From Escherichia coli (GTDB lineage Bacteria; Pseudomonadota; Gammaproteobacteria; Enterobacterales; Enterobacteriaceae): a stretch of DNA of 64,000 nucleotides. The translations under genes and the position numbers were made by a program. The stretch lies in NCBI RefSeq assembly GCF_001677475.2, contig NZ_CP015229.1. One strand, 5' to 3'. Positions 1 to 64,000 of the stretch are shown piece by piece; positions within the stretch are counted from its first letter, which is position 1; each line of letters opens with the position of its first letter. The notes beneath the pieces are model-generated. The model did no database searches. It was not told the DNA's origin and saw only the letters and a program-made list of their open reading frames with translations.

Positions 1-1296
1 AATCCCTGGCGTAATGCGGAAGAAAACGGGGCAGCAAGTGCAGCCAGAGACACTTTCAAAAAGCTTTCCGCCAGCGGCAGAATATCCGCCACCCGCTCGC
101 GCAGTGGTGGCAATTGCAGACGCAAAATACTCAGCCGATAAAACAGATCACGGCGAAAACGCCCTTGCTGCATATCTTCTTCCAGATTGCAGTGAGTGGC
201 GCTAATGACCCGTACATTTACCGGAACAGGCTGATGCCCGCCGACGCGAGTAACCTCTTTTTCTTCCAGCACCCGTAACAGGCGAGTCTGCAACGGCAGC
301 GGCATTTCGCCAATCTCATCCAAAAACAGCGTGCCACCGTGGGCGATTTCAAACAGCCCGGCACGACCTCCGCGACGCGAGCCGGTAAACGCCCCTTCCT
401 CATAGCCAAACAGCTCCGCTTCCAGCAGCGATTCGGCTATCGCCCCGCAGTTGACGGCAACAAACGGATGCGACTTTTTGCCCTGTCGCGCATCGTGACG
501 GGCAAAATATTCCCGATGAATTGCCTGGGCCGCCAGCTCTTTGCCCGTCCCCGTTTCCCCCTCAATCAACACCGCCGCACTGGAGCGGGCATACAGCAAA
601 ATAGTCTGCCGCACCTGTTCCATCTGTGGTGATTGACCGAGCATATCGCCCAGCACGTAACGAGTACGCAGGGCGTTACGGGTGGCATCGTGAGTGTTAT
701 GGCGTAACGACATGCGCGTCATATCCAGCGCATCGCTGAACGCCTGGCGCACGGTGGCGGCGGAATAGATAAAAATTCCGGTCATTCCGGCTTCTTCTGC
801 CAGATCGGTAATCAGCCCCGCGCCGACCACCGCTTCGGTGCCGTTAGCTTTTAGCTCGTTAATCTGCCCGCGTGCGTCTTCCTCGGTAATGTAGCTACGT
901 TGGTCGAGGCGCAAATTAAAGGTTTTTTGAAACGCCACCAGCGCTGGAATGGTTTCCTGATAAGTGACAACGCCGATAGAAGAGGTGAGTTTTCCGGCTT
1001 TTGCCAGTGCCTGTAACACATCGTAGCCGCTCGGTTTAATCAAAATAACTGGCACTGACAGGCGGCTTTTCAGATACGCGCCGTTAGAGCCAGCCGCGAT
1101 GATGGCGTCGCAGCGTTCGTTTGCCAGTTTCTTGCGGATATAGGTCACTGCTTTTTCAAAGCCAAGCTGGATAGGGGTAATGTTCGCCAGGTGATCAAAC
1201 TCGAGGCTGATATCGCGAAACAGCTCGAACAGGCGCGTCACCGATACCGTCCAGATAACCGGTTTGTCGTCATTAAGCCGTGGTGGATGTGCCATA
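1..1296 (-). CDS. prpR: Propionate operon sigma54-dependent activator PrpR; start codon at 1296, C-terminal part runs off the window start
   Basis: Reverse-strand translation from 1296 begins [15 protein letters not shown] and continues through the AAA+ GETGTGKE Walker A segment; divergent from prpB as in E. coli. Confidence 0.93.
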
Positions 1297-1533
1297 GCGC
1301 ACCGCAAAGTTAAGAAACCGAATATTGGGTTTAGTCTTGTTTCATAATTGTTGCAATGAAACGCGGTGAAACATTGCCTGAAACGTTAACTGAAACGCAT
1401 ATTTGCGGATTACTTCATGACTTTATTTATAACAAATTGAAATTAAACATTTAATTTTATTCAGTCAATTGTGGCACACCCCTTGCTTTGTCTTTATCAA
1501 CGCAAATAACAAGTTGATAACAAAGGATGGGCT

Positions 1534-2424
1534 ATGTCTCTACACTCTCCAGGTAAAGCGTTTCGCGCTGCACTGTCTAAAGAAAATCCATTGCAGATTG
1601 TTGGCACCATTAACGCCAACCATGCGCTGTTGGCGCAGCGTGCCGGATATCAGGCAATTTATCTCTCCGGCGGTGGCGTGGCGGCAGGGTCGCTGGGGCT
1701 GCCCGATCTCGGTATTTCTACTCTTGATGACGTGCTGACAGATATTCGGCGTATCACCGACGTTTGTTCGCTGCCGCTGCTGGTGGATGCGGATATCGGT
1801 TTTGGTTCTTCTGCTTTTAACGTGGCGCGCACCGTGAAATCGATGATTAAAGCCGGTGCGGCAGGATTGCATATTGAAGATCAGGTTGGTGCGAAACGCT
1901 GCGGTCATCGTCCGAACAAAGCGATCGTCTCGAAAGAGGAGATGGTGGATCGGATCCGCGCGGCGGTGGATGCGAAAACCGATCCTGATTTTGTGATCAT
2001 GGCGCGCACCGATGCGCTGGCGGTAGAGGGGCTGGATGCGGCGATTGAGCGTGCGCAGGCCTATGTTGAAGCGGGTGCCGAGATGTTGTTCCCGGAGGCG
2101 ATTACCGAACTCGCCATGTACCGCCAGTTTGCCGATGCGGTGCAGGTGCCGATCCTCGCCAACATCACCGAATTTGGCGCAACACCGCTGTTTACCACCG
2201 ACGAATTACGCAGCGCCCATGTCGCAATGGCGCTGTACCCACTTTCAGCGTTCCGCGCCATGAACCGCGCCGCTGAGCATGTCTACAACGTCCTGCGTCA
2301 GGAAGGGACGCAGAAAAGCGTCATCGACACCATGCAGACCCGCAACGAGCTGTACGAAAGCATCAACTACTACCAGTACGAAGAGAAGCTCGACGACCTG
2401 TTTGCCCGTAGCCAGGTGAAATAA
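1534..2424 (+). CDS. prpB: 2-methylisocitrate lyase
   Basis: 296 aa [17 protein letters not shown]..., recognised as E. coli PrpB; first gene of prpBCDE. Confidence 0.96.
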
Positions 2425-2468
2425 AACACAACGAAAAATATCTCGACCCTACAAATGACGAGGACAAC

Positions 2469-3638
2469 ATGAGCGACACAACGATCCTGCAAAACAGTAC
2501 CCATGTCATTAAACCGAAAAAATCGGTAGCACTTTCTGGCGTTCCGGCGGGCAATACGGCGCTCTGCACCGTGGGTAAAAGTGGCAATGACCTGCATTAC
2601 CGTGGCTACGATATTCTTGATCTGGCGGAACATTGCGAATTTGAAGAAGTGGCGCACCTGCTGATCCACGGCAAACTGCCGACCCGTGACGAACTCGCCG
2701 CTTACAAAACGAAACTAAAAGCCCTACGTGGCTTACCGGCTAACGTGCGTACTGTACTGGAGGCTTTACCTGCGGCGTCACATCCGATGGATGTCATGCG
2801 CACCGGCGTTTCCGCGCTCGGCTGCACACTGCCGGAAAAAGAGGGGCACACCGTCTCTGGTGCGCGGGATATTGCCGACAAACTGTTGGCGTCACTTAGC
2901 TCGATTCTTCTCTATTGGTATCACTATAGCCACAACGGCGAACGCATCCAGCCGGAAACTGATGACGATTCCATCGGCGGTCACTTCCTGCATCTGCTGC
3001 ATGGCGAAAAGCCATCGCAAAGCTGGGAAAAGGCGATGCATATTTCACTGGTGCTGTACGCCGAGCACGAGTTTAACGCCTCCACTTTTACCAGCCGGGT
3101 GATTGCGGGCACCGGCTCTGACATGTATTCAGCCATTATCGGCGCGATTGGCGCACTGCGCGGGCCGAAACACGGTGGGGCGAATGAAGTGTCGCTGGAG
3201 ATCCAACAACGCTACGAAACGCCGGACGAAGCCGAAGCAGATATCCGCAAACGCGTGGAAAACAAAGAAGTGGTCATTGGTTTTGGTCATCCGGTTTATA
3301 CCATCGCCGACCCGCGTCATCAGGTGATCAAACGCGTGGCGAAGCAGCTCTCGCAGGAAGGCGGCTCGCTGAAGATGTACAACATCGCCGATCGTCTGGA
3401 AACGGTGATGTGGGAGAGCAAAAAGATGTTCCCCAATCTCGACTGGTTCTCCGCTGTTTCCTACAACATGATGGGGGTTCCCACCGAGATGTTCACCCCA
3501 CTGTTTGTTATCGCCCGCGTCACTGGCTGGGCGGCGCACATCATTGAACAACGTCAGGACAACAAAATTATCCGTCCTTCCGCCAATTACGTTGGCCCGG
3601 AAGACCGCCAGTTTGTCGCGCTGGATAAGCGCCAGTAA
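2469..3638 (+). CDS. prpC: 2-methylcitrate synthase
   Basis: 389 aa ORF, citrate-synthase family, position after prpB. Confidence 0.96.
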
Positions 3639-3671
3639 ACCTCTACGAATAACAATAAGGAAACGTACCCA

Positions 3672-5123
3672 ATGTCAGCTCAAATCAACAACATCCGCCC
3701 GGAATTTGATCGTGAAATCGTTGATATCGTCGATTACGTGATGAACTACGAAATCAGCTCCAAAGTAGCCTACGACACCGCACATTACTGCCTGCTCGAC
3801 ACTCTCGGCTGCGGTCTTGAAGCCCTTGAATACCCGGCCTGTAAAAAACTGCTGGGGCCAATTGTTCCTGGCACCGTCGTACCTAACGGCGTGCGCGTCC
3901 CCGGAACTCAGTTCCAGCTCGACCCCGTCCAGGCGGCATTTAACATCGGCGCGATGATCCGTTGGCTCGATTTCAACGATACCTGGCTGGCGGCGGAGTG
4001 GGGCCATCCTTCCGACAACCTCGGCGGCATTCTGGCAACGGCGGACTGGCTTTCGCGCAACGCGGTCGCCAGCGGCAAAGCGCCGTTGACCATGAAACAG
4101 GTGCTGACCGGAATGATCAAAGCCCATGAAATTCAGGGCTGCATCGCGCTGGAAAACTCCTTTAACCGCGTCGGCCTCGACCACGTTCTGTTAGTGAAAG
4201 TGGCTTCCACCGCCGTGGTCGCCGAAATGCTCGGCCTGACCCGCGAGGAAATTCTCAACGCTGTTTCGCTGGCGTGGGTGGACGGTCAGTCGCTGCGCAC
4301 CTATCGCCATGCGCCGAACACCGGCACGCGTAAATCCTGGGCGGCGGGCGATGCCACTTCCCGCGCGGTACGTCTGGCACTGATGGCGAAAACGGGCGAA
4401 ATGGGTTACCCGTCAGCCCTGACTGCGCCTGTGTGGGGCTTCTACGACGTCTCCTTTAAAGGTGAATCGTTCCGCTTCCAGCGCCCGTACGGTTCTTACG
4501 TCATGGAAAATGTGCTGTTCAAAATCTCCTTCCCAGCGGAGTTCCACTCCCAGACGGCAGTTGAAGCGGCGATGACGCTCTATGAACAGATGCAGGCAGC
4601 AGGCAAAACGGCGGCGGATATCGAAAAAGTGACCATTCGCACCCACGAAGCCTGTATTCGCATCATCGACAAAAAAGGACCGCTCAATAACCCGGCTGAC
4701 CGCGACCACTGCATTCAGTACATGGTGGCGATCCCGCTGCTATTCGGGCGCTTAACGGCGGCAGATTACGAAGACAACGTTGCGCAAGATAAACGCATTG
4801 ACGCCCTGCGCGAGAAGATCAATTGCTTTGAAGATCCGGCATTTACTGCTGACTACCACGACCCGGAAAAACGCGCCATCGCCAATGCCATTACCCTTGA
4901 GTTCACCGACGGCACACGATTTGAAGAAGTGGTGGTGGAGTACCCAATTGGTCATGCTCGCCGCCGTCAGGATGGTATTCCGAAACTGGTCGATAAATTC
5001 AAAATCAATCTCGCGCGCCAGTTCCCGACTCGCCAACAGCAGCGCATTCTGGAGGTTTCTCTCGACAGAACTCGCCTGGAACAGATGCCGGTCAATGAGT
5101 ATCTCGACCTGTACGTCATTTAA
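3672..5123 (+). CDS. prpD: 2-methylcitrate dehydratase
   Basis: 483 aa ORF, MmgE/PrpD family, operon position. Confidence 0.96.
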
Positions 5124-5162
5124 GCAAACAGCGGTAAGGCGTAAGTTCAACAGGAGAGCATT

Positions 5163-7049
5163 ATGTCTTTTAGCGAATTTTATCAGCGTTCGATTAACGA
5201 ACCGGAGAAGTTCTGGGCCGAGCAGGCCCGGCGTATTGACTGGCAGACGCCCTTTACGCAAACGCTCGATCACAGCAATCCGCCGTTTGCCCGTTGGTTT
5301 TGTGAAGGCCGAACCAACTTGTGCCACAACGCTATCGACCGCTGGCTGGAGAAACAGCCAGAGGCGCTGGCGCTGATTGCCGTCTCTTCGGAAACAGAAG
5401 AAGAGCGCACCTTTACCTTCCGCCAGTTACATGACGAAGTGAATGCGGTGGCCTCAATGCTGCGCTCGCTGGGTGTGCAGCGCGGCGATCGGGTGCTGGT
5501 GTATATGCCGATGATTGCCGAAGCACATATTACTCTGCTGGCTTGCGCGCGCATTGGCGCTATTCACTCGGTGGTGTTTGGGGGATTTGCCTCGCACAGC
5601 GTGGCGGCGCGAATTGATGATGCTAAACCGGTGCTGATTGTCTCGGCTGATGCCGGAGCGCGCGGTGGCAAAATCATTCCCTATAAAAAATTGCTCGACG
5701 ATGCGATAAGTCAGGCGCAGCACCAGCCACGCCATGTTTTGCTGGTGGATCGCGGGCTGGCGAAAATGGCACGCGTCAGCGGGCGGGATGTCGATTTCGC
5801 GTCGTTGCGCCATCAACACATCGGCGCGCGGGTACCGGTGGCGTGGCTGGAATCCAATGAAACCTCCTGCATTCTCTACACCTCCGGCACGACCGGCAAA
5901 CCTAAAGGCGTGCAGCGTGACGTTGGCGGATATGCGGTGGCGCTGGCGACCTCGATGGACACCATTTTTGGCGGCAAAGCGGGCGGTGTGTTCTTTTGTG
6001 CTTCGGATATCGGCTGGGTGGTGGGGCATTCGTATATCGTCTACGCGCCGCTGCTGGCGGGGATGGCGACTATCGTTTACGAAGGATTACCGACCTGGCC
6101 GGACTGCGGCGTGTGGTGGAAAATCGTCGAGAAATATCAGGTTAGCCGGATGTTCTCAGCGCCGACCGCCATTCGCGTGCTGAAAAAATTCCCTACCGCT
6201 GAAATTCGCAAACACGATCTTTCGTCGCTGGAAGTGCTCTATCTGGCGGGAGAACCGCTGGACGAGCCGACCGCCAGTTGGGTGAGCAATACGCTGGATG
6301 TGCCGGTCATCGACAACTACTGGCAGACCGAATCCGGCTGGCCGATTATGGCGATTGCTCGTGGTCTGGACGACAGGCCGACGCGGCTGGGAAGCCCCGG
6401 CGTGCCGATGTATGGCTACAACGTGCAGTTGCTCAATGAAGTCACTGGTGAGCCGTGTGGTGTCAATGAGAAAGGGATGCTGGTGGTGGAAGGACCATTG
6501 CCGCCGGGCTGTATTCAGACCATCTGGGGCGATGACGACCGCTTTGTGAAGACTTACTGGTCGCTGTTTTCCCGTCCGGTTTACGCCACGTTTGACTGGG
6601 GTATCCGCGACGCTGACGGTTATCACTTTATTCTCGGGCGTACCGACGATGTGATTAACGTTGCCGGGCATCGGCTGGGAACGCGCGAGATTGAAGAGAG
6701 TATTTCCAGTCATCCGGGCGTTGCCGAAGTGGCGGTGGTTGGGGTGAAAGATGCGCTGAAAGGGCAGGTGGCGGTGGCGTTTGTCATTCCGAAAGAGAGC
6801 GATAGTCTGGAAGACCGCGACGTGGCGCACTCGCAAGAGAAGGCGATTATGGCGCTGGTGGACAGCCAGATTGGCAACTTTGGCCGCCCGGCGCACGTCT
6901 GGTTTGTCTCGCAATTGCCGAAAACGAGATCCGGAAAAATGCTGCGCCGCACGATCCAGGCGATTTGCGAAGGACGCGATCCGGGGGATCTGACAACCAT
7001 TGATGATCCTGCGTCGTTGGATCAGATCCGCCAGGCGATGGAAGAGTAA
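5163..7049 (+). CDS. prpE: Propionyl-CoA synthetase
   Basis: 628 aa ORF with acyl-CoA synthetase AMP-binding motif YTSGTTGKPKG. Confidence 0.96.
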   Translation: MSFSEFYQRSINEPEKFWAEQARRIDWQTPFTQTLDHSNPPFARWFCEGRTNLCHNAIDRWLEKQPEALALIAVSSETEEERTFTFRQLHDEVNAVASMLRSLGVQRGDRVLVYMPMIAEAHITLLACARIGAIHSVVFGGFASHSVAARIDDAKPVLIVSADAGARGGKIIPYKKLLDDAISQAQHQPRHVLLVDRGLAKMARVSGRDVDFASLRHQHIGARVPVAWLESNETSCILYTSGTTGKPKGVQRDVGGYAVALATSMDTIFGGKAGGVFFCASDIGWVVGHSYIVYAPLLAGMATIVYEGLPTWPDCGVWWKIVEKYQVSRMFSAPTAIRVLKKFPTAEIRKHDLSSLEVLYLAGEPLDEPTASWVSNTLDVPVIDNYWQTESGWPIMAIARGLDDRPTRLGSPGVPMYGYNVQLLNEVTGEPCGVNEKGMLVVEGPLPPGCIQTIWGDDDRFVKTYWSLFSRPVYATFDWGIRDADGYHFILGRTDDVINVAGHRLGTREIEESISSHPGVAEVAVVGVKDALKGQVAVAFVIPKESDSLEDRDVAHSQEKAIMALVDSQIGNFGRPAHVWFVSQLPKTRSGKMLRRTIQAICEGRDPGDLTTIDDPASLDQIRQAMEE

Positions 7050-7054
7050 AGTAT

Positions 7055-7320
7055 TGTCGGATGCGTCGCGCGCCGCATCCGACACCATGCGCAGATGCCT
7101 GATGCGACGCTGGCGCGTCTTATCATGCCTACAGGTCTGAACCGTAGGTCGGATAAGGCGCTCGCGCCGCATCCGACACCGTGCGCAGATGCCTGATGCG
7201 ACGCTGGCGCGTCTTATCATGCCTACAAGTCTGAACCGTAGGTCGGATAAGGCGCTCGCGCCGCATCCGACACCGTGCGCAGATGCCTGATGCGACGCTG
7301 GCGCGTCTTATCATGCCTAC
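7055..7320. repeat. REP/BIME array: about three tandem ~95 bp units containing GCCGCATCCGACA...TGCCTGATGCGACGC palindromic units
   Basis: Near-identical units visible at ~7066, ~7161 and ~7256; typical E. coli extragenic palindromes after an operon end. Confidence 0.9.
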
Positions 7321-7472
7321 CCACTGTTTTTACACCGATAATTTTTCCCCCACCTTTTTGCGCTCATTCATATAAAAAATATATTTCCCCACGGAAACGA
7401 TTGCTTTTTATTTTCAGATGAATAGAATGCGGCGGATTTTTTGGGTTTCAAACAGCAAAAAGGGGGAATTTC

Positions 7473-7844
7473 GTGTCGCAAGATAACAACTTTAGCCAGG
7501 GGCCAGTCCCGCAGTCGGCGCGGAAAGGGGTATTGGCATTGACGTTCGTCATGCTGGGATTAACCTTCTTTTCCGCCAGTATGTGGACCGGCGGCACTCT
7601 CGGAACCGGTCTTAGCTATCATGATTTCTTCCTCGCAGTTCTCATCGGTAATCTTCTCCTCGGTATTTACACTTCATTTCTTGGTTACATTGGCGCAAAA
7701 ACCGGCCTGACCACTCATCTTCTTGCTCGCTTCTCGTTTGGTGTTAAAGGCTCATGGCTGCCTTCACTGCTGCTGGGCGGCACCCAGGTTGGCTGGTTTG
7801 GCGTTGGCGTGGCGATGTTTGCTATTCCGGTGGGCACCACATAG
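7473..7844 (+). pseudogene. codB: Cytosine permease CodB, 5' fragment (about 121 native codons) ending in 2 foreign codons and a stop created by the island junction
   Basis: Translation MSQDNNFSQGPVPQSARKG...VAMFAIPVG then TT*; the native continuation KATGLDIN... is found at 30919. Confidence 0.9.
7833..7836. other. Left island/chromosome junction (attL-like), GGCA shared with the right junction
   Basis: Native codB identity is lost after 7836; GGCA recurs at 30919-30922 where codB resumes. Confidence 0.6.
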
Positions 7845-7921
7845 GTCAATACCACCACAATAAAATTTTCCAATAAAAAAGCCCCATCACAAGGACAGGG
7901 CTATAGAATCAATTACTTACA

Positions 7922-8227
7922 TCACTTAATGTCTTTCATTCTACGAATACGCGCGCTTGCTTCGGATAGTTCTTCCAGTGTTACGTGATGTGCAAGCATA
8001 TAGACAGGAGTCGGATCGAATCCCTCGTGAGTATTGATCAGATGACTATTCCCGCCTTTAAACTCATCCTGTCCATCCCATATAGCGTACACGTCATCTT
8101 CTGCTACATAGATAATCAATCCAATAGGGGAGTCAGTAAGCTGGAAGATGCAGCCAGTAGAATCAATGCGATGTTCCCGAACGTCATCAACAGTTTCAAA
8201 GTCAATCTTAATATCTTTAGTCTTCAT
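7922..8227 (-). CDS. Hypothetical protein (101 aa), first gene inside the island's left end
   Basis: ORF only; no recognisable motif. Confidence 0.45.
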   Translation of the reverse strand: MKTKDIKIDFETVDDVREHRIDSTGCIFQLTDSPIGLIIYVAEDDVYAIWDGQDEFKGGNSHLINTHEGFDPTPVYMLAHHVTLEELSEASARIRRMKDIK

Positions 8228-8527
8228 GATTTGCCCTCGCGTGAAAAATATTTTCGATTATTTATAAAAAAAGACTTGACAAAATCAAAAGGTACTGTTC
8301 CACTGGTGAAATAAAGGGAGTTTTCGGCACCCCGGTTTTTGATGTGCGTGTGAGATTTCAAAACAGGTGCAGTGCAGCCCACCAGCGCGGTCGCTACGCG
8401 ACTATTAACACCCGCCAATCCCTTTCCCCGCCTCGATCTTTCATCTCGTTATAAATCGTTTTAGGCGCTCTCCTGAATGCGCAGATCAGATAAATAATTT
8501 TACGCAAATTTAAAGGAGGATAACCGG

Positions 8528-9079
8528 ATGAAAGAAGAATTAACCCTTACAGAAATTTCCCGCTTATACGGCTATACAATTAACGCCGCTAAGAAATGGC
8601 AAGAACGAGGAATGCCATTTAATACCAATACACGACGCGTACCAGCCAAAGAGGGGACCGAGTGGGTATTAAAAAATATCATCAACCCGCTTAAAGAAAC
8701 TACTGTCAAGGAACAAATCGACGTAGAGAAGTTACGCCGTGAGAGAGCATTAGCGGATGCAGCCGAACGAGAGAACCAGGAAGCAATGAATCTCCTGATT
8801 CCGGTCGGTTATGTAGAACAGGAACTAGCGGAATATTGCGGAAAGGTGAAACAGACTATTTTGCAGATCGCCACAATCGATGCTTTAGAAATTCTTGAAT
8901 CTGCCACTGACCAGAAAACATTGAAGAATAAGCTAAGGGAGATCATCGAGCGTCGTTTAAATGAAGTAGGGGACTTGTTCGAAAATGCGGATTTGGGAGA
9001 AGACGAGGAAGAAGAATTACCATTAATCGATGAACCGGAACAAGAACCAGAAGAAGACGATGAATTTGATGTGTCTTAA
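8528..9079 (+). CDS. Nu1-like small terminase / DNA-packaging HTH protein (183 aa) with acidic C-terminal tail
   Basis: N-terminus LTLTEISRLYGYTINAAKKWQERGMPF and EKLRRE segment resemble lambda Nu1 (QLADIFGASIRTIQNWQEQGMPV...EKLRRE); RBS AGGAGG upstream. Confidence 0.65.
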   Translation: MKEELTLTEISRLYGYTINAAKKWQERGMPFNTNTRRVPAKEGTEWVLKNIINPLKETTVKEQIDVEKLRRERALADAAERENQEAMNLLIPVGYVEQELAEYCGKVKQTILQIATIDALEILESATDQKTLKNKLREIIERRLNEVGDLFENADLGEDEEEELPLIDEPEQEPEEDDEFDVS

Positions 9080-9129
9080 AACGCGTTATAAATAAATGTA
9101 TGAAAGATGTTGAGCTGGTCAACGTCTAC

Positions 9130-9160
9130 GGGGGGAATCACCCCCCGCTAACCTTTTTCT
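9130..9160 (+). terminator. Rho-independent terminator after the Nu1-like gene
   Basis: GGGGGG-AATCA-CCCCCC hairpin followed by a T-rich tract. Confidence 0.55.
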
Positions 9161-9177
9161 TATTTGAGGATTTACCT

Positions 9178-9279
9178 ATGGTTGAATTTTTGATTTATCT
9201 GGCTGTAGGATTAACTATCGTATATTCACTGGCACATATTGGCATTTCTACTTTGTGTAACGCTTTCAAGTATCATTAA
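9178..9279 (+). CDS. Small hydrophobic peptide (33 aa, MVEFLIYLAVGLTIVYSLAHIGISTLCNAFKYH)
   Basis: Hand-translated short ORF below the ORF-track cutoff; single predicted TM helix; GGA-rich sequence upstream. Confidence 0.3.
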   Translation: MVEFLIYLAVGLTIVYSLAHIGISTLCNAFKYH

Positions 9280-9332
9280 TTAAATCGATGAATTGAACTA
9301 TAGATGATGGTCGTTTTCAAAGAGGATTATCT

Positions 9333-9506
9333 ATGGATCTTTTTGTCTATTTCGCTACTCTGCTGTTTTTGACTATCGTCGCTGGCATTAAATTGATTTT
9401 TATCTCGCTGGTGGTGTTTTTCAAATTTCTAATCGGTACGCCTTACGGCTGGGTATGCTTCTTCTTGTTTATTCTTTTTAGTTGCTGTAAATCAGACACT
9501 AAATAA
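9333..9506 (+). CDS. Small hydrophobic protein (57 aa, two predicted TM segments)
   Basis: Hand-translated ORF MDLFVYFATLLFLTIVAGIKLIFISLVVFFKFLIGTPYGWVCFFLFILFSCCKSDTK; RBS AGAGGA upstream. Confidence 0.35.
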   Translation: MDLFVYFATLLFLTIVAGIKLIFISLVVFFKFLIGTPYGWVCFFLFILFSCCKSDTK

Positions 9507-9801
9507 TATTGTAATCTGCCTTTCTCCTACATGGTTATTAACAGGGAATTTTCGAAAGAGAGTTCCCGATTAAAAGCCATAAAACACACTCCAGTACAGT
9601 GTTTTCATAGTCAGTGATCTATACATCATAAAAACATAACAAGTATAGATTGAGTGTTAATCCTCCCGCCCTTCGGGGCGGTTATTTTCTGGCTTTACTA
9701 GATAATGTAGCATCATGTTCATTATAAACCTCATCTTTGTTGTGCAAACCTAACCTTAACCTAAGTATAGGGAGTCTCTTAAATGGGACTCCCTTTTTTT
9801 A

Positions 9802-10044
9802 TTATGCAACCACTCGAAGTGTAGGTTTCTTATGTTGTGTAGGTTTATTGCCATTTCGCCACTCAGGAAACACCTGATCCATCATAACCGCGTTAGTTTC
9901 ATCAATCAGCTTTAGAGTCTTTCGTAATGCGGCGTTATCAGCTTTAAGCGATTTAATCTCTGAATCCATCTTAGCCATACGCTCTTTCATGTTGGTAATT
10001 TCTAACATCAGATTACCCAGAAATTCTTTGTTTTGATTAATCAT
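9802..10044 (-). CDS. Hypothetical coiled-coil protein (80 aa)
   Basis: ORF with heptad-like region MKERMAKMDSEIKSLKADNAALRKTLKL; last gene of a leftward 3-gene cluster. Confidence 0.45.
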   Translation of the reverse strand: MINQNKEFLGNLMLEITNMKERMAKMDSEIKSLKADNAALRKTLKLIDETNAVMMDQVFPEWRNGNKPTQHKKPTLRVVA

Positions 10045-10059
10045 AGAATTACCCCTCTA

Positions 10060-11046
10060 TTAAGCTGCGTATGCGTAGGCGCTGTAGTTGGTGTCGTAAA
10101 TCGCGTCATGTAATGCCATGTGTGCTTCGCGGATCTCGTCTTCGTTTACTTCAATCTCTTCTTGTTCTTCTTCGGTATCTTCCCAGCTAGTTTTGAATTT
10201 AGTCATAAAGTTGGTGCGCAGAGTTTCAAAGTTGGTAACTGGTGCGGATTCTGCTTCAACCGGAACCGGAACAACTACCGGATCAGCTTCTTGTTCTACT
10301 TCTTCACCGTTACCCCAGCGATAGTTAAGGAGTTCTTCATCAATGGATTTTTCTTCAACTGCTTTAACTTCAACCGCTGCTACTTCGAAAGTGGTTTCCT
10401 GTGCTGCCAGTTCAGCTTTCAGAGATGCGTTTTCAGCTTCCAGTTCAGCGATGCGTGCTTTCAGTGCTTCAACTTCGGAAGATTCAACCACTGCAACTTC
10501 TTCTTTAACTTCTTCAACTACTACCGGAGCAACTTCTTTCTGTGCTTCTTTTTTGCAGAAGAAGGAGGAAGTAACCTGTAATGCGTGGTTGTAGAAGGAA
10601 CCGCCTTTAGCGGTGTTAACAGTACCAGAAACATCTTTTACAGTGGATTCAGTAGCAACAGTACGGAAGCGTTTAGCAACTTCCTGGGTCTCTACGCCGT
10701 ATTCGTTGCGCTTGCTCTTGTGATGCATTACAGCACGGTAGCCGGAAGCAGTTTTAACAACAGCCAGATAGTAAGTTTCATCGGCTTTAACAGCACGAGC
10801 GAAGCAATAAACGGATTCACCTTCTACCAGTGTAGGTTTAACGTGACGTTTGTCGAAACGGTTAGTGATCTGCCATTCAGCACCGTCTTTGATGCCAGCA
10901 TTCTGACGCATTTCGGTCAGAGTCTTACCGGATACTACTTCAAAGGATTTGTCTTGTTTGCTTGCTTTACCTTCCATAACAGTAATGTTCAGTTTGCCGT
11001 TGGATTTAATAAACATGTTGAAGGTAATGCGCTTAGAATTTTTCAT
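10060..11046 (-). CDS. Hypothetical protein (328 aa): basic N-terminal domain, acidic coiled-coil C-terminal half
   Basis: ORF; C-terminal EVEALKARIAELEAENASLKAELAA and many E/D-rich stretches; no catalytic motif recognised. Confidence 0.5.
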   Translation of the reverse strand: MKNSKRITFNMFIKSNGKLNITVMEGKASKQDKSFEVVSGKTLTEMRQNAGIKDGAEWQITNRFDKRHVKPTLVEGESVYCFARAVKADETYYLAVVKTASGYRAVMHHKSKRNEYGVETQEVAKRFRTVATESTVKDVSGTVNTAKGGSFYNHALQVTSSFFCKKEAQKEVAPVVVEEVKEEVAVVESSEVEALKARIAELEAENASLKAELAAQETTFEVAAVEVKAVEEKSIDEELLNYRWGNGEEVEQEADPVVVPVPVEAESAPVTNFETLRTNFMTKFKTSWEDTEEEQEEIEVNEDEIREAHMALHDAIYDTNYSAYAYAA

Positions 11047-11163
11047 ATAAATACTCCTGAATACTCTGTGTTAGTTTTAATGTGTCATACTAAAAGCCTC
11101 CTTGCGCCAACAGGGAGGCTTTTTTATTTTTAAAGCCATCATATAATTCTCAGTGAAAGGTTA

Positions 11164-19538: not shown

Positions 19539-21539
19539 ATGCTTAAATTTCGCCGCGATCTTAACGGTTACGGTGGAGTTATTAACGAAGGGCATAACGA
19601 TCAATACGAATTTGAAATTGCTTTCTCCAGTGAACAGCCTTATCAGCGCCAATTCTGGGATGAGCAAAATCAAGAAATGGTGGTATTAGATGAAATTCTG
19701 GTACATACACCGGAAGCGGTTGATCTGTCTCGTCTGAATAATAACGCTCCGTTGCTGTTCAATCACAATTTCGATAATCACATTGGTGTCGTTTGTAACG
19801 CTCGAATCGATGCGGATAACGTAGGTCGTGCTCTGGTTAAATTCTCCAAGCATGGGACTTTGGCTAATGATATTCGTAACAAAGTCATCGAAGGTACGAT
19901 GGAAAAAATTTCTGTCGGCTATGACATTAAAGAGTATCACATCGACTACGCCAAATCGCAACTCATTGTTTCTAAATGGATTCCTCACGAGGTTTCATGG
20001 GTCACGGTACCCGCAGACGACACAGTGGGTCTGAATCGCTCTCTAAATACTATCACAGTTAATTTGGAGGCTAAACGCGATATGACTAAAGAACAAATCG
20101 AAGAAATCAAAAACGAAGAAGCCGCTCCGGTTGAAGAAACTCCGGTAGAAGAAAATAAAGAACCGGAAGTTGAAGAAACTCAAGAGCGCCAAGTTGAAGA
20201 GAATAAAGAAAATGAAAATCTCGAAGACGGAAAAGACGCTGAACATCCTGAAAGTGTTGATGATGATAGTTCAACTGTTCGGGAAGAAGAAATAAAAGAA
20301 GAACGTGAAGCTGCTCCGGTTGAAGAAGAAAAAATTGAAGAAGTGGCTGAACGTTCCGAAGAAGACGAATTAGAAATCCGCGAGATCGCGCGGGAACTAA
20401 ATATTGATGACTCTGAATTAGCACGTGCATTGTCGATTAAAGACATGACGCCGGAAGCATTCCGCACTAAGGCACTAAATAATCTCGTCAATGCTCAACG
20501 TAATAACGAACAACAAATTAAGGACTCTAAAATGGAAAAAACTTTTGACCTGAACAACGTAATTCGCTCTCTGGTAGATGGTGCTGCTCTGGGTGCTAAC
20601 GAAGCTGAATATTCCGCTATGGCTGCTACTGCAACTATGCAGCGTGGTCGTGCTGCTCGTGGTGGCTCCGTATTCGTTCCGGCTGCTGCTCTGCGTGCTG
20701 CTGCTGCTGGTAACACTAAAGCTACTCTGGAAGCTGTAACCGACGAAAAACTGCTGACTGAATCCTACATCGAAATGCTGATGCCTCAGAGTGTTTTAGG
20801 CCGCCTCGGTGTGACCGTTCTGTCTGGTCTGAATAGCCCGATCGCTGTTCCGAAAATGACTGCTTCCAGCGTTGACGCTTTCGGCTTCGTTGATGAAAAC
20901 GGTGCTGCACCGGAAAGCAAAGCTCAGTTTGAAAACGTGAAAATGGCTCCTAAGACTTTCGCAGGTGGCAACCCGATCAGCCGTCAGTCTCTGAAAACCG
21001 TTCCGGGTATCGCTACCCTGATCACTGATCACATTAACAAAGCTGTTCGCATCAAACTGGAACAACTGATTCTGTCTGATAAAGCTAACGACCGTGGTCC
21101 GGCTGGTCTGGTTAAGCAACTGGTAGACGCGGGTCGCGTTACTAAGAAAGCCGCTTTCTCTTACAAAGACTTCCTGAAAGAAATTGCAGCACTGACCGAC
21201 GCTGGCGTTCCTGCTCAGGCGATCAAGTTTGCGATGAGCGGTGCAACTGCTGCTGAACTGGAATCTACCCTGAAAGATAACGGCGTTTCCGGTTATATCA
21301 TCGAAAACGGCAAACTGGCTGGTTACGAAGTAGTTACTTCTGGTGTTATCCCGGCAGACCACATCGTTCTGGGCGCGTTCGACGGTATCACCATTGGTGA
21401 GTGGGGCGGTCTGGAACTGGATATGGACGACACTACCTACCGTGCACAGTCTGCAATCGTTCCGCGTATCTGGGTAGATCTGGATTACGTTGTAACCCAG
21501 CCGGAAGCTCTGAAAGTTCTCCAGATTGGCGGTGAATGA
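19539..21539 (+). CDS. Fused prohead serine protease, E/K-rich scaffold-like linker and HK97-fold major capsid protein (666 aa)
   Basis: N-terminal PLLFNHNFDNHIGVV...KISVGYD fits the caudovirus prohead protease signature; residues ~190-320 are E/K-rich; C-terminal ~340 aa resemble HK97-type capsid proteins. Confidence 0.75.
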   Translation: MLKFRRDLNGYGGVINEGHNDQYEFEIAFSSEQPYQRQFWDEQNQEMVVLDEILVHTPEAVDLSRLNNNAPLLFNHNFDNHIGVVCNARIDADNVGRALVKFSKHGTLANDIRNKVIEGTMEKISVGYDIKEYHIDYAKSQLIVSKWIPHEVSWVTVPADDTVGLNRSLNTITVNLEAKRDMTKEQIEEIKNEEAAPVEETPVEENKEPEVEETQERQVEENKENENLEDGKDAEHPESVDDDSSTVREEEIKEEREAAPVEEEKIEEVAERSEEDELEIREIARELNIDDSELARALSIKDMTPEAFRTKALNNLVNAQRNNEQQIKDSKMEKTFDLNNVIRSLVDGAALGANEAEYSAMAATATMQRGRAARGGSVFVPAAALRAAAAGNTKATLEAVTDEKLLTESYIEMLMPQSVLGRLGVTVLSGLNSPIAVPKMTASSVDAFGFVDENGAAPESKAQFENVKMAPKTFAGGNPISRQSLKTVPGIATLITDHINKAVRIKLEQLILSDKANDRGPAGLVKQLVDAGRVTKKAAFSYKDFLKEIAALTDAGVPAQAIKFAMSGATAAELESTLKDNGVSGYIIENGKLAGYEVVTSGVIPADHIVLGAFDGITIGEWGGLELDMDDTTYRAQSAIVPRIWVDLDYVVTQPEALKVLQIGGE

Positions 21540-21730
21540 ACTCCTGTAGAACCATCTGAACCTTCCCCCGATTTGGGGGAAGAAAATCTGATTCCTGAAC
21601 CGGAAGAAGAATCCCAGACGGTTAAGGCGAAAGCCACAGTTAAAAAACAACGTAAAACTAAAGAATAATAATTAGCCCTGCCTAACGGTGGGGCTTTTTT
21701 GTATGTAAATACTCCATAAAGGGGGTAACT

Positions 21731-22021
21731 ATGTTCAAATTATCAGAATCACAATTATCAAGAATGTTTAAGAGTGCTCCTGTATTTGTGGTGGAAGGTG
21801 GTAAATCAATTCGTGCTTATCATGAAATTACTACTACCGACGAATCAGGGGTAATGACAGAAACAGAATTTCTATTCTGTCGTGAGGGAGACTTAAAGCA
21901 AGGTGATATTGTCACAGTAGAAAACCAGCGTTTCAAAGTTCAATATATTAAGCGCAATGGTGACAATACAACTGATTGCTTTATTACTCTGGCAGGGGGT
22001 ACACATGCTCGCTACCGTTAA
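21731..22021 (+). CDS. Putative head-tail joining / head-completion protein (96 aa)
   Basis: Size and position after the capsid gene; RBS AAAGGGGG. Confidence 0.4.
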   Translation: MFKLSESQLSRMFKSAPVFVVEGGKSIRAYHEITTTDESGVMTETEFLFCREGDLKQGDIVTVENQRFKVQYIKRNGDNTTDCFITLAGGTHARYR

Positions 22022-22427
22022 TAATATGCCGAGACTGAAAATCAAACGCGCCTTGCAAGATATTATCGAACAAGATTTAGGTCTGGCTTTAAACGTAGAA
22101 CAAACTCAGCAAGGCTTTAGCGATGACGTGGTTTGTTGGATTACTGGCATGAATGAAACTTATACGCGTGTTCGTGGTGGTAATGCAATGCAAGCTGAAT
22201 GTGTTATCGAAATGCAGTTATATTCTCAGATTCATGAAACGAAAATTCATGAGGGTATTTGCGAGATAATCCAGATTCAGCCGGATAACCCACGATTTAA
22301 AGATTTGGGCTTCTCAATTTCAGATATCACTCCAGTAGCTTCTAATACCGATTATGACGATGATTCTAGTGATGGGGGTATCGTTGGGACACTTAGCCTT
22401 AAATTTTCTTATCTAGCGCGTTTTTAA
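22002..22427 (+). CDS. Putative head-tail connector/adaptor protein (about 141 aa; ORF track offers an upstream ATG at 21957)
   Basis: Overlaps the end of the previous gene (translational coupling); RBS GGGGGT before the 22002 ATG. Confidence 0.4.
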   Translation, partial: HMLATVNNMPRLKIKRALQDIIEQDLGLALNVEQTQQGFSDDVVCWITGMNETYTRVRGGNAMQAECVIEMQLYSQIHETKIHEGICEIIQIQPDNPRFKDLGFSISDITPVASNTDYDDDSSDGGIVGTLSLKFSYLARF

Positions 22428-22436
22428 GGGGTAATA

Positions 22437-23270
22437 ATGAATATTACACAAGATAACTTAGACATTTTCACGGGGTCGCATGTTGAAGTCTCCTTGTCTA
22501 CTATGGTGGATAACCAGCCGGACTTTTTCGATCCTGCATTTAGTCCTATCGAGAACATCGCAGCATTCCCGACGATAACCGAATCCACAGAGATCCAGAC
22601 GTTAGAAGAATATGACCATGATGTTACTGGTAAGTTGGCTGGCTATCGTAAACTTGAATCAACTACGTTAGTAGTAAACCGTGTTCTGGATGATGAACAT
22701 CAAGACATGTTGATGAAAGCGGTGAATGATAAAACTCCTTTACGCTTTCGTATGTTCTATGTTGTGAACTCTGGTTACAGTGCTGCTAACACAGGTTACT
22801 ACGTCATCTTTGACGCTTTCGTCTCGTCACATAAAACAAAATCCGGCGATAACAAAGTTACTACAATCGAGTTTAAATTAGAACCTGATGGCGGGATTCT
22901 GGATCGCGGTATTGCTACCGAAGGCCGGATCTTACGTCAAGGTGATTTTGGTCTGGGTGCTGGTGTAAATCCATTCACGGGTCCGATTGATAGCGAAGCA
23001 TTAGCCGGAAACCGTTTCGTAACCTATCAGGGATCGAGCGCATCTAACCCATTTAGTGCTGATACTTCACTAATTCACGTTCAACCTAATGAAGATGGAG
23101 GATGGCAATTAACTTGCACCGCCTCCGGCGCACCACGTTTACGAGTTCGCACAGTCCAGAAAGATGGTAATTCTGGATGGGTGAAAGTGTATTCCACAGA
23201 AGAAAAACCGACACCAGCCGAGATTGAAGCCGTTTCTATCCATGACAGGATCGATTTCGGGGAATACTGA
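22437..23270 (+). CDS. Putative virion structural protein (277 aa), neck/tail-proximal; function unclear
   Basis: ORF with RBS between connector genes and tail fibre; G/S/T-rich C-terminal half. Confidence 0.4.
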   Translation: MNITQDNLDIFTGSHVEVSLSTMVDNQPDFFDPAFSPIENIAAFPTITESTEIQTLEEYDHDVTGKLAGYRKLESTTLVVNRVLDDEHQDMLMKAVNDKTPLRFRMFYVVNSGYSAANTGYYVIFDAFVSSHKTKSGDNKVTTIEFKLEPDGGILDRGIATEGRILRQGDFGLGAGVNPFTGPIDSEALAGNRFVTYQGSSASNPFSADTSLIHVQPNEDGGWQLTCTASGAPRLRVRTVQKDGNSGWVKVYSTEEKPTPAEIEAVSIHDRIDFGEY

Positions 23271-23346
23271 TTGCTTCTCTAAATAAAAACATGACGCGGG
23301 GAGGTTAACGCCTCCCTTATTCCTGTTTTTATAGTGAGGTGATTAG

Positions 23347-26271
23347 ATGCAATCAATCCAATTTAAACGAACTAGTGTTTCTGGCAAAAAACCTACGCCG
23401 GAACAATTACAGGTCGGTGAGGTAGCAATCAACCTTAAAGACCATGTTATTTTCACCAAAGACCGAGATAATGCCGTAGTTCAAATCTCTGTTTCTCCTG
23501 AAACTCACACTGCATTAGAAACTAAAGTTAATGCGAATAAGAAAGAATTAGACGGCAAGATTACTACAAATCACAACAATATTAACGCTAAAGTAGATGA
23601 AATTAAACAAACTACTGATGCAACTATCGCAGCAAATCACGCAGAAATTAACAATAAAGTTGATGTGATTAAGCGCGAAACCGATGCGACAATCACGGCT
23701 AATAAAAATAAAGCTGCTTCCGACCTTGCTGGCGTTAAAGCTGAATTGTCCGATACCATCACCGCTAATAAAAATGCGGCTGCTGTAGCAACTCAGGAAC
23801 TGGACACCCGCATCAATAAAAAAGTTGATGATAACAAAGCTAAAACTGATGCAACTATCGCCAGCAATCACAAAGCAATCAATGACAAAGTTGATTTGAT
23901 TAAGGCCGAGACTGACCGCACTATCGCAGCAAATAAAACATATGCTGATACTCAGCTAACTAATGCTACTAATGATCTGAATACTGTCATTGCTGCAAAT
24001 AAAAAAGAAGCTGCTGATAGCGTGGCTGCATTAACTAAGACTGTAAACACTAAAGATACAGCGATTCATAGAAAAGTTGACGAGAATAAAGCACTGACCG
24101 ACGCGGAATTATCCCGTTTGTCTGGACGACTTGAAGATGTTGCTAGTATTGGTCAAAACCGAGGCGAATTGCCAGTAGATGCTAATCTTGATCACTATGG
24201 TCCACGTTCAGAATTTGCTGGTATTTGGGGTAAATCGACTTCAACGAATGCACAACCAAGTCACAATTTCCCAGAAGAAAATGCTGTAGGTGTTCTGGAA
24301 GTTTTCACAGGCGGTCAATTCTCTGGGACTCAGCGTTATACAACACGCTACGGTAATATCTACATTCGTTCTCTTACCGCTACATGGAATGGTACTGATG
24401 GTCCGTGGTCGCCGTGGCGCAATATTCAGATGGGTACACGTCCGCTTTCGTCAACCATCGATCTTAATGATTTGGGTGGAGTTGAGCATTTTGGTTTATG
24501 GCGCAATAGCTCTAACTCAATTGCGGCTCTAGAAAGGAATTTCCCAGAAGCTGGGGCGATGGCACAAGGTCTTTTAGAAGTCTTTGAGGGTGGCAACTAC
24601 TCCCGCACTCAGCGTTATACGACCAGAATGGGCGTTGTATATGTTCGCTGTCTTGCTGCTGCATGGGATGCTAGTGCTCCTAAATGGGGTCCGTGGCAAC
24701 AAGTAGGTAATGTAACACCGTCTACTTTCTATGACGGAAACCTGAACAACTTCAAAACACCTGGTTTATATAACATTTTAGGCACTGACAAAGTTACTAA
24801 CCGTCCTGTTGCAGAAGGTGTTCCGGTTGAGATGACCGCATTGCTTGAGGTTAAACAGCGTGCTTCCGGTGGCGCTATTTTCCAACGTTTCACTACCGCA
24901 GGAACGGGAACTACTACCCGTGGTCGTGTTTTTGAACGTGCAATGACAAATAATATCTGGGGAGATTGGCACGAAGTACATACATCATATTCTATGCCAA
25001 TTACTTTAGGTATCGGTGGGATTAAAACACAATTAGAATCTTTAGATTGGCAAACTTTTGATTTTGTTCCTGGTAGCATGTTTAGCGTGCCATTGAATAA
25101 AATTACCAATATGCCAGCAAAAATGGATTGGGGAACAATTGACGGAAACCTGATCATGTTTTCCGTTGGTCCTAGTGAACACACTAGCACAGGGCGTACT
25201 GTTCAGGTTTGGCGTGGTACTGTGTCTCAAGCAAACTACCGTTATTTTGTTGTTCGTGTATTTGGTAATTCAGGAGAGAGAACTTGCACCGTTCGCCGTG
25301 TTGCTCTTGAGGATGGTCGCCATACATGGACAGCACAACAAGATTTTAACGGCGCGGTTAACTTCGGTGGGTCTGTTGTTAACTTTAAAACAGCCACTAA
25401 CTTTAATAACACTACCAGTTTTAAAACAGAAGCTAAATTTCTTTCATCTAATGCATTCCGTATGTATGGCGGTAATTTTGGTGCATTCTTGCGTAATGAT
25501 GGTGAAAGTGTTTATCTTCTTTCCACCAATGAAAATGATAAAGATGGAAACTATAATACAAATAGACCTTTCCGGTATCAGTTAAAAACTGGTGATGTTA
25601 CTTTGGGTGGAACTAGCGGTGCTGATATTTTAAGATTAAAAAGTAGTTCTCTTGCTGCTACCTTTGGCGGTGATGTTAATTTAAGTAAAGGCGTATTGAC
25701 GTTTGAAGCTGGCGGTAAGCAATCTCGCGATTATTTCCGGTTTAATCATTGGGGTGATAGCAATAAAGCTCGCGATAACATCATTCAGTTAGAAGATAGT
25801 AAAGGTGCTCATTTTTCCACTGAACGCACACTGGCAACGGGTGCAATCAAAACTAAGTTCTTTGGTGAAGTTGAATCCGATGGTCGATTAACTATTAAAC
25901 GTCCGGGTGATGCTATTGTATTATCGACTACAGCTAGCAACTCGTTGCATATTCGTGGTGATGTTGGTGGAAGCAATAACTGGTATATTGGTAAAGGTGG
26001 TGCTGATAATTCACTAGCATTTTATAGCTACGCAACTAAAGCGGGTATACACATCACAAATAATGGTGAGATATCATTTGCCCCGCAAAATTTTGCTGGT
26101 ATTAACATTAACAAAGACCGTATCTATATCAATGCTACACAATGGATTGCTAATCATTCCGGTTCATGGGATGGACAGTGGAGAGAAGAAGCACCCATCT
26201 TTATTGATCAGGGTAGTGTTGGACAAGATAGCTATTATCCTCTTATTAAAGGACATAGCCAGATCACAGGT
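23347..26271 (+). CDS. Tail fibre protein (974 codons), 3' end interrupted by an IS3-family element
   Basis: Repeated KVDxIKxxTDATIxANxxxIN helical repeats; C-terminal GSNNWYIGKGGADN resembles T7 gp17 tip motif NNWYIGRGSDN; stop codon TGA is the first 3 bases of the IS. Confidence 0.75.
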
Positions 26272-26328
26272 TGAATCGCCACGGGTTTAACAGACACCTC
26301 AGAGTCATTTAAGATGGCTTAAAGAGAG

Positions 26329-26613
26329 GTGCCCATGAGCGGTAAGCGTTATCCCGAAGAGTTTAAAATTGAAGCAGTCAAACAGGTTGTTGATCGCGGT
26401 TATTCTGTTGCCAGCGTTGCAACACGTCTCGATATCACCACCCACAGCCTTTACGCCTGGATAAAGAAGTACGGTCCGGATTCTTCCGCTAATAAAGAAC
26501 AGTCAGATGCTCAGGCCGAGATCCGCCGTCTCCAGAAAGAGCTGAAGCGGGTTACCGACGAACGGGACATATTAAAAAAAGCCGCGGCGTACTTCGCAAA
26601 GCTGTCCGACTGA
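26329..26613 (+). CDS. IS3-family transposase OrfA (HTH, leucine-zipper region)
   Basis: 94 aa ORF MSGKRYPEEFKIEAVKQVV...; ends shortly after the A7 slippery site. Confidence 0.85.
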   Translation: MPMSGKRYPEEFKIEAVKQVVDRGYSVASVATRLDITTHSLYAWIKKYGPDSSANKEQSDAQAEIRRLQKELKRVTDERDILKKAAAYFAKLSD

Positions 26614-27482
26614 GGTACGCCTTTATCCGTGACAACACCTGTTGCTGGCCTGTTCGCCTGCTCTGTCGGGTGCTGGATGTTCATCCCAGTGGTTTTTACG
26701 CCTGGCTTCAGCAGCCGCATTCACAACGCCATCAGGCAGACCTGAGGCTGACAGGGCAGATTAAACAGTTCTGGCTGGAATCGGGATGCGTCTATGGTTA
26801 TCGCAAAATCCATCTGGATCTGCGGGACAGCGGGCAACAGTGCGGAGTGAACAGAGTCTGGCGACTGATGAAACGTGTCGGGATAAAGGCTCAGGTCGGA
26901 TACCGGAGCCCGCGGGCACGTAAAGGCGAGGCCAGTATCGTGTCGCCCAACAGGCTCCAGCGACAGTTCAATCCGGATGCTCCGGATAAGCGTTGGGTAA
27001 CGGACATAACCTACATCAGGACCCACGAAGGCTGGCTGTATCTTGCCGTGGTTGTTGATCTGTTCTCACGCAAAATTATCGGCTGGTCCATGCAATCCCG
27101 GATGACAAAGGACATTGTCCTGAACGCACTGCTGATGGCTGTATGGCGCCGTAATCCCCAAAAACAGGTGCTGGTTCATTCGGATCAGGGCAGTCAGTAC
27201 ACAAGCCATGAGTGGCAGTCGTTCCTGAAATCACACGGCCTGGAGGGCAGCATGAGCCGTCGCGGTAACTGCCATGATAATGCGGTTGCAGAAAGCTTTT
27301 TCCAGTTGTTGAAACGCGAACGGATAAAGAAAAAGATCTACGGAACGCGGGAAGAAGCCCGCAGCGATATTTTTGATTACATCGAAATGTTTTATAACAG
27401 TAAGCGTCGGCATGGTTCCAGCGATCAGATGTCACCGACAGAATATGAAAACCAGTATTATCAACGGCTCGGAAGTGTCTAG
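26575..27482 (+). CDS. IS3-family transposase OrfB (integrase catalytic DDE domain), expressed as OrfAB by -1 frameshift; ORF-track ATG at 26670
   Basis: -1 frame relative to orfA, open from the slippery site; motifs WVTDITYIRT, VVDLFSRKIIGW, HSDQGSQYTS, NAVAESFF. Confidence 0.85.
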
Positions 27483-27548
27483 ATTATCCGTGGCGATTCA
27501 GACAAATTTATTAAATTTGGAATCACTACCCGAAAACCAGAAGAACGA

Positions 27549-27938
27549 ATGAGAGAGCAAACCAGAAAGAGCAACTTCACTCACCGATTAATCTTTACTC
27601 ATGAGTTTGAGGATGGTTGGAAAGCTGCCGATTTAGAGCATGAAGTAAAACAACGCTTCAAGACTCATGCCGCACCCTACAAAGATTTCAAGGATGGATG
27701 GTCGGAAACTCTGACTATCGATGAGTTGCCACACTTACAGCAACTGGTTTATGACTACCTAACCAATCAACCGGACGAGGCTAATATGTGGGTATCCCCG
27801 AAAGATGTATTTGATGACGATACATTCAAGCTACATACTCACTTCTACGGCATCAATAAACCGGAATTTTTCTGTATTGATGACGATAGTCCTGATTTAA
27901 TGGATGAATACTTTAATTCTCTCTTAGACGCTGCCTAA
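27549..27938 (+). CDS. Hypothetical protein (129 aa from first ATG; open frame extends upstream to the IS end at 27501), probably 5'-truncated; possible GIY-YIG/T5orf172-like domain
   Basis: Frame is open from 27501 (DKFIKFGITTRKPEERMREQ...); KFGITT...R...E pattern recalls the second motif of GIY-YIG/T5orf172 domains; weak, from memory only. Confidence 0.35.
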   Translation: MREQTRKSNFTHRLIFTHEFEDGWKAADLEHEVKQRFKTHAAPYKDFKDGWSETLTIDELPHLQQLVYDYLTNQPDEANMWVSPKDVFDDDTFKLHTHFYGINKPEFFCIDDDSPDLMDEYFNSLLDAA

Positions 27939-27950
27939 CGCAATTAAATT

Positions 27951-27973
27951 AAAAAGGGGTACATCTGTACCCC
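27951..27973 (-). terminator. Hairpin terminator downstream of the recombinase gene
   Basis: GGGGTAC-ATCT-GTACCCC stem-loop preceded on the plus strand by AAAAA (T-tract on the minus strand). Confidence 0.5.
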
Positions 27974-28011
27974 TTAAAGCGTTTATCTCGTTATACGTCG
28001 ATTTAGGCCGC

Positions 28012-29709
28012 TTAAATTCCAAATTCCTGCAACAATCCCGGTTGTTCTTCTTCTGGTTTCCAGTTCTTATCTGTCAGCATTTCTAAACATGGATGCAGAA
28101 CAAGCCCGTTGCTCTCCAGAATCTGCCTATCATTGATAGTCTTCACGTCTACAAAAATTCTCCCTTTCCGGTTACGGCGTGACCTCTCGATCACTATCCT
28201 TTGCGTCTTCCCGTCGATGTACTCCATCACAAAATGATTATAATTGGTATCAATCTTGTAACATTTTATAGACTTAACAGCTTCTTTAATCTTCAATCGA
28301 ACTTTTAACCGTTCCTCGCTGCAAACATCCTCTAAATCAAATTGTGCGAGCTTCTCCCAGCCTTGAGAATCAACTGAATACATGTTCTCTTCTATTACCT
28401 TAATCTGGTTATAGATGGCCTCACGCTCATGATTCAGGGTAGTAATCTGGTCGGCTAACTCCTTCGTTGCTCCTGTCATTGCAGAAAGACTAATCAGGTT
28501 ATCAATCTTGCGTGAAATGTCTTCAATCTGGGCTTGCATTCCTGGGATCGGATTGGCCTTATCCTCAGCAATCCAGATTTTATCCGCCAGCAATTGCAAT
28601 ACAGCCTTATCCAGTTGATCACCACGAAAGCCCCAATTTGGATGATCACAATTGGTCCTCCTGCTATCTGCGCCATCGCACATATAACGATATTGGGCTA
28701 ATCTCTCTTTTGATGCTCCGCTTCTCTTAACCATACTTGCCCCACAATGACCACATCTAAGCAAACCAGCACCACTTAACAGGGTAATAACAGGACTAGA
28801 CTTAGTAGGATAAGAAAACGACCTCAGTCCTATAGTCTTCTTGAGTTGATAGAACTCGGCATCTTCCATCACTCGCGGGTAATAATCCTTTAACTCATAT
28901 GTCACACCTTCAATGGTTATCTCTTTGATACCAAGTAAAGCGCGGTTAGAGAACATCCTGGCTAACATAGAACGCGCCCATTTCTTAGGGGTATCTTTGT
29001 TCGTTGTGTAATTAGGCGGGGCGATTCTTTCATTCAGATAATCAAGAACCCGACCATTAGAATAACCATTCTGTTTTAATTCAACGATTTTCTTGATAAC
29101 AGGAAAATACACCGGATGTGGAAGCACATAACCCGATGAAGTATCAGCCCACCATATATTGCGACCAACTTCCTCGATTGCCACTGCCGGATTTTGTGGA
29201 TTCTCCTGATGGGCTTTAACCTTGAGTAGTGCGCTTGAGTTAGTGCGATTGCGTTTAGTCTGACTTTCCTCATTTGCACGAGCAAACAACATTACACTCA
29301 ACAGTAAATCGATGGGATTAGCATTAACCGATTCTTTGCTATATACCTTCCCATCCATACCAGTAACAATTGTTATTCCCCTGCGGATGATCGAAAGGAA
29401 TAGCTCTTGAGCTTCAATAACAGATTGACGGGAGATACGGTCTAAGTTTTCCACCACCAGCCAGCTACCAACCGGAACGGATCGACCAATTTCATCCAGA
29501 AAACGAGATAATGCACCTGTTTTACTGTTAGCCCCTTTGAATGCAGATACACCGAAATCCTGATAGGAAGTAACTAGCTCAAGATCATATTTTGCGGCTA
29601 TCTCTTTCGCTGTTCTCTTCTGGCGTTCAAATGAGCTACCATCGGCTTGCTTCATGGAAGAGAAGCGAATATACGAATACAGTTTAGTTTTCATACCATT
29701 TCCAAACAA
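28012..29709 (-). CDS. Large serine recombinase (integrase), 565 aa
   Basis: N-terminal resolvase-type catalytic domain (YSYIRFSSMKQ with candidate nucleophile Ser, VVENLDRISRQ), recombinase domain, Cys-rich zinc ribbon CGHCG...C...C, C-terminal coiled-coil. Confidence 0.88.
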   Translation of the reverse strand: MFGNGMKTKLYSYIRFSSMKQADGSSFERQKRTAKEIAAKYDLELVTSYQDFGVSAFKGANSKTGALSRFLDEIGRSVPVGSWLVVENLDRISRQSVIEAQELFLSIIRRGITIVTGMDGKVYSKESVNANPIDLLLSVMLFARANEESQTKRNRTNSSALLKVKAHQENPQNPAVAIEEVGRNIWWADTSSGYVLPHPVYFPVIKKIVELKQNGYSNGRVLDYLNERIAPPNYTTNKDTPKKWARSMLARMFSNRALLGIKEITIEGVTYELKDYYPRVMEDAEFYQLKKTIGLRSFSYPTKSSPVITLLSGAGLLRCGHCGASMVKRSGASKERLAQYRYMCDGADSRRTNCDHPNWGFRGDQLDKAVLQLLADKIWIAEDKANPIPGMQAQIEDISRKIDNLISLSAMTGATKELADQITTLNHEREAIYNQIKVIEENMYSVDSQGWEKLAQFDLEDVCSEERLKVRLKIKEAVKSIKCYKIDTNYNHFVMEYIDGKTQRIVIERSRRNRKGRIFVDVKTINDRQILESNGLVLHPCLEMLTDKNWKPEEEQPGLLQEFGI

Positions 29710-29757
29710 AAACGCCCCTACCGTGTATTATAACGATAGGGGCTAGGTGATTAAAGA

Positions 29758-30171
29758 TTAAAGAATTTCACGGCAGCTAATCAGGGTATAAGATGTATCA
29801 CCTTTTTTAACATCAAATATAGGAGCGCCATCTACAGAATGCAGATATTTGATGTAGGATTTACCATCTTCGGAACCATAATATTCTTCTTTCTCGTTCT
29901 TATCTTCTTTCAGTTTCGGGCTTTTGATTGTTCTATCAAATACCGGATCGTTGAAAGCAAATTGACTATTATCATCATTCACGCGAACTTTCACACCGAT
30001 AAAGCCACGGTATTTTCCAGACGGTGCATGATAATAACGGTCGCCATCACTCAGGTAGCGTGTATCATCTCCTTTATGTTCGAAGTAGGAATTACACACA
30101 TAATAGGTATTAGCATTAGCAGTACCAACCAAACCCATAGCAAGAACGATACCAGCGATAATCTTTTTCAT
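29758..30171 (-). CDS. Exported protein (137 aa) with N-terminal signal peptide
   Basis: MKKIIAGIVLAMGLVGTANA signal-like N-terminus; two Cys residues; no other motif. Confidence 0.5.
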   Translation of the reverse strand: MKKIIAGIVLAMGLVGTANANTYYVCNSYFEHKGDDTRYLSDGDRYYHAPSGKYRGFIGVKVRVNDDNSQFAFNDPVFDRTIKSPKLKEDKNEKEEYYGSEDGKSYIKYLHSVDGAPIFDVKKGDTSYTLISCREIL

Positions 30172-30216
30172 AGTAGAATTTCCTCTTGTTATTTGAATTA
30201 CGATATATTTATATCG

Positions 30217-30342
30217 TTAAAAGTTGATGCTGATTACCAGACCAAACACAACCGCACCAATCAAATCAATCCAGTTAATACACAATCCGCTATATTCTTT
30301 CTTGAATGTCTTAGATGAAATGCCATCATGAAATTGTTTCAT
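30217..30342 (-). CDS. Small membrane peptide (41 aa, MKQFHDGISSKTFKKEYSGLCINWIDLIGAVVFGLVISINF)
   Basis: Hand-translated; RBS GGGGTGA; C-terminal hydrophobic helix. Confidence 0.35.
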   Translation of the reverse strand: MKQFHDGISSKTFKKEYSGLCINWIDLIGAVVFGLVISINF

Positions 30343-30345
30343 TGC

Positions 30346-30426
30346 TCACCCCATACTAACGACAAGATAAGAAAGGCTGATCATAGTTGTGAGACTACCT
30401 CCCACGAATGAGATAAAAGCTAACAT
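30346..30426 (-). CDS. Small hydrophobic peptide (26 aa, MLAFISFVGGSLTTMISLSYLVVSMG)
   Basis: Hand-translated; RBS GGAGA 8 nt upstream; immediately precedes the 41-aa peptide. Confidence 0.3.
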   Translation of the reverse strand: MLAFISFVGGSLTTMISLSYLVVSMG

Positions 30427-30483
30427 GTTTGATTCTCCAGTTTAAAAAGCGGTGGGAATTGCACCCACCAAATTAGAAATTAA

Positions 30484-30891
30484 TTAAGCGCGAACGATGG
30501 TCAGAGTATCCAGCAAACCTTTTTCGTATAATTCGAAACACGTTTTATATTGCTCAATCTTCCAACCGTAGCGGGTGATCTTATTCAGTAGAACAATCGC
30601 GCTACTTTCATCCAGATATTGCCCCTGCTTACCGATTACATAAGTCTCACGATTCAGCTTTAACTTACGGAAACCTTTAACACCTAATTCCTTAGCCACC
30701 GCTTTAATCTCTTTAATCTCACCTTCTGCGGCTACATATTCAGCGTCGATAATCTCAGGTGATGATCTCAGTGCTACCAGAACTAAGGCCATTGCTTCTT
30801 CTTCGGTACGAGCAACACCAGCTTTCTCGAAAGTCATCTCACCAAATTTACGAATCATGATATTGAACATTGTCTGTATTCCTGCGTTCAA
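30484..30891 (-). CDS. Hypothetical protein (135 aa; alternative start at MFNIMIRK), last gene before the right junction
   Basis: ORF only; start faces the right island boundary. Confidence 0.45.
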   Translation of the reverse strand: MNAGIQTMFNIMIRKFGEMTFEKAGVARTEEEAMALVLVALRSSPEIIDAEYVAAEGEIKEIKAVAKELGVKGFRKLKLNRETYVIGKQGQYLDESSAIVLLNKITRYGWKIEQYKTCFELYEKGLLDTLTIVRA

Positions 30892-30912
30892 ACTTAATGT
30901 GGTTGGAATGAT

Positions 30913-31818
30913 ATGTTAGGCAAGGCAACCGGGCTGGATATTAATATGCTGATTGCAGTCTCCGGTTTACTGATGACCGTCACCGTCTTCTTTGGCATTT
31001 CGGCGCTGACGGTTCTTTCGGTGATTGCGGTTCCGGCTATCGCCTGCCTGGGCGGTTATTCCGTGTGGCTGGCCGTTAACGGCATGGGCGGCCTGGACGC
31101 ATTAAAAGCGGTCGTTCCCGCACAACCGTTAGATTTCAATGTCGCGCTGGCGCTGGTTGTGGGGTCATTTATCAGTGCGGGCACGCTCACCGCTGACTTT
31201 GTCCGGTTTGGTCGTAATGCCAAACTGGCGGTGCTGGTGGCGATGGTGGCCTTTTTCCTCGGCAACTCGTTGATGTTTATTTTCGGTGCAGCGGGCGCGG
31301 CGGCACTGGGGATGGCGGATATCTCTGATGTGATGATTGCTCAGGGTCTGCTGCTGCCTGCGATTGTGGTGCTGGGGCTGAATATCTGGACCACCAACGA
31401 TAACGCACTCTATGCGTCGGGTTTAGGTTTCGCCAACATTACCGGTATGTCGAGTAAAACCCTTTCGGTGATTAACGGTATTATCGGTACGGTCTGCGCA
31501 CTATGGCTGTATAACAATTTTGTCGGCTGGCTGACCTTCCTTTCGGCAGCTATTCCTCCGGTAGGGGGCGTGATCATCGCTGACTATCTGATGAACCGTC
31601 GCCGCTATGAGCACTTTGCGACCACGCGTATGATGAGTGTCAATTGGGTGGCGATTCTGGCGGTCGCCTTGGGGATTGCCGCAGGCCACTGGTTACCGGG
31701 TATTGTTCCGGTCAACGCGGTATTAGGTGGCGCGCTGAGCTATCTGATCCTTAACCCGATTTTGAATCGTAAAACGACAGCAGCAATGACGCATGTGGAG
31801 GCTAACAGTGTCGAATAA
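30913..31818 (+). pseudogene. codB: Cytosine permease CodB, 3' fragment (fortuitous ATG at 30913 created by the junction)
   Basis: Translation (ML)GKATGLDINMLIAVSGLLMTVTVFFG... matches the CodB C-terminal two thirds. Confidence 0.9.
30919..30922. other. Right island/chromosome junction (attR-like), GGCA
   Basis: Native codB reading resumes at 30919 (GKATGLDIN...); imperfect inverted symmetry between the inner island ends (ACCACCACAAT at left vs reverse-complement CCAACCACATT at right). Confidence 0.6.
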
Positions 31819-33091
31819 CGCTTTACAAACAATTATTAACGCCCGGTTACCAGGCAAAGAGGGGCTGTGGCAGATTCATCTGCTGGACGGAAAAATCAGC
31901 GCCATTGATGCGCAATCCGGCGTGATGCCCGTAACTGAAAACAGCCTGGATGCCGAACAAGGTTTAGTTATACCGCCGTTTGTGGAGCCGCATATTCACC
32001 TGGACACCACGCAAACCGCCGGACAACCGAACTGGAATCAGTCCGGCACGCTGTTTGAAGGCATTGAACGCTGGGCCGAGCGCAAAGCGTTATTAACCCA
32101 TGACGATGTGAAACAACGCGCATGGCAAACGCTGAAATGGCAGATTGCCAACGGCATTCAGCATGTACGTACCCATGTCGATGTTTCGGATGCAACGCTG
32201 ACCGCGCTGAAAGCAATGCTGGAAGTGAAGCAGGAAGTCGCGCCGTGGATTGATCTGCAAATCGTCGCCTTCCCGCAGGAAGGGATTTTGTCGTATCCCA
32301 ACGGTGAAGCGTTGCTGGAAGAGGCGTTACGCTTAGGGGCAGACGTAGTGGGGGCGATTCCGCATTTTGAATTTACCCGCGAATACGGCGTGGAGTCGCT
32401 ACATAAAACCTTCGCCCTGGCGCAAAAATACGACCGTCTCATCGACGTTCACTGTGATGAGATCGATGACGAGCAGTCGCGCTTTGTCGAAACCGTTGCT
32501 GCCCTGGCGCACCGTGAAGGAATGGGCGCGCGAGTCACCGCCAGCCACACCACGGCAATGCACTCCTATAACGGGGCGTATACCTCACGCTTGTTCCGTT
32601 TGCTGAAAATGTCCGGTATTAACTTTGTCGCCAACCCGCTGGTCAATATTCATCTGCAAGGACGTTTCGATACCTATCCAAAACGTCGCGGCATCACGCG
32701 CGTTAAAGAGATGCTGGAGTCCGGCATTAACGTCTGCTTTGGTCACGATGATGTCTTCGATCCGTGGTATCCGCTGGGAACGGCGAATATGCTGCAAGTG
32801 CTGCATATGGGGCTGCATGTTTGTCAGCTGATGGGCTACGGGCAAATTAACGATGGCCTGAATTTAATCACCCACCACAGTGCCAGAACGTTGAATTTGC
32901 AGGATTACGGCATTGCCGCCGGAAACAGCGCCAACCTGATTATCCTGCCTGCAGAAAATGGGTTTGATGCGCTGCGCCGTCAGGTTCCTGTACGTTATTC
33001 GGTACGTGGCGGTAAGGTGATTGCCAGCACACAACCGGCACAAACCACCGTATATCTGGATCAGCCAGAAGCCATCGATTACAAACGGTAA
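31808..33091 (+). CDS. codA: Cytosine deaminase (GTG start; ORF track offers ATG at 31793)
   Basis: [16 protein letters not shown]..., metal-dependent amidohydrolase HxH motif PHIHLD; overlaps codB end. Confidence 0.95.
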
Positions 33092-33130
33092 TTTCCTCTG
33101 TGTTGAAGAGCCACTGACCTGTGTCAGTGG

Positions 33131-34030
33131 CTACCGTGATTCATTCTCGCCAACAACCGCGCATTCCTCCAACGCCATGTGCAAAAATGCCTTCGCGGCG
33201 GCTGTCTGCCAGCTATTTTTCCGCCGCAACAAAACCGCCGTTCTCTCCAGTAGTGGAGGGGCAAGAGAAATAGCTTTAAGCCCGTCATGTTGTGTGGCAA
33301 TAGCTGCTGGTAATAATGTGGAAAGGGAAGTGCGGCGAATCAACTCCAGAACCGCGCTAATTGAGTTCGCCTCAATGACCACCTGTGGATGTAGCCCCGC
33401 TTTCTCGCAGTAGTGGTCAATTTGCTCTCTGGTGGCAAATTCCGCGCTGAGCAGGACCAGTTTTTCATCATGCAAGCGACTCAACGCCACCTGTTCATGG
33501 GCGGCCAGCGGATGATGTTGCGCCACGACTAACGCTAAACTTTCTGTTAGTAAAGGAATTGCCTCCAGCTCCGGCGAATGCACAGGCGCGAAGGCAATCC
33601 CAACGTCCAACTCGTCGCGACAAAGCAGATCTTCGATTTTCTCCTGCGACATTTCCTGTAGCTGGAGCGTGATGCCGGGGTAGCGCGCATAGAAATCTGC
33701 CATTAAAGGGCCGATAAAGTAGCTCGTAAAGGTGGGGGTGACGGCGATACGCAGCGATCCTCGCGTCAGATCGGCAACATCATGAATCGCCCGTTTACCC
33801 GCCCCCAGTTCCTGTAACGCCCGGCTGGCGTACTGTCGCCAGACTTCTCCTGCATCAGTGAGACGAATCGTTCGCCCGCTACGGTCAAACAGCGGCACGC
33901 CCAAACTTTCCTCTAACTGGCGAATCTGCTGGGAAAGCGCAGGCTGGGAGACGTGCAACGCACTGGCGGCACGGGTAAAGCTGCCATGTTCAGCCACGGC
34001 AAGAAAATAATTGATATGTCGAGAGAGCAT
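33131..34030 (-). CDS. cynR: LysR-family regulator of the cyn operon
   Basis: [40 protein letters not shown]; divergent from cynT. Confidence 0.93.
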
Positions 34031-34139
34031 TCGCCAACCTATAAGTAAACCCAATAGAACTCATCATAAATGAGTCTTTTACCTTATGACAATCGGCGAG
34101 TAGTCTGCCTCTCATTCCAGAGATAGACAGAGGTTAACG

Positions 34140-34799
34140 GTGAAAGAGATTATTGATGGATTCCTTAAATTCCAGCGCGAGGCATTTCCGAAGCGGGAAG
34201 CCTTGTTTAAACAGCTGGCGACACAACAAAGCCCGCGCACACTTTTTATCTCCTGCTCCGACAGCCGTCTGGTTCCTGAGCTGGTGACGCAACGTGAACC
34301 TGGCGATCTGTTCGTTATTCGCAACGCGGGCAATATTGTCCCTTCCTACGGGCCGGAACCCGGTGGCGTTTCTGCTTCGGTGGAGTATGCCGTCGCTGCG
34401 CTTCGGGTATCTGACATTGTGATTTGCGGTCATTCCAACTGTGGCGCGATGACCGCCATTGCCAGCTGTCAGTGCATGGACCATATGCCTGCCGTCTCCC
34501 ACTGGCTGCGTTATGCCGATTCAGCCCGCGTCGTTAATGAGGCGCGCCCGCATCCCGATTTACCGTCAAAAGCTGCGGCGATGGTACGTGAAAACGTGAT
34601 TGCTCAGTTGGCTAATCTGCAAACGCATCCATCGGTGCGCCTGGCGCTCGAAGAGGGGCGGATCGCCCTGCACGGCTGGGTCTACGACATTGAAAGCGGC
34701 AGCATCGCAGCTTTTGACGGCGCAACCCGCCAGTTTGTGCCACTGGCCGCTAATCCTCGCGTTTGTGCCATACCGCTACGCCAACCGACCGCAGCGTAA
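34140..34799 (+). CDS. cynT: Carbonic anhydrase
   Basis: 219 aa, beta-carbonic anhydrase motifs CSDSR and HSNCGA. Confidence 0.95.
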
Positions 34800-34811
34800 C
34801 CTTATTTTTAA

Positions 34812-35300
<489 letters not shown>

Positions 35301-35305
35301 CGGCC

Positions 35306-36487
35306 ATGCGTAATCATCAAAAGACGTTCACGATGCTGCTGGTTCTGGTGCTGATTGGTCTTAATATGCGACCACTGCTCACCTCCGTCGGGCCACTGCT
35401 ACCGCAATTGCGCCAGGCAAGCGGAATGAGCTTTAGCGTGGCTGCCCTGTTGACCGCTCTGCCGGTGGTTACCATGGGCGGGCTGGCGCTGGCCGGAAGC
35501 TGGCTTCATCAGCATGTCAGCGAACGTCGCAGCGTCGCCATCAGTTTGTTACTGATTGCCGTCGGTGCATTGATGCGTGAGCTTTACCCCCAAAGTGCGC
35601 TGCTGCTTAGCAGCGCACTGCTTGGTGGAGTGGGGATCGGCATCATTCAGGCGGTGATGCCTTCGGTAATTAAGCGGCGGTTTCAGCACCGTACGCCACT
35701 GGTGATGGGGCTGTGGTCCGCGGCTCTGATGGGCGGCGGTGGACTTGGTGCCGCCATTACGCCCTGGTTAGTTCAACATAGCGAAACCTGGTATCAAACA
35801 CTCGCCTGGTGGGGGCTGCCTGCCGTTGTTGCGCTCTTTGCCTGGTGGTGGCAAAGCGCCCGCGAGGTCGCCTCTTCTCACAAGACAACAACCACTCCGG
35901 TTCGCGTGGTATTTACTCCCCGCGCGTGGACGCTGGGTGTTTACTTCGGTCTGATTAACGGCGGTTACGCCAGCCTGATTGCCTGGTTACCCGCTTTCTA
36001 TATTGAGATTGGTGCCAGCGCGCAGTACAGCGGTTCCTTGCTGGCATTGATGACGCTTGGGCAAGCCGCAGGAGCTATGCTGATGCCTGCTATGGCTCGC
36101 CATCAGGATCGGCGCAAACTTTTGATGCTGGCGCTGGCGTTACAACTGGTGGGTTTCTGCGGCTTTATCTGGCTGCCGCTGCAATTGCCGGTATTGTGGG
36201 CGATGGTGTGTGGGTTAGGTCTGGGCGGCGCATTTCCGCTCTGTTTGCTGCTGGCGCTCGATCACTCTGCTCAACCCGCTATTGCTGGCAAACTGGTGGC
36301 GTTTATGCAGGGGATCGGTTTTATCATCGCCGGGCTTGCCCCGTGGTTTTCTGGTGTGCTGCGTAGTATCAGCGGCAATTACCTGATGGACTGGGCGTTT
36401 CATGTGCTGTGCGTCGTTGGGCTGATGATCATAACCCTGCGTTTTGCACCAGCACGTTTTCCGCAACTGTGGGTCAAAGAGGCATGA
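35306..36487 (+). CDS. cynX: Cyanate MFS transporter (start uncertain: 35306 or 35333)
   Basis: Polytopic hydrophobic ORF following cynS. Confidence 0.9.
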   Translation: MRNHQKTFTMLLVLVLIGLNMRPLLTSVGPLLPQLRQASGMSFSVAALLTALPVVTMGGLALAGSWLHQHVSERRSVAISLLLIAVGALMRELYPQSALLLSSALLGGVGIGIIQAVMPSVIKRRFQHRTPLVMGLWSAALMGGGGLGAAITPWLVQHSETWYQTLAWWGLPAVVALFAWWWQSAREVASSHKTTTTPVRVVFTPRAWTLGVYFGLINGGYASLIAWLPAFYIEIGASAQYSGSLLALMTLGQAAGAMLMPAMARHQDRRKLLMLALALQLVGFCGFIWLPLQLPVLWAMVCGLGLGGAFPLCLLLALDHSAQPAIAGKLVAFMQGIGFIIAGLAPWFSGVLRSISGNYLMDWAFHVLCVVGLMIITLRFAPARFPQLWVKEA

Positions 36488-36494
36488 TGCGACG

Positions 36495-36590
36495 CTTGTT
36501 CCTGCGCTTTGTTCATGCCGGATGCGGCTAACGTAGATCACTGAACTTGTAGGCCTGATAAGCGCAGCGCATCAGGCAATTTTTATAATT
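36495..36590. repeat. REP element(s) between cynX and lacA
   Basis: GCCGGATGCGGC...GTAGGCCTGATAAGCGCAGCGCATCAGGC palindromic units. Confidence 0.8.
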
Positions 36591-37201
36591 TAAACTGACG
36601 ATTCAACTTTATAATCTTTGTAATAATAGTGCTTATCCCGGTCGTTTATTTCGCGAATAACCCGACAAGGAACGCCAGCGGCCACGACGTTTGGTGGAAT
36701 GTCTTTTGTGACGACACTACCCGCGCCAATAACAGAATTATCCCCGATGGTGACGCCAGGATTAATGACCACATGACTTCCGATCCAGACGTTATTGCCA
36801 ATCGTTATCGGAAAAGAGTACATCTCACCGTTTTTTCTCAATTCATGGTGCACAGGGTGTCCCGTAACGGAAAGAGTAACGTTGGGTGCAATCAGTACGT
36901 TATCACCGATCGTTACCGTGTAGTCGTCTACAATGGTTAAATTGAAATTTGCATAAAAATTGCGGCCTATATGGATGTTGGAACCGTAAGAGAAATAGAC
37001 GGGAGGTTCTACCCAGGCGTTTTCCCCTACCGTTGCAAACATTTCTTTAATCAGGCTTTCTCTTTTTTCAACTTCTGATGGATGCGAGTGATTAAACTCA
37101 TACATTAACGTTTTCCCACGAAGTCTTTTTTCCGGTAAGCCTTCGCACATATCGGTAAATAGCTTGCCTGCTTTTATTCTTTCGGTCATTGGCATGTTCA
37201 T
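36590..37201 (-). CDS. lacA: Galactoside O-acetyltransferase
   Basis: MNMPMTERIKAGKLFTDMCEGLPEKRL..., hexapeptide-repeat acyltransferase. Confidence 0.95.
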   Translation of the reverse strand: MNMPMTERIKAGKLFTDMCEGLPEKRLRGKTLMYEFNHSHPSEVEKRESLIKEMFATVGENAWVEPPVYFSYGSNIHIGRNFYANFNLTIVDDYTVTIGDNVLIAPNVTLSVTGHPVHHELRKNGEMYSFPITIGNNVWIGSHVVINPGVTIGDNSVIGAGSVVTKDIPPNVVAAGVPCRVIREINDRDKHYYYKDYKVESSV

Positions 37202-37266
37202 TGCGATCATTCCGTCCTGATATGTTGGTCGGATAAGGCGCTCGCGCCGCATCCGACATTAATTGC

Positions 37267-38565
<1,299 letters not shown>

Positions 38566-38571
38566 TTATTA

Positions 38572-41771
<3,200 letters not shown>

Positions 41772-42854
41772 TCACTGCCCGCTTTCCAGTCGGGAAACTT
41801 GTCGTGCCAGCTGCATTAATGAATCGGCCAACGCGCGGGGAGAGGCGGTTTGCGTATTGGGCGCCAGGGTGGTTTTTCTTTTCACCAGTGAGACGGGCAA
41901 CAGCTGATTGCCCTTCACCGCCTGGCCCTGAGAGATTTGCAGCAAGCGGTCCACGCTGGTTTGCCCCAGCAGGCGAAAATCCTGTTTGATGGTGGTTAAC
42001 GGCGGGATATAACACGAGCTGTCTTCGGTATCATCGTATCCCACAACCGAGATATCCGCACCAACGCGCAACCCGGACTCGGTAATGGCGCGCATTGCGC
42101 CCAGCGCCATCTGATCGTTGGCAACCAGCATCGCAGTGGGAACGATGCCCTCATTTAGCATTTGCATGGTTTGTTGAAAACCGGACATGGCACTCCAGTC
42201 GCCTTCCCGTTCCGCTATCGGCTGAATTTGATTGCGAGTGAGATATTTATGCCAGCCCGCCAGACGCAGACGCGCCGAGACAGAACTTAATGGGCCCGCT
42301 AACAGCGCGATTTGCTGGTGACCCAATGCGACCAGATGCTCCACGCCCAGTCGCGTACCGTCTTCATGAGAGAAAATAATACTATTGATGGGAGTCTGGT
42401 CGGAGACATCAAGAAATAACGCCGGAACATTAGCGCAGGCTGCTTCCACAGCAGTGGCATCCTGGTCATCCAGCGGATAGTTAATGATCAGCCCACTGAC
42501 GCGTTGCGCGAGAAGATTGTGCACCGCCGCTTTACAGGCTTCGACGCCGCTTCGTTCTACCATCGACACCACTACGCTGGCACCCAGTTGATCGGCGCGA
42601 GATTTAATCGCCGCGACAATTTGCGACGGCGCGTGCAGAGCCAGACTGGAGGTGGCAACGCCAATCAGCAACGACTGTTTGCCCGCCAGTTGTTGTGCCA
42701 CGCGGTTGGGAATGTAATTCAGCTCCGCCATCGCCGCTTCCACTTTTTCCCGCGTTTTCGCAGAAACGTGGCTGGCCTGGTTTACCACGCGGGAAACGGT
42801 CTGATAAGAGACACCTGCATACTCTGCGACATCGTATAGCGTTACTGGTTTCAC
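41772..42854 (-). CDS. lacI: Lactose repressor (GTG start at 42854; upstream ATG at 42863 also open)
   Basis: VKPVTLYDVAEYAGVSYQTVSRVVNQASHVSAKTREKVEAAMAELNYIPNRVAQQLAGK. Confidence 0.96.
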   Translation of the reverse strand: MKPVTLYDVAEYAGVSYQTVSRVVNQASHVSAKTREKVEAAMAELNYIPNRVAQQLAGKQSLLIGVATSSLALHAPSQIVAAIKSRADQLGASVVVSMVERSGVEACKAAVHNLLAQRVSGLIINYPLDDQDATAVEAACANVPALFLDVSDQTPINSIIFSHEDGTRLGVEHLVALGHQQIALLAGPLSSVSARLRLAGWHKYLTRNQIQPIAEREGDWSAMSGFQQTMQMLNEGIVPTAMLVANDQMALGAMRAITESGLRVGADISVVGYDDTEDSSCYIPPLTTIKQDFRLLGQTSVDRLLQISQGQAVKGNQLLPVSLVKRKTTLAPNTQTASPRALADSLMQLARQVSRLESGQ

Positions 42855-42930
42855 ATTCACCACCCTGAATTGACTCTCTTCCGGGCGCTATCATGCCATA
42901 CCGCGAAAGGTTTTGCGCCATTCGATGGTG

Positions 42931-43764
42931 TCAACGTAAATGCACGCCGCTTCGCCGTCCGGCCACCAGAATAGCCTGCGATTCAACCCCTTCTTCGATC
43001 TGTTTTGCTACCCGTTGTAGCGCCGGAAGATGCTTTTCCGCGGCCTGTTCGATGGTCATTGCGCTCGCCATATACACCAGATTCAGACAGCCAATCACCC
43101 GTTGTTCACTGCGCAGCGGTACGGCGATAGAGGCGATCTTCTCCTCCTGATCCCAGCCGCGGTAGTTCTGTCCGTAACCCTCTTTGCGCGCGCGCGCCAG
43201 AATGGCTTCCAGCTTTAACGGTTCTCGTGCCAGTTGATAGTCATCACCGGGGCGGGAGGCTAACATCTCGATTAATTCCTTGCGTTCTTGTTCCGGGCAA
43301 AAGGCCAGCCAGGTCAGGCCCGAGGCGGTTTTCAGAAGCGGTAACCGTCGCCCGACCATTGCCCGGTGAAAAGATAAGCGGCTGAAACGATGGGTGGTTT
43401 CGCGTACCACCATTGCATCAACATCCAGGGTGGACACATCTGTCGGCCATACCACTTCGCGCAACAGATCGCCCAGCAGTGGGGCCGCCAGTGCAGAAAT
43501 CCACTGTTCGTCACGAAATCCTTCGCTTAATTGCCGCACTTTGATGGTCAAACGGAAACTGTCATCGGAGGGACTACGCCGGACATATCCCTCTTCCTGC
43601 AGCGTCTCCAGCAGTCGCCGCACAGTGGTGCGATGCAGGCCGCTGAGTTCCGCCAGCAGCCCGACGCTGGCACCGCCGTCAAGTTTATTTAACATATTTA
43701 ATAACATTAGACCGCGGGTTAAGCCGCGCACGGTTTTGTATTCCGTCTGCTCATTGTTCTGCAT
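42931..43764 (-). CDS. mhpR: IclR-family activator of the mhp operon (start uncertain, ORF open to 43776)
   Basis: MQNNEQTEYKTVRGLTRGLMLLNMLNKL..., divergent from mhpA. Confidence 0.92.
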   Translation of the reverse strand: MQNNEQTEYKTVRGLTRGLMLLNMLNKLDGGASVGLLAELSGLHRTTVRRLLETLQEEGYVRRSPSDDSFRLTIKVRQLSEGFRDEQWISALAAPLLGDLLREVVWPTDVSTLDVDAMVVRETTHRFSRLSFHRAMVGRRLPLLKTASGLTWLAFCPEQERKELIEMLASRPGDDYQLAREPLKLEAILARARKEGYGQNYRGWDQEEKIASIAVPLRSEQRVIGCLNLVYMASAMTIEQAAEKHLPALQRVAKQIEEGVESQAILVAGRRSGVHLR

Positions 43765-43954
43765 ATTAATTGACATTTATATAGTTAAAACAACGTTGTG
43801 CACCTGGTGCACATTCGGGCATGTTTTGATTGTAGCCGAAAACACCCTTCCTATACTGAGCGCACAATAAAAAATCATTTACATGTTTTTAACAAAATAA
43901 GTTGCGCTGTACTGTGCGCGCAACGGCATTTTGTCCGAGTCGTGAGGTACTGAA

Positions 43955-45619
43955 ATGGCAATACAACACCCTGACATCCAGCCTGCTGTTAACCATAGCG
44001 TTCAGGTGGCGATCGCTGGTGCCGGTCCGGTTGGGCTGATGATGGCGAACTATCTCGGCCAGATGGGCATTGACGTGCTGGTGGTGGAGAAACTCGATAA
44101 GTTGATCGACTACCCGCGTGCGATTGGTATTGATGACGAGGCGCTGCGCACCATGCAGTCGGTTGGCCTGGTCGATAATGTTCTGCCGCACACTACGCCG
44201 TGGCATGCGATGCGTTTTCTTACCCCAAAAGGCCGCTGTTTTGCTGATATTCAGCCAATGACCGATGAATTTGGCTGGCCGCGCCGTAACGCCTTTATTC
44301 AGCCTCAGGTCGATGCGGTGATGCTGGAAGGATTGTCGCGTTTTCCGAATGTGCGCTGCCTGTTTTCCCGCGAGCTGGAGGCCTTCAGCCAGCAAGATGA
44401 CGAAGTGACCTTGCACCTGAAAACGGAAGAAGGGCAGCGGGAAACGGTCAAAGCCCAGTGGCTGGTGGCCTGTGATGGTGGGGCAAGTTTTGTCCGTCGC
44501 ACCCTGAATGTGCCGTTTGAAGGTAAAACTGCGCCAAATCAGTGGATTGTGGTAGATATCGCCAACGATCCGTTAAGTACGCCGCATATCTATTTGTGTT
44601 GTGATCCGGTGCGCCCGTATGTTTCTGCCGCGCTGCCTCATGCGGTACGTCGCTTTGAATTTATGGTGATGCCAGGAGAAACCGAAGAACAGCTGCGTGA
44701 GCCGCAAAATATGCGCAAGCTGTTAAGCAAAGTGCTGCCTAATCCGGACAATGTTGAATTGATTCGCCAGCGTGTCTACACCCATAACGCGCGACTGGCG
44801 CAACGTTTCCGTATTGATCGCGTACTGCTGGCGGGCGATGCCGCGCACATCATGCCGGTGTGGCAGGGGCAGGGCTATAACAGTGGTATGCGCGACGCCT
44901 TTAACCTCGCCTGGAAACTGGCGTTGGTTATCCAGGGGAAAGCCCGCGATGCGCTGCTCGATACCTATCAACAAGAACGTCGCGATCACGCCAAAGCGAT
45001 GATTGACCTGTCTGTGACGGCGGGCAACGTGCTGGCTCCGCCGAAACGCTGGCAGGGTACGTTACGTGACGGCGTTTCCTGGCTGCTGAATTATCTGCCG
45101 CCAGTAAAACGCTACTTCCTCGAAATGCGCTTCAAGCCGATGCCGCAATATTACGGCGGTGCGCTGGTGCGTGAGGGCGAAGCGAAGCACTCTCCGGTCG
45201 GCAAGATGTTTATTCAGCCGAAAGTCACGCTGGAAAACGGCGACGTGACGCTGCTCGATAACGCGATCGGCGCGAACTTCGCGGTAATTGGCTGGGGATG
45301 CAATCCACTGTGGGGGATGAGCGACGAGCAAATCCAGCAGTGGCGCGCGTTGGGCACACGCTTCATTCAGGTGGTGCCGGAAGTGCAAATTCATACCGCA
45401 CAGGATAACCACGACGGCGTACTACGCGTGGGCGATACGCAAGGTCGCCTGCGTAGCTGGTTCGCGCAACACAATGCTTCGCTGGTGGTGATGCGCCCGG
45501 ATCGCTTTGTTGCCGCCACCGCCATTCCGCAAACCTTGAGTAATACGCTGAATAAACTGGCGTCGGTGATGACGCTGACCCGCCCTGATGCCGACGTTTC
45601 TGTCGAAAAGGTAGCCTGA
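43955..45619 (+). CDS. mhpA: 3-(3-hydroxyphenyl)propionate hydroxylase (FAD monooxygenase)
   Basis: 554 aa with FAD-binding GAGPVG motif. Confidence 0.95.
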
Positions 45620-45620
45620 T

Positions 45621-46565
45621 ATGCACGCTTATCTTCACTGTCTTTCCCACTCGCCGCTGGTGGGATATGTCGACCCGGCGCAAGAGGTACTCGATGAGGT
45701 CAATGGCGTGATTGCCAGCGCCCGCGAGCGTATTGCGGCTTTCTCCCCTGAACTGGTGGTGCTGTTTGCGCCAGATCACTACAACGGCTTTTTCTATGAC
45801 GTGATGCCACCGTTCTGTTTAGGCGTTGGAGCGACGGCAATTGGTGATTTCGGCAGTGCGGCAGGAGAGCTGCCCGTGCCTGTGGAGCTGGCGGAGGCCT
45901 GTGCGCATGCTGTCATGAAGAGCGGGATCGATCTTGCCGTTTCTTACTGTATGCAGGTGGACCACGGGTTCGCCCAGCCGCTGGAGTTCCTGCTCGGCGG
46001 GCTGGATAAGGTGCCAGTACTGCCGGTGTTCATCAACGGTGTCGCCACGCCGCTGCCCGGTTTCCAGCGTACCCGCATGTTGGGGGAAGCCATTGGACGT
46101 TTCACCAGCACTCTCAATAAACGCGTGCTGTTCCTTGGGTCCGGTGGGCTTTCCCATCAGCCGCCGGTGCCAGAACTGGCGAAAGCCGATGCCCATATGC
46201 GCGACCGTCTATTGGGGAGCGGGAAAGATTTACCCGCCAGTGAGCGCGAATTGCGTCAGCAACGGGTGATTAGCGCCGCTGAGAAGTTTGTTGAGGATCA
46301 GAGAACGCTGCATCCGCTCAACCCGATTTGGGATAACCAGTTCATGACTTTGCTGGAGCAGGGACGCATACAGGAACTGGATGCCGTCAGTAACGAAGAG
46401 CTTTCTGCTATTGCCGGAAAGTCGACACATGAAATCAAAACCTGGGTCGCCGCTTTTGCCGCTATTTCTGCGTTTGGCAACTGGCGTAGCGAAGGGCGTT
46501 ATTACCGCCCAATCCCGGAGTGGATTGCCGGATTTGGCTCGTTAAGCGCCAGAACAGAGAACTGA
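45621..46565 (+). CDS. mhpB: 3-(2,3-dihydroxyphenyl)propionate extradiol dioxygenase
   Basis: 314 aa [19 protein letters not shown]. Confidence 0.95.
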
Positions 46566-46582
46566 ATATGCAGGAGAAGATG

Positions 46583-47449
46583 ATGAGTTATCAGCCACAA
46601 ACCGAAGCCGCCACCAGCCGTTTTCTGAATGTAGAAGAAGCGGGTAAAACGCTGCGCATCCATTTTAATGACTGCGGACAAGGCGACGAAACTGTTGTCC
46701 TGCTGCATGGTTCCGGCCCGGGTGCTACTGGCTGGGCGAACTTCAGCCGCAATATCGATCCGCTGGTAGAGGCGGGCTATCGGGTGATCCTGCTGGATTG
46801 TCCGGGTTGGGGTAAGAGCGATTCGATCGTTAATAGTGGTTCGCGATCGGATCTTAATGCGCGAATCCTGAAAAGCGTGGTGGATCAACTGGATATCGCC
46901 AAAATCCACCTGCTGGGCAACTCGATGGGCGGCCATAGTTCTGTGGCGTTCACCCTTAACTGGCCGGAGCGCGTCGGCAAACTGGTGCTGATGGGCGGCG
47001 GTACGGGCGGCATGAGTTTGTTTACGCCGATGCCAACCGAAGGTATTAAGCGACTGAATCAGCTTTATCGTCAGCCTACTATCGAAAACCTGAAGCTGAT
47101 GATGGATATCTTCGTTTTTGATACCAGCGATTTGACCGACACCCTGTTTGAAGCGCGCCTGAATAATATGCTGTCGCGCCGCGATCACCTGGAAAACTTC
47201 GTTAAGAGCCTGGAAGCTAATCCGAAACAGTTCCCGGATTTTGGCCCACGTCTGGCGGAAATCAAAGCGCAAACCCTGATTGTCTGGGGACGCAACGACC
47301 GCTTTGTGCCGATGGATGCGGGTCTGCGTCTGCTGTCCGGCATTGCCGGTTCTGAACTGCATATCTTCCGCGACTGTGGTCACTGGGCGCAGTGGGAACA
47401 TGCCGACGCTTTCAATCAACTGGTGCTGAATTTCCTCGTACGTGCTTAA
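46583..47449 (+). CDS. mhpC: 2-hydroxy-6-ketonona-2,4-dienedioate hydrolase (alpha/beta hydrolase; upstream in-frame ATGs exist)
   Basis: [19 protein letters not shown]..., GNSMGG nucleophile elbow. Confidence 0.93.
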
Positions 47450-49211
<1,762 letters not shown>

Positions 49212-49215
<4 letters not shown>

Positions 49216-50225
49216 ACGGTAAAAAACTTTATATCTCGGACGTCACGTTGCGTGACGGTATGCACGCCATTCGTCATCAGTATTCGCTGGAAAACGTTCG
49301 CCAGATTGCCAAAGCACTGGACGATGCCCGCGTGGATTCGATTGAAGTGGCCCATGGCGACGGTTTGCAGGGGTCCAGCTTTAACTATGGTTTCGGCGCA
49401 CATAGCGACCTTGAATGGATTGAAGCAGCGGCGGATGTGGTGAAGCACGCCAAAATCGCGACGTTGTTGCTGCCAGGAATCGGCACTATTCACGATCTGA
49501 AAAATGCCTGGCAGGCTGGCGCGCGGGTGGTTCGTGTGGCAACACACTGTACCGAAGCTGATGTTTCCGCCCAGCATATTCAGTATGCCCGCGAGCTCGG
49601 AATGGACACCGTTGGTTTTCTGATGATGAGCCATATGACCACGCCGGAGAATCTCGCAAAGCAGGCAAAGCTGATGGAAGGCTACGGTGCGACCTGTATT
49701 TATGTGGTGGATTCTGGCGGTGCGATGAACATGAGCGATATCCGTGACCGTTTCCGCGCCCTGAAAGCAGTGCTGAAACCAGAAACGCAAACCGGCATGC
49801 ACGCTCACCATAACCTAAGTCTTGGCGTGGCGAACTCTATCGCGGCGGTGGAAGAGGGCTGCGACCGAATCGACGCCAGTCTTGCGGGAATGGGCGCGGG
49901 TGCAGGTAACGCGCCGCTGGAAGTATTTATTGCCGCCGCGGATAAACTGGGCTGGCAGCATGGGACCGATCTCTATGCGTTAATGGATGCCGCTGACGAC
50001 CTGGTGCGTCCGTTGCAGGATCGTCCGGTACGAGTCGATCGCGAAACGCTGGCGCTGGGATACGCTGGTGTTTACTCCAGCTTCCTGCGTCACTGTGAAA
50101 CGGCGGCGGCGCGTTATGGCTTAAGTGCGGTGGATATTCTCGTTGAGCTGGGCAAACGCCGGATGGTCGGCGGCCAGGAGGATATGATCGTCGACGTGGC
50201 GCTGGATCTGCGCAACAACAAATAA
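49212..50225 (+). CDS. mhpE: 4-hydroxy-2-oxovalerate aldolase
   Basis: 337 aa [24 protein letters not shown]. Confidence 0.95.
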
Positions 50226-50229
50226 TATT

Positions 50230-50440
50230 GACTGCCGAGAACGTGCATTTTGTATGCCCATCCCAGCACGACTGCCGGATGCGGCGTAAACACCTTATCC
50301 GGCCTACGGGTGGCGTGAGAATTTGTAGGCCTGATAAGACGCGTTAGCGTCGCATCAGGCATCTGCACACGACTGCCGGATGCGGTAAACGTCTTGTCCG
50401 GCCTACATTTCGCCCGTAGGTAGTCATTAAATAGTTCTGA
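50230..50440. repeat. REP/BIME elements between mhpE and mhpT
   Basis: Repeated GCCGGATGCGGCG / GTAGGCCTGATAAGACGCG palindromic units. Confidence 0.8.
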
Positions 50441-50499
50441 TTACGCGGCTGGCAATGTATCAGTCGCGATTCACCTGCACTCGCAATGAGGTTCATCTT

Positions 50500-51711
50500 A
50501 TGTCGACTCGTACCCCTTCATCATCTTCATCCCGCCTGATGCTGACTATCGGGCTTTGTTTTTTGGTCGCTCTGATGGAAGGGCTGGATCTTCAGGCGGC
50601 TGGCATTGCGGCGGGTGGCATCGCCCAGGCTTTCGCACTCGATAAAATGCAAATGGGCTGGATATTCAGCGCCGGAATACTCGGTTTGCTACCCGGCGCG
50701 TTGGTTGGCGGAATGCTGGCGGACCGTTATGGTCGCAAGCGCATTTTGATTGGCTCAGTTGCGCTGTTTGGTTTGTTCTCACTGGCAACGGCGATTGCCT
50801 GGGATTTTCCCTCGCTGGTCTTTGCGCGGCTGATGACCGGTGTCGGGCTGGGGGCGGCGTTGCCGAATCTGATCGCCCTGACGTCTGAAGCCGCGGGGCC
50901 ACGTTTTCGTGGGACTGCAGTGAGCCTGATGTATTGCGGTGTCCCCATTGGCGCAGCGCTGGCGGCGACGCTGGGTTTCGCGGGGGCAAACTTAGCCTGG
51001 CAAACGGTGTTTTGGGTAGGTGGTGTGGTGCCGTTGATTCTGGTGCCGCTATTAATGCGCTGGCTGCCGGAGTCGGCGGTTTTCGCTGGCGAAAAACAGG
51101 CTGCGCCACCACTGCGTGCGTTATTTGCGCCAGAAACGGCAACCGCGACGCTGCTGCTGTGGTTGTGTTATTTCTTCACTCTGCTGGTGGTCTACATGTT
51201 GATCAACTGGCTGCCGCTGCTTTTAGTGGAGCAAGGATTCCAGCCATCGCAGGCGGCAGGGGTGATGTTTGCCCTGCAAATGGGTGCGGCAAGCGGGACG
51301 TTAATGTTGGGTGCATTGATGGATAAGCTGCGTCCAGTAACCATGTCGCTACTGATTTATAGTGGCATGTTAGCTTCGCTGCTGGCGCTGGGAACGATGT
51401 CGTCATTTAACGGTATGTTGCTGGCGGGATTCGTCGCGGGGTTGTTTGCGACAGGTGGGCAAAGCGTTTTGTATGCCCTGGCACCGTTGTTTTACAGTTC
51501 GCAGATCCGCGCAACAGGTGTGGGAACAGCCGTGGCGGTAGGACGTCTGGGGGCTATGAGCGGTCCGTTACTGGCCGGGAAAATGCTGGCATTAGGCACT
51601 GGCACGGTTGGCGTAATGGCCGCTTCTGCACCGGGTATTCTTGTTGCTGGGGTGGCGGTGTTTATTTTGATGAGTCGGAGATCAAGAATGCAGCCGTGTG
51701 CCGATGCCTGA
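50500..51711 (+). CDS. mhpT: 3-hydroxyphenylpropionate MFS transporter
   Basis: MSTRTPSSSSSRLMLTIGLCFLVALMEG..., polytopic. Confidence 0.93.
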   Translation: MSTRTPSSSSSRLMLTIGLCFLVALMEGLDLQAAGIAAGGIAQAFALDKMQMGWIFSAGILGLLPGALVGGMLADRYGRKRILIGSVALFGLFSLATAIAWDFPSLVFARLMTGVGLGAALPNLIALTSEAAGPRFRGTAVSLMYCGVPIGAALAATLGFAGANLAWQTVFWVGGVVPLILVPLLMRWLPESAVFAGEKQAAPPLRALFAPETATATLLLWLCYFFTLLVVYMLINWLPLLLVEQGFQPSQAAGVMFALQMGAASGTLMLGALMDKLRPVTMSLLIYSGMLASLLALGTMSSFNGMLLAGFVAGLFATGGQSVLYALAPLFYSSQIRATGVGTAVAVGRLGAMSGPLLAGKMLALGTGTVGVMAASAPGILVAGVAVFILMSRRSRMQPCADA

Positions 51712-51812
51712 CGCGCCTTATTAAGCAGGGGCGAAAGGGACTTGCCCCCAATACACCCACGGCGTTTACAGGTATACTCGCTAAAAATTATTCAGCGGGT
51801 TTGGAAACAAAG

Positions 51813-52352
51813 ATGGCAAAACTTACCTTACAAGAGCAGTTGCTCAAAGCAGGATTAGTCACCAGCAAAAAAGCGGCGAAGGTCGAGAGAACGGCGAAAA
51901 AATCGCGCGTTCAGGCGCGTGAAGCTCGGGCAGCGGTAGAAGAAAATAAAAAGGCCCAGCTTGAGCGTGATAAACAGCTTAGCGAGCAACAAAAACAAGC
52001 GGCGTTGGCGAAAGAATATAAAGCGCAGGTGAAGCAGCTTATTGAAATGAACCGGATCACCATTGCCAATGGCGATATTGGTTTTAACTTCACTGACGGC
52101 AATCTGATTAAGAAGATTTTTGTCGATAAGCTCACACAGGCGCAGTTGATTAATGGTCGTCTGGCGATTGCCCGCTTGTTGGTCGATAACAATAGCGAAG
52201 GTGAATACGCCATTATTCCCGCCAGCGTTGCCGATAAAATTGCTCAGCGTGATGCCAGCAGTATAGTGTTGCACAGCGCGCTCAGCGTCGAAGAGCAGGA
52301 TGAAGACGACCCGTATGCCGACTTCAAAGTGCCTGATGATTTGATGTGGTAA
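51813..52352 (+). CDS. yaiL: DUF2058-family protein YaiL
   Basis: MAKLTLQEQLLKAGLVTSKKAAKVERTAKKS. Confidence 0.9.
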   Translation: MAKLTLQEQLLKAGLVTSKKAAKVERTAKKSRVQAREARAAVEENKKAQLERDKQLSEQQKQAALAKEYKAQVKQLIEMNRITIANGDIGFNFTDGNLIKKIFVDKLTQAQLINGRLAIARLLVDNNSEGEYAIIPASVADKIAQRDASSIVLHSALSVEEQDEDDPYADFKVPDDLMW

Positions 52353-52359
52353 ACATAGA

Positions 52360-52470
52360 TAAGTCGTGCGCAGATGCCTGATGCGACGCTATGCGCGTCT
52401 TATCATGCCTACGGCCTGCGGGCGAAATGTAGGCCGGAGAAGGCGTTTACGCCGCATCCGGCAGTCGTGC
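52360..52470. repeat. REP elements between yaiL and frmB
   Basis: TGCCTGATGCGACGC...GTAGGCCGGAGAAGGCG palindromic units. Confidence 0.8.
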
Positions 52471-52474
52471 ACTA

Positions 52475-53311
52475 TTACCAACGCATATTCAGTTTATTGG
52501 CGTGGTAGGCAATATGCTCGCCAATAAGACTGGAGACAAAATAATAGCTGTGATCATAACCCTCGTGATAACGGATTAACGTCTTGATATTCATCTCCTG
52601 GCAGATCTTTTCAAGATTTTGAGTCCGCAGCTGTTCCGCGTAAAAATCATCATTCAATCCCTGATCAACCATGATTTCCGCAACGCGTTGACCTTGTGAA
52701 ATAAGGCTCATCGGATCGTAATCCAACCAGGCATCTTTATTTTCACCAAGATATGCGGCAAAGGCTTGCTGTCCCCACGGTACTTGCGATGGGGAGACAA
52801 TGGGCGAAAACGCCGAGACGCTGACATATTCATCTGGGTTACGTAACGCCAGCACCAGCGCGCCCAGTCCGCCCATAGAATGACCTGAGATAGACTTTCT
52901 GGCCGTTGCCGGAAAATGATGCATCACTAAATCCGGCAGCTCGTTGCGGATATAGTCATACATTTTGTAATTTTCATTCCACGGCGCTTGCGTTGCGTTC
53001 AGGTAAAACCCGGCACCTTGCCCGAGATCGTAACGGTCAGCATCTGCGACATGACTGCCTCGCGGACTGGTGTCCGGCGCAACAACAATAATGTTGTGCT
53101 CAGCCGCGTAACGCTGCATCCCCGATTTAGTAATGAAATTCTGCTCGTTGCAGGTCAGGCCTGAAAGCCAGTACAGCACCGGCAATTTTTCATTCGCGGC
53201 TTTTGGTGGGAGATAGACGCCGACATTCATTTCACATTTCAGTGATTGGGAATAATGCCGATACACATTTTGCCAGCCGCCAAAGCTGGCATGTTTTTCA
53301 ATGAGTTCCAT
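52475..53311 (-). CDS. frmB: S-formylglutathione hydrolase
   Basis: 278 aa MELIEKHASFGGWQNVYRHYS, esterase GHSMGG motif. Confidence 0.95.
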   Translation of the reverse strand: MELIEKHASFGGWQNVYRHYSQSLKCEMNVGVYLPPKAANEKLPVLYWLSGLTCNEQNFITKSGMQRYAAEHNIIVVAPDTSPRGSHVADADRYDLGQGAGFYLNATQAPWNENYKMYDYIRNELPDLVMHHFPATARKSISGHSMGGLGALVLALRNPDEYVSVSAFSPIVSPSQVPWGQQAFAAYLGENKDAWLDYDPMSLISQGQRVAEIMVDQGLNDDFYAEQLRTQNLEKICQEMNIKTLIRYHEGYDHSYYFVSSLIGEHIAYHANKLNMRW

Positions 53312-53404
53312 CAGTCATTATCTCACGGTTAATCCCCCGGGCGGCTGCCCGGGGAGAGTATTAAGAACCCCGCCTGAACTGGACGGGGTAAAACCTGCGG
53401 GAAA

Positions 53405-54544
<1,140 letters not shown>

Positions 54545-54548
54545 TCAG

Positions 54549-54824
54549 CTATTTAAGATAGGCTCGAACCAGTTCAATAGTGTCGTCAACGGATTGGCTG
54601 ACTTCGCGGCTGTAGCAGTCATTTCGGTCAAACGTTTCCCGGATATGGCTTTCAAGCACTTCTGCCATCAGCCCGTTAGCCGCGCCCCGAACGGCAGCGA
54701 TCTGTTGGAGTATGGCACGGCATTCGGCATCACCCTCCAGCGACCGTTCCAGAGCATCAATCTGCCCCCGAATACGACGAACTCGAGTAAGGACCTTTTT
54801 CTTCTCTTCCGGAGTACTGGGCAT
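54549..54824 (-). CDS. frmR: Formaldehyde-responsive repressor (CsoR/RcnR family)
   Basis: [31 protein letters not shown]. Confidence 0.93.
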
Positions 54825-55012
54825 TTCGCACCTCATCATCTGTATGCAATATACTATAGGGGGGTATGCTATATGTCAATCCATACCCCTGTATAGTATA
54901 TAACACTGGAGAATAAAATTTATCCGGTGAATGTGGTCGGAAAACAAAGAGGAAAGGGGGTGGGGGCTAATCGGCAGGGAAGGCCGCCCCGGATAGCGGG
55001 CGGCAGAAGGAA

Positions 55013-55786
55013 TCAGAATTTCCAGGTCAGATGGGCTGCAAGTTGCAGACCGTTATAATCATCGGTTGGGGTGTCGTACCACACTTTACCTGCCGTCAGC
55101 CCGAGATTAAGTTGCTCAGTCAGCGGTTGAATACGTTGCAGACTGACGCTCTTCATGCTGCCGTAGCGTGTTTCTGGCGTCCAGTCATAGGTATAAGCGC
55201 CTGTTCCGCGGCTTAGCCATAGTTGCGTATAACCAATGCCGCGCGGGTCATTCAGACGCACGGAAATCATATTGCTATAACTACCACCTGCATCGCTGGA
55301 GTCATAATGGGTATAGCGGTAGCTGGTGATCACCGGGCCAGTATAGAGTGATACGCCGCCTTGCCAGGCATCGACTTCGACATCATCGTAATATTTAGTG
55401 TAGCGATAACCGGTCGTGAAAAGCGTTTTTGGTAACAGGGCCAGGTTAATATCCTGACGAAAATCCTGGCGGGCAAAGACCGGCGTATTATCCGCAAAGG
55501 CAATACCCGTTCGGGTTGTCAGCCAGTTATTCCATTTATACCAGACCGCACCCTGACCGCGAGTGGCATTGAAATGTTCAGTTTCATAATCACGACGCCC
55601 CTGGGAAAGATTAAAAAGCAGCGTTGCGTTATCAACTTTCGCCACCAGTTCAGCATACGCTAAATTACGGTTGCCATGATCGCCAGAATAATCGGTAAAA
55701 TCGTAGCCCGCGGTAATGGAAGTTAACCCGGCATAAGCGGGCAATGCGCTAAAAATGGCCGCCGCTAATAACGTCCGTTTTATCAT
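55013..55786 (-). CDS. yaiO: Outer-membrane protein YaiO
   Basis: 257 aa with signal peptide and C-terminal aromatic residue (WKF). Confidence 0.9.
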   Translation of the reverse strand: MIKRTLLAAAIFSALPAYAGLTSITAGYDFTDYSGDHGNRNLAYAELVAKVDNATLLFNLSQGRRDYETEHFNATRGQGAVWYKWNNWLTTRTGIAFADNTPVFARQDFRQDINLALLPKTLFTTGYRYTKYYDDVEVDAWQGGVSLYTGPVITSYRYTHYDSSDAGGSYSNMISVRLNDPRGIGYTQLWLSRGTGAYTYDWTPETRYGSMKSVSLQRIQPLTEQLNLGLTAGKVWYDTPTDDYNGLQLAAHLTWKF

Positions 55787-55787
55787 T

Positions 55788-56498
55788 TTAATCTCCTGTA
55801 CGGATAATTTCTTGTCGGAGTGAATAAGTTCCGGTAGGTAAATTACGTTCTACAATCACGCGCGGGCCAAGTTGCGTGTTCGGGGAAATAATTCGCCCAG
55901 GCAAAATAATAACTTGTACGCCAAGGCGTGAACGCTGCCCGATATAACAACCTAATTTATCGCATCCGGTAGCGAAAATTCCCTCTGGAGTTCGAACAGA
56001 CACGGGCTGTTCATCCAGACGATGATTACTGGTACGTACTTGTGCGCCTAAATATGCCTGGTTTTCAACTACCGAGTCGGCAATAAAACATTGCGGACCA
56101 ATCGTTGCTTCCGCTTCAATAACCGCATTTTTAATCTCGGTGGCAAAACCAATTTTTACGCCATTACTGATTATTGTGCCAGGACGAATAAACGCATAAT
56201 TACCTATCAGGCAGTTTGCGCCAATCACTACCGGACCCTGAATAACGGCACCATGACAAATACGGGTATTCGCGCCGATAACAACTTCACCTGCAGTTTC
56301 ATCAATAATTACCTGGTCTGCAATCTGAATATTTTTCTCTTTAACATTAAGCTTCAGATAGTTTTTCAGTTCCTGTGACAGAAGGTTGGGAATAAGCGGT
56401 TGACGCTTCCACCAGTGCGGAATAGCGGGTGGGTTTGTCGCGCTGAGGTTCGCGTCCAGTAAAAAAGGCAATAAGTCCATAAATAATCCAGATGGCAT
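55788..56498 (-). CDS. yaiX: Hexapeptide-repeat acyltransferase YaiX, uninterrupted here (start uncertain)
   Basis: Left-handed beta-helix repeats; continuous ORF (interrupted by IS2 in K-12, as recalled). Confidence 0.8.
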   Translation of the reverse strand: MPSGLFMDLLPFLLDANLSATNPPAIPHWWKRQPLIPNLLSQELKNYLKLNVKEKNIQIADQVIIDETAGEVVIGANTRICHGAVIQGPVVIGANCLIGNYAFIRPGTIISNGVKIGFATEIKNAVIEAEATIGPQCFIADSVVENQAYLGAQVRTSNHRLDEQPVSVRTPEGIFATGCDKLGCYIGQRSRLGVQVIILPGRIISPNTQLGPRVIVERNLPTGTYSLRQEIIRTGD

Positions 56499-57543
56499 AA
56501 GCTAATAATACATACACAACGGAAAGCGGCGCTAAAGGCACCAACAACCAGCAACGATGAAACCAGGCGCTAAAAGCACCAATAACACAAACTACGCCGA
56601 CCCAGATAAGCGGAAACATTGCCAACACCACACCATGCGGCCCGGTGGTGATGAATTCATTAAACCAGGTAGTGAGATAAATCCCAACGCCATAAAGCAC
56701 AACCAACAGCATAGGAAATATACTGAAGATACCAAAGCGGCTAAATAAAAGTCTTTTATGCAGGCGCATACAGACCGCGTAGCCCACAATCCAACGCCGC
56801 CAGCGACGCCACTCCTCACGCGGGCTGTTGCATTCCTGTGGGTATACGATGCAGCGATTCGCCTGCCGAATACGGTAGCCGTTTGCCACTAATGTCCAGG
56901 TGAGATCAAGGTCTTCGACTTTAGTACGATCCGAGAAACCGAACTTACGCAATACATCAGTACGGAACATCCCGCAGGCACCGCTGATGATAAACGGTGC
57001 GCCGCCCAGGAGCTGCTGTAGCGTGCGCTTCATAACAATCATCGGCAACTTTACGGTCGCGCGGATGTGCGGTAACAGCCCCGCGCCTTTCAACGCAGTA
57101 GAGGGAATGCCGCCTACGGCATCAGCACCGCGCTCAATTTCTGCCAGCATATAGCCCATTCCGTCTTGATCGGGCGGAACATAGGTGTCGGCATCACTTA
57201 AAAAAACCTGGTCGCAGGTGGCGTAATTGAGGCCATTCATCAGCGCACCACCTTTACCGGTATTTTTTTGCGTGACGGCAACAAAGCGGTCGCCCCATTT
57301 GCGTTTGACTTTCGCCATGACCGCTTCGGTATTGTCCGTGGAGCCGTCGTTAACGCAAATTACCCGGCAAAAATAAGGGTTACGCAGTAGATTATCCAGT
57401 GACTGCGCCAGACACGGGCCTTCGTTATACGCAGGTATAATGGCGTCAATACAGCCTTTGTTTTGACTGGGTTTACGTCTTAGCGTACTTAAAAACCATA
57501 GCAACATTGCTATGGACATACAGATAAATATCCAGGTTTTCAT
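56347..57543 (-). CDS. yaiP: Family-2 glycosyltransferase YaiP (start uncertain)
   Basis: 398 aa with DxD-type GT2 signature and C-terminal TM helices. Confidence 0.88.
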   Translation of the reverse strand: MKTWIFICMSIAMLLWFLSTLRRKPSQNKGCIDAIIPAYNEGPCLAQSLDNLLRNPYFCRVICVNDGSTDNTEAVMAKVKRKWGDRFVAVTQKNTGKGGALMNGLNYATCDQVFLSDADTYVPPDQDGMGYMLAEIERGADAVGGIPSTALKGAGLLPHIRATVKLPMIVMKRTLQQLLGGAPFIISGACGMFRTDVLRKFGFSDRTKVEDLDLTWTLVANGYRIRQANRCIVYPQECNSPREEWRRWRRWIVGYAVCMRLHKRLLFSRFGIFSIFPMLLVVLYGVGIYLTTWFNEFITTGPHGVVLAMFPLIWVGVVCVIGAFSAWFHRCWLLVPLAPLSVVYVLLAYAIWIIYGLIAFFTGREPQRDKPTRYSALVEASTAYSQPSVTGTEKLSEA

Positions 57544-57552
57544 GCAATTTGC

Positions 57553-58224
57553 TCAAAGAATCATTTTATGAATTACAAAGCCTTCACCCAGATCGCTATT
57601 GACCTGTTGCCCGCGAAATTGTGCAACTGCACGCAGGCGATCATGACGCATATAATCACGTCGTTCCTGGCTTTTATGTTTTTTTAATGCAGCAAGTTTG
57701 ACTGTGAAATATTCTTCTTTAACGGATTCAAAAACCTGAGGCATAAATGAAAGCCAGGTACTTGGGGTTTCGTAGCCGAGAATTTGTGGAATAGTGCGGC
57801 AGGCAACCATTGAAGCTTGATAAACAGCGAGATGATCCTGATGGCGGTCGGCATCATGCATGGTATATACCCGCATGATTTCAACATCAGAAGGAATTTG
57901 ATTTTTAATGATGTCTTCCAGGGCGGAAATCATATCATTGAGCTGTAAATGCGCGCGGGTGTCAGCAAAATTAAGATGAATAGTTTGGTGGCACCCTAAT
58001 ATCTTTAGGGCGTTGCGAGATTCTTCATGGCGATCGATTATTCCATCTGTGCCAGAGTTGCCGGTAGTCATCACCACGGCTGCGATATAAATTCCTTTTT
58101 GCGCAAGACGAGCAAGCGATGCGCCACAGCCTAATTCTATATCGTCAGGATGTGCGCCAATAGCAAGGATACCCTTTCTTTTATTTGCCGAAGAAAGGAG
58201 GGCTGAATCTAAAACTTTATCCAC
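57553..58224 (-). CDS. yaiS: PIG-L/LmbE-family deacetylase YaiS (start uncertain)
   Basis: HPDDIELG motif. Confidence 0.88.
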   Translation of the reverse strand: MDKVLDSALLSSANKRKGILAIGAHPDDIELGCGASLARLAQKGIYIAAVVMTTGNSGTDGIIDRHEESRNALKILGCHQTIHLNFADTRAHLQLNDMISALEDIIKNQIPSDVEIMRVYTMHDADRHQDHLAVYQASMVACRTIPQILGYETPSTWLSFMPQVFESVKEEYFTVKLAALKKHKSQERRDYMRHDRLRAVAQFRGQQVNSDLGEGFVIHKMIL

Positions 58225-58839
58225 TTAATGACACTCCATTTTATTTATTATACTACAAGCACAACGATGCACTCAGAGACGTAATCTCTGGCGCAGTCAG
58301 ATGCTAATTTATAAGTGTTAAATGTTGCTCATAACTGAAAAGCCAGGGCTTTCAGACCCGGGGGTTCGACTGGGTAATGTTTTTATGCAATTCATATGTT
58401 AAGTGTTTGTATGTTTGGTATGTATAGTTATTTTGTTTTATACATTGTATTTAGATGTGATTTAGTTTGTCAATTAATTGCATTTAAAAAATATGTTCTG
58501 TGAACAAGCATTGTTTATATACATTATGTGAATGTAATATGCGGGTGATTGAGAATGATACAGTGACATATGTAATGCGAATATAATAATTTTATTATAT
58601 GTATTGATATTGATAGAAATAGTGAAGTAATAAATCTCATAATATGGTTGTTTATGCATCACTAGAATGAAGCATAGTAATTTTCTCAATTGTTAGGGCA
58701 GGGTAATTGCATATTTAATCTTTCCTTTGCCACTTTTTCGCTAAGAATAAAATCATCTGTGCGATAACAACTAATTCTTTTAATGAATGTTTTTATTCCT
58801 GAATACTGCTCCCATAACAAGACAGGGGAGCAGACAATC

Positions 58840-59802
58840 ATGGCAATTTCTTCGCGTAACACACTTCTTGCCGCACTGGCATTCATCGCTTTTCAGGCAC
58901 AGGCGGTGAACGTCACTGTGGCGTATCAAACTTCAGCCGAACCGGCGAAAGTGGCTCAGGCCGACAACACCTTTGCTAAAGAGAGCGGGGCGAGCGTTGA
59001 CTGGCGTAAGTTTGACAGCGGAGCCAGCATCGTGCGGGCGCTGGCTTCTGGCGACGTGCAAATCGGCAACCTCGGTTCCAGCCCGTTAGCGGTTGCAGCC
59101 AGCCAACAGGTGCCGATTGAAGTCTTCTTGCTGGCGTCAAAACTGGGTAACTCCGAAGCGCTGGTGGTGAAGAAAACTATCAGCAAACCGGAAGATCTGA
59201 TTGGCAAGCGCATCGCCGTACCGTTTATCTCCACCACCCACTACAGCCTGCTGGCGGCGCTGAAACACTGGGGTATTAAACCCGGGCAAGTGGAGATTGT
59301 GAACCTGCAGCCGCCCGCGATTATCGCTGCATGGCAGCGGGGAGACATTGATGGTGCTTATGTCTGGGCACCGGCGGTTAACGCCCTGGAAAAAGACGGC
59401 AAGGTGCTGACCGATTCTGAACAGGTCGGGCAGTGGGGCGCGCCGACACTGGACGTCTGGGTGGTGCGCAAAGATTTTGCCGAGAAACATCCAGAGGTCG
59501 TGAAAGCGTTCGCCAAAAGCGCGATCGATGCTCAGCAACCGTACATTGCTAACCCAGACGCGTGGCTGAAACAGCCTGAAAACATCAGCAAACTGGCGCG
59601 GTTAAGCGGCGTGCCTGAAGGTGACGTTCCGGGGCTGGTGAAGGGGAATACCTATCTGACGCCGCAGCAGCAAACGGCAGAACTGACCGGACCGGTGAAC
59701 AAAGCGATCATCGACACCGCGCAGTTTTTGAAAGAGCAGGGCAAAGTCCCGGCTGTAGCGAACGATTACAGCCAGTACGTTACCTCGCGCTTCGTGCAAT
59801 AA
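58840..59802 (+). CDS. tauA: Taurine ABC transporter periplasmic binding protein
   Basis: MAISSRNTLLAALAFIAFQAQA signal peptide. Confidence 0.95.
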   Translation: MAISSRNTLLAALAFIAFQAQAVNVTVAYQTSAEPAKVAQADNTFAKESGASVDWRKFDSGASIVRALASGDVQIGNLGSSPLAVAASQQVPIEVFLLASKLGNSEALVVKKTISKPEDLIGKRIAVPFISTTHYSLLAALKHWGIKPGQVEIVNLQPPAIIAAWQRGDIDGAYVWAPAVNALEKDGKVLTDSEQVGQWGAPTLDVWVVRKDFAEKHPEVVKAFAKSAIDAQQPYIANPDAWLKQPENISKLARLSGVPEGDVPGLVKGNTYLTPQQQTAELTGPVNKAIIDTAQFLKEQGKVPAVANDYSQYVTSRFVQ

Positions 59803-59814
59803 AAGGAGGCGCAG

Positions 59815-60582
59815 ATGCTGCAAATCTCTCATCTCTATGCCGATTATGGCGGCAAACCGGCGCTGGAAGATATCAACCTGACGCTGGAAAGCAGCGAGCT
59901 ACTGGTGGTGCTGGGGCCGTCCGGCTGCGGTAAAACCACCCTGCTGAATCTGATTGCCGGTTTTGTGCCTTATCAGCACGGCAGTATTCAACTGGCGGGC
60001 AAACGCATTGAGGGGCCGGGAGCAGAGCGTGGCGTAGTTTTTCAGAATGAAGGGCTGCTACCGTGGCGTAATGTACGGGACAACGTGGCGTTCGGCCTGC
60101 AACTGGCAGGTGTTGAGAAAATGCAGCGACTGGAAATCGCGCACCAGATGCTGAAAAAAGTGGGGCTGGAAGGGGCAGAAAAACGCTATATCTGGCAGCT
60201 TTCCGGCGGTCAACGTCAGCGGGTGGGGATTGCCCGCGCGCTGGCGGCGAATCCCCAGCTGTTATTACTCGACGAACCGTTTGGCGCGCTGGACGCCTTC
60301 ACCCGCGATCAGATGCAAACCCTGCTGCTGAAACTCTGGCAGGAGACAGGTAAGCAGGTGCTGTTGATTACCCACGATATAGAAGAAGCGGTGTTTATGG
60401 CAACCGAACTGGTTCTGCTTTCACCCGGCCCTGGCCGTGTGCTGGAGCGGCTGCCGCTCAACTTCGCCCGCCGCTTTGTTGCCGGGGAACCGAGCCGCAG
60501 CATCAAGTCCGATCCACAATTCATCGCCATGCGCGAATATGTTTTAAGCCGCGTATTTGAGCAACGGGAGGCGTTCTCATGA
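59815..60582 (+). CDS. tauB: Taurine ABC transporter ATP-binding protein
   Basis: Walker [10 protein letters not shown], signature LSGGQRQR. Confidence 0.96.
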
Positions 60583-61406
60583 GTGTGCTTATTAATGAAA
60601 AACTGCATTCGCATCGGCTGAAATGGCGCAGGCCGCTCTCGCGTCAGGTGACCTTAAGCATTGGCACGTTAGCGGTTTTACTCACTGTATGGTGGACGGT
60701 GGCGGCGCTGCAACTGATTAGCCCGCTGTTTTTGCCGCCGCCGCAACAAGTACTGGCAAAACTGCTCACCATTGCCGGACCGCAGGGATTTATGGACGCC
60801 ACGCTGTGGCAGCATCTGGCCGCCAGCCTGACGCGCATTTTGCTGGCGCTACTCGCGGCGGTGTTGATTGGTATTCCGGTCGGGATCGCTATGGGGCTAA
60901 GCCCGACGGTGCGTGGCATTCTCGATCCGATCATCGAGCTTTATCGTCCGGTGCCGCCGCTGGCTTATTTGCCGCTGATGGTGATCTGGTTTGGTATTGG
61001 TGAAACCTCGAAGATCTTACTGATCTATTTAGCGATTTTTGCGCCGGTGGCGATGTCGGCGCTGGCAGGGGTGAAAAGTGCACAGCAGGTTCGCATTCGT
61101 GCCGCCCAGTCGCTGGGTGCCAGCCGTGCGCAGGTGCTGTGGTTTGTCATTTTGCCCGGCGCGCTGCCGGAAATTCTCACCGGATTACGCATTGGTCTGG
61201 GTGTGGGCTGGTCTACGCTGGTGGCGGCGGAGCTGATTGCCGCGACGCGCGGTTTAGGATTTATGGTTCAGTCAGCGGGTGAATTTCTCGCGACTGACGT
61301 GGTGCTGGCGGGGATCGCGGTGATTGCGATTATCGCCTTTCTTTTAGAACTGGGTCTGCGCGCGTTACAGCGCCGCCTGACGCCCTGGCATGGAGAAGTA
61401 CAATGA
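60579..61406 (+). CDS. tauC: Taurine ABC transporter permease
   Basis: 275 aa polytopic with ABC permease EAA-like loop. Confidence 0.95.
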
Positions 61407-62254
61407 GTGAACGTCTGAGCATTACCCCGCTGGGGCCGTATATTGGCGCACAAATTACGGGTGCCGACCTGACGCGCCCGTTAAGTGATAACCAGTTTGA
61501 ACAGCTTTACCATGCGGTACTGCGTCATCAGGTGGTGTTTCTGCGTGAACAGGCCATTACGCCGCAGCAGCAACGCGCGCTGGCCCAACGTTTTGGCGAA
61601 CTGCATATTCACCCTGTTTACCCTCATGCCGAAGGAGTTGACGAGATCATCGTGCTGGATACTCATAACGATAATCCGCCGGATAACGACAACTGGCATA
61701 CCGATGTGACATTTATTGAAACGCCACCCGCAGGGGCGATTCTGGCGGCAAAAGAGTTACCCTCGACCGGCGGCGATACGCTCTGGACCAGCGGTATTGC
61801 GGCCTATGAGGCGCTCTCTGTTCCCTTCCGCCAGCTGCTGAGCGGGTTGCGTGCGGAGCATGATTTCCGTAAATCGTTCCCGGAATACAAATACCGCAAA
61901 ACCGAGGAGGAGCATCAACGCTGGCGCGAGGCGGTCGCGAAAAATCCGCCGTTGCTACATCCGGTGGTGCGAACGCATCCGGTGAGCGGTAAACAGGCGC
62001 TGTTTGTGAATGAAGGCTTTACCACGCGAATTGTTGATGTCAGCGAGAAAGAGAGCGAAGCCTTGCTGGGCTTTTTATTTGCCCACATCACCAAACCGGA
62101 GTTTCAGGTGCGCTGGCGCTGGCAACCAAATGATATTGCGATTTGGGATAACCGCGTAACCCAGCACTATGCCAATGCGGATTACCTGCCACAGCGGCGG
62201 ATAATGCATCGGGCGACGATCCTTGGGGATAAACCGTTTTATCGGGCGGGGTAA
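61403..62254 (+). CDS. tauD: Taurine dioxygenase (alpha-ketoglutarate dependent)
   Basis: 283 aa [29 protein letters not shown]. Confidence 0.96.
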
Positions 62255-62293
62255 GGGGGAAATGCCGGGTTGGATAACCCGGCATAATGAACA

Positions 62294-63268
62294 TTAACGC
62301 AGAATCTTCTTCTCAGCCAAATCCAGCGCAAAGTAGCTGAAAATCAGATCCGCACCCGCACGCTTAATCGAACCTAAGCTTTCGAGCACGACTTTCTCTT
62401 CATCTATAGCACCCGCCAGCGCGGCGAACTTAATCATCGCGTACTCACCGCTCACCTGATACGCGCCAATCGGCAATTCAGTACGTTCACGCAGCTCACG
62501 CACGATGTCGAGGTACGCTCCAGCAGGTTTAACCATCAGGCAGTCTGCGCCCTGGGCTTCATCCAGCAGTGACTCACGAATCGCCTCACGACGGTTCATT
62601 GGGTTCATCTGATAGCTTTTGCGGTCGCCTTTTAATGCGCTTCCGGCAGCTTCACGGAACGGGCCATAAAAGGAGGAGGCGAACTTGGTCGAATACGACA
62701 TAATCGCCGTATCTTTAAAGCCCGTAGCGTCCAGCGCCTGGCGAATTGCCTGTACCTGGCCGTCCATCGCGGCGGAAGGGGCGATGAAGTCTGCGCCTGC
62801 AGCAGCTGCAACCACGGCTTGCTTGCCTAAATTTTCCAGAGTCGCGTCGTTGTCGACGCCATGCTCGCACAGCACACCGCAGTGACCGTGAGAAGTGTAT
62901 TCACAGAAACAAGTGTCTGACATGACGATCATTTCTGGCACAGTCTGCTTGCAGATGCGCGACATACGCGCCACCAGTCCATCTTCCCGCCAGGCGTCGC
63001 TGCCGGTTTCATCGGTATGGTGAGAGATGCCGAAAGTCATCACCGAACGAATACCGGCGTTGGCGATGCGTTCAATTTCGCGTGCCAGATGTTTCTCTGG
63101 AATGCGCATCACGCCTGGCATGGCTTCAACGGCTTTATAGTCGTCAATTTCTTCTTCAACAAAGATCGGCAACACCAGGTCGTTAAGGCTAAGTGTTGTC
63201 TCTTCAAACATAGCGCGCAGCGCAGGAGATTTGCGCAGGCGACGAGGGCGTTGGATTAAGTCTGTCAT
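62294..63268 (-). CDS. hemB: Porphobilinogen synthase (delta-aminolevulinate dehydratase)
   Basis: [31 protein letters not shown]; ORF track extends 11 codons upstream. Confidence 0.96.
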
Positions 63269-63793
63269 GGTCTGCCTGATGTTTGTGGAATCGAGGGGCA
63301 TAGTATACCTGAAGCAGGCTGGGTGTGTTTTACGAAAGTTGTCGCGATGTTGACAAGAAGAGAATGAAAGACCGGCCTGGACATGTTTTTAATATAAATA
63401 GCAATATTTTTATATTCACTGAAAATATTTTTAATCTTTATTTATAGCTATTGGTTATTATTTTTTTTGGAGTTTGGTTGCGTTGCTATAAATTGAATAA
63501 TTAAAACTTTGTTGCATATTGATAGGATATTTATCTGGTTTGTGTCTGTGATATTTATGATGCGTATGTTTCAAAAATAACATCATCTGCAACATATTGA
63601 AATGTGGTGTTTTTATCAATTTGATGCGTGTTTTTCTCCATAAATTATATATGTCCACATTCGGACTTAGGGGAAAGAATAATTGAACCATTCGTCTGTA
63701 ACGCAGCATAATCGTTAGCGCGAAACATAATATGTTTTCTATGCATTGATAATTGATGGATCAACTTATTACGTCCCTGAGGAGGGATGACAA

Positions 63794-64000
63794 ATGCACT
63801 CCTGGAAAAAGAAACTTGTAGTATCACAATTAGCATTGGCTTGCACTCTGGCTATCACCTCTCAGGCTAATGCAACTACTTATAATACCTTCGGGTATCA
63901 TGATGACTCAACCACTCTGTTTAATTGGGGTGACAATACTTTAGTTGATCATGACTATCTGACTTATGGTGGTTATGTATACGACCACGCAGCTGATGGA
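63794..64000 (+). CDS. yaiT: Autotransporter-family protein YaiT, N-terminal part only (runs off window end)
   Basis: MHSWKKKLVVSQLALACTLAITSQANA signal peptide, position after hemB. Confidence 0.8.
   Translation, partial: MHSWKKKLVVSQLALACTLAITSQANATTYNTFGYHDDSTTLFNWGDNTLVDHDYLTYGGYVYDHAADG

Follow-up and report, generated by a model that had tools for sequence, protein, structure and literature searches.

The open reading frame (ORF) at 27501-27938 on the plus strand of the DNA analyzed here, a 64,000-nucleotide stretch of Escherichia coli sequence that we refer to as the window, is very probably what is left, in nonfunctional form, of a phage gene that encoded a site-specific DNA endonuclease, most likely one of the homing endonuclease gene (HEG) type. 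The gene was cut by a deletion associated with an insertion sequence (IS). An IS3-family element, together with the deletion adjacent to it, took the 3′ end of the tail-fibre gene, the remaining tail genes, the lysis genes, and a helicase gene, as well as the first 246 codons of the nuclease gene. Left without its DNA-binding region, without strand beta-1 and its Tyr241, and without an early start codon, the remnant would be able neither to bind a target nor to cleave it.

The IS, the deletion, and the truncated ORF

The genes of the window run from prpBCDE through a split codB to codA, cynR, cynTSX, and the lac genes. The sequence that splits codB is a prophage, in which a small terminase gene is followed by genes for an anti-repressor (Ant/Rha-type), the large terminase, portal, capsid, and a tail protein and then by the tail-fibre gene, the IS, the remnant, and the recombinase gene. 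The features needed here are as follows.

7866-30905, no strand assigned: defective prophage in codB (about 23 kb with the IS counted); an intact 36-kb relative is colinear with it; ends approximate
23347-26271, plus strand: tail-fibre gene (gp37-like distal subunit), its 3′ end cut by the IS
26272-27500, plus strand: IS3-family insertion sequence of 1229 bp, with inverted repeats and 100% identical copies elsewhere
26329-26613 and 26670-27482, within the IS: IS3-type orfA and orfB, respectively
27501-27938, plus strand: nuclease-gene remnant, keeping codons 247-391 (of 391) and the stop; MUG113, 29.7 bits
27501-27764, plus strand: GIY-YIG (T5orf172/MUG113-type) nuclease domain without strand beta-1
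27513-15 (K251), 27519-21 (G253), 27546-48 (R262), 27636-38 (E292), and 27705-07 (E315), plus strand: codons of conserved residues retained in the remnant
27549-27551, plus strand: first in-frame start codon, M263, after KFG and R262
27765-27935, plus strand: acidic C-terminal tail of the remnant, 14 D/E versus 3 K/R, found only in the closest relatives
27954-27975, no strand assigned: G+C-rich hairpin that separates the nuclease gene from the convergent recombinase gene and resembles a terminator on the minus strand
28012-29709, minus strand: large serine recombinase of 565 aa, the prophage integrase (codB-specific allele), with Pfam Resolvase, Recombinase, and Zn_ribbon_recom matches
L001:3050-6438 and L007:5554-9010, in intact relatives: cassette of uvsW and two T5orf172-type genes, deleted in the window

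Imperfect terminal inverted repeats of 38 nt (TGAATCGCCACGG...) bound the IS. Many E. coli chromosomes and plasmids carry IS3-family copies that match it at 100% identity; within the window the element occurs once. It truncates a gene on either side. The tail-fibre ORF takes its stop codon, TGA, from bases 1 to 3 of the IS, and it matches PHROG 1699 only to profile position 822 of 1000. Furthermore, there is no target duplication at the IS, the flanks (...CAGGT and GACAA...) being different. Taken together, the two-sided truncation, the TGA contributed by the IS, the partial PHROG match, and the missing target duplication indicate an IS-associated deletion of about 14 to 15 kb of prophage rather than a simple insertion. 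The codB prophage is thus defective, as shown by the remnant and the truncated tail-fibre gene. An intact 36-kb relative occupies the same codB site in E. coli 39EVA. Colinearity with the window extends to 23503 and resumes at 27935, and the relative has, in addition, between its tail-fibre and recombinase genes, genes for tail tube, tape measure, and tail tip, four small genes, an M15 peptidase gene, and a cargo region. An IS-mediated inversion of the missing 5′ part of the nuclease gene was considered as well and rejected, since neither tblastn nor a six-frame HMM scan found that part anywhere in the window.

A preliminary description of this DNA, made from the letters alone, had the ORF open from the IS boundary, with its 5′ end probably lost, and placed it next to the integrase, and on all of these points it was right. 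No stop codon interrupts the frame between 27483, a position within the IS end, and 27936-27938, where it terminates; translated on the plus strand, 27483-27938 gives 151 codons (IIRGDS-DKFIKFGITTRKPEERMREQ...LLDAA and the stop), of which the first six are the right end of the IS. All DNA matches of 27495-27990 in complete E. coli genomes start exactly at 27501, and from there the DNA is 97% identical to the last 438 nt of an intact 1176-nt gene. The junction reads ...GGCGATTCA followed by GACAAATTT in the window and ...TTATTAGAT followed by GACAAATTT in the intact gene. What was lost amounts to 246 of 391 codons, including all of the DNA-binding modules and strand beta-1, which bears Tyr241; the codon for this tyrosine lies six codons upstream of the IS junction, present in the intact homologue and absent from the window copy. 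The gene beyond the hairpin, with its three recombinase-type Pfam domains, is indeed an integrase gene.

When compared to five intact genes, the remnant differs at 10 to 15 of its 438 nt, with 6 to 10 synonymous and 2 to 3 nonsynonymous codon differences, and it scores 122 bits against a profile built from 127 nuclease domains. Therefore, the ORF is not a chance one. An identical truncated ORF of 129 aa is found in the same context on 6 public contigs, one of them from 13 samples and breaking off 78 nt upstream, as expected at an IS. Thus, the truncated arrangement is real and inherited. Judged by its sequence, the ORF in the window is an IS-truncated pseudogene, an ordinary gene fragment of a known kind, given that the DNA-binding region and beta-1 with Tyr241 are gone and that the first in-frame ATG, GTG, or TTG codon, M263, lies downstream of K251, G253, and R262. 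For the window itself, the value of this result is one of annotation only: the remnant is best labeled a fragmentary pseudogene derived from a GIY-YIG (T5orf172/MUG113) nuclease gene.

The nuclease family and the intact gene

Full-length homologues, which the preliminary description had proposed to look for, do exist. The query 27495-27990 is matched over at least 80% of its length in 12 of 5426 complete E. coli genomes, and the 391-aa gene is intact in about 12 of them; in all five copies examined, the query falls at the 3′ end of a gene of 1176 nt. For four of the five products the RefSeq name is "GIY-YIG nuclease family protein," and for the other one it is "hypothetical protein." An example of the intact protein is WP_282863017 of E. 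coli ETEC1703.

The intact protein consists of CapR-type zinc-finger modules, then a nuclease domain (residues 238 to 334), then the acidic tail. Repeated CapR-type modules make up the N-terminal 230 residues, with two stretches matching CapR (PF21817, 39.2 bits against a cutoff of 24.2). In two modules there are sets of conserved Cys and His residues (C118, H121, C141, and C144; C199, H202, C218, and C221; at least 90% conserved). An AlphaFold model of the full-length protein (pLDDT 79) has three repeated N-terminal modules, two of them with the Cys/His sets. These modules, which presumably recognize DNA, are deleted from the window copy. The C-terminal tail, 56 aa and acidic, is disordered in the model (AF2 pLDDT below 50). 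Most members of the family end within 10 residues after the nuclease domain, unlike the closest relatives, which have the tail.

The resemblance to GIY-YIG/T5orf172-like nucleases had been offered as weak; profile searches bear it out. Both the fragment, at 29.7 bits, and the full-length protein, at 27.9, exceed the gathering cutoff of 22.3 for Pfam MUG113 (PF13455), and PHROG 681, "endonuclease," is matched at 1e-22 by the fragment and at 2e-42 by the full-length protein. T5orf172 (PF10544) is missed narrowly, with 16.5 bits for the fragment and 19.4 for the full-length protein against a cutoff of 20; this and the absence of a significant Foldseek match in the PDB are points against the explanation that we prefer. 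Among 50 relatives, 25 match MUG113 and 17 match T5orf172 at an E value of at most 0.01, and MUG113 is treated as equivalent to T5orf172 (Barth et al. 2023, PMC10448857). NCBIfam has no family for the fragment and gives only a subthreshold zinc-ribbon match for the full-length protein, and a PDB sequence search with the latter found nothing. The nuclease-domain profile gave a weak match (E, 0.18) in the PDB to the GIY-YIG protein 1zg2, in which the Tyr, Gly, Arg, and Glu residues align correctly.

A word-indexed search for close relatives returned ten clusters only, from E. coli, Shigella, and Salmonella, with 38 to 96% identity. An exhaustive profile search returned 2914 representatives at an E value of at most 1e-3 and 620 at an E value of at most 1e-10. 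The nuclease domain is present in 140 of the 157 sequences used and nearly always lies no more than 10 residues from the C terminus; the region ahead of it varies from 46 to 516 residues.

Across 127 aligned domains, which are 24 to 77% identical, eight residues are invariant (Y241, K251, G253, R262, E292, G312, E315, and T316), and G285 (followed by W286 in close relatives) and the stretch D311-G-W-S-E315-T are invariant or nearly so. Hence, the KFG...R..E pattern, the Glu-containing helix, and the GW motif named in the preliminary description are real motifs of the family. They are ordered with Tyr on strand 1, K-F-G on strand 2, Arg on helix 1, Glu on helix 2, and then G-x-x-E-T, which is, in sequence terms, the GIY-YIG pattern in its T5orf172 form. 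The tyrosine of the "GIY" strand, Y241, is present in 127 of 127 domains and missing from the window copy; the "YIG" strand, K251-F-G253, and the catalytic-type R262 are present in the remnant (27513-27548). Thus, compared to the MUG113 and T5orf172 families of the GIY-YIG clan in Pfam, the fragment keeps KFG, R, E, and G-x-x-E-T, while the GIY strand is deleted. The preliminary description had likened the ORF to the second half of such a domain. It was correct that the ORF is part of a nuclease domain, but what is retained is the whole domain minus strand 1, plus the 56-aa tail.

Certain differences from canonical GIY-YIG enzymes (I-TevI, UvrC, and SLX1) should be noted. The second motif tyrosine, that of the YIG strand, is a lysine here, as is usual for T5orf172-type domains, and the Glu of G-x-x-E-T replaces the C-terminal Asn. 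The DNA-binding modules are CapR fingers, whereas those of I-TevI are a zinc finger and a helix-turn-helix. E292 pairs in the alignment with the Glu that is conserved in the UPF0213 protein 1zg2 and, going by the order of secondary-structure elements, may be the equivalent of E75 of I-TevI. Structure prediction, the other check that had been suggested, gave a domain model from 50 diverse relatives with a pLDDT of 92.3 and the order beta-beta-alpha-beta-alpha-alpha; the predicted model has the three-stranded sheet packed on helices of the GIY-YIG fold. With these motifs in place, the product of the intact gene would be expected to have nuclease activity.

The integrase-proximal cassette and its phage relatives

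In five divergent homologues (E. coli copies at ycdX and at hicB, two Salmonella copies with 61% and 44% identity, and an E. coli copy with 38%), the gene always adjoins the serine recombinase gene and is convergent with it, while the left neighbors differ. The integrase-proximal slot holds different cargo in different relatives, and the hairpin (27954-27975) is kept in relatives with different cargo. Among the hicB prophages, L3Cip3 has the cassette and E275a and FDAARGOS_946 do not; prophages with and without it are 92 to 93% identical overall and 97 to 100% identical at the boundaries. A 3.46-kb segment in L3Cip3 takes the place of 0.5 kb, with sharp boundaries at the terminator after the peptidase gene and at the recombinase stop codon. 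The flanks at the cassette boundaries show no dip in identity, which would mark a protected homing site, and no cluster of substitutions; this, too, is a point against the explanation that we prefer.

The 3.46-kb cassette carries a gene for a helicase with a UvsW_N domain, whose product has 80% identity to UvsW of Krischvirus JK32 and whose DNA is about 81% identical to RB49-like uvsW. It is flanked on one side by a gene for a 184-aa protein, with one CapR finger and a T5orf172-type domain retaining every invariant residue, and on the other side by the 391-aa nuclease gene. In Krischvirus JK32, the best phage homologue of the 391-aa protein comes directly after uvsW. Conserved cargo bracketed by HEGs has been termed a "HEG-island" (PMC10448857), and bracketed cargo conserved at the DNA level is what we find in several of the intact relatives; the window keeps just the remnant. 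We also considered a functional tie between the helicase and the nuclease gene; this was rejected because divergent homologues stay beside the recombinase gene without a helicase. PADLOC gave generic helicase-level matches only for the neighboring helicase.

Other homing-endonuclease-like genes are scattered through this prophage family. In 39EVA, a 195-aa CapR plus T5orf172 gene lies in the cargo slot (L006:6819-7409); in FDAARGOS_946, a NUMOD3 gene lies between tail genes (L010:475-1248) and is absent in E275a; in Salmonella, a 348-aa double-CapR gene lies beyond the recombinase gene (L011:9951-10997).

By tblastn, the intact protein has matches in 115 phage records, 26 of which cover at least 80% of the query. 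Those listed among the 26 are 24 to 30% identical; the listed records belong to T4-like phages (Krischvirus and relatives), T5-like phages, and phages of Vibrio and Aeromonas. These homologues occupy as many as four places in a genome, and for several the annotation reads endonuclease or putative homing endonuclease. The remnant DNA itself had no match in the phage collection.

Proteins of this architecture, T5orf172 homing endonucleases of ICP1, T5-like, and T4-like phages, have been described by the Seed laboratory. The PLE protein CapR, which binds DNA and is of the zinc-finger type, is akin to the N-terminal domains of a set of ICP1 proteins; these end in T5orf172 domains and are interpreted as homing endonucleases (Netter et al. 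2021, PMC8096241). Among the T5orf172 HEGs of a phage survey, 87% had at least one CapR, DUF723, or DUF4397 finger, often repeated (PMC10448857). The intact homologue has the same architecture as these CapR/T5orf172 homing endonucleases (ICP1 Gp174, Gp165, Gp121, and others; PMC10448857 and PMC8096241). Like them, it has relatives that are multicopy in phage genomes beside conserved genes, and it brackets a cargo gene conserved at the DNA level between unrelated phages. Unlike them, it belongs to a temperate prophage that carries an integrase gene and occurs in E. coli, Shigella, and Salmonella; it has a fixed position adjoining a serine recombinase gene, carries the extra 56-aa acidic tail, and has zinc ligands of the form CxxH...CxxC rather than CxxC...CxC; the window copy, moreover, is only the 3′ third of the gene and appears from its sequence to be inactive. 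Nuclease activity of a T5orf172 protein has been shown experimentally for Odn (ICP1 Gp88), a domesticated enzyme with the same type of nuclease domain (PMC8263062). Odn differs in having a RepA_N DNA-binding domain and in targeting a satellite origin; no such domain is found here.

Two roles had been put forward for proteins of this kind, in homing and in anti-phage activity, and the former is the better supported. Given the HEG-island layout of the cassette, we lean toward the intact gene being a free-standing homing endonuclease. In this reading, the intact nuclease would cut genomes that lack the cassette, and repair would then copy the cassette in. A prophage anti-phage nuclease acting in exclusion or defense, rather than a selfish HEG, is an unlikely identity for the intact gene; if it were correct, the remnant would be a dead defense gene. 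The variable integrase-proximal slot, which is also the pattern of defense hotspots and so counts against our preferred explanation, would fit a defense gene, and PD-T4-3 and Odn provide precedents. However, no model in PADLOC (PADLOC-DB 2.0) matches the intact protein or the fragment, homologues with the full architecture are multicopy in virulent phages and lie beside essential genes, and the cassette has the layout of a HEG-island.

A similarly doubtful possibility is that the intact cassette acts in the lysogen against incoming RB49-like T-even phages, by cutting near uvsW; the cut invader would then be excluded or converted to the prophage allele. If this were true, the HEG-island would double as a defense and as a channel for gene flow between virulent and temperate phages, and the remnant in the window would be all that survives of a system that disappeared along with the tail and lysis genes.

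It is very unlikely that the intact protein is, like PLE CapR, a domesticated regulator that binds DNA, its nuclease-like domain being inactive. CapR is itself a repressor derived from such genes (PMC8096241), and the lysine in place of the classical second YIG tyrosine might be taken to point the same way. The invariance of Y241, R262, E292, and E315 in 127 domains that are only 24 to 77% identical argues instead for a conserved active site, and CapR itself is without a nuclease domain.

To our knowledge, the CapR/T5orf172 homing endonucleases described so far come from virulent phages and their satellites. Here, such a gene, with a uvsW-carrying HEG-island, adjoins the integrase gene of a temperate prophage family of enterobacteria. 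The uvsW and tail-fibre DNA is about 80% identical to that of RB49-like T-even phages. This offers a concrete case in which to study nuclease-driven exchange of genes between virulent and temperate phages. The HEG-island in temperate prophages lies outside the surviving sequence of the window and seems worth a note.

State of the remnant and the surrounding prophage

Could the remnant still be in use? Translation might begin at M263, giving a product of 129 aa, or pass the orfB stop codon, and the product could be, for example, a dominant-negative or immunity-like factor. The 145 codons are intact with few nonsynonymous differences, they are in frame with orfB, and the allele persists on 6 contigs, one of them in 13 samples. 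We nevertheless consider continued use extremely improbable. The low divergence reflects recent ancestry, not selection after truncation; there is no Shine-Dalgarno-like sequence ahead of M263 and no plus-strand promoter-like site in 27300-28100; and a product starting at M263 would lack Y241, K251, G253, R262, beta-1, and beta-2, so that the fold should not form. An Rfam scan of 26000-28200 had no match and thus no annotated frameshift element or other RNA. We infer that the remnant is not expressed.

The stop codon of orfB, TAG at 27480-27482, is in frame with the remnant ORF, and amber readthrough would fuse the transposase to the nuclease fragment. Such a fusion is conceivable; the shared frame is probably a coincidence, which would arise by accident one time in three.

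A tail-fibre module (tip or chaperone) as the identity of the ORF, named in the preliminary description as a finding that would overturn its proposal and suggested only by the position of the ORF just downstream of the tail-fibre gene with the IS alone between, can be set aside with near certainty, since this adjacency was made by the deletion (the genes are more than 10 kb apart in intact relatives) and no tail or chaperone family was found in Pfam or PHROGs.

The tail-fibre gene diverges from that of the otherwise colinear 39EVA prophage after 23503, and its DNA is about 82% identical over 2.1 kb to gp37-like distal long-tail-fibre genes of T-even phages. Several of those T-even phages also carry uvsW and nuclease homologues.

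The recombinase gene in the window is 95% identical in nucleotide sequence to that of the 39EVA codB prophage. In general, recombinase alleles track integration sites: codB for the window and 39EVA, ycdX for ETEC1703 and others, and hicB for L3Cip3 and E275a. Compared to the ycdX allele, identity stays at 90 to 99% across the nuclease gene and the spacer and over roughly the final 90 nt of the recombinase gene; beyond that it falls to 52 to 85%, implying that a recombination boundary lies a short way within the recombinase gene at its 3′ end.

Toward the right end of the prophage, beyond the recombinase gene, are two minus-strand ORFs. The ORF at 29758-30171 encodes 137 aa and has a lipoprotein-like signal sequence (MKKIIAGIVLAMGLVGTANA), and that at 30484-30891 encodes 135 aa; neither has a Pfam or PADLOC match. 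ORFs of similar size are found at both positions in relatives, with a shorter one in 39EVA in place of the 137-aa ORF. At the other end of the prophage, a 328-aa ORF on the minus strand (10060-11046) has no PHROG match, and the early/regulatory part (9800-13600) differs in patches from that of the 39EVA relative.

Follow-up and report, generated by a model that had tools for sequence, protein, structure and literature searches.

What does a prophage keep between its integrase and the nearest attachment site: interchangeable accessory genes, or parts of the integration module itself? The question is raised by a short interval on the minus strand of a 64,000-nucleotide stretch of Escherichia coli DNA (contig NZ_CP015229.1, assembly GCF_001677475.2; the whole stretch is hereafter called the window). 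A sequence-only reading had noted four open reading frames (ORFs) there, between an integrase and a right-hand junction, and had interpreted them as cargo, in a location that often harbours lysogenic-conversion, exclusion or defence genes. All four ORFs are present (Table 1); their interpretation is reconsidered below.

Prophage context of the interval

The right-hand junction was confirmed as the attR end of a ~23 kb prophage inserted in E. coli codB. Base-by-base comparison with an intact codB (L040) placed the crossover cores on both sides and revealed no long direct repeat at them, as expected for a serine integrase. The integrase itself is a large serine recombinase that matches the phrog_95 integrase at 1e-55 in a PHROGs search; its relatives carry the RefSeq name 'recombinase family protein', and its Salmonella homologues contain Resolvase, Recombinase and Zn_ribbon_recom domains. 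On the minus strand the order is attR, 128-aa gene, terminator T1, 26-aa gene, 41-aa gene, cargo slot (holding the 137-aa gene), terminator T2 and int, which means that in the direction of transcription all four genes sit upstream of the integrase and not, as had been stated, downstream of the integrase region. Within the integration module of this serine-integrase prophage in codB, the interval forms the att-proximal part. No cultured phage relatives of the region were detected at the DNA level, the integrases of sequenced phages reach at most about 32% identity, and we found no description of this prophage family in the literature. The prophage in the window is decayed; the pair of small-peptide genes is still intact in it.

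Table 1. Features of the integration module, with positions in the window
Feature	Position	Strand	Remarks and basis
attL crossover core, counterpart of attR GGCA	7833-7836		Comparison with intact codB (L040)
Candidate -35 hexamer TTGACC of attP-spanning promoter	7844-7849	minus	Left at attL, 23 kb away
Terminator T0, hairpin + T6	7880-7902	minus	Ends 101-aa left-end ORF (7922-8227)
Large serine recombinase (integrase)	28012-29694	minus	phrog_95; 560 aa counted from ATG 29694
Intrinsic terminator T2	29714-29743	minus	Loop carries TATAAT; between slot and integrase
137-aa slot gene	29758-30171	minus	Predicted signal peptide 30112-30171 and 117-aa mature protein; comparative evidence and model
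Conserved palindrome CGATATAAATATATCG	30201-30216		Upstream boundary of cargo slot
41-aa gene	30217-30342	minus	N-terminal 15-mer MKQFHDGISSKTFKK, then one predicted C-terminal transmembrane helix; comparative coding evidence
26-aa gene	30346-30426	minus	Predicted uncharged single-helix membrane peptide MLAFISFVGGSLTTMISLSYLVVSMG; coding signature
Intrinsic terminator T1	30441-30470	minus	7-bp stem and T-tract; immediately upstream of the 26-aa gene's RBS
128-aa gene, first after attP	30484-30870	minus	Most likely start ATG 30870 (135 aa in the sequence-only reading, to TTG 30891)
Candidate -10 hexamer TATCAT of attP-spanning promoter	30908-30913	minus	Stays with operon after integration
attR crossover core GGCA	30919-30922		Right prophage end, inside codB; base-by-base comparison with intact codB (L040)

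Two small genes for predicted membrane peptides

The 26-aa and 41-aa ORFs had been identified by hand as hydrophobic peptides that are easily missed, and the observation stands: the 312-bp interval that contains them is left empty in most RefSeq records, and their coding character is borne out by comparative analysis. Both frames are intact in 21 distinct related sequences, in which third codon positions account for 7/9 (P=0.008) and 13/22 (P=0.012) of the variable sites and pN/pS equals 0.18 and 0.11 for the two frames; across comparisons pN/pS is 0.1-0.5, and the third-position bias is confined to the proposed frames. The Salmonella copies, at near-saturated synonymous divergence (pS 0.56-0.87), keep exactly 26 and 40 codons (26 codons in 4/4 diverged versions of the shorter gene) and maintain ATGA start/stop overlaps with neighbouring genes. 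Residues 1-15 of the 41-aa peptide are identical despite about 8 nucleotide differences, serine codons of its gene switch between TCT and AGC with the amino acid unchanged, a 3-nt indel in this gene is in frame, and the protein has been predicted by independent gene callers in 10 clusters. These coding signatures identify both ORFs as real genes under purifying selection. An alternative, that the interval is non-coding (a regulatory spacer, leader or small RNA) and both ORFs arose by chance, is suggested by the empty RefSeq annotations and by the frequency of chance ORFs of this size in AT-rich DNA. We regard this as extremely improbable, as the comparative data already contradict it, from the frame-restricted bias and low pN/pS to the in-frame indel, the silent serine switches, the exactly kept lengths and the preserved overlaps; moreover, an Rfam search of the interval gave no match at E<=1 except a chance match to a eukaryotic lncRNA.

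The 26-aa gene is preceded by an RBS (GGAG, 8 nt from the ATG), and because the two genes are adjacent or overlapping they are probably translationally coupled. The 26-aa peptide is hydrophobic throughout (GRAVY 1.62), while the 41-aa peptide begins with the invariant 15-mer, which is basic and hydrophilic, and carries a hydrophobic segment at its C-terminus (KD 2.18). Both are predicted to be single-pass inner-membrane proteins, the longer one probably with its invariant N-terminus on the cytoplasmic side. Neither matches any family in PHROGs, NCBIfam, PADLOC or Pfam, and tblastn of the 41-aa protein against phages returned nothing credible.

The small size and pronounced hydrophobicity of the peptides had led to the suggestion that they are toxin-like or holin-like, i.e. 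membrane-damaging agents such as type I toxins or abortive-infection effectors, or lysis proteins. The replacement of the 26-aa gene in L015 and L044 by an ORF (25/29 aa) that is unrelated yet also hydrophobic would fit this suggestion, which we nonetheless consider quite improbable and the evidence leaves unsupported. The Rfam search turned up neither an antisense RNA family nor an element of the Hok/Ldr/Ibs type, the protein searches matched no toxin, holin or PHROG lysis family, and the genes lie in a co-directional coupled operon with int. Both peptides end in hydrophobic residues (…ISINF and …VVSMG), without the charged C-terminus typical of holins, and the endolysin of the relatives (D-Ala-D-Ala carboxypeptidase family) is encoded beyond int on the other strand. 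Finally, about 1% of complete E. coli genomes, the one with this decayed prophage among them, retain the pair intact and under purifying selection; it also occurs in Salmonella.

Conserved backbone and variable slots

In every context examined the peptide pair is located just upstream of a recombinase of at least 68% identity; it is absent beside integrases at 33-36% identity, and its occurrences, all in E. coli or Salmonella, are confined to this integrase clade. Judged by this distribution, the 26-aa and 41-aa genes are conserved backbone of the integrase module and not cargo. By the same kind of comparison the 128-aa gene is largely backbone as well; some relatives that retain the integrase lack it. 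The description of the region as cargo holds for the 137-aa gene, the product of which is predicted to be exported and which is variably present: moron-type presence/absence variation among close phages was seen for this gene, not for the two small ones.

The occupants of the slot in which the 137-aa gene resides include a 137/139-aa protein, an 81-aa protein bearing the same signal peptide, a 113-aa anchored protein together with the 81-aa one, a 348-aa endonuclease, or nothing at all. The palindrome at the upstream boundary of the slot reads CGTTATAAATATAACG in L045, with both arms changed and the symmetry preserved. In Salmonella, a lipoprotein gene, or genes for 75-aa and 62-aa proteins, are inserted before or between the peptide genes and are joined to them through overlapping start and stop codons, not equipped with promoters of their own. 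Positions before, between and after the peptides accept swapped genes, and in most cases the swapped-in product is marked by a signal peptide, lipobox or membrane anchor. The slot is not exclusive to envelope proteins, the 348-aa endonuclease and the 62-aa insert being cytoplasmic. Nine proteins from variable positions in the relatives gave only weak matches in PADLOC-DB, for the 113-aa protein (E about 5e-4, in a coiled-coil region).

The 137-aa protein and its predicted export

The signal peptide reported for the 137-aa protein exhibits classical Sec (type I) features and no lipobox: MKKIIAGIVLAMGLVGTANA, followed by N, consists of an MKK n-region, the hydrophobic core IIAGIVLAMGLVGT (maximum 17-residue KD 1.95) and an A-N-A cleavage motif; the motif is invariant in 5 family members. 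The gene has an RBS (GAGGA, 9 nt from the ATG). The mature protein was modelled as an 8-stranded beta-barrel (pLDDT 75, pTM 0.72), a generic fold in the fold searches. The signal peptide and the model lead us to predict, for this protein, Sec-dependent export and periplasmic folding into a small beta-barrel, in which Cys26 and Cys133, invariant in the family and placed in the model one on each closing strand, could form a disulfide. A 159-aa ORF on the plus strand (29839-30318) was dismissed as a shadow ORF, as it is broken in 4/14 distinct relatives and the 137-aa frame is intact in 14/14.

The protein has no match in PHROGs, NCBIfam, PADLOC or Pfam, and tblastn against phages gave nothing credible. 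An exhaustive profile search of 1.84 billion representatives returned 7 matches, 5 of them family members or their fragments; the other 2, giant repeat proteins, are weak and were judged compositional. In its most conserved segment the protein locally resembles the periplasmic domain of ExbD (E=0.64), which was taken as chance. We also rejected an assignment to the MliC/PliC lysozyme inhibitor family (PF09864; PDB 2f09, 3f6z, 3oe3, 4mir): no Pfam match was obtained at E<=10, an hhalign comparison between the alignment of the 137-aa family and three MliC/PliC sequences gave a probability of 0.2%, and the 137-aa protein is about 35 residues longer.

The 128-aa protein

The fourth ORF had been read as a 135-aa protein. 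The frame exists, with the start most likely further downstream: TTG 30891 lies within the attP arm and has no RBS, and ATG 30870 is preceded by AGGA 9 nt upstream and yields 128 aa, the length given by RefSeq in relatives. The N-terminal ~50 residues were modelled with low confidence; the C-terminal ~80 residues form a predicted alpha/beta domain that belongs to phrog_14908, a family of unknown function and the sole match in searches of PHROGs, NCBIfam, PADLOC and Pfam. This domain also occurs alone in strictly lytic T4-like phages, with homologues in the early regions of T4-like Krischvirus. In public records the protein is named "Beta/alpha barrel domain-containing protein" or "type I 3-dehydroquinate dehydratase"; both names are implausible given its size and predicted fold. 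Identity as a recombination directionality factor (RDF) was likewise rejected: similarity to known RDF families is lacking, the gene starts about 50 nt from the junction where the scan described below finds no prophage-borne promoter, and it is missing in some relatives that keep the integrase.

A candidate promoter split by integration

A simple consensus scan of the integrated window, which weak or activator-dependent promoters would escape, detected nothing resembling a sigma-70 promoter upstream of any one of the four genes; the internal candidates picked out visually near T1 and the palindrome were not strong enough to be claimed. The reconstructed attP, on the other hand, contains TTGACC-16 nt-TATCAT, a near-consensus candidate sigma-70 promoter with circle-specific geometry, i.e. 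complete and facing the genes only when the ends of the element are joined. Intact attP sites, present in two assemblies, contain TTGACA-17-TATCAT in L043 (11/12) and TTGACT-17-TATCAT in L044 (10/12), each the top promoter match in its locus; L043 carries an orthologue of the left-end 183-aa gene of the window, hence the two prophage ends are joined there. In most relatives the -10 box reads TATCAT or, on other attR sides, TATAAT or TATTAT; a weaker TACTCT is found in one Salmonella attR (L046). At attR the -35 position is occupied by codB sequence without resemblance to a -35 box, and in every relative the first gene begins about 50 nt from the crossover. We infer from these comparisons that the module's best candidate promoter lies across attP and that integration breaks it apart. 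Both hexamers coincide with the symmetric attP arms (TTGACCTATGT versus ACATATCAT), and their conservation could for that reason reflect integrase binding rather than promoter function.

The predicted terminators divide the module. T0 sits just before attP in the circular form, and the same hairpin precedes attP in an H1-type prophage and in L044. The E. coli relatives conserve T1, its stem bearing a compensatory change in L044; Salmonella lacks it, and there the genes are translationally coupled. With T1 in between, the E. coli type can express the peptides and the 137-aa protein only by read-through or from a promoter missed by the scan. In the Salmonella T2 the loop is conserved and the stem covaries. 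A candidate promoter inside T2 combines a perfect -10 box, provided by the loop, with a poor -35 box, and ranks second in the scan of L043 and L044.

These results bear on the proposal that the four genes are morons, i.e. lysogenic-conversion, exclusion or defence genes that are expressed from the prophage in the lysogen and act on the host by protecting or modifying it. The location, at the att-proximal end of a prophage beside int, is indeed a classic one for accessory genes, the presence of the 137-aa gene varies, a terminator follows its slot, the slot occupants are mostly envelope proteins, and relatives carry a RefSeq 'lysozyme inhibitor LprI family protein' across attP. However, lysogenic-conversion genes need expression in the lysogen, and the scan, simple as it is, shows no promoter-like site before any gene in the integrated state. 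The proximity of the first gene to the crossover in every relative, the joining of inserts by start/stop overlaps and the conservation of three of the four genes also argue against this proposal, as does the outcome of database searches: no homology to a known exclusion protein was found in PHROGs, NCBIfam, PADLOC or phages, and none of the four proteins matched a known anti-phage defence system in PADLOC-DB. We consider the moron explanation rather unlikely; the four genes are probably not constitutively expressed lysogenic-conversion genes.

Alternatively, the peptides could be lysogeny-establishment factors made together with the integrase on infection, e.g. membrane-anchored modulators of the FtsH protease resembling lambda CIII, and the 128-aa protein a regulator that signals the circular state, for which lambda pL (cIII...xis-int) and pI/CII provide the comparison. 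The strict linkage of the peptides to the integrase and not to cargo, the candidate promoter complete only on circular DNA and the predicted cytoplasmic tail of the 41-aa peptide would agree with this, and the composition of the T2 promoter is that expected of an activator-dependent int promoter. Yet there is no sequence similarity to CIII or any regulator, the C-terminal domain of the 128-aa protein is also found alone in strictly lytic phages, the gene is dispensable in some relatives, and the idea is pure analogy; we deem it improbable.

Proposed mechanism and possible role

The explanation we prefer as a whole, and which we hold to be about evenly balanced between right and wrong, is an integration-module operon with a circle-specific promoter and envelope-acting products. 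The module would be read from a sigma-70 promoter with its -35 box in the P arm and its -10 box in the P' arm of attP. This promoter would be complete only while the phage DNA is circular, following infection or excision, and would be split by integration. T1 and T2 would attenuate read-through, and int may use its own weak promoter inside T2. In the least certain step, the envelope-acting proteins would be deployed while the genome is circular, e.g. blocking the entry of competing phages. Predicted localisation and analogy point to such envelope-acting functions made on circular phage DNA, superinfection exclusion for instance, as the likeliest role.

A bolder version, possible but doubtful in our opinion, would make the locus an undescribed integrase-linked pair of inner-membrane peptides within an operon that acts as a landing pad for envelope genes. 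New envelope proteins would be spliced in by recombination at start/stop overlaps, and recombination at att would switch the circle-only promoter, so that integration turns an early envelope-modifying or exclusion programme off and excision turns it on again.

The analysis brings to light two small, conserved membrane proteins overlooked by standard annotation, and shows that the neighbours of an integrase are not all interchangeable cargo but can include a fixed backbone with defined insertion slots. It also provides a case of a serine-integrase attP as a candidate promoter, where integration and excision would rewire transcription. As large serine integrases are widely used engineering tools, promoter activity of attP and small proteins that co-evolve with the integrase would be of practical interest. 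If the peptides or the exported barrel do block superinfection, they would represent new exclusion determinants.

Comparison with known systems

Prophage morons and int-proximal accessory loci include HK97 gp15, lambda bor and lom, and lactococcal sie2009, located between int and the repressor gene. Like these, the genes studied here lie beside int and att, their content varies among near-identical phages, small envelope products predominate and a terminator follows the slot. Unlike morons, they have no autonomous promoter detectable in a simple scan, the inserts are spliced into an existing operon by start/stop overlaps, two of the genes are invariant backbone, and there is no sequence relationship to known moron products.

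In T4 superinfection exclusion, Imm is an inner-membrane protein and Sp a periplasmic inhibitor of the tail lysozyme. The module resembles this pair in combining (as predicted) small inner-membrane proteins with a small secreted periplasmic protein, and its products would likewise be made early, before the phage genome has integrated or once it is excised. The two show no detectable sequence similarity, however, and the solved structure of Sp is helical, whereas the 137-aa protein was modelled as a beta-barrel.

Junction promoters are formed in the circularised insertion sequences IS911, IS2 and IS30. In ICEKp1, ICEclc and ICEEc1, a promoter at the far end drives int only in the excised circle (PMC13023037). 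As in these elements, the joined ends would bring the promoter information of one end to the genes of the other, and integration and excision would act as a transcriptional switch, deduced here from sequence. The present case differs in concerning a tailed phage with a large serine integrase, in which the candidate boxes flank the crossover dinucleotide inside attP. Terminators separate the candidate attP promoter from int, so that its main targets are probably the gene or genes that come first after attP.

In mycobacteriophages, attP lies inside the repressor gene, and integration truncates the coding sequence and thereby activates the repressor. This arrangement is termed integration-dependent immunity, a term used in PMC9262239. 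There, too, the position of attP ties gene expression to the physical state of the genome; in the module described here, by contrast, integration would separate the promoter elements and switch the operon off.

The prophage and its insertion site

The window holds the prpE-codBA-cynRTSX-lacAYZI region of E. coli, within which a low-GC island (about 40-45% G+C, roughly 7.8-30.9 kb) encodes a large terminase subunit, portal, protease-capsid and tail-fibre proteins. The exact junctions were established by alignment of both prophage borders to intact codB (locus L040) and read ...GGTGGGCA/CCACATAGG at attL and ...ATGTTAGGCA/AGGCAACC at attR. The GGCA-only core without long direct repeats is a signature of serine integrases. 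Since both junctions were mapped exactly, the four ORFs under study can be placed between the integrase and attR, where the sequence-only reading had put them.

The prophage is probably defective and immobilised, because it spans only 23 kb (most relatives have 30-38 kb; another provirus measures about 20 kb), an IS3 copy disrupts the 3' end of its tail-fibre gene, and no endolysin gene was found before int. On the far side of int, the match of a 129-aa ORF to phrog_681 (endonuclease) covers just the C-terminal end of the family, and the ORF seems to be left over from a further accessory gene; the same family supplies a full 348-aa gene in the cargo slot of locus L075. A second variable slot lies on the same strand directly before attP at the other prophage end; its occupants include, in the window, a 101-aa ORF without database hits, a 'lysozyme inhibitor LprI family protein' (RefSeq name) in strain E275a (L041, 9661-10455) and a 190-aa C-terminally anchored protein in the Logan assembly L043 (1046-1618).

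Features of the prophage and of its integrase-proximal module
Feature	Position	Strand	Remark
att core GGCA	7833-7836 and 30919-30922		sole sequence common to attL and attR
Terminator T0	7880-7902	-	before attP in the circle
101-aa ORF	7922-8227	-	second variable slot
Tail-fibre gene	23347-26274		
IS3 copy	26329-27482		
129-aa ORF	27549-27938	+	
int, large serine recombinase, 560 aa	28012-29694	-	phrog_95 integrase, 1e-55
Terminator T2	29714-29743	-	intrinsic; one flank of middle unit
137-aa ORF	29758-30171	-	residues 63-88 at 29908-29985; signal-peptide region 30103-30171
Palindrome	30201-30216		upstream edge of slot
41-aa ORF	30217-30342	-	
TGA-GCA	30343-30348	-	between the peptide genes
26-aa ORF	30346-30426	-	
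Terminator T1	about 30450-30470	-	intrinsic; other flank of middle unit
128-aa ORF	30484-30870	-	first described as 135 aa, 30484-30891

Gene structure and coding status of the small ORFs

All four ORFs exist as first described, with two corrections. They had been called downstream of the integrase; in the direction of transcription they precede int. The frame of the "135-aa protein" stands, but its length does not: the TTG start lacks an RBS and falls inside the attP arm, whereas the ATG at 30870 has AGGA 9 nt upstream and yields 128 aa, the RefSeq length in relatives. The predicted signal peptide of the 137-aa protein is of the textbook Sec type (MKK-hydrophobic core-ANA/N, lipobox absent). 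Purine-rich RBSs at a sensible distance precede both peptide ORFs, and the 137-aa ORF as well. The hydrophobic helices were likewise recovered: the 26-aa ORF has no charged residues and is hydrophobic along its entire length, and in the 41-aa ORF a basic, hydrophilic N-terminal half precedes the helix at the C-terminus. Only 3 nt separate the 26-aa stop from the 41-aa start, and the RBS of the latter overlaps the end of the former. A plus-strand 159-aa ORF opposite the 137-aa gene was rejected as a shadow frame, since 4 of the 14 distinct relatives do not keep it open.

Among 5,426 complete E. coli genomes, 57 contain related DNA (88-95% identity), which is also present at the ends of about 30 IMG/VR proviruses, one of which (L004) is identical to the window. 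Among 21 distinct sequences of the 312-bp interval carrying both peptide ORFs, both frames are open in all 21, and variable sites concentrate at third codon positions (7/9 in the 26-aa ORF, P=0.008; 13/22 in the 41-aa ORF, P=0.012), a bias confined to the proposed frames. The pN/pS ratios are 0.18 and 0.11, respectively, and the single length change is an in-frame 3-nt indel, with an AGC to TCG swap that keeps the serine. The Salmonella elements are far more divergent (pS 0.56-0.87); there the shorter ORF has exactly 26 codons in four versions (e.g. MSLLLSFVGSTVLTISGFVYMVVNAV), the longer one has 40, and both have ATGA overlaps with their neighbours. Residues 1-15 of the longer peptide (MKQFHDGISSKTFKK) are identical despite about 8 DNA differences, including a TCT/AGC serine switch. 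The predictions of independent gene callers include the 41-aa protein in 10 clusters, exclusively of Escherichia or Salmonella origin, and in L015 and L044 an unrelated hydrophobic ORF (29 or 25 codons) replaces the 26-aa gene. We regard both ORFs as real protein-coding genes; a non-coding interval is scarcely credible in view of the third-position bias, the low pN/pS values and the frames kept in Salmonella.

The two E. coli peptide genes share a frame, separated by TGA-GCA, and one database sequence (P0066, an ENA contig) has TGG for TGA, producing a 68-aa two-helix fusion; stop-codon read-through could make such a fusion at a low level. In Salmonella the counterparts are in different frames.

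Fixed and variable parts of the module

Comparison of about 40 loci revealed a consistent order: att junction, first gene(s), 26-aa gene, 41-aa gene, slot, T2, int. Both peptide genes accompany every integrase at least 68% identical to that of the window and are absent beside integrases of 33-36% identity. After the 41-aa gene comes the slot, which encodes the 137/139-aa protein, a protein of 81 aa whose signal peptide is almost the same, this 81-aa protein together with a membrane-anchored coiled-coil protein of 113 aa, or the 348-aa phrog_681 endonuclease; in some elements it is empty. Judging from their sequences, most but not all occupants of the variable positions of the module appear to be envelope-targeted. 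Thus "cargo", the label given to the whole interval, suits the 137-aa gene, as the content of the slot varies, but not the peptides, whose partnership with the integrase is fixed.

Many elements, but not all, have the 128-aa gene. Salmonella has its C-terminal domain of ~80 aa alone, in some E. coli relatives an unrelated 89-aa gene takes its place, and in others a 90-aa gene is added upstream and the ORF is lengthened to 145 aa. Salmonella also carries extra genes before or between the peptide genes (a lipoprotein, a 75-aa signal-peptide protein and a 62-aa protein), joined via overlapping stop/start codons. The Salmonella elements with this module (L042, L045-L049) all share a single insertion site, next to a 107-116-aa gene in the vicinity of csgG, a DUF1097 gene and a narJ-like gene, and carry a UvsW-like helicase and a CapR-like gene beyond int.

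The unrelated 81-aa slot protein (L036-L039, L005, L007, L010) has the same RBS as the 137-aa protein and, over 23 residues, 83% identity to its signal peptide, which suggests that recombination within the sequence encoding the signal peptide and at T2 exchanges cassettes. Immediately past the 41-aa stop is a perfect palindrome, CGATATAAATATATCG, which is kept in E. coli and Salmonella where a slot gene is present; in L045 (Salmonella) both arms are altered with the symmetry preserved (CGTTATAAATATAACG). It might serve as an operator, form an RNA hairpin or mark a recombination boundary.

The 137-aa and 128-aa proteins

None of the profile libraries searched (PHROGs, NCBIfam, PADLOC) assigned a function to any of the four proteins. 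The 137-aa family comprises five clusters among 5.8 billion proteins, and when 1.84 billion representatives were searched exhaustively with a profile, seven hits were obtained, five of them family members or fragments; the Pfam search gave no match. All full-length members have a signal peptide and two invariant cysteines (Cys26, Cys133). The AlphaFold model of the mature protein (pLDDT 75, pTM 0.72) is an eight- to nine-stranded barrel closed by the first and last strands, which bear these cysteines, and Foldseek identified only lipocalin-like folds. A lysozyme-inhibitor lead failed in profile-profile comparison (0.2%); the likeness of the model is at the fold level only. The most conserved segment (residues 63-88, VKVRVNDDNSQFAFNDPVFDKTI) resembles the ExbD periplasmic domain (VYLSVKADNSMFIGNDPVTDETM), with a non-significant E-value of 0.64 in a profile search of PDB sequences; it is noted only as a lead, as the protein might interfere with the TonB system.

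In the 128-aa protein, the C-terminal domain corresponds to phrog_14908 (function unassigned) and shares 49% identity with small proteins from the early region of RB49-like T4 phages. It is modelled as a small alpha/beta domain, whose structural neighbours are uninformative, and the model of the N-terminal 50 residues is of low confidence. In Krischvirus the domain is a free-standing gene of ~83 aa in the early small-ORF region near DNA methyltransferase and alt genes (phage RB49, RB49p190, L003 2998-3249; 56 other T4-like genomes), and is thus common to strictly lytic and temperate coliphages. The names given to the 128/145-aa protein in some public records (P0007, P0014; matches H2, H22), 'beta/alpha barrel domain-containing protein' and 'type I 3-dehydroquinate dehydratase', are implausible for 128 aa and for the predicted fold, and are probably annotation artefacts.

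Promoter-like sequences at attP and in T2

The distance from the att junction to the start of the first module gene is only 35-60 nt in all relatives, which leaves no room for a prophage-borne promoter. With the prophage ends of the window joined, the sense strand reads: T0 terminator - ATTGTGGTGGTA TTGACC TATGTGG-TGCC-TAACA TATCAT TCC... - RBS - ATG, which agrees with the sigma-70 consensus at 10 of 12 positions and has the crossover core inside its spacer of 16 nt. Two Logan assemblies have an intact attP, with TTGACA-17-TATCAT (L043, 11/12) and TTGACT-17-TATCAT (L044, 10/12), in both cases the best-scoring promoter-like site of the locus; the ends are joined in L043, as an orthologue of the left-end 183-aa gene of the window lies on the far side of attP. 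The reconstructed attP of the hicB-inserted type has TTGACT-18-TATCAT. On other attR sides the -10 box is TATCAT, TATAAT or TATTAT, with critical positions kept, and one Salmonella attR has a weaker box, TACTCT. We infer a putative sigma-70 promoter that spans attP and would be split by integration, although integrase binding could explain part of the hexamer conservation, since the hexamers coincide with the symmetric attP arms.

In the integrated window, unrelated codB sequence occupies the -35 position, and the promoter scan detected nothing promoter-like before any of the four genes. This argues against the reading, proposed from their position beside the integrase, that the lysogen expresses them for conversion or defence, which we consider unlikely; the fixed peptide-integrase partnership also speaks against the peptides as variable cargo.

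The T2 loop contains a perfect TATAAT just before int. With it as the -10 box, L043 (2848-2889) and L044 (1368-1408) have a candidate promoter (10/12), second-best in the locus; in the window the -35 box is poor. In Salmonella (L046, L047) the loop, just upstream of int, is conserved while the stem covaries, and L075 has a different terminator in place of T2. The site may be an activator-dependent int promoter, possibly nested in a terminator that insulates int from upstream genes.

Proposed role and comparison with known systems

The comparisons establish the gene structure, the positions of the junctions, the coding status of the small ORFs, the tie between the peptide pair and the integrase, and the changing content of the slot. 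Beyond this, the features of the sequence point to membrane-located peptides, a periplasmic 137-aa protein, translational coupling of the module genes and attenuation of transcription by T1 and T2. By analogy, we speculate that the products could have the envelope as their target during the stage at which the phage genome forms a circle, and might for instance keep competing phages out. To this reading, a circle-stage, envelope-acting module with a split promoter, we give about even credence. A role of the peptides in the establishment of lysogeny appears improbable, and their action as toxins or holins, proposed from the hydrophobic helices, still less probable. Altogether, the sequence-only reading is partly supported, and the main interest shifts from the 137-aa "cargo" protein to the unannotated integrase-linked peptide pair and the promoter-like attP.

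The model for the proposed envelope role is T4, which excludes competing phages with the membrane protein Imm and the periplasmic protein Sp. The locus combines known kinds of element, an int-proximal accessory region and a state-dependent promoter, with uncharacterised protein families. Circle-only promoters are a familiar feature of IS elements in their circularised form. For ICEKp1, ICEclc and ICEEc1, a promoter that works solely in the excised circle was recently demonstrated (PMC13023037). The general idea is the same in the present prophage, where such a promoter is predicted from sequence.
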